This document shows, piece after piece, positions 1 to 64,000 of a stretch of 64,000 bases of DNA. The notes beneath the pieces are model-generated. The model searched no databases. It was not told the DNA's origin and saw only the letters and a program-made list of their open reading frames with translations. A program made the position numbers and the translations under genes. This stretch comes from Pocillopora damicornis (lineage: Eukaryota), in assembly GCF_003704095.1 (NCBI RefSeq), contig NW_020846941.1, positions 1 through 64,000 of the forward strand, given 5' to 3'. The first letter of the stretch is position 1. Every line of letters starts with the position of its first letter.

Positions 1-607
1 CTCAAGGAGAAGATATGAAAAGAACTGATAAAAACTAATAAGATAGCTACTACATCTCTGGACAGTTCAAATTTTGATTTTCAATTTCCAACAATGATTC
101 GATTTCTGGATTTAGTACCCGTCCAAATCCGATTATCCTAACCGAAATGAGAATTTATAACTAATAGCTTGGCCAGATAGGAACCATGCAGAGCTAGGAA
201 ATAATAAGAAGTTGTGTTTGATTTTCGTCTTTAATAGAGATGCACACTCAGCGAGCCGAAGTTGAGACAATCTGTAAAGGTTACACAAAGAGGATTTAAG
301 ATATCAAAAAAATTAAACGATTCTTTCTCGCTTGTTCATGTGGTTTCTTGGATGTTTGATTGTTTTAACATTCAGATGAGGCAACCCACGCCGTTCGTAA
401 GCGGCAAAGTAATTCTCAGCAACGTTCACTTTTACCCTTCTTCCGATATTATATATAATTCTTAAAGGTTTTCGCTTCTAACATGAGCTAGTTATCGCTC
501 TTTTTTAGGCTGGATCTTTTTTCAATGAAAAACAGCAAATCTTATAAAAACATAATCGTATTTTCCAAATACGATAACACCACACTTCTGAATTGGCTAA
601 CACCCCC

Positions 608-628
608 CCTCTCTCTCTCTCTCTCTCT
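608..628 (+). repeat. (CT)n microsatellite
   Basis: Direct reading. Confidence 0.9.
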
Positions 629-1015
629 AGATCTTGCTCTGCCAGTTCTGAGAACCCCAAATAAGATCAGCACAACGCCATTTGTTGTCAATCCTCGCTT
701 ATGATGTTCGGCAGTTTCCTCTCATTTGTTTAAATATTACAATTTATTTTTCCTTTTGGAAAATAGTTTTGCAGTGATTCACTACACAATGAAAGAACAC
801 TGCAGCTCCTGATGGGAGTGAAAATCGGAGAAAATATCATGACTAAAATGGTCTAAAACAATACGTTTTCTTATAGATAGCTTAGGATGCTTCACAGTAT
901 AATGTCTCTCGCTCACTTTTATAAATCATAGTCAGTCAGAACTAAACCCAGCAGTAGCCATATACAATTATGCAAAGTTCTTGCTCCTACTAAAGACAAC
1001 AATAAGAGGAAATCA

Positions 1016-1240
1016 TCAATTTTGCATTTGATTGCGAGGAAACTCTTCAACAACACCACTAAGCAGGGTCAAAGACATGGAACAATCTTTTGCTTCCTTC
1101 ACGGTAGAGCTGAAAAATCCACCAGATCCTTGTTTGTTCATGTCCACAGCTATAGCTTTATCATTTGTTGGTCTTGAAGTGCAAAGCTTTCCATCAGCAG
1201 GGTTGAAGTACATTATTTCTTTGTTGGTCATGTTCTCCAT
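1016..1240 (-). CDS. Small uncharacterised 74-aa protein (IMYFNPADGKL...AIAVDMNKQGSGGFF + C-terminal extension)
   Basis: ATG in good context (AAG ATG G). Possible 5'UTR splice acceptor near 1287-1289 on the minus strand and AATAAA downstream near 743-748. Divergent from the kinase gene. No family securely recognised. Confidence 0.6.
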   Translation of the reverse strand: MENMTNKEIMYFNPADGKLCTSRPTNDKAIAVDMNKQGSGGFFSSTVKEAKDCSMSLTLLSGVVEEFPRNQMQN

Positions 1241-1449
1241 CTTTGTGCTTTTATCAGCGTTTTAAGAGCTTAAGGCTATGACAAAACTGTAAGGTGATGT
1301 TCTCCTCGATTTCCTCTGGTACCCTGGATTACTGATCAAAGTCTTGCTGACTTCCACACAAGCCAACAACGAGCTAATGAGTATATGTTCGATAGGGGCT
1401 CTCAATCAGTTCGTCGAAGATGACTTGTTTGTCCTAATCGTCGACGAAA

Positions 1450-1546
1450 TTCTCAGAAACATCGGAACTGACTGTCAATATCCGTCGCTCCGCCCTCTAA
1501 AGTAATTTGAAAGACAGGTCTTCTTTGTCTTCAGGTATTCTCGGAA
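1450..1546. promoter_or_regulatory. Two STAT-type GAS palindromes between the divergent small ORF and kinase
   Basis: TTCTCAGAA at 1450-1458 and TTCTCGGAA at 1538-1546, both matching TTCYNRGAA. Confidence 0.45.
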
Positions 1547-2302
1547 ATTAGAAAGTTGTTCTTTGTGATCAGACCTCTGAAATATGTAACGCGTCTGGCG
1601 AAAGCAAAACTTGCTGTGAATGAAATCACAGAACCAAAAAGAACTATTGCCACCGTTGTTTACCGCTCAACAGCTTACAGGACCGTGACAGAATAATCAC
1701 TGTAAGCGACCCGAAACCATATGACCCTCGGAGACGAGCCAGCCCGGCATACAAATATATTCGATGAGTCGCTAATCTGTTGTCATCAGTATCCATACAT
1801 TTGATGCGAAGAGCGTTCGTATTCCTTTTTCATGAAACAGACTATCACAACGACTAGAACTGGAACAAATAAGAAATTTGCGGAGGAAAAGAAGACTCTA
1901 GTTTCAAATAAAGGTAAGTTCAAAAATAGGAAGGTTGAGAGAACAAGTCAAGAAATATGATATAAACATAAGTTATGCTTTTCGGTTGACACCTATATCT
2001 GAATTAGTTTTTAGTGCATTAGCGATCTTCGAAACTTAACTCGCGAACATCGCGTGACAAGCGCTTCCTGATGAAAACAAATTAAATATTTTCGTTTCAC
2101 TAGTGGGAGTATCGCAGTGACATCTCATCGCCTGCAGCATTTCATTATCATTACTACAGGAGTACAGTCTCTCCTACTAACATTAATAAATGCATCCCTA
2201 TGTTGGCCTTTTGGCCTTAGTATTTCCTTCTCCGGCGGAACTTGGATAAAAACAATTGCCTCTGTCTCATTTTACAGGGAAGTAACTTAAGAGTCAGTTA
2301 AA

Positions 2303-4980
2303 ATGGGTGAGGAATTGGAAATCAAGATATGGGATTATCGAAAACTGAAAATCCGTAAAACTCTTGGACATGGTTCGTTTGGAACAGTTTATTTAGCGAA
2401 CTGTGTCGAGCCAGATGTGACAAATCATGTTGTGATGAAAGTCATGCACAACTCAGTGGCCATGAGAGATGACTCAAGAAGGCTTTTCATTAAGGAAGCC
2501 CTGTTATTAAAGAGTCTCAATCATGAGAATGTAGTCCGAATCTATGGTATTTGCATAAACCCTTTTACTATTATCATGGAGTACGTGGTTTTTGATTTTG
2601 AGCCTTTTCAAAGAAATAGGAAGGTTAGCACTTTGGACGAGTTTCTTTCGGAGATTGCTCGAGTGCCACAATCTGAAGAACATCGATTTGATCATCTAAT
2701 TCCAAAGATAGCAGTTGATATCACCAGAGGAGTTGCACATCTACATGGCCATGAAATTGTTCATCGCGACCTAAAGCCGATCAACATATTGATCTCCAAT
2801 CAGCATTACTCCAATCTTCAAGACAGGCGTCAGTTGAAGAGAATTCAGGCAGAGAGACCGATTGTATGCAAATTGGCTGATTTTGGCGAGAGCCGTTCTC
2901 AGTGGCTGCAGACAAATGGGCTCAGTGACCCTAACGCAAGCCAAGTATTCAGAGGGACAATTGCTTTCATGGCACCTGAGATTCTGTTGCGCGAACCAAT
3001 GGTACAAAGAAATAAACTTACCATGGACGATTTGAAAAAAGTGGATATCTGGGCGCTAGGGATGGTGTTTTACTGCTTGATTAACCCAGCTGACTCATAC
3101 CCATATCAACGAGACGGTTTCAATCAGCCCCTAGATATCATGAATTTTCAAAAACAAAGAAAACGTCCATCCTGTGACCCAAAGTACGAGAACAAACAGT
3201 CTTCAGCTTGGAAACATGTTAAAGATGTTTTTCATGCCTGTACAAACCATGATCCTCTCAGAAGACTAAAAGCAACACAGGTCTATGCTATTCTGGATGC
3301 TTCTTCCGCTTCCGTTACCCACAGCAGTCTAACGACAAGTATGTCTCTCTAATTCAGTTATAATCAATCTTTAACCTATGCTAGGTAGCCAGGAACCATT
3401 ATCACCAAAATTTGTTTTACATTTTGCACTGTGGAGATAAAGGCTAGGCCAACATTTCTGTAATTATCAAGGATAATGATGTTTCTTTTTGGTTTTCTAG
3501 CACTGAGGACTTTTCGATTTTTAGTGTATTGCTCTTTTTATCTACAGTTATGAAATGTATTACCTCATATTTCTCAGATGTGGTACCCCTTAAACAAGGA
3601 TTGTCCAGCGCCAGCCAGGGAACTTTTCAGTGGTATGCAAGCACACAGGGGGAGTCTGATGTTCAGTACATACTACGCAAGCTGAATGAAATTGCCGACA
3701 GTGTGGTGGATATGAGTCGCAATAAAGACTCCCGGGATCTTTGCATGTGCTTCCAGTGTAATGGTAAACAGTGGCAAGTCCGTTTTCCATCGAATTTTCC
3801 AGCTTCAAATGCCAGCTTGCATGTTGACGGAGTGTTTTACGCTATGGTTGGTGGTAATGCTATAAACACGTCCGTCAGAGCGCTGATATCAACAGTAATC
3901 CAGCCTAAAGGTACGCTGATTCATGGTGGTGCCGCACAAGTGACCACAGAACAGTGGTACGAGAGCATTCAAGGGGAGGCAGCTCTTCGTCATGTTTTAG
4001 ACGAGTTGACAAACTTTGCTGATAGTGAAGTGAATATGAGTCGACAAAAAGGCACACATGATGTCACGTTAAGTTTCACGCGCGACGGACATCACTGGGA
4101 AATCAGGTTTCCACCCGATTTTCCTAGATCTGAAGTAAACTTGTCAAATGGAGAACTCTCTAAAATAGTCAGTGGTGACAACATCAACACCGCCGTCCAA
4201 GCCATGATATCAGCAATAATTGAGGAGCAACCAACATGGGCTGACCGAAATCTTGTACCCGTGGCACGGATAAATGCAGAGCAGTGGTATGCTGGTGATC
4301 AAGGAGAGGCAGCTCTTCGATTCGTTTCCCAAGAATTGAGGAACATCACTGATAGTGAGTTAAGAATAAGTCGAGAAAAGGACACCCATGACGTCACGTT
4401 GACTCTCGAGTGCAAAGGACAACATTGGGAAATCAGGTTTCCATCGAACTTTCCGAAATCCAATGCGAGCTTGTTCAAGAGCGGAGATTTCTACGCAATG
4501 GCTGGTGGTGACCAGTTAGAAACAGCAGTCAGGGAGATAATCAATCGCATAAAGTTTTTTGATCAACCATTTCCAGAAATGTGTGGTAACTCTACAAGCG
4601 TGACAACTGAACAGTGGTATACCGGAGACTCAGGAGAGGCCGCTCTTAGATATGTTTTCGACGCGCTAAGGAAAATCGCCGACGGCGAGGTCAAGATGCG
4701 ACGCAGTACTGACACTCGAGACATCACTCTGAGCCTTCGCCGCCGAGGAAGAGAATGTACAATTACCTTTCCTTATAATTTTCCAAAATCCAATGCAAGT
4801 GTGTCCACGAACAGGGAAGACTACATAATGATCGGCGGGAATAATGTTGAAAATGCTGTTAGCGCTTTAATTAATCATATTACATCTGTAGATCCGTCGC
4901 ACTCAAACATTGCATCTGCGTTCCCGTCACACTTAACTCTTTCAGAAACCCAGGCAGGTGCCCTCTGCTACATACAATAG
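2303..4980 (+). CDS. Ser/Thr protein kinase (TKL-like) fused to four tandem UBC/RWD-like domains; exons 2303-3338 and 3578-4980, about 812 aa
   Basis: All kinase motifs present: GHGSFGTV, VVMK, alphaC Glu (FIKE), HRDLKPIN, DFG, APE, DIWALG. Donor GTATGT at 3339 and acceptor TTCTCAG at 3571-3577 are both phase 1 and join the two ORFs in frame. A 5'UTR intron (GTAAGT 1914 to TTTACAG 2277) precedes the ATG. Confidence 0.85.
3628..4880 (+). repeat. Four tandem ~110-aa domains (QWY-x4-GE-x-AL...W-x-I-R-FPxNFP-x-SNASL)
   Basis: QWY starts at 3628, 3952, 4282 and 4612 (spacing 324/330/330 nt). The four units align by eye. Confidence 0.9.
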
Positions 4981-4994
4981 ATTGAACATATTTC

Positions 4995-5920
4995 CATTTT
5001 GGATCTATCACATCTTTTCCATACGCGGTCTAAGGTACTTTCCAACGAGGAGACGCACCTTAATTTCAAAAATGACTTCCAGACTCGGTGAACCATTAGT
5101 ACAGCATTCTCTTAATATTTTAGAACGTAGTTATTTTCATTTCTTTGATAGTAGGCGTTTTGTAACTTCTTGAACCGTCCCCGACAGTGGAACACTAATT
5201 TTAAATTTTGCCAAGTAGTTTATTTTCATCAAAGTTTTTGTGACTCTTCTTTTTACTGAAGGACCAATTTGAGAAGAGAGTTAAGGGAAACCACTTTAAT
5301 TTCTAACTTTCTTTGTTTGTTCTGTTCGTTTTTTTTAATGATGGAGTAATTCATTTTAATAAGCGATCACTATCACACCGTAGTTCCAAGAAAAGCAGGA
5401 ACACAATGTCATGTTCATTGCATCACCCTCCCTGATCGGGTTGTGCACTATACAAATATATCTCCGCACTAACGTCATTTTGGATCTATCACATCTTTTC
5501 CATACTCGGTCTAAGGTACTTTCCAGTGAGGAGACGTACCTTAATTTCAAAACTAAATGACCTCCAGACTCGGTGAACCATTAGTATAGCATTCTTTTGA
5601 TATTTTAGAGCGTAGTTATTTTCATTTCTTTGATAGTAAGCGTTGCGTGACTTCTTGAACCGTCCCCGACAGTGGAACATCCTCTTTAAATTTTGCCAAG
5701 TAGTTTATTTTCATCAAAGCTTTTGTGACTCTTCTTCACACTGAATGACCAATTCGAGAGGAGAGTTAAGGGAAACAACTTTAATTTCTGAATTCTTTTG
5801 TTTTGTTTTTTTTGCTGGTTTTTTTTTATGATGGAGTAATTTATGCTTATAAGCGATCACCATCACACCGCAGTTCCAAGAAAAGAAGGAACAAATTGTC
5901 ACATTGATTGCATCACCCTC
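4995..5920 (+). repeat. Tandem direct duplication of ~440 bp (period 481 bp) downstream of the kinase stop
   Basis: CATTTTGGATCTATCACATCTTTTCCATAC starts at 4995 and 5476. Both copies run to GCATCACCCTC (~5430 and 5920). Confidence 0.92.
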
Positions 5921-7310
5921 GAGCATTATACAAAAATATGAATGTGAAAGTTCTCGAGTTGTTTGTTTTAATGGCTTTTATTACAGACAGGTGGTGACCT
6001 CTTTCTCAGACAATATCGCTGTGGCATCTTAAAACGCAGCGACACAAAGCACTCCAAATTTTAGACATCACCCAGTCGCTTTCATCGCATTCGTTCATAG
6101 AGCACTGCAAACAGCATTTCACTTCTCGCCATCCCGAGCTTACCTTTTCTGGATGACATGATCTTCCCTTTCTTGTTCAATCCAGTCTTAAAGATGAACT
6201 ACCACTGTCCTCTGACTTTTAACAGATTTCCTCTCTTTGATCTCTTCCGCATTTCGTATCAGTCAAAACGTAGGGCTTCCATGAAACAATGTTCAAAGAA
6301 CGTATTGTCTATGACCAAGCGTAATTTCGTGGAAATGTTTTCGTAGGTTAAACTGCATGCCAATCATTCACCCAGGATCCAGCTGTGAAGATATTCGAAG
6401 AAAACAAGCAATCAACTGTCAACTTTGTCTGTATTACTTTCTATTTTTAGAGACAGGGTATCGATAGCATTCCCGGTAAAAAACTGAAAAGTCAAAAGAT
6501 AAGTTCACGCTTGATACTACTAACATTCGCCCTGTTTGTTCACGTTTTGTTCGATGCATGCAATATCTTAGTAAGTTCTACTCTTAAGATTTCGTCGCAC
6601 GAAAATAAGAACCGAGGAACCTCAACGAAAGACTATGAAGCTTAATGATGTCGTTTTCCCGTGAAAGTTATCGAAGCTAGATTTTCCGCAATATTACCCG
6701 CAAATATGTAATATATAATTTAACTCTTCAACCTGAGATCTTTATTAACAAACAATCCAAATATTTACAAGAAAATATAAACTGCGTAAGTGTTGTGCAT
6801 TGTGCTATAATTCAGAAGCTATGAGCGCTCTCCAACCGTAGATCATGGCATGTGTTGGACGTTATCCCTATGTACACTTATACAGTTTCTCAAATTAAAT
6901 GAAGAAATTGAATTGAGGACATTTTCTCTAAAATAGTATAAAGTTCTCCGCCGAAATTTAAAAACGCATCCGTAACGTTCTGATTAGACAACTATGGGCA
7001 TGGAACAGTTATGTCAAGATAACAAGTCTTACACAAACTTTTAGGGCCAGACAGTTCTTTCATAACTCAATTCTCAAACTACGTGAGGGTTTAAACGCGC
7101 TGAATGAGTTGATCCGACTGGATACAGACCAGTAAGCCGTTGTCGTGAAACTCTTCGTCAGAAACCCTCCAATACTTTCATTGAATTTCAAAGCAGGGGA
7201 ATTGTAGCCTAGAATAATGAATTTCACGTGATTACATTCAGTCTCCTGCAAGTTTTTTTTGTGATTAGAATAGCATCATTTTAATCAGCTAACAGCGCTG
7301 GGGGAAACTG

Positions 7311-7858
7311 TTCTAAGAAAAAGCAGACAGCTATCAACTTCATTTGCTCCTCCCTTTGCTTTCATAAGTACGTCATCGCCAGGGTGCCTTTAATTCTCGG
7401 AAAAAAATGTCACAATGAGTTTATCTTTAACACTGCATCAGAAATAAAGCAACGAGTTTTTTAGCTACCCAGTTTTATTCCGCGTATATGAGGCAATCAA
7501 TTGATTTTCGATAGGCATAAGTAATTGTTGAATCCTTTTAAACAGATAGAAATTTAGGATCCAACTAATCGTTCCTTTCTTTCTTGTCACGCTGTGACAT
7601 TCACGCAAGAGTTTTAGTCTTTTCCGGGAAAAGAATCATAATATTAGCATGGGGAACCCAACGAAACTAAAAGGGACTGTAAAACTGAAGCTTCTAAGCT
7701 TTCGTAACTCACAACGAAAGAATAGAGCGCTAAAATTTTCGAAAATCAGTAGCGTAGCCTGTTTGGTAACGAAACATCTTGTTCCAACAAGTTTATTGAA
7801 GCTGTGTAAGGAAGCGACATTGTTGCATATTTTACAGTCACGGTACACTTTCCCAGAA
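7311..7858. promoter_or_regulatory. Four GAS palindromes upstream of JAB paralog 1
   Basis: TTCTAAGAA 7311, TTCTCGGAA 7394, TTCCGGGAA 7622, TTCCCAGAA 7850. Confidence 0.55.
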
Positions 7859-7928
7859 AACCAACTTCCGCAGTAATCCTTATAACGCGTAGATCGTAAG
7901 CGAAAGGTCCTCGAAAAAGTGCTTCGAA

Positions 7929-10643
7929 ATGATGTCGTGGTGGAGAAGGTCACCCGAGTCGCAGCGAGGGAATTTTAATGTGGTAATCTACGAAAGTGAT
8001 TACAAACAGCTATGCGCTTGGGTGCTCAAGAAAACGAACATCGAAACTGGTGGAGATTTGTTTGGTTTGTGGGCTGACAAAAACACGGCTGTTATTCAGT
8101 TTGTTGTCGGACCTGGCCAAAATTGTCGAAGATCTTCAGTTTCTTTCTACCAAGATATCAGCTACTTGGAGGAGATTGGTTCCCACATGACAAAAAGTGA
8201 AGGCGTTTGTCATATCGGCGAGTGGCATTCTCACCATCAACTTGGTCTCGCCAGGCCAAGCGGGGGAGACGAGAATACTGTGTGGAACAACATGCCCACC
8301 TACAACTTGAAGAGGTTCGTGATTTTCATCGCCAACATAGAGAAATCACGAAAACATCCCTACAATGTGAATATTGGCTGCTTCCTGTTTGAGCTTGAGA
8401 GTGTCAATGGTAAAGAGAAAGAACTTCCGGTATTACAAGGAACATTCGAGATACTGAAAAAAGAAAATCCATTGAATGGGAAACTGTCGAAGAAGAGAGA
8501 AGAAGGTGCAGAGCATGACGAGATGGAAATAGAAATGGAATGTTTACAGATGAAGATATCTCCCGAGGGACACCCACGAGTAACTTATGTCGAATCATTC
8601 CCCTGCTTGGGGAAAAAGAGGCCTAAAACTGACGATGAATCAGGAAAAAAGAACAAAAAGAAAAAAAAGAAACCGAGTAAAGACGTCAAAGGTACTTCCG
8701 TTGTTAGCAAAACCACTCAAGGAAATGGAAACATGACGCCAGATGACCCCAAAAGCGGGAAGTCGAAAGGAGCAGAAGGCACCCACGAGACGGCCAGCAG
8801 TGATTCAAATGGGGATAATGATTCCTATGAAGGCCAAGCAGACAACCCCCAAAAAAGGACGTCAACAAGAGCAGAAGGCACCGCTGAGACAGCCACCAGT
8901 GATTCAAAGGAGGGTAATGATTCCCATGGAAGCCAAGCAGATGAGCCCAAAAGAAGGATGTCGACAGGAAAAGAAGGCACCACCAAGACAGCCACCAGTG
9001 ATTCAAATGAAGATAATGATTCCCATGGAAGCCAAGCAGATGACCCCCAAAAAGGGAAGTCGACAGGAGAAGAAGGCACAGCCAAGACAGCCACCAGTGA
9101 TTCATGTGAGGATAATGATTCCCATGGAAACCACGCAGATGACCCCTCCAAAGGAAAGTCGACAGGAGAAGAAGGCACGGCTAAGACAGCCACCAGTGAT
9201 TCAAAGGAGGGCAATGATCCCCATAGAAGCCAAGCAGATGACCCCCTAAAAGGGAAGTTGAAAGGAGAAGAAGGCACCGCCAAGACAGCCACCAGTGATT
9301 CAGATGAGGATAATGATTCCCATGGAAGCCAAGCAGATGACCCCCCCAAAGGAAAGTCGACAGGAGAAGAAGGCACCGCCAAGACAGCCACTAGTGATTC
9401 CTGTGAGGATAATGATTCCCATGGAAGCCACACAGATGACCCCCAAAAAGGGAAGTCGAAAGGAGAAGAAGGCTCCGCCAAGACAGCCACCAGTGATTCA
9501 AATGAGGGTAATGATCTCCATGGAAGCCAAGCATATGATCCCCAAGAAGGGAAGTCGAAAGGAAAAGAAGGCACCGCCAAGGCAGCCACCAGTGATTCAA
9601 ATGAGGGTAATGATTTCCATGCAAGCCAAGTAGATGACCCCCAAAAAGATAAGTCGACAGGAGAAGAAGGCACCGCCAAGATGGCCGCCAGTGATTCAAA
9701 TGAGGGTAATGATTCCCATGGAAGCCAAGCAGATGAGCCCAAAAGAAGGGTGTCGACAGGAAAAGAAGGCATAGCCAAGACAGCCACCAGTGATTCAGAT
9801 GAGGGTAATGATTTCCATGGAAGCCAAGTAGATGACCCCCAAAAAGGGAAGTCGAAAGGAGAAGAAGGCACCGCCAAGATAGCCGCCAGTGATTCAGATG
9901 AGGATAATGATTTCCATGGAAGCCAAGCAGATGACCCCCAAAAAGGGAAGTTTAAAGGAAAAGAAGGCACCGCCAAGACAGCCACCAGTGATTCAAATGA
10001 GGGTAATGATTTCCATGGAAGCAAAGCTGATGACCCCCCAGAAGGGAAGTCGACAGGAGAAGAAGGCACCGCCAAGACAGCCACCAGTGATTCAAACGGG
10101 GACAATGATTCCCATGGAAGCCAAGCGAATGACCCCCAAAAAGGGAAGTCGAAAAGAAAGGAAGGTACCGCCAAGACAGCCACCAGTGATTCAGCAAATA
10201 ACGCAGAGCCTCCTGGTAGAGACCCGAAAAAAGCTTTCAATCAGCTTAATCAGGATCAAACGTCAAGATCAAACAAAAATATGTTGGGGCAAGGGGAAGC
10301 GCCTATGGAAGAAAAGCAGACCAAATCCAGGAGTCAGACGTCGGATCGTGGTGCAAACAAGCCCGAAAACCCACATGACAACGACAAGGACAAACTAAGG
10401 GAAGGGCAGAAAAATGATGTCAGTAAAGCTGGAAGCAGCCAACCAACACCAGGAAAATCTTTCAAGGCTACAAAAACTACACCTAAGAACAAATCAGGAA
10501 CACCGCCGTCAAGACCTGTGCCTGGGAAAGCAGTACCAGTAAAACCAGCTGGTAAAGGAGCCAAGAAAAAAGTCGACGAAAAAGGCGACATTGGGAAGAA
10601 AGGTGGCCCCACCAAATCTACGACCAAAAAACTATTAAAATGA
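7929..10643 (+). CDS. JAB/MPN+ (JAMM) metalloprotease-domain protein with long repetitive, disordered C-terminus (paralog 1, 904 aa)
   Basis: ETGGDLFG (catalytic Glu) ... VVGPG ... HIGEWHSHHQLGLARPSGGD (HxH...SxxD Zn ligands). Basic NLS-like KKRPK/KKNKKKKKK. Single uninterrupted ORF. Confidence 0.88.
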   Translation: MMSWWRRSPESQRGNFNVVIYESDYKQLCAWVLKKTNIETGGDLFGLWADKNTAVIQFVVGPGQNCRRSSVSFYQDISYLEEIGSHMTKSEGVCHIGEWHSHHQLGLARPSGGDENTVWNNMPTYNLKRFVIFIANIEKSRKHPYNVNIGCFLFELESVNGKEKELPVLQGTFEILKKENPLNGKLSKKREEGAEHDEMEIEMECLQMKISPEGHPRVTYVESFPCLGKKRPKTDDESGKKNKKKKKKPSKDVKGTSVVSKTTQGNGNMTPDDPKSGKSKGAEGTHETASSDSNGDNDSYEGQADNPQKRTSTRAEGTAETATSDSKEGNDSHGSQADEPKRRMSTGKEGTTKTATSDSNEDNDSHGSQADDPQKGKSTGEEGTAKTATSDSCEDNDSHGNHADDPSKGKSTGEEGTAKTATSDSKEGNDPHRSQADDPLKGKLKGEEGTAKTATSDSDEDNDSHGSQADDPPKGKSTGEEGTAKTATSDSCEDNDSHGSHTDDPQKGKSKGEEGSAKTATSDSNEGNDLHGSQAYDPQEGKSKGKEGTAKAATSDSNEGNDFHASQVDDPQKDKSTGEEGTAKMAASDSNEGNDSHGSQADEPKRRVSTGKEGIAKTATSDSDEGNDFHGSQVDDPQKGKSKGEEGTAKIAASDSDEDNDFHGSQADDPQKGKFKGKEGTAKTATSDSNEGNDFHGSKADDPPEGKSTGEEGTAKTATSDSNGDNDSHGSQANDPQKGKSKRKEGTAKTATSDSANNAEPPGRDPKKAFNQLNQDQTSRSNKNMLGQGEAPMEEKQTKSRSQTSDRGANKPENPHDNDKDKLREGQKNDVSKAGSSQPTPGKSFKATKTTPKNKSGTPPSRPVPGKAVPVKPAGKGAKKKVDEKGDIGKKGGPTKSTTKKLLK
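8742..10193 (+). repeat. Coding minisatellite, 99 bp / 33 aa, about 15 units (GKSTGEEGTAKTATSDSNEDNDSHGSQADDPQK)
   Basis: The AGTGATTC (SDS) anchor recurs 15 times. First-to-last distance 8798 to 10184 is 1386 = 14 x 99. Confidence 0.95.
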
Positions 10644-22589: not shown

Positions 22590-22934
22590 GTTTTTGCTGG
22601 TTTCTTCCTTTGCTGGATACCAATGTGGAGTTTGTCTCTCTCCAATCGATTCTACCCAACACCAGTTCCTAGAGTGGTTCCATTGTTGGTGACATTTTTC
22701 GTGTTTTTAAGTAGTTCCATCAACCCCCTTATTTACGCGGCGACAAATAATGGATTTAGACAAGAGTTTCGCAAAATGCTGTTTTGTCGTCGCCAACGAA
22801 GGCAAATTGTCCCGAGACAAAAAAGAGCTGGGACAATCGTGGAGAACATTGAACTACAGGAGCATGCAGATGTCAGTAGAAATGTCACGTATATGGCCAT
22901 TTTAAAGATGAGTGCGAACGGAAGCATTCTTTAG
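22590..22934 (+). CDS. GPCR C-terminal part, near-identical paralog, 5' part lost in gap
   Basis: VFAGFFLCWIPMW...SSINPLIY...MSANGSIL*. Confidence 0.88.
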   Translation, partial: VFAGFFLCWIPMWSLSLSNRFYPTPVPRVVPLLVTFFVFLSSSINPLIYAATNNGFRQEFRKMLFCRRQRRQIVPRQKRAGTIVENIELQEHADVSRNVTYMAILKMSANGSIL

Positions 22935-23249
22935 AAAAGATATCCAAGATAATTAGACCGCAAAAGTAGTTGCCTTATGAGTTAGTCAATACACCACTGA
23001 AGTTAGAAATAAACCTAACTGGAAGTGGAAGGACTCTTTAGATTTTCTAATGAGACTGTTGAACTTGAAAACTACTTTTAGTGCTATTACCTTTTTTTCA
23101 AATTTTTATCTTCATTTTATCATATTTTTACATTTTTTAAAGGCTTTCTACTAGAAGGCAGAAAGCTCAGTGTAAGGTTTAGATAATTTTTTACCAGGGG
23201 AAGTATTGTTGTCCCATCATGCCTTTTAAACCTGATTCCAGTAATATTA

Positions 23250-23418
23250 TTTTTTTTTTTCACATCGTGTGATATAGTTCAACCACTCCGTTGTATATAT
23301 CACTGGATACTTCCCTTTTTATTACATCGTGTGATATAGTTCAACCACTCTGTTGTATAAAGCATTGAATATTTTCCGTTTTTTTTTTTACATCGTATGA
23401 TATAGTTCAACCACTCTG
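23250..23418 (+). repeat. Three tandem ~63-bp units
   Basis: ACATCGT(G/A)TGATATAGTTCAACCACTC at ~23262, 23324 and 23390. Confidence 0.85.
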
Positions 23419-25445
23419 GTACTGAATATTCTCATTAGTTCTGCAAGTGATACTACTAGTCCGTAAAATCGTGACAGTGACAGCCCTGGCAAATGCGACT
23501 ATTACTCAAACTGAAACATGGATCATTCATGCATATGGATGTCAAATGGGAAAAAATTTAACGAAAAGAGTAACTCAGAGTGTCACTTCCAAGTCGCCAA
23601 GAAAGTCATGTTATTTTACCCGACGCTCGGTGTAATGGCTACACTTTTCAGGTCGAGAATGACAGGTTACGCGATTAACACTGGACATTTTTGATTTCGA
23701 AAAACTTTGACATCTTGGCACAATAGTAACACAATTCACGCAGACAATAATTCCAAGCTGTTGTCAAAACAGTACGCCATTCTTTTAGATGTTTTTTATC
23801 TCGCGCCATTGTAAGCCAGTTTTTAAAGGTTTCCGACTGTTGCCGAAAGCTTACGTTTTCGATCGTTAAACGAAAGAAAGTTTTTAATCAAGTGACTCAG
23901 TCAGTCATTCCGATATGAAAAGCACACACTGCTACACTTATTTTATAGAATTGGTTAAATTTCATAAAATTCTTCTTTCTGTTTCTAAGCAACAACAGCG
24001 AGCTGCGAGGAGTTCATAGTCTGCTAATCAAATATTTTATTAAGGCTAAGATATTAACGGATTTCATTGAATCAGATAAAGGCACATTAACACTTCTTGG
24101 TTCCCTTTGACAGGTGCAACTGCCAAGAAAAACTTACTGAAGAAGACTTAAACCTTCTGAGGTCCATCAAATATTTTTTTCTTGTTACCACTGTTTCTAA
24201 AGATTTAAACTAAGTTTTGAATAAATTTGAGCCTAACCAGGTGAATTTCCTTTCGCTTACCGCCACCTCACACTGTCAGAAATTGCAATTCTTTTTTCTT
24301 CGATGGATTTATTTTAAAAACTCCTGAAGATCAGCCCGGAAAATTAACATATTTTTTTCATAACTTCCTCGTGTACTTTCGTAGGAAATATTATCGACCC
24401 TTATTTCGATTATGATTGAAACGCTCAAGGGGGCACCTCATAATTAAAATAGACTCTTCGGAGAAGTTGAGTATGACGGATAGGGATGTCTCTTTTTTAG
24501 GCCAGGTGATCACAAACAGGACATTTTTCACGAGTTGAAGTATAACATACAGCAAGGTACACCGTGTGTTTAAATACCGTGTGTTTAAATAAATTCTTTC
24601 CAAAAGGCCGATCAGTGTAGGTATGATTCATGATTACTGCTTTTCTGAATGGTGGTTTACTGCTTAGCTTTAAATGACTTAAATTAAAGACATCCGATAT
24701 TTATTTTGGCGGTTAGTTAGGCTTATTTCAAAATAGAAGTTTTTCAAAGCAGATTCTATTCACTCTCTTTAAGACTAGACTGACGAAGCGAAATGTTCTC
24801 ATGGTTTTCGTACACACCAACTTAATTCATTTGGGATGAAAACACTGACACAAAAACCGATGTGTTTGAATTGTTGAAAAGGCAGTAATCGCCCACTAAA
24901 AATTGCAAATTTGACATTCGATATTGAATTTCACATGTTCCTTATGCAATCACCTACCATCAGCCAAAAAAGGAAAACAATTCAATTAGTCTTAGCCCAG
25001 CGTCTTTAACAGAGGAAGATCTCTTTATATTTTCTTCCTGCTGTTCCTATTCCACGTTTCTCACTTTGGATGCGCGTTTTCATAATGCAGCGTAATTCTA
25101 TTAGTTAATTCTTTATCCTAATATGAGGAGGTACACAAAAGATAACTTTGCGTCGGTGTTTACAAATGGAAGCCTGAGGACAAAACTGGTTTACTGCAAA
25201 TCTTTCAGCAATATTTTGAAGATTTTTCGAGTTGATTCCTCACGTATTTTTCAGAAAGATATGCTGAGAAAGAATGTTAGTATAAACGCCATGCTTTTCT
25301 GGCTATGAATAAGTATGATATATCAAAGTTCCGGAGTTACAGACGGATGTCAGCTTGCGTGATGATGCCTGGGTAAATATTCTGTCAATCAGGAACGCAA
25401 CTCATGAAACTGAGTTCACAAGCGGAAGATCGTGAAAGGTTCAAA

Positions 25446-25727
25446 ATGGATGTCCTAGATCTTCCCCCAAGAAGCTTAGGTCTGGTTATCCTCGAATGCA
25501 GCATTTGTCTTTTGTTAAATATCGGTAGTTTAGTCGGTAATGGCATGCTTTGTGCCGCAGTCTACCGCAATCCAAGACTCAGATCCACGACCAACTTATA
25601 CATCATTGCCTTATCTGTCGGAGACCTCATTTGCGCCGTTCTTGAAATGCCGTTTACCTTTTGGACGTTGGTAGTGGGAAGATGGGCCCTCGGTGACGGG
25701 ATGTGCCAAGTTCACGGTTTTGTCGAC
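25446..25727 (+). CDS. GPCR N-terminal part (TM1-TM3), 3' part lost in gap
   Basis: MDVLDLPPRS...GN...LSVGD...WALGDGMC. The upstream ATG at 25404 is out of frame in the paralog, so 25446 is the likely start. Confidence 0.88.
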
Positions 25728-25827
25728 NNNNNNNNNNNNNNNNNNNNNNNNNNNNNNNNNNNNNNNNNNNNNNNNNNNNNNNNNNNNNNNNNNNNNNNNN
25801 NNNNNNNNNNNNNNNNNNNNNNNNNNN

Positions 25828-26193
25828 GTAATGATTAGTCTTGACGATTCGGATGTACCTGTTGAAGGCTGTAAGACCCATAGTCGCCGGAGGACAGTAA
25901 GTTGAGAAAACGTCGACAAAACCGTGAACTTGGCACATCCCGTCACCGAGGGCCCATCTTCCCACGACTAATGTCCAAAAGGTAAACGGCATTTCAAGAA
26001 CGGCGCAAATGAGATCTCCGACAGATAAAGCAATGATGTACAAGTTGGTCGTGGATCTGAGTCTTGGATTGCGGTAGACTGCGGCACAAAGCATGCCATT
26101 ACCGACTAAACTGCCGATATTTAACAAAAGACAAATGCTGCATTCCAGAATAACCAGACCTAAGCTTCTTGAGGGAAGATCTAGGACATCCAT
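25828..26193 (-). CDS. GPCR N-terminal part (TM1-ICL2), 3' part lost in gap
   Basis: MDVLDLPSRS...FNRYIRIVKTNHY; abuts the gap 25728-25827. Confidence 0.88.
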
Positions 26194-28034
26194 TTTAAAC
26201 CTTTCACGATCTTCTGCTTGTGAACTCAGTTTTCATGAGTTGCGTTCCTGTTTGACAGAATATTTACCCAGGCATCATGACACAAGCTGACATTCGTCTG
26301 TAACTCCGGAACTTTAATATATCGTAATTATTCATAGCCAGAAAAACATGGCGTTTATACTAACATTCTTTCTCAGCACGTCTTTCTGAAAAATTCGTGT
26401 GAAACCAACTCGAAAAATCTTCAAAATATTGCTGAAAGATTTGAAGTAATTAAGTCTCATTCTCAGGCTTCTATTTTTAAACACCGACGCAAAGTTTTCT
26501 TTTCTATACCTCCCTATATTGGCCTAAAGAGTAACTTCAGTAACAACCAATAGAATCTCGTTGCATTATGGAATCGTGCATCCGAGGTAAGAGACCTGTG
26601 CTGGTGCTATTGGGATGGGAACAACAGGAGGAAATACAACGAGATCTTCCTCTGTTAAAGACGCTGGGCTAAAACTAATTAAATTGTTTTCCCTTTTTGG
26701 TTGATAACAGGTGATTGCATTAGGAGCAAGTCAAGTACAATACCGAATGTCAAATTTGCGATTTTAGGGGGCGATTACTGCCTTTTCAACCTTACTGTGT
26801 TAGTCTTTATTTGAGCCTTCTTCGTGGGAGATGTGAGATAAAAACGACCACAGCGTCAAAATTCAATTTAGTGAAGAGCTTTTACTCATAGGAAGCGGAA
26901 GGACCTTGAAGTAATGTCAAAAGGACAGTGGATGGTCATTTTTCTTAATTTCCGCACTGCTTCTTTAAATCTACACTATTACTGATGAAAGCATCGTAAG
27001 GAAAAAACTTTTATCTAAAGTTTCAGCTGAGTAACAAGATTTTTCCAGAAAAAAATAATTAAAAAAAAAAAAAGGTGAAGACAAAATTTTTGTCGAAAGA
27101 TAAATCAATTGATTAGGCAGATTAATATGACAGACTGAACAGTAAAGGTAGCGAAAAGTTTTCACTGTTCACCAACACGGAAAAAAATAGAACTATACAT
27201 CGTGAATCCTTCTGTCGCATGTTTGCTGTACTCTGATGTAAAACAAACTTCATGGTGAATTAAAATTATTCTTGACAAATACCAAGTGCAGCGTTTAGAT
27301 AAGAAACACTAAAATATCAACATTTATAGATGTAAATCAATAGATGTATACCAGTTGTAATGAGGACAATAACATAAAAAATACGGCACAAATATATCTC
27401 TCGAACCACGGTAGCGCTTGAAATGTCCATTTCGACGACATCCCACAAAAAATAACGAACTGAGCTGCTTCACGTCCGCAGTTAAGCTATTTTATGTCAG
27501 TCTATGCTACGCACAAACTGACAAACAATTTTACAGTAATCAGCTGCCCAACTGACAAAAGAGCAATAACTTAAATGCACGATTTATAATTAACAATTTC
27601 CATCATTCATACGGAACCTTTGACAATTATGTTTTAGTATCTGACCAGCCATACGTCAAAAGAATTACAATGTAGCTGACCAAATAAAACCCAGCTGCTA
27701 TTGCAATGTAGTCTCATTTTAACTGCGCGCATGCGGTCAAATTTGGAAAAAAAATTCTTATCTAGTATGTCCATAGTAATCATAAGGATGACCCTTGAAG
27801 ATTCTCCAGTCAGTATTTAAATGGATCAGGAACTATCGCTGATAGACAATGGAATTGTTTAATAGTAAAACGATTACCGCGAAAATCTTTTAAGAGAAAC
27901 TTAAGAAGTTTTACCTTCTGGGTATGTTCAATGGCTCGATTAAATATTTAAGAAAATAGACCATTTTAGAGCCAAGTGACAAGATCCCGTGTTCCTTTGC
28001 GACCCGAGTTCAATCACGTCGTCATTTAATTCTC

Positions 28035-28210
28035 CCAGGGCCTCTCTCCGAACAGCACAAAAGATAGACACCGGTTATCTGACAGGGAACCTGATGAAAA
28101 ATGCTGAAGGCTGAAGGGTGGGAGGCCGGGAGGGAGGCCGAGGTAAGGAGTGTAACGTGCGATGCACTGGTATACCTTCCAGGCAAAAATGATGGTAAAC
28201 GTTCACATGA
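28035..28210. mobile_element. Degenerate SINE-like relic (resembles the Nin-domain SINE core); related relics at ~30100-30235 and ~58870-58950
   Basis: CTCTCTCC...ACCGG...AATGCTG...GCGATGCACTGGTATACCTTCCAGG resembles my recollection of that consensus; the other two relics look like its reverse complement. Confidence 0.4.
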
Positions 28211-28434
28211 ATCAATAGCGTAGCTAGGTGGGGGGTCCTGAGGTGCTCGTGATCCCCCCTTTGTAAGCCTTTTTTTGTCATATAAAGTGAGGCACGGCGT
28301 GGAGGTCGACATGACAATCTGTCACTGTTATCGTTGACAGTCCCCTTCACGACTAACCCCCACGTACCGGAAGTTCATGCCATACTGATGTACTGAACCT
28401 TTCACTCACTCTAACGAAGCTTCATGTCGCCATC

Positions 28435-31400
28435 TCAGAGCTCGTCTCTCGACTTGCTGGTAGATCTCTCATTAAGAATGCTACTTAGAGTGCTGTTCAA
28501 CAGTTTATGGCGACTTTCTTTAACTGCATCTGCCGCCTTGTATACCAACCTCATGAACTCGTCCACATTGAAGGCATAATTTGTAAATTTAGCATGAGCT
28601 CCTAAGGTTGGATGATGTCCCTGTTAAAATAAGCATCATATTTATTTGATTTAACCAAAATACATTTCAAAATCTTCTCCTTCTGGTGCTCTACATTTTG
28701 AACTACAGGGAAACCCACATGTGAGCTCCACCCTTGTCATATAACCGGTTCTAGTCTATGCCACACTCCCGGTCAGTACCTCACCGACAGGCTCACGTGG
28801 GCTCATCTGACCAAGCACCTCACAGGCTTCTGACGTAGTCTGCGAGAGTCGACCTGGCCCCCTTAGCTCACTAGCGGGAGGTCTACGAGGGGTCTGGTAC
28901 TAAAAACGAAATAATTTTTTGTGCTAGACCGCTCGAAGATCTCAAGCGGGCTTCTGGAACAGGGTAACATGTTCCACTTGTGACAGGTGTCCTGCACACT
29001 GCTAACATCAGCAATGTTCAAAGCCTCTTGGGCGGAGATGTACCTCCAGAAATGGTAAATCTTTACCGGGCTAGTTCGTCGAACAAGGAACAATTTCCTA
29101 ACATCTGTGAAACCAGGCTGAGTCAAAGAAACCAGTGTGGCATGTTACTCACCTCGTCTTCCTGATAAAGCTTCTCGTTGTGTTCCCACGTGATGTAATT
29201 GACGCCCCTGTTAAAACAAAAAAAGGTCTTTAAAACAAAATTATACATAAGTGCAGTTACAGACATATTTCATGGTGATCTTACCTTAGTCTTGCTAAGT
29301 CACTGTAACACTCAGGGTCTTCGGTATTATACCTAAATACAAATCAATTTTGAAGTTTTTTAGGCATTTTTCTGTACTAGCAACGCTGGATCGTGAACAC
29401 CAGTATAGGGCAGACTTTTTGTATGAGGGGCGAACACGTATTCTGAGCCTTTCCTTGGTCAAATTTAATTTTAAGTACCTTATCATAAGGGCAGAACCTC
29501 CGAGTGAACACATGTAGCTGTCAGCCTGCAAAGTATTTTGGTGTCGCTCCTGATTAAGGGGTGGTGTTAAACTTTCTAAGGCAATCAGAAAGCGCAGCAA
29601 AGAGAAGCAGATACATAACGAAACTACTGTAGATTGAAACTCATTTTTAATTGCTTGACACAAACACTTTAACATAGGGAGCAGAGTAACAGTCACTTTT
29701 GATTTAGTTGCAAAAATTGGTATTTCCACAAGGGAACATCAACAGGTTGTAAGGACAGCGATTGCATGTACATTATGTTGCGCTACGTACAGTTCAAAAA
29801 GTACTGCCCAATCCGGTAAAAACAGCGCATGCGCGAGACCTGCTCCATGCATTCCAATAAATATGTCGGAATTGTGCGTTATCTGAAAAAAATAAACAAA
29901 CAAAAAACAAAACTATCTTGATGATAATAACGAGAATGACGATGATGATGACGATGAAGAAAATGATAAAGATGATTATCATGATGACAACAATTGGGAG
30001 AGTGATAATGAAGATTTTTTCAATCTACTAGTATTTGTAAAGTTCTTAGATTCTTCTCAGTAGTAGCTTTTCTGCCTTTAGGCTCATAATTTACTACATC
30101 TGTAGTTCATCCAAGTTTATGTGGCTTAAAATGATGAGGACTATTGCCTCTCCCCCAGAATGGGGTGGCAGTCTATCACAGGTTACTTTTACAGTTTAAC
30201 AATATTCATTTACACTGCAGTTGGAGAGAGAAATGTAACTGATAAAACTTAAAGTTCACACACCTTTAATTGTTCCAAGAATGGAATTTTCCTACAAGGA
30301 AAAAATCCCAGCAAAACAAATTACTAAAATGTAATCACAGTATTAAACTATGCTAGAGAAAAATGGCAATTATGACAATTTAGTTGAAGCATCTTACCAA
30401 GTGTAATCAACAACTTTCACTTTAAACATTGGAACATTCATCATTGCACCCACGAGCTGCATGTTTGAAACAATACAAATTGTGAAAGAAAAAGAAATTC
30501 TGAATACTTTTAACAGGAGTCAACCTAAAACTTTTACAAGTATTAGTTCCAGTGCTCTACCAACTGTGCTTTATGAGACTTTTGTTTACAAGGCTGCTCT
30601 TCTAGGATCACTTGTATTAACAACTGAACTGATAAAATGGATAATATACATGAAAAGTGAAGAAATGTTCATAGTAGGTCATTAGTGCACAGCAAAAAAT
30701 TCCATATCAAGATATAAGCAGTAAGTGGTCCCTGTACAATTAATAGCATGATCCTTATAGCAAGCATTTACTTGGAAAGTAGCAGTGTTACAGCACAAGT
30801 ATTCCAGAAAAACAAGTTCAATTCCTTCATACCTCATCTCTATTTAGAATTCTGCGATACTTTGTGCTTCGATCCAACAGTGTTATTCTAAATTCATCTT
30901 CCTAAAAAATTGAAAATGAACATTGAATCAATAAATCATAAAAAACACAAAATAAACAAAATAATGTCAAATAATTCAAAATTGGATACAAAAAAATGCC
31001 ACAGGTAAATAAACCTCTAGATTACCTGATTTTAAATGCATGCACAGCTTACTCACTCTATGATTGTCTTGTATTACACTGAGGCGATGTAGCATATGCT
31101 CTGAAAAAGCTTTAAAAAGACCGCTTCCAACACAGCTTGGAACCTGTAAGATTGTTAAACATATCTGTTGTAAATGTTAACAGTGAATAGTTTAGAGTCA
31201 TGTAAATATTCCCTTAAAAGTATTTTAATTATTGTAGGTTTACTTTACCAATGGCATGTTGAAGTATAGCCCACGAATCATTCTTGGGTTGAATGAAAAC
31301 ACAGCATCTTTGAAACAAACCTATGAAAAAAAAAACATTGACACCTGGCAGTCAATATAAACCCCTTAACTATCATGAGTGACCAAGACAGAATTTTTTC

Positions 31401-34400
31401 TTACAGGACCAATACAATACCAAGCAGACAAGTGACAAGAATAAAAAAGAATATTAAGAATTAACTAGGGGGTTATTAAGTGATCCAATACCAAATTCTA
31501 CAAACTAACATCACAAGAATTATATGGCAGACAGTAAGGAGAATTACTAATGAGATCTTGGGAGTTGAAGGGTTAAGTCAATTTCCTCTCTTACATGTCA
31601 TGTTAAAATGTTACTTGCTTGTTCTTCAATTTCATGTTATATCATACTCACCCGTTTTCCAGCATATTCACTTAACCGTATAATGCGATGCTGGGTAAAT
31701 GCCTTCCATGTTTCAGAGAAGAGATCGCGGTATGTAAGAGAACTCTAAAACAACAAGATCATACAAGGGAAATTAACATTGCTCTTTTTAGAAAGGGCCT
31801 ACATGCACTCAGATTTTAGTTAATTTTTATCTAAAGTATGTGTTTTGTATTGCATCAGAATTTATCAAAAGGTGTGGTTACAAATACAATACAAATAATG
31901 TCTTACCGTGTCCCACATGAGAATATTGATATCAGTGCTAAGACTTCCATTCATGTGCTGAGTTACATAAAGGTTCACAAAGTCACAAAAATGGTGATAC
32001 AAGTTGATACCTGAAATCATCAAATAAAAACAATTTCACCGAAATACCAAAGCTTATGAAACTGGTATTTAAGTATAATTAAGTGTGTTGACTATCAATT
32101 GACCATTTCACTCCCACAGGTGATTTACATGTAACTTCTCCCTAGAGCATTCAACATTATCCAGCAAACAGGTAATGAGAATACTTAAACTTATCAGGTT
32201 AAAGTTATCTTGATCTAACATCAAATTCTTGTATCTAATTCAAAAGGAAATGTCTAGCAGCTACAGGGGAAAATTAACAATCAGATCTTGGTAGTTTAAG
32301 GGTTAGACAACATCATAGTAAAGGATTTAAATCCTGGACCTTTTTTCTTGAATGGAAAAAACTATTAATCGTTAATTATAAGAGTTAAACTAACTCAATT
32401 ATACATAAATTATCTTTTAAGGATCAGGATCTTCAGTGAATATACCAGTAGAGTTAACAGCAGTCTATAAACTCACTGTAGGTCCATGATAAGCTACAGT
32501 TTGCTTTCCGAAGCACAAAATTTATATTTCATAGTTAATACATAACTGCACAGTCTAGTGTGGCATGATTACTTTAACAGGTTCAACACAATGTGTACCT
32601 GCATCCAATTTCATAAAAACAGTCGGTCTATTCACTATAACATCACAAAGTCCAGCCTGTAAGGGTTTAACAGAAAGTGATGTAAAGTGCTCTAGTTCAG
32701 CAAACCTGTAGTTAAACAAAAAATTGAACAGTGATTAACCCTTTAAATCTCAAAAGTGATTAACATGTAATTTCTCCAAATAATATCCAGACATCATTCA
32801 GCAGACAGGTAATGAGAATACTCAAACTAATCAGGGAGAAGTTGTTATCATGATCTAACACTGAATTATTGTCACCAATTTATTGGGAAATAATTAGCAA
32901 CTAGAGTGGAGAATGAACAACCAGATCTTGAGAGGTAAAGGGTTCACAATAAATGCAATTCTACCACAACCTGGTTTTCCTTTACTCACCATGACTGCAG
33001 AGGACTTTTGTTTTTATTCTGATTCTTGTGTAAGTCTTTCTTAAAATGACAGTGACCTCCAACCTCCCCCTCTTTCAACACATCTTCGCGAAACCTGAAT
33101 CATCATACAAAACAATAATAAAAAATTGGTTTGTCATAACTCAATCTTTAGTGGTCCATACAAAAAATTCAAGGTTATCTTCATCTAAAGGGGCTAAGAT
33201 ACTAAAAATATAGAGATCATTATTTGACCTTTCTATGATAATGAAGTCGTGAATTGAACCTCAATGGTAAGCTGTAACAAACCTGTCATTGGTAGCATCT
33301 GGGTTAAAATTTTTTAAATCAAAATATATGTTTGTTGCATGGCAGTACCACAGATTAGCAGTGCAGGTCAATGATGAATCTCCCTATAAATCAATTATGA
33401 TAAACATAAATAATGGTGATAAATAGTTAAATTAAAGTCAAAGACTTCTCTGTAATGTTTTACCAAAAACAAAAATACATTCAAGTTATACTTCTACTAA
33501 ACCTTAATCAATTTTGAAGCAAAACTTTATGATGTACTAATTTAATTGAACCCATACCAGCTCCTTGGGCTGACACAATTCCATAACTTGACTTTTCATT
33601 TTCTTGATGTAACCAAAGTCTCCTTGTTCCCAAAACAACTGGACTTGATCCTCCATAGTTTTAGCCCTTAATTAAAATAATTCTATGATGTTACAAGTGA
33701 ATAAGCTGCAATATATTAAAAAAAAAAATATCATTTGATCTAGAGTACTTCCCAAAAGGATAAATATTGAGTAAAATCAAAACTATAGCATGCAGTCATT
33801 CTATTCAATATGACCACTTCCGGAGACTTTAGCCCTTTACACCCAAAACATCATTATGTATATTCTCTATACTGTTCTCTACATATTTCTTAAGGTGCTG
33901 ACAAAGAGAATTTGTTTAACAGTAACGAATATCTTCAGTTGTTGATCATTTCCTTTATTCTCATGACCTTAATGTTTTGATTCAGAGGTGACATGTAGGG
34001 AGAAATTAGATGTTAGTCTGATTCTTAGGGTTAAAAGGGTTAAGTTTGAAGATCTTCAAAGATAACCAAAGTAACCCAGGCTGTATAGACAACTACTTGG
34101 GAAGATGATCCACAAAAGAATTTCAGAATTTGAGGTCTTCAGTTCATGTAGATGGACTTTGTTTTTCCTTGATATCAGTTGGAAAGACATTGTTTTTATA
34201 ATCCTAAGGTGGCTCATGCAGAAATTTCCAATTTATCTCCAACAAAGTGTTCTTTTCAAATCCACAACTTATTTTGAACAACCGAGAAAGACAGTTGGGA
34301 GACAAACACCCTGAACTGACTCACTCCTCAAGAACTGACTAAAAGTTATATTTACCCTAGTGACATTCAATATCAAAATTATGTACTTATACTTGCCAAG

Positions 34401-35115
34401 GCTGATGAAGATGAATACAGCGTGGCTTGGAAAACTGATTCAGTGGATTACAATCATCTTCATATCCCCAACATGGCATGTTTTTTGACTCTCCATCCTT
34501 AGAATAAAATTTCAGTTACATTTAGCATTAATACAAAAATACTTGCTTAATATATAAAACACTTTCTTAACACTTGTTTCCTGGTTAATGAAATTCAGCT
34601 CAACAAGAATTTCTAGAGAACAAATTATCATTTCATATAGAACTTAGGGGAACTTCAAATAGGATCAAAGGCACTGCTTGCATTGCTGGAAAATGCAAAC
34701 AATAACAACAAAAAACCCAAAATGAACACGGTTTTGGCTATATATCTGATAGGTGAGAAAAATTGCCAATAGAGTAGCGCCCGTGCAATATACTTTGGAC
34801 GTCCGATTTAAAATTGCTTGTATACCTAATTGTGATGACATCTGAAGAGTAAGCTATGGTTGGCCACAGGCTAGTAACTCATACAGTTAAATCTTCATCA
34901 CACGTACATCACACTCAGTTGGGCAACTTTTTTAGCTAAATATTTACCTGGCAAGCTCCATTGCTGCAGAGTCCCATTTTACCGGCTTTCTTCCTCAGGA
35001 AATAAGGAATATGGCTTGGTGGAACGTTAACATTTCGGAGATCCCAGACGGAAGCAACTTTACTGAAGTCCATAAATAGAATGAACATCACAAGTGCTGT
35101 GACAGAGGCCTTCAT
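28435..35115 (-). CDS. EOGT: EGF domain-specific O-linked GlcNAc transferase, multi-exon (about 16 exons)
   Basis: Signal peptide plus PPSHIPYFL (34948-35115); exons encoding [21 protein letters not shown]...[51 protein letters not shown]; C-terminal ER-retention RDEL* at 28435. Confidence 0.93.
31358..31576. mobile_element. TTAA-flanked MITE (piggyBac-like termini), subfamily A
   Basis: Ends GGGAGTTGAAGGGTTAA; internal sequence shared with the 48863, 56626 and 59847 copies. Confidence 0.75.
32099..32306. mobile_element. TTAA-type MITE, subfamily B
   Basis: Degenerate termini; internal CAGGTAATGAGAATACT..AAACT..TCAGG shared with the 32735 copy. Confidence 0.7.
32735..32946. mobile_element. 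TTAA-type MITE, subfamily B
   Basis: TTAACCCTTTA ... TAAAGGGTTCA. Confidence 0.75.
33829..34043. mobile_element. TTAA-type MITE, subfamily C
   Basis: TTAGCCCTTTACACCC ... AAAAGGGTTAA; internal sequence shared with the 49675 and 51250 copies. Confidence 0.75.
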
Positions 35116-36425
35116 TCTGAAACTAGGTGACAAAAAGTGGAGCAAATTTAGATATATTTTCAATGTAACCTAGCCAGACATCTTTTCAGACATTTTGCTG
35201 CCCTGCAGAACCACTATTTTACACTGCATTTTATAAAGAAGGCCGATTATTCTAGNNNNNNNNNNNNNNNNNNNNNNNNNNNNNNNNNNNNNNNNNNNNN
35301 NNNNNNNNNNNNNNNNNNNNNNNNNNNNNNNNNNNNNNNNNNNNNNNNNNNNNNNCAACCCCACTGTCCTCCCTACTTTACGGCATTTGATTTTCCTTCA
35401 TGAAATTACTCCCCCAAAATGACCAAAGAAGTTGCTTTATTTGAGCAGGTATTGTAAGCTGGTAACGAAATTCTTGCTTGCAGAGCAAGTGCCGTTTGCC
35501 CCGATAACTATTGCGTGACTACAGGTGGAATGACTTTTAAAAATGGCGAATACATATTCGACAAGTTTTGCTTCAAAATAAGCACAGAAAATAGTATAAT
35601 CAAAGACGATCATTGACTACAATATCATTTTTATTCTCGTATTTAAAAAACTAGATTTTTATCATAGATGAAAATTTGGACAACAATTAAGGAATGTACT
35701 GATAACATGAGCAACATTCGATGATTTGTACGTGCACGGGTACAGAGCTTACGGGGACGTTTAAAAGCGTTCCTAAAACAAGAAGAAAAAAAAGGGAAAA
35801 GAAATATTTCACTTAATTACATCATTGACTTTCTACCGTGGACAGGTTCACCTGAAAAAAATAGACGTATCTTTAACGTTAATGATTTAGGAGACTCAGC
35901 AGGAAGCTGAAACGATCTCATTTCGTTTCATTAATTTAAATAATTCAATACCATTATGCTGCATTATAATTTTCGTTCTTCTAAAATGGAGTACTAATAC
36001 CAAGATAAACCACTGCCTAAAAGGTTAAAAATAAAAAACGTTTGCTCCCTAAGGACTGATTCGTTCGAAACAAATCCCGAGGTGAAACGAATTATCATGT
36101 ATCGAAACACAACAGTAGAGGTTCGCTCCGCTACTTCGTCAACCACCTACCGTATGGCACTTAATGATGTCATTCGTTGTATTCGAAATAGTTAAAAATC
36201 GAGCAAAGTATTTTAAAATTTGGTATCCGTTTGAACGGTTCTCAGTCAATCTTGCTATTGGTGTTCCTCTGTAAACAGCTTTAAAGGCTGGACAACAAAT
36301 ACTGCTTATGCTAGTTAGCTTGACTTGCGATTTTTTGAATCTGGAACAGTTCGAAAGTAAAAATCAAAGTTAATTAAATCAGTCTTGAAGTAGAACAGTG
36401 AAGTATAACCACTCATTCTGACGGT

Positions 36426-37151
36426 TCAGCGTGGAGGCGGGTATGGGTGATTACCGTGGGGTGGATGACGAGGTCCTAATAGGCCTCCTAGAACTCCATG
36501 CACCACAGCACCAAGGCCACCATCGGGTGGAGGAGGTGGGGCCGTGCCAGTTGGATACGGTGGAGGACCCACTCCAGGACCAGGATATGCATAAGGATTT
36601 CCCATTCCTCCAAAAGGTGCTGATCCAGGGTAAGGTGAGCCTCCTGGCACTGGTGGTGGGTAGGCTCCAGGTTGGGGTGTTGGCATCCCAGGGAAACCCG
36701 GGGCCGGAAACCCCGCACCCGGAAACCCCGCACCCGGGCATGGCCCTGGTTGAGGTGGAAATCCCGGTTGCCGACGATTCATAAGAATTTCCTTTGCTCT
36801 CCTTTTTTCATCTGGAAATTTAAAAGCGCTTTCCAGTGCTGATAAGTCATTGTCGGTGATGTGGGGCGAGATCGCTTCCATAGCTTTCATTCTGCGATCT
36901 TTGAAGTCGAAAGCACGGAGTATAGATGCAGCTTGAGAACATGTAATGCTGTACATGCGTGGAGCACAAGCATCAAGAGCATCCGACTTCGCATCATCGA
37001 ACGTAAATTCGGCAATAAGTAGAGCGACTTGTTCGCCAGATAGATATCCATAAGCACAAGACAGGCTCGATTTCAGTGCCTCTACCTTACGATCCTTGAA
37101 ATGTTGTTCTTTAACAGCCCGCCTGATGTTTTCAAAGCTGCCTGGATCCAT
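36426..37151 (-). CDS. DUF4476-domain protein with Pro/Gly-rich C-terminal tail (intronless, ~241 aa)
   Basis: F-x-D-x-K...LSGEQVALLIAEFTFDDAK...ITCSQAASILRAFDFKDRR pattern typical of DUF4476 (as in the PROSER1 N-terminus). First ATG at 37151. Confidence 0.75.
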   Translation of the reverse strand: MDPGSFENIRRAVKEQHFKDRKVEALKSSLSCAYGYLSGEQVALLIAEFTFDDAKSDALDACAPRMYSITCSQAASILRAFDFKDRRMKAMEAISPHITDNDLSALESAFKFPDEKRRAKEILMNRRQPGFPPQPGPCPGAGFPGAGFPAPGFPGMPTPQPGAYPPPVPGGSPYPGSAPFGGMGNPYAYPGPGVGPPPYPTGTAPPPPPDGGLGAVVHGVLGGLLGPRHPPHGNHPYPPPR

Positions 37152-37268
37152 GTTATGTCCTCCTCTCAGCGACTGTGACTTACTGATGGTGCATGTGATC
37201 ACGTTTCGAAATAAGTTCGCGACCTTGTTGATCACGTGACAAGCACACCTTACTATGTGTTGCGTGAC

Positions 37269-37373
37269 TAGCCTACGTGTAGCCGCACCCTCCCCTGCAG
37301 GGTGGAAAGGAGACGAGGGAACCCTACCTTCCGTTTCACTTTGGCGGGGGAGGGTACGGCTACACGTAGGCTA
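37269..37373. mobile_element. Palindromic mini DNA element, TAG...CTA termini, ~27-bp TIR, 9-bp TSD
   Basis: TAGCCTACGTGTAGCCGCACCCTCCCC ... GGGGAGGGTACGGCTACACGTAGGCTA; flanks TTGCGTGAC / TTGTGTGAC. Confidence 0.8.
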
Positions 37374-39902
37374 TTGTGTGACAGGAGTGTTACGTGCTTC
37401 ACGCGTGGATAAAACACTCGGCTGCTATTACGAGAGAGTTACAGTTGTTGAAGAGTCAGATTCAGCGCTGAGGACGAAGTTTCAATTTTGTATGCAAGAA
37501 AGAACATTAAGCATACGACAGCCTATCATGCTATGCTTTAAGGCCTTAGTCGATCAGTCAGTGAAAACTGAAGCGATAAAAACGGTTGAGCGACTGAATA
37601 TAATACAAGTAAAGAGGAATGCGGATGTGGGTTGGGTTTCGTTAATTGTGTCCTTCCGTTTCGCTTCGAGTTGCATACTGTTAGATGAGCAGAAATTGGG
37701 CATCATTTGGTTTTGGCCATTTCGAAACCGGGTTTCACCAACATTTTCGGTTTTAATGACTGATTGTCAATGAAGAAAGCTGTTTTACCGTCCAATCTCT
37801 GGGTCTTTTCACTTTTTGTGCGATTTTCAGCGCGGCGTTTCATTTGTTATGGAAATTTTGTCAGTTTTGCGGTTTTTCGATGGCTTGGAATTCTGACTTT
37901 CCTGATTACATGTGATCATTGTCTAGACGTTATGGATACCCAAAGTATACCTACTGGGCCATAGCACGAAAAAAAAGAGGAAGAACGATTTCACACACGA
38001 AAAGCAAGTCATTCAGCCAATATTTTTAATAGTCTGTAGTTCTTACAGTTAACACTGAACCGTGGCTGCATCAGTTAACTGTAAGCAATAGGAGTAATAG
38101 TGAATCCTTGCTCTCTGGAAGAAAACTTAGAAAACTTTCGATCCTCTCTAAATATCGACTCCGAGATTAGGTGGACCTACAAAAAATATTTCTTCAACTT
38201 AGAACAGAATATTAAGACATTTAAGAACTACAGAGGTTATGTCGCACACATGACATCACGCTTTCGGCGTTTAACTGATAACTAATTACATCGAACTGTT
38301 TCAAGTTTAAAAATGTGGGGAAATGCTTTTAAATTGGAACACAACGTCTTATTTTCTTAACTTAAAATATTTTAGAAACAACATTTTACAGCGTTGGATT
38401 TCGGAAACTACACTTTTTATAAGGCATCCACAATATATATAGCTGACTAAATTCATCTGATATATCGAATAAATATATAAAAATTATAATAACAGAATTA
38501 TTTTTTTTTTACTACTCTATCAGTAATACCAAGCTGTACAACTCTTAATTAAGCGGAATATCATTATTTTGCTCTACTCTTTTTTTTTCCCATGTCTTCT
38601 AAAGAGGGGGCTATGACTTAAAAGATTCTCAAATGACACTGTAATCCACTAAAACCCAGCTAAACGGAGTTAAGGAGTTGCCCCGGCAGGAGACAAAAGC
38701 TGATTCATTTCTAAAGGAAATACGTGATTAAGAATATCGCAACGCACCGGGTATTTCATTGTACTTAAATTTAAAATTATTCTCACGATCCTAAACATAA
38801 TAAATAAAGCTTTGTCTGAATTTTTCTTAATATGATTAAGCCTACCTATTTCTTTCGGCCGAAAGAAAAGATAGAGATTGATTTGGGTTTTAGCTCATTA
38901 TGACGTCGATAGTAACTAGCTACTTCCATATATTTAAATATTAAATATTGGGCTAAATTGGGGCAATTAGGCAATGAATTGCAAAATTGAAAACCAAACT
39001 GTAATTTACCGTCGATGATAGTTCTTTCCGATTTTCTTAATTTCAATTTTGATTGAAAATTAAGCTCGAAAATCACCCTCATCTGGGATGTGATCGGGAG
39101 TTTGCCAAAAAGTAATCTCTCTCTCATTAAACGTTCCCATGTAAACTCGAAATCGACTCAGGTACACAATATATACATAGAGAACCATCGTTCTATAGAC
39201 CCTAACACGTTCATTTAGCACTTCAAAATTCTTAACAAAGAATGTTGCAAGAGCGCTGTAGAAAAGAATCTAATGGGCTTGAAAAAGTGCATTGAAGAAA
39301 CAAGAAGTACGACATAATCCACCCTTCGTTTTTGATTTTCTTCGTCTTGTTTTCTGTTTTGTTTTGTTTTGTTTTTTTCAGGATTAGCGCTTACCCTCTA
39401 GAGGCAACAGTTTCGGTGACAAAGACAACTTACGAGCACTAGAAGAAGGGACGATCGGTGACACTTTCACACAAGTCGACATCAATTCCAAAAATTTTGC
39501 ATGCATCTGCCAGTAATCCATATCCCTCCAGGATTTCTGTTTCGGTTTGTTGAGCCACTGTTTTTTGTTGTCTATAACTGGTATGCAAAATTTCCCTAAG
39601 CGAAGCGACTTACCCTCCTTTAGAAAGAACATCAAATAGGAACGCGCCTAAGTTCACAAACCTATACCCTTCAGAAGAATCAATCAACGGAAACGAGAAG
39701 ACTCTAAAACCAGAAATCCGAGGTGCCCGGCACTTAGAAGCTCTCATAAAATTAAATTTATACCAAAAGACAAAAGACAACTGTTTGTCGCCTGTAGCAT
39801 CCAGGGTCTGTCATGGAACAGCCCTATTTAAGGTAGCGTATTTGAGAAATAGTAATGTGAAATTCAAAATTTTATGTATAATATTGGCGAACGAATCTAA
39901 TG

Positions 39903-42900
39903 TTAAAACGTCAAAGAGTTTGAGATGATATTGTTCATTATACTCTCGATTCTGACCGTTCCAATCAACGGCGAGAAGAACAATTCCTCTGCAGCTCGCT
40001 GCGTGAGAACCCGAGTAGCTGGCAGCCGTAAAAGTATCTTTGCAAACCGTTCAGGATTGCTTGGGCGCTGTTTTTCAACATAAAGTTTAAGGGCGCAATG
40101 AGCCTTTTCTTGAAGTCTTTCAACTTGTTTAGGATTTTTTAAACTTGAACAGTCTGTGAAGGAGACAAAGAGAACATTTGCATTAGATTGACTTAGAGAT
40201 AAGATAATCAAATCAAACTAATCAAAGGGATAGGAAATTAAATAAACTATCAACAATTTAATCTACTCAAGAAATAGAAAATTGTTCACTTGATTGCAAT
40301 TATCGTCTCCAAAGACCTGAACTAACGGGAAAATAAGATGATATACTCATGAACTCAGCCCGCAGATTTCCACATATTGCGTTACGTTTTCCTTACTTCT
40401 CAGATTCTAAAAGCAATTAACACTCAAAATGGCAAATCATTCATTACAGCAATACATGAGCAAATTCCACATGGAAACTAGTGTTATAAGTCATGTAGGA
40501 AGAATCTGGCATGACATGTGTCTTATTAAGATTCAGTGATTGAGACACAAACTACACAACACAGTGAGGCTCTCCAGTTTTGTTGTTTGGTATGACTTTT
40601 GTAACGATCACATTTACACTTTGATGAAGTTAGAAGTATTTGGCATACCTGCATTGAAAAGTACTATTGTCTTCAGGAATGCATACTCCACAGAATCCAA
40701 CTCAAGCTTTTCAAGACTAAACAAGAGGTCTTTTACACTCATTATCTTCTCAACCATGTTTGGTTCTTTAGTTTGCACAGGAGACTTTCGATCTCCACCT
40801 CCTTCACTTTGTTCCATGTGTGAAGCAGCAAGTGTCAATAATGGTGACAAGGGAAAAGAACTTGAACACTGTGCAACACCCAGCATAAAAAGATCTGACC
40901 AAGTACTTTGTAGTAACACAAGTTGATCATTATTATCAAGACTGCGAAAGGCTTGTATGCTACGTGCCCAATCGACTGTCAGGAATAGGAGACGAGTGGC
41001 TATTTCATAAACATACTCCATAGATAATGTAGAAACACCCAATGTTGGAGGATTCAATTTAAATTGAAGATGTTCAGGATTTAGAATGCAGTCATTCTGA
41101 TCTGATGAGAGGAATTGAGAGAGAGACATTTGAGGTGTGCCATTCACTGGTGATGAGGCCAATGGGCTGTTTGGTGTAAAACATGGTGATTCTGTCTTTT
41201 CCAGAAAAACTGAATGCATTGATTGATTTGTAGGAGACAAACTTGCACTTCTTGTGTGGTTTTCCCCACTACTGTCCTCTGCAGACTTTATAAGTGGTTT
41301 TCTTTCACATTGCACAGCTGAGACAAATGTAATAAGAATCAGTAAATGTGGATATGTTTCATAACACATTTATAACATGTTCTCATCAAATGTCAAAACA
41401 AACAGAGGCTCACAGCCATGGGCAAAAACAGTTCAGCAAGGGATCTAGAATACCTGACTACTCTTCTTAGGGCAAAGCTTTGAATGAAAAAACTTTGATG
41501 AAATATATAGGTGCAAATCATACACAAAAGTAAGAAGTGCATCTGGGACAACTTACATAGAGATAAAAATAAAATTTAAAAAAAATAAAGAAAAACCCAA
41601 AAAATTGTTGGTAAATTTTTTACATTTTCAAAAGCTTGCTTTAGTTACAATAAAAAAAGGGCAACTTAAGCTCAGATGCCTTTTCCAGTATACAAACCAT
41701 TCAGGATATGGCATTGTGTAATCATTAGTAAAGGATTCTAAAACTTCACATGGCAGTGCATGCATCATCTTCTCCTGAAGATAGTATCATCTGTAGCACA
41801 GTGACATACGTGCGTACGTGTTGTCTGCCAGAGTTTGTTATGTAATACAAGATCATGTTTTAAATTTAAAGCAGTTGACGTTACAGCAAGTTGAGGCTGT
41901 ATATATTGCATATGCCTACGATATTCAAAAACTAGAATTACATACAGAAAAGATTTATAGCTGGGCGTCTCTAATGCTATACTTAGTTTCCTAGCCCCAT
42001 GCATAGCAGAGCTAATTTCATTATTTGCATTTTCATCCTTGCTTTATTCTTTTTGCATTATGTAACTTAAATGTATTGCCCCTTAAGTGAACCATGAAAA
42101 GTAATCCTTCATTAAGCTAATCTTGAGTGCATGCCATAACATATAGCACGAGCACAACAGACCTGACGAGTGACAGTGATTATTATGAAATGCCCTTTTT
42201 TAAGCCAAATTACTAAGAATGTGAGAATGTAAGAATGTGTTTTGCTGAATTACACACGAGAAACAGGCTGATCAATCTAAACAACAGCTCTGCGAAAGAA
42301 GAAAATCCCACTGTGCATTATTGATAACGTTTGCTAATCAAATAGAAGTACATATGAAAATAAACATTATGGCTGTTGCCATAAGCAGAAAACATATTTA
42401 AAAATGTACATGGTCCGTGTTGCACATATGACAGAACTGTTACATAATCAATGGTAGTCTGTATACAGGATTTTCACATAACAGAGTACGTGATCCAGTT
42501 TCACAGTAATGGATTTTGTATAAGGATCTGAACGGATGCTTAGAACATTTGCGACCTCCCTAAACCACTCACTGGTACAACAAAGAAAAGTACAGTAACT
42601 TGCTTTTTTTCCCCCATCTCGTGCTGTTGGTGTTTACTTAGCTCATAAGACTTCGTGACTCGCGCGCGCATCACTCACGCAAATAAAAAACGTGACCTCG
42701 AATTTTCAACGTTGTTTAGCGTGTTTGGACACGTGAAGATGCAAATTCGCTCGACAAACAAGATCTAAAGTAAGAAAAAAAACAAGACGACCTGACAACT
42801 AACATGCTTCTTTGAAAATACTCTTATTTTTATGAAAATGACCTCTCTCGAAATAGCATCATACAGAAAATCTTATTTCTGGTTGTTTCTACGCGCGTTT

Positions 42901-43983
42901 TGCCAATAATACCTCACGCTAACACGTGTAATGTGTAAGGAAAACCCAAGGACCACGAGATGTAAAACCTAGCCGAAGACCGCAAAATTCAAAATTTGGA
43001 ACAAATCCTTGTACTTTTGCTCGGACTCTAACTGGTTGATTTCGAAGTCAAATGAATTTAATACCGCGCGAATACAACTAAAATCAGACTCCAGGAAGCT
43101 GAAAGAATCCGGTAGGTTAACGTCAAGAATTCTGTTCAATTCTAGACGAAGCTAATTCCCCAAAAATGGAATTGCGTATTCTTTCCAAAGCTTCTTCCAC
43201 ACTTTAAAACTCCAAAAGAAAGAAATTACAATAACATTAACTAAATTATATTACCAATAGACCCTTGAGAGGCATTATTGTTGCATAAGTGATTTCTTGA
43301 AAAATTTCTGTCAATTTTTAAGGTCAACGTAATGTAAGTCCGACAAGCCACATTAACTCTGTACTTAAAACATTTCCTGCGATGTATTACCTTCTTTCTT
43401 CATACCCATGGTGAGGCATTTGTTCAGGCGACATCTCTGGCACCTATTTCGGTGAATTTTATCTACTGGACAGGCGCCATTCCCTTGACAACTGTAATTT
43501 AAATTTTTCCTCACGCTTCTCTTGAAAAAGCCCTTACATCCTTCACAAGCTACAATGCCATAATGTTTCCCGGTCCCACGGTCTCCGCACACAAGGCAGT
43601 CTCCCCAAACTGGTTTTAAAGTTGTAGGTGAAAGCACCGGACTACGCTGAAAGAACTCAGCCCTGAACGAATCTACAATTCATACAAAAACAAAGTGAAC
43701 GGCGCGCTACTGATGAAGCAGAATTTCTCAAGAACATCTGAAGAAAGAATCTCACAAATCTCACCACGGATCGGGAAAATTCACAAGTAACTTAACAGTT
43801 AAAGTTCAAATGATACTTTCCATCCCAAAGAATACACGATAACATGTTTCACATTCGTAAACGCATTCACGAGTACGTGAGAAAATATTCAAGGAAATAC
43901 TAGGTAGATCACATTCCAGTCATTATGACCAAGCATATTTCATGAAGGAAGAAATAAAAAATCTTGTCATTCACGTACCACAT
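39903..43983 (-). CDS. NR2C: Nuclear receptor, NR2C (TR2/TR4)-like; exons ~43391-43662 (DBD), 40649-41317 and 39903-40153 (LBD); 5' end uncertain
   Basis: [52 protein letters not shown] and [40 protein letters not shown] match the TR2/TR4 pattern. GT-AG boundaries seen. Confidence 0.88.
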
Positions 43984-46900
43984 GTCTACATTAGGTCTAT
44001 AATGTTAATATTTGGCAGACCAGCACGTTAGGAGCATCAGTATACGAAATGAAAGCCAAAAACATCGTTCTTTGTGGTCGCCATAACTTACCGGTCATAG
44101 TTCACAGACTTACTGAAATCCAACTAAACACAGTTAAATTCGAGTTTTCAAATCCGCCGATATTCACAACGTCGCTAAAGGACAGTATTGAACGAAATGG
44201 GCGGATTGAAGAAGCAAACGTCCTAACATAACATCGGAGTAAATGCCTGTTCGGAAACTAAGTAGTCTTGCGTTTTGCCTTACATGTGCTGAGTTATCTC
44301 GCATTGCCCTTACAGAACACGCTTTTACCTTTCACTCTACTAAACACTTGAAGGTCAGCGAGAGGACAAAGGCTATTCCTCTAATTACTATCGAGTATTC
44401 TGATTGGCTAGTAAATAAAGAAAAAGTTTGATTGCACCAATCACGAGAGACTTGAGATCTGGTCACAGTCGTAGTCACGACACTTTCTAATAGAGAAAAC
44501 GTGAGAAAACACGTGTGTCGCGACACGCAAACCTTGCAAGGTAAATATGCGTGTGAACTCCATTACATAACATTGCATTTTAATTCACGTTTGTACATCA
44601 TTGAAAGGTCGACATCCGTGTTATTTTGAAATATTTTAATTCCATTACTATGAATCTGAAGATTATTTCAGTAGCTGTCGTTCTGAAGGGTTTATTTCGT
44701 TGTCAAATCCAATTCGAATCCATCGGAGACAACTGGTCACGCACTAATATTGGCTCTATACCTTACCCGGCTTTTCAGGTTTTGAACACTAAGCAAATCA
44801 GCTTTCAAAAATCTTTCAACTTGCAACGAAAGCTTTTCAAGTGTATTTTCCTTGAAGGAGAACAAAGAATAATTTTATCGACTCCTTAAAGCATAATTCA
44901 TTCTGTAAACTTCCTGACTCTACTACTGTGCTCGCCCAATGTCAAATGTAAGGGACTTTGACCTAGCAAGTGATTTAAATGGCATTAAGGGGGAGAGGGG
45001 AGAGGAAGGGTGGTGTTACAGTCAAGGCGCTATGGATTAGCTATCAACACAAAAAAGAAACAAACGACGAAAATGAAATTTTTAACCAAAAAGTAAAAGA
45101 AACAAAACAAAAAAGTGAGAACTAATGCTGTTGCAACTTCCAATAACTATGACATCTGTCTTGTATCACGTGGACAAGACGTTTGGTGTGTCAGGAAACA
45201 AAACAAGTCAGTTACTCTTTTGTGTCAAGCTGTATTTACAGTCTACTGCGCAGCTGACCTTTGAGATGTCACGCTTTCCGTTGCGTGATATCCCGAGGAA
45301 CGACAGTGTTAGTGGCAACACTAAGGGTCGTTGTTTTAAGATTTTTTAAAGATAGGTCGAAAGGCAGAAGTCTTACTTCACTTGTACCAAATCTACAGCT
45401 TTGCCCCGGGATGCAAATCACGAGATGTAACTTGACATTCTGAAATAGTCTTGTCGCTTGGTCTTTGAAGTTGGCGACGTTCTCCAGAAGTTTGCGTGAA
45501 ACAAACGCACTTGGAGGTCTTCACACGGGGCGTTTAACCGTAGTCTTAAGTCGGTTTAGTTCGACGATATCTTAGGCTCAACTTTGCAAATCTTTTCGTC
45601 ATAATTTTGAGGGCTTCCTCAAGTTTCATCTTCATCTCTTTGTAATTTAAATATTTGTTCGAATTTCAAGATAATTTTAGGATATAACAGTTCCGTGTTG
45701 TCTCCCGCGGTGTTTAGACCGAGAGCGCCACGTGAAGGGAAAGGTGAGGTGCCACTGGCAAAACGAGTTTAATTTGGTTGTTTGGGAAAGCAAGAACAAC
45801 TACGAAAAATGTGAATAATAGGTCTACAGACATTCAATTCTTTCTCTATATCATTTTTTCAACAAGACTGTTAGGTCACCAAGAGCCTAAATTCATGTTT
45901 CTTCCATATTTCAAAACAGACAATTTGGGTTAGTGCGGGTAACATCTTTAAATACATTTCGCTGTTTGCTGTCAGTCAAACTTGGAAATTTGGAGCTGCA
46001 ATGCTGTTGGTTCAGGGGAAGGGGTTCTGCGTACGGTTCACGCACATTAAACAACTTTAAAAAATTCACAGTTTAATGGGTTTTAATTTCGTATTTTCCC
46101 TCGTCATGAAAATTAAGAAAGAAAACTTTATCCCATAGCACGCAATAACCCGCGGGGAAGGTACGATGAGTTAGTGGGCGGGGAAAATAGTCAAGTGCTA
46201 ATGAAAGGGCCATTTATCAAGAACTTTCCAAGCGTTCAAAGATAAAAAAAAAATCCAGAAGCAAATATAAAATTTTAAAAGTGATTAATTTAGCCGAACG
46301 GTTCGGATTCTATTTATAACTGGACCAGTCTAGTCAGTCGGTTCTGAGTAACGGCAAGTTCCCCTAAGCCCCTTAGGATTATGCGTGGAATGATCACGAT
46401 GATATTACACAGTTAGTTTTTGCGGAATGTGCGTATGCTTTCCGACGACAGAGATGAAACTCGCTATATTTGCCAGCACTATGACTTCGGCTGCCGTTCT
46501 TGAGCGGGTTCGTGACCCACATGCAGGCCACAACATGATATGACAACACAGTCAACATCACAGAACTTGAGGACAATCGGAGGTACGATACACAAAGGCT
46601 TGATAACCAGCCAGCCACTTTACGAGAAATGTGCCCACGCTCCTGTTCTGTAGAACGAACCCGAGAAAACGGCGGAAATCGAGGCATGGTAACACAGAGT
46701 ACTCAGTCATTGACGTTAACCACTGAGTACTAATACTCGGTTCGCTGGCTAGCCAAAGTTTCCTGGTCCCTGATGTCTGTCAGACTTAAGCATCGTAAAC
46801 AGAGCAATACAATTCCTGATTTTGTCCTCTGTGCGAATTGGGAACCTACAGACGTACATCCGCTTGGTTCTCGATCTTCAGCACACTGGGTGATTCCCAA

Positions 46901-47020
46901 GTCTTCTATAGTTCCACATCGCAATTTACACAGAGATGAAGCCTTTAAAACGCCTCCTTTATGTTCTTCCTGAGACTTCACCAAACAGCACTTTATTCTT
47001 TAACTTTCATTTGAGTAAGT

Positions 47021-50000
47021 TTAGCTCGCATTCTGTTTCTTCGACGGCAGAAAATATTTCGGTGTTGACATGTGATAGTGATGTCGCCAAGCAGAATAAT
47101 GTCCTTTATAGAACGCACCAAATCTGTAGAGGAAACAAAAGAGTTAATTCTAAAGAGCGAAAATGTCAATTAAGGGTGGATTTTGTTACACTACAAGCAA
47201 ATTCGCCATCATCTTTAGTGTTCTCCCTTATTTTACGCATGACGGGCAAACTAAATTTTCAAACCGGTAAAGCGATCCTTTTACCTGTTGAATTTTCAAG
47301 AATTCCACGCAATTTTAAACGGTAATAAGAGGTACTACAGGTGGTAAATGTTACCGGTTACGGCCTGAAAGGAGAACACTGCATCTCCAAAGGATAAGTT
47401 ATGAGGACCAAAAGTACGTGTCGTTTGGATTGGCTCAAAAGCTACCGTTGCCTTTTGTTTGTAGACATACTAAATTCAGACTGCAGGAGAAGTTATGGAC
47501 TGCAATTTGTCTAGTCCTCTAGCTAGAGACAACTAACCTAAAACACAATTTCTTTTACCCTTACGTCTGAGTGCAGTAGAGGTTTTCGCCAACGAGCAGA
47601 CCCTCGTTGTTAGCGCTTCAGCATGACGAGCGTTTCTCCGCTTGTGGGAAAGTAAAGGGAATTAAGAAACGCGATCCGGCGAGAGTTTTGCTTGTGGTAT
47701 AGCACTGTTAATGTTAATACCAGACCCCCGGCAAACCTCTCCTCGACTCATCTCCAATCTTCCCTCGAGCAGAGAAGCGCGCGTCCTGCAGCGCTCATAA
47801 TAGGGAGGCCCTGATCGCTGGTTAGGCGTTATTACCTGTTAGGAAATCTTATGTTCTCCGGGACATCTTTAGGACTCGTTGTAAGGATTTCATTATCCTG
47901 GTATGTCGTCCCTGCTGGAGGAATACGGAACTTGGCCATTTGCACCTCGGTGTCGCTTAGTCCCCCGTGGGAAATTCGCGCATATCCTAGTCGTACGAGC
48001 CCGCGGTACATAATATACTCGCACCAGCGGTCAGAATCTGTTGCATCGATGTCCTGTCAAAGCGAAAAAGTCAGAACTAAGCTAAGAAGGCAAAAGAACA
48101 CTTCAACAATTCCATGCTCGTCGTGTTGCTTGTTTACTCTACAGCTATTTGCATGGTGGTCACTGCCAAAAGGCTAACGCTTTTCAACATAAAGACATAA
48201 GTCAAGCTTATTCCTGAAGGGATAAACTGCTCGGCGTTCGCGCCAGTGCTAGTCAATTAAAACGAAGAAAACTTCCCGAGTTAACTGGTAAACTTCAGCT
48301 ATCTATATACCTATCTGTAAGAAGCGTACGTGCTGTCACACTGAATTTTTCATTCCTGAGTTTCACACATTTTGTTACTGACACAAACAAATGGTAATTG
48401 AACTCAGTGTCGTATAATTTTGGGGTAATCGTGCTCGTAATTTTCAAATCACTTCCTCGAATACTCCCTGAATTGCTGGAATTATCACAAACAAAACTCT
48501 TTCTCACCTTCGTTCGTCCCATCTCCGTCAGCATGCGGTAATCACGACTGCGAGGTGATGACGTCACATATCCCAGAAACACCACAGGGTTGAGACTGCA
48601 AGATATAAGGATCGTGAGATTTAGCGTGACTTACCGCAGGCAGACCACACTATACGTTCGTGGTTAATTATTGTTGACACGAGACGAACAAAATATATGG
48701 GGCTCATGAATAAAGCTCTGAAATTGCATATCTAAATTACATCTAGGTCTGAATATCTCAATAAAATTAAATGAAATGTTAATCGATGCATTTGTGGAAT
48801 TTTTTCGCCTTCATGGGCCGTTTGAAGCGTCTTTTTGCGAAATTACTTTTGGCTAGTGGCCGTTAACCCTTTCACTCCCAAGATCTCATAAGTAATTCTC
48901 CTTACCGTCTGCCATACAGTTCTTGTGATGTTAGTTTGAAGAATTTGGTATTGAATCAACTAATAATCCCTTATTCATATTTTTCTTTATTCTCATCACT
49001 TGTCTGTTTGATATTGTACTGATATTGTGAGGAGAAATTCTGTCTTGGTCACTCATGGAAGTTAAAGGGTTAAGAGAAGAAAGGGAGACAGGGCTTGCAA
49101 CTTGCCTGTGGGCGAATATGTTGACTGCTTGTGATAAAATATGAAAACAATGATATAAAGAATACAGCTTTGAAGAAAGGGTTCGTTTACCTCTCATCTA
49201 AAATTCTGGCTAGCTCCTCAGCCTGAAGCTTTCTGTCCAAGTTATCCCTGTGATAGATTTTAAACACAACTCACAATCCCACAAAAATCTGATTAAAATA
49301 TATAAATAGATATATAAGTTAAGGATCTTAACAATACTGACAAGGTTTGCTGATTTGTATTGACGGGAACTAAAAACATCACAAGGTGGAATCCAAGGGT
49401 TACTAAAAAGTTGGTTTGACACCGAATAAATATTCTGAGCAACACAACTTCTGAGCAAGCAATCATCATTTGCGCCTTGCCACGAATGTTTTTTTGGCCT
49501 ATGGGAAAGTTTAAAGCCAAGGGCGGAGGAAAGCGCGTCCTGCATAGCCTACATCTAGTCGTACCCTCCTCTGCAAGATGAAACTGAGGCGCTTCTGTTT
49601 CACCTTGGAGAGAGGGTACAGCTACAAGTAGGCTAGTCCCGCAGCACTAATAATGAGAGCCAGCTCGCAGGCTTTTAGCCCTTTCCACCCTAACAACAGT
49701 ATGCATATTCTCCATAATGTTCCCTATACATTCCCTAAGGTACTGATGAACAGAATTTGTTTCATAATCCAAAGCTTCTCTAGTTGGTGACCATTTCCTT
49801 TATTCTCATAACCTTGATGTGTGATTTGGGGGTGATATTGTAAAGAGAAATTAGATGCTAATCTCTCTTAGGGGTTAAAGGGTTAGGCAATGATGCTGTT
49901 GAAAATCATTTTTACATCTTGCTCACCGATCGTTTCCCATGTGAACCAACACAAAATCCACCAGGTTACCAGTAATGTTAATAGTTGCACTCAAAGCTGG

Positions 50001-63700: not shown

Positions 63701-64000
63701 TCTTTGTTATTATGATAATACATTTTACATTCATTTAGGAGAAATCCAAACCAGAAAGGGCCTCCACTGCTACTACATCCTCATTACAAAAGGTGGTTAC
63801 CACACCTTCACACTACAAGGTACAGTATTAAATTACTATTTGTTCCAGAGGATATAATGTACCAAGCTGCATAGAACTTTCAGATATAGTAAAATGTCGG
63901 ACTTAAAGTGGCAGTTACAATTACATGTTATCTGCAGTTGGACTGTGTTCCTGAGCAACTATTTCAATGATGTCTCACGACTTAAAAAAAAATTAAGAAA
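54741..64000 (+). CDS. NUP98: Nucleoporin NUP98-96, 5' portion (FG/GLFG exons, GLEBS motif); continues beyond the window
   Basis: MFGSTSSTPFG start; many GLFG/FG exons; GLEBS GTPVKFN/VVPGTDSMVKNG...HQCITVM..Y.KKSLE/ELRIEDY..GRK (58070-59135); SPFGDSPLFRN (~63240); TTPSHYK (63800). Confidence 0.93.
56626..56825. mobile_element. TTAA-type MITE, subfamily A, right end eroded
   Basis: TTAACACTTTAACTCCCA...GATCTGGGAGTT; internal match to the 59847 copy. Confidence 0.7.
59847..60060. mobile_element. TTAA-flanked MITE, subfamily A
   Basis: TTAACCCTTTAAGCCCCA ... TGGGAGTTAAAGGGTTAA. Confidence 0.82.
61998..62292 (+). repeat. Intronic minisatellite, 93 bp x ~3.2
   Basis: TTTATG(A/T)AA anchor at ~61999, 62091, 62184 and 62277. 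Confidence 0.9.

Follow-up and report, generated by a model that had tools for sequence, protein, structure and literature searches.

The window analyzed here, meaning the whole stretch of 64,000 nucleotides at positions 1 to 64,000 of Pocillopora damicornis contig NW_020846941.1, contains a gene that joins a protein kinase to four copies of a small repeated domain. A short peptide gene lies head-to-head with it, and two JAB protease genes lie downstream. The features are as follows.

1016..1240, minus strand: gene for a 74-aa peptide, a likely tag precursor, head-to-head with the kinase gene
1551..1913, plus strand: non-coding first exon of the kinase gene, placed by an RNA joint, start approximate
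1914..2277, plus strand: intron in the 5′ UTR, GT..AG
2303..3338, plus strand: protein kinase coding exon (Pfam Pkinase, E 1.3e-38)
3339..3577, plus strand: intron 2, 239 nt, phase 1, GT..AG, RNA joint 3338/3578
3628..3903, plus strand: repeat 1, half-E2 and UEV/RWD-like, a predicted peptide binder
3952..4224, plus strand: repeat 2
4282..4551, plus strand: repeat 3, folded alone with mean pLDDT 93
4612..4881, plus strand: repeat 4
4966..4980, plus strand: C-terminal CYIQ-stop, a predicted CaaX-type prenylation box
7929..10643, plus strand: JAB/JAMM metalloprotease gene (Prok-JAB E 9e-4; PADLOC JAB E 1.4e-17), with RNA contigs
12410..13198, plus strand: second JAB gene, 89% identical to the first in the JAB domain

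The first-pass annotation of this DNA did not include the 5′ UTR exon and intron, the CYIQ box, the gene for the 74-aa peptide or either JAB gene downstream.

The kinase and the repeats lie in two plus-strand open reading frames, 2303-3352 and 3448-4980, which the first-pass annotation had proposed to be a single gene interrupted by a phase-matched 239-nt GT-AG intron. Both proposals held. Splicing the GT at 3339 to the AG at 3577 gives a single frame of 812 aa over 2303-4980, made up of the kinase, four repeats and a short tail, and the check suggested for it, RNA-seq across 3338/3578, found spliced contigs in all six RNA runs (X1, X2, X3, X9, X10 and X12, from three studies). The span from kinase to repeats was contained within one contig in X2, X10 and X12. 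Intron 3339-3577 was retained, with continuous sequence, in both unlabelled runs (X15 and X16), and low-depth RNA contigs with the intron retained also occurred in X1 and X3. Alternative donors and acceptors preserve the frame on paper; the RNA shows 3338/3578 only. The donor, ACAA followed by GT, is kept in six genomic kinase copies on other coral contigs. Upstream, the 5′ UTR joint 1911/2276 was present in RNA of X2, X3 and X12, with the GT..AG borders at the cut +2. Kinase and repeats are already combined in NCBI gene models of Pocillopora meandrina (whose kinase is 98% identical to that of the window), Oculina, Acropora cervicornis and Montipora, in which the domain has no name. A first-look search found no second kinase-repeat gene in the coral's own genome, a count that is a lower bound; a diverged repeat on another contig (C351) was missed by the first-look genome searches and found by a local profile. 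The kinase and the repeats are one real spliced gene.

The kinase retains GxGxxG, K46 (the VAIK lysine), the αC glutamate, HRDLKPxN, DFG, APE and DxW, motifs by which it is predicted to be an active eukaryotic Ser/Thr protein kinase. The repeat starts are spaced by 108, 110 and 110 aa, the folded unit occupies about 93-95 aa with a linker making up the rest, and mutual identity is 36-48%. Four repeats of about 110 aa reading GEAALR...FPxNFP had been described previously; the spacing agrees, with the small differences that repeat 1 has GESDVQYILRKL in place of GEAALR and repeat 2 has FPPDFP. An alignment of 141 repeats, drawn from 40 proteins, has invariant W, Y, G, R, P and F columns, with P57, F60 and P61 present in 99-100%. 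The most frequent cysteine column is occupied in 34 of these repeats (24%), in agreement with the earlier observation that the sequence after the motif has no conserved cysteine. The last four residues of the protein are CYIQ, and CaaX is an established prenylation motif. A cysteine stands at position -4 in 25 of 44 homologues, compared with 0-2 at every other position between -1 and -12; among other proteins bearing the repeat, 4 of 143 have the -4 cysteine. The CaaX tail is missing from one paralogue of the kinase. We read the tail as a CaaX prenylation box, with farnesylation the predicted modification.

A profile of the repeat retrieved 158 representatives at E ≤ 0.001, and tallies were made on 150 of the 158. 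Among these 150 listed relatives, a JAB domain is found in 71, of which 30 retain the metal ligands intact, and the kinase in two; where 130 aa or more precede the first repeat, 66 of 80 listed relatives have JAB, the usual partner of the repeat. These counts include two proteins that look spurious (P0135 and P0165), and the JAB profile used contained 10 of the tallied proteins. A JAB fusion, which the first-pass annotation had recommended looking for with a repeat-derived HMM and had named as strong support for the system, was found. The named repeat-bearing members come from stony corals, an anemone and an octocoral.

Starting from one JAB-repeat protein, we reached 11 cyanobacterial loci, all of which encode JAB-repeat, E2, peptide and E1 in this order on one strand, with the repeat at the JAB C-terminus (profile E 5e-7 to 5e-13). 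The peptide is free-standing in nine loci and occurs solely as an N-terminal fusion to E1 in the other two; one E1 is split. It is about 60 aa long and has an LxFDPxTGxL hairpin and, ahead of a variable tail, a GFF motif. No other small gene of the system is conserved, and the peptide, of 63-78 aa, had no match in Pfam, NCBIfam or PADLOC. The E2 cysteine in the motif ICH is invariant in 13 of 13 aligned sequences. An E1, an E2 with its catalytic cysteine and a JAB are encoded together at all 11 loci and on coral contig C687. No CD-NTase is conserved across the 11 loci, and neither a kinase nor any other tailoring enzyme is conserved across the bacterial operons. The closest library models for the system are PADLOC E1-E2, E2 and JAB and NCBIfam Cap3, with scores below the curated cut-offs where these are set. 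Taken together, the domain arrangements show a repeat domain that originates from the JAB protein of an E1/E2/JAB/peptide system.

In order to characterize the fold, we modeled a single repeat (pLDDT 93). The model consists of a helix (7-22), three strands (30-33, 40-46 and 49-55), the FPxxFP motif (FPSNFP), two strands (64-68 and 71-76) and a helix (81-93), an order that matches the first half of an E2. It displays the UBC/RWD/UEV topology of a helix, a three- to four-stranded sheet, a P-x-x-[YF]-P turn and a further strand, with a single helix after the motif and without the cysteine segment and second half of an E2. With no cysteine column above 24% and no C-terminal E2 helices, the repeat is not an active E2 enzyme, a class marked by a conserved catalytic cysteine that follows an HPN-like motif. 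Foldseek with the single repeat, another of the proposed checks, ranked many E2s at the top, with weak scores (best E 0.05, TM 0.36-0.49), and the four-repeat model gave long, poor alignments only. VIA-align gave Z 7.0 to FANCL (rmsd 3.0 Å, 87 aligned), 6.8 to the Cap2 E2 (2.7 Å, 85 aligned), 6.5 to the Vps23 UEV (3.3 Å, 92 aligned), 6.4 to the Tsg101 UEV and 5.6-6.0 to RWDs, so that FANCL, Cap2, UEVs, RWDs and E2s together span Z 5.5-7.0; unrelated folds tie with them (Med17 and capping protein, both 7.4), and no Z reaches 8.

The outcome of sequence comparisons varied with the members included. In hhalign, the repeat against the system's E2 scored 8.6% with coral repeats alone and 77.7% with cyanobacterial members added (pairwise E 1.9e-5 over 38 columns). 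One of six cyanobacterial repeats had sub-threshold Pfam matches to RWD (E 0.003) and UQ_con (E 0.004). In the Atlas, a cyanobacterial repeat lay at 0.79-0.87 to the UBC-clan clusters of UFC1, E2-CBASS, BRE and UQ_con, and a window repeat had matches below 0.9, to DUF5688 at 0.82. Pfam gave no match above cut-off on the repeat exon, and profiles of the E2 and repeat alignments retrieved only rows with E of at least 0.1 from the PDB sequences. The previously proposed catalytically dead UBC/RWD-like module thus stands in its topology, its lack of a cysteine and the several weak lines above; the weak scores, the tying unrelated folds and the missing second half of an E2 count against it. With this moderate support, the repeat is likely a cysteine-less half-E2 of UEV/RWD-like fold.

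GCN2 (EIF2AK4), the kinase that the first-pass annotation named for comparison, likewise combines a kinase with a catalytically dead E2-like domain, and its RWD aligns to the repeat with Z 5.6 and rmsd 4.3 Å over 91 residues. However, GCN2 has an N-terminal RWD, a pseudokinase and a HisRS-like domain, none of which is found in the window protein, whereas the coral kinases carry two to four shortened C-terminal copies, each with one final helix, and a CaaX tail. The coral repeat derives from the JAB protease of a separate E1/E2 system, and GCN2 is therefore the wrong frame of comparison.

When a cyanobacterial repeat was modeled in complex with the peptide of its system, the prediction scored 0.57, 0.61 and 0.61, while the best of three controls scored 0.02; in calibration, 51 of 78 solved pairs and 2 of 108 mismatched ones attained the mark used, and peptides fall outside this calibration. 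The runs share at least 71% of their contacts with partner pLDDT of at least 48, and the peptide's own fold is uncertain. In the predicted contact, the peptide hairpin (residues 23-28 and 33-37) lies along the first strand of the repeat (29-34) and touches Y5, Q11, L14, K15 and F18 of the repeat helix. All 16 aligned domains, among them the four repeats of the window, have Y5 and R32, and F28, G33 and L35 of the peptide are invariant in 17 of 17. Among coral repeats, interface conservation was 0.77 versus 0.66 elsewhere (p = 0.05), a borderline difference on hand-mapped columns. The modeled cyanobacterial pair thus predicts that the repeat binds the LxFDPxTGxL hairpin through a conserved face of Y, L-K/R-x-x-F and M-S-R.

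The counterpart of this peptide in the window has the hairpin MYFNPADGKL and a GGFF motif, elements common to the bacterial operon peptide, with a diverged hairpin (FNPADGK versus LxFDPxTGxL). RNA contigs of X12 over 642-1420 cover the gene, the strand of the transcript not being distinguished. The head-to-head arrangement of peptide and kinase genes occurs at three loci (the window, L022 and L024), two others (L018 and L019) have the order repeat end, peptide, JAB, and poly-hairpin open reading frames lie near the cluster at L018, L019 and C687. The JAB gene at 7929..10643 has an intact E..HSH..S..D motif and long low-complexity tandem repeats, and contains no copy of the half-E2 repeat domain. 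Elsewhere, the coral's own genome encodes six E2s, one intact E1 that matches the cyanobacterial E1s at E about 1e-110, seven JAB matches and a number of peptides, and a stretch of about 13 kb on contig C687 contains E2, JABs, E1 and peptides. By homology, the coral encodes all four parts of the cyanobacterial operon. Because the neighbours of the kinase gene are animal copies from a ubiquitin-style gene set of bacteria, the kinase likely turns an undescribed protein tag into a signal.

Homologues of the coral E1 were found in Desmophyllum, Actinostola, Dendronephthya and the sponge Oscarella. In a quick, midpoint-rooted tree of 45 rows chosen from 120 of 1268 matches, which is silent on the direction of transfer, the animal E1s formed one clade (SH-aLRT 100) apart from the bacterial rows, and their order followed host phylogeny, with the sponge, then the octocoral, then the anemone and stony corals. 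Such a clade speaks for a long-standing presence in animals rather than contamination. The E1, E2 and JAB genes are mostly intronless and have bacteria as their nearest relatives, as would be expected if they came from a symbiont or a cyanobacterial contaminant or if the join of kinase and repeats were an annotation artefact. We nevertheless regard such an origin as extremely improbable: two introns are spliced in polyA RNA, coral GPCR, nuclear receptor and PGAP2IP genes lie on the same contig as the kinase, homologues are found on coral scaffolds of 34-52 Mb, and the animal E1s are separate from the bacterial ones.

The reading toward which we lean, at just short of even confidence, is that the gene encodes a multivalent kinase, anchored in the membrane, that reads a peptide tag other than ubiquitin and would signal when several tags cluster it. 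From what E1, E2 and JAB enzymes do, the JAB may trim the peptide at or near its GFF motif; the new C-terminus would be adenylated by the E1, carried on the E2 cysteine of the ICH motif and attached to target lysines. In the ancestral JAB-repeat protein, the repeat domain would bring the protease to the tag, and in stony corals a kinase would have taken the place of the JAB catalytic domain and the reader domain would have been multiplied two to four times. Multiply tagged targets or poly-hairpin scaffolds may then recruit, cluster and trans-activate the kinase, so that the repeats would form the multivalent sensor controlling the kinase that we infer, as had been surmised at first pass. By analogy with CBASS and Bil, its role would probably be in an immune or stress response.

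The same predicted repeat-peptide binding would also fit a pathway of peptide tailoring, in which the repeats, as counterparts of RiPP recognition elements (RREs), deliver the precursor to the kinase for phosphorylation, and E1, E2 and JAB mature a free product, for example a macrocycle, or regulate attachment. Leader peptides are bound by strand addition, which the predicted strand addition of the hairpin resembles; Ser/Thr residues occur in and near the hairpin, and the peptide and kinase genes are head-to-head at three loci. ThiF-like enzymes, moreover, activate peptide C-termini in several RiPP classes (PMC12596934, as far as its text was available). Yet the conserved content of the bacterial operons includes no kinase or other tailoring enzyme, four readers with a membrane anchor suit avidity sensing over a one-to-one substrate, and a tag-binding domain on a JAB is in keeping with an enzyme that takes the tag off conjugates; we consider tailoring unlikely, though deserving of attention. 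ThiF-dependent RiPP pathways with an RRE, such as those of MccB and PaaA, resemble the present system in combining a ThiF enzyme with a short precursor, in some cases part of the E1 chain, and with a small precursor-binding domain; they differ in that an E2 and a JAB are present here, a set that no class in the available outline of PMC12596934 has.

Two further possibilities concern what the repeats bind. In corals the repeat may have been repurposed for an unrelated ligand, much as GCN2's RWD binds Gcn1, and the cluster position would then be a relic of the fusion's origin. Fusions of the domain to coiled coils in Dendronephthya and to Death-TPR in Oculina (one gene model) are compatible with this, as are the other C-termini borne by related kinases without repeats. 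But none of the four window repeats has lost the residues predicted to bind the peptide, other corals share the arrangement with the peptide gene, and a second repeat subtype is also kinase-fused (P0322), leaving repurposing rather improbable. UEV and RWD domains bind E2s, and with FANCL, Cap2, the Tsg101 and Vps23 UEVs and RWD domains among the structural neighbours of the repeat, the kinase could instead dock on the system's E2 or E1 and regulate the conjugation machinery. The single complex run, made with the peptide, passed on the conserved face of the repeat, and docking of this kind seems to us distinctly improbable.

The reader-kinase reading places the system beside several known ones. 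Like type II CBASS, with its Cap2 (E1-E2) and Cap3 (JAB), it brings E1, E2 and JAB together, and the Cap models were the closest, below cut-off. In contrast to type II CBASS, the coral and cyanobacterial system has a separate E1 and E2, lacks a conserved CD-NTase in the 11 loci, has a presumed substrate that is a peptide of about 60 aa, and occurs in animals. Bil (BilABCD) follows a four-gene modifier/E1/E2/JAB logic (PMC11354881), and Iyer et al. 2006 proposed the inactive E2/RWD-like domains of class 6e to be modifier binders (PMC1779556). In the parts of these papers available to us, Bil and operons 6a-6e have the modifier/E1/E2/JAB logic in common with the present system. Here, however, a short peptide of hairpin and GFF motif, with no match to a beta-grasp family, takes the modifier's place, JAB carries the inactive E2-like domain, and there are animal copies and a kinase reader. 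A dead E2 fold serves as a binder in the UEV readers Tsg101 and Vps23. The ubiquitin-clustered kinases TAK1-TAB2/3 and TBK1 are activated by multivalent tag binding, as we propose for the coral kinase; unlike in these systems, the coral reader and kinase form one chain and the proposed ligand is not ubiquitin.

The literature searched, with subscription papers and preprint supplements outside it, describes neither the system nor its copies in animals nor the fusion to the kinase, and the available portions of PMC3239186, PMC8195603 and PMC3417536 contain no description of the system. Table 1 of PMC4878875, in the part available, lists a 'thif family protein' without comment as an anthozoan gene of bacterial origin. 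There is a good chance that the kinase-repeat gene is the signalling arm of an animal tagging pathway that has gone undescribed.

To our knowledge, animals are thought to tag proteins with ubiquitin-fold modifiers only. We tentatively suggest, as a plausible view that we hold below even confidence, that sponges and anthozoans have a second tagging pathway, shared with bacteria and encoded in operon-like clusters, which uses a short hairpin peptide and has its own E1, E2s and JAB erasers, and that in stony corals a membrane-anchored reader kinase wires the tag into signalling, probably in innate immunity. If this is true, animals would have one more post-translational modification system, complete with writer, eraser and reader and built on a peptide other than ubiquitin, and a whole bacterial operon, common to cyanobacteria and early-branching animals, would have been built into animal signalling. 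Because the kinase-reader fusion points to an output, it hints at the function of an uncharacterised bacterial operon, and because all of the parts are small and expressible, the idea lends itself to direct testing. Transcripts of these genes come from reef corals, animals whose immune and stress pathways have been mapped only poorly.

Elsewhere in the coral's own genome (G000), satellite clusters lie on contigs C687, C268 and C351.

G000:C687:94361-107582 (loci L043 and L044), operon-like cluster, mostly without introns
G000:C268:68382-73084, double JAB and two peptide genes, both ending in MAAQGFF
G000:C351:243476-254520, three E2 genes beside a degenerate JAB that carries a single repeat domain

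The C687 cluster comprises a poly-hairpin ORF, an E2 gene, two JAB genes, a ThiF/E1 gene and two peptide genes, together with a triple-JAB ORF extending past the contig end; the cluster may adjoin the start of the window's contig.

Further features lie within the window.

8600-10250, long tail of low-complexity tandem repeats carried by the first JAB
14718-26232, rhodopsin-type GPCR gene cluster, without introns
36426-37370, minus strand, DUF4476 protein with a Pro/Gly-rich tail
40614-41369, minus strand, nuclear receptor ligand-binding exon
51585-54170, minus strand, PGAP2IP exons
61658-62005, plus strand, FG-repeat nucleoporin-like exon

Loose RNA-contig ends at 10739-10906, together with an RNA joint running from 13500 back to 10709, suggest that 3' sequence is shared or duplicated between the two JAB genes. 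Inverted duplicates (22108-22934 and 25377-26232) flank both N-gaps of the window and look like an assembly artefact. A duplicated element of ~300-480 bp lies directly downstream of the kinase gene (4995-5900). Toward the 5' end, a 447-bp stretch (424-870) is missing from three runs, in DNA-like contigs as well, and 8 additional bases are present at 1007 in all four runs compared (X3, X12, X15 and X16).

The repeat, or reader, domain also occurs with other partners. Many JAB-repeat proteins of corals (L020-L027) have lost the HSH metal ligands, leaving a pseudo-JAB joined to a reader domain, and their genes stand in tandem arrays. The repeat domain is further joined to long coiled coils (P0107 and P0136) and, in one gene model (P0046 from Oculina), to Death/TRADD-N/TPR, a fusion that could be a merged gene model.

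Among the 11 cyanobacterial operon loci (L051-L061), nine have an HTH plus NB-ARC/STAND gene in their flanks, mostly upstream and divergently oriented, and four encode the peptide as an N-terminal fusion to the E1.

In corals, the peptide hairpin is itself multiplied, with three to four tandem copies per ORF and no GFF end.

L018:3011-3400, poly-hairpin ORF
L019:3865-4140, poly-hairpin ORF
G000:C687:94361-94882, poly-hairpin ORF of the C687 cluster

Such ORFs may serve readers with several repeats as multivalent ligands, or act as decoys for them.
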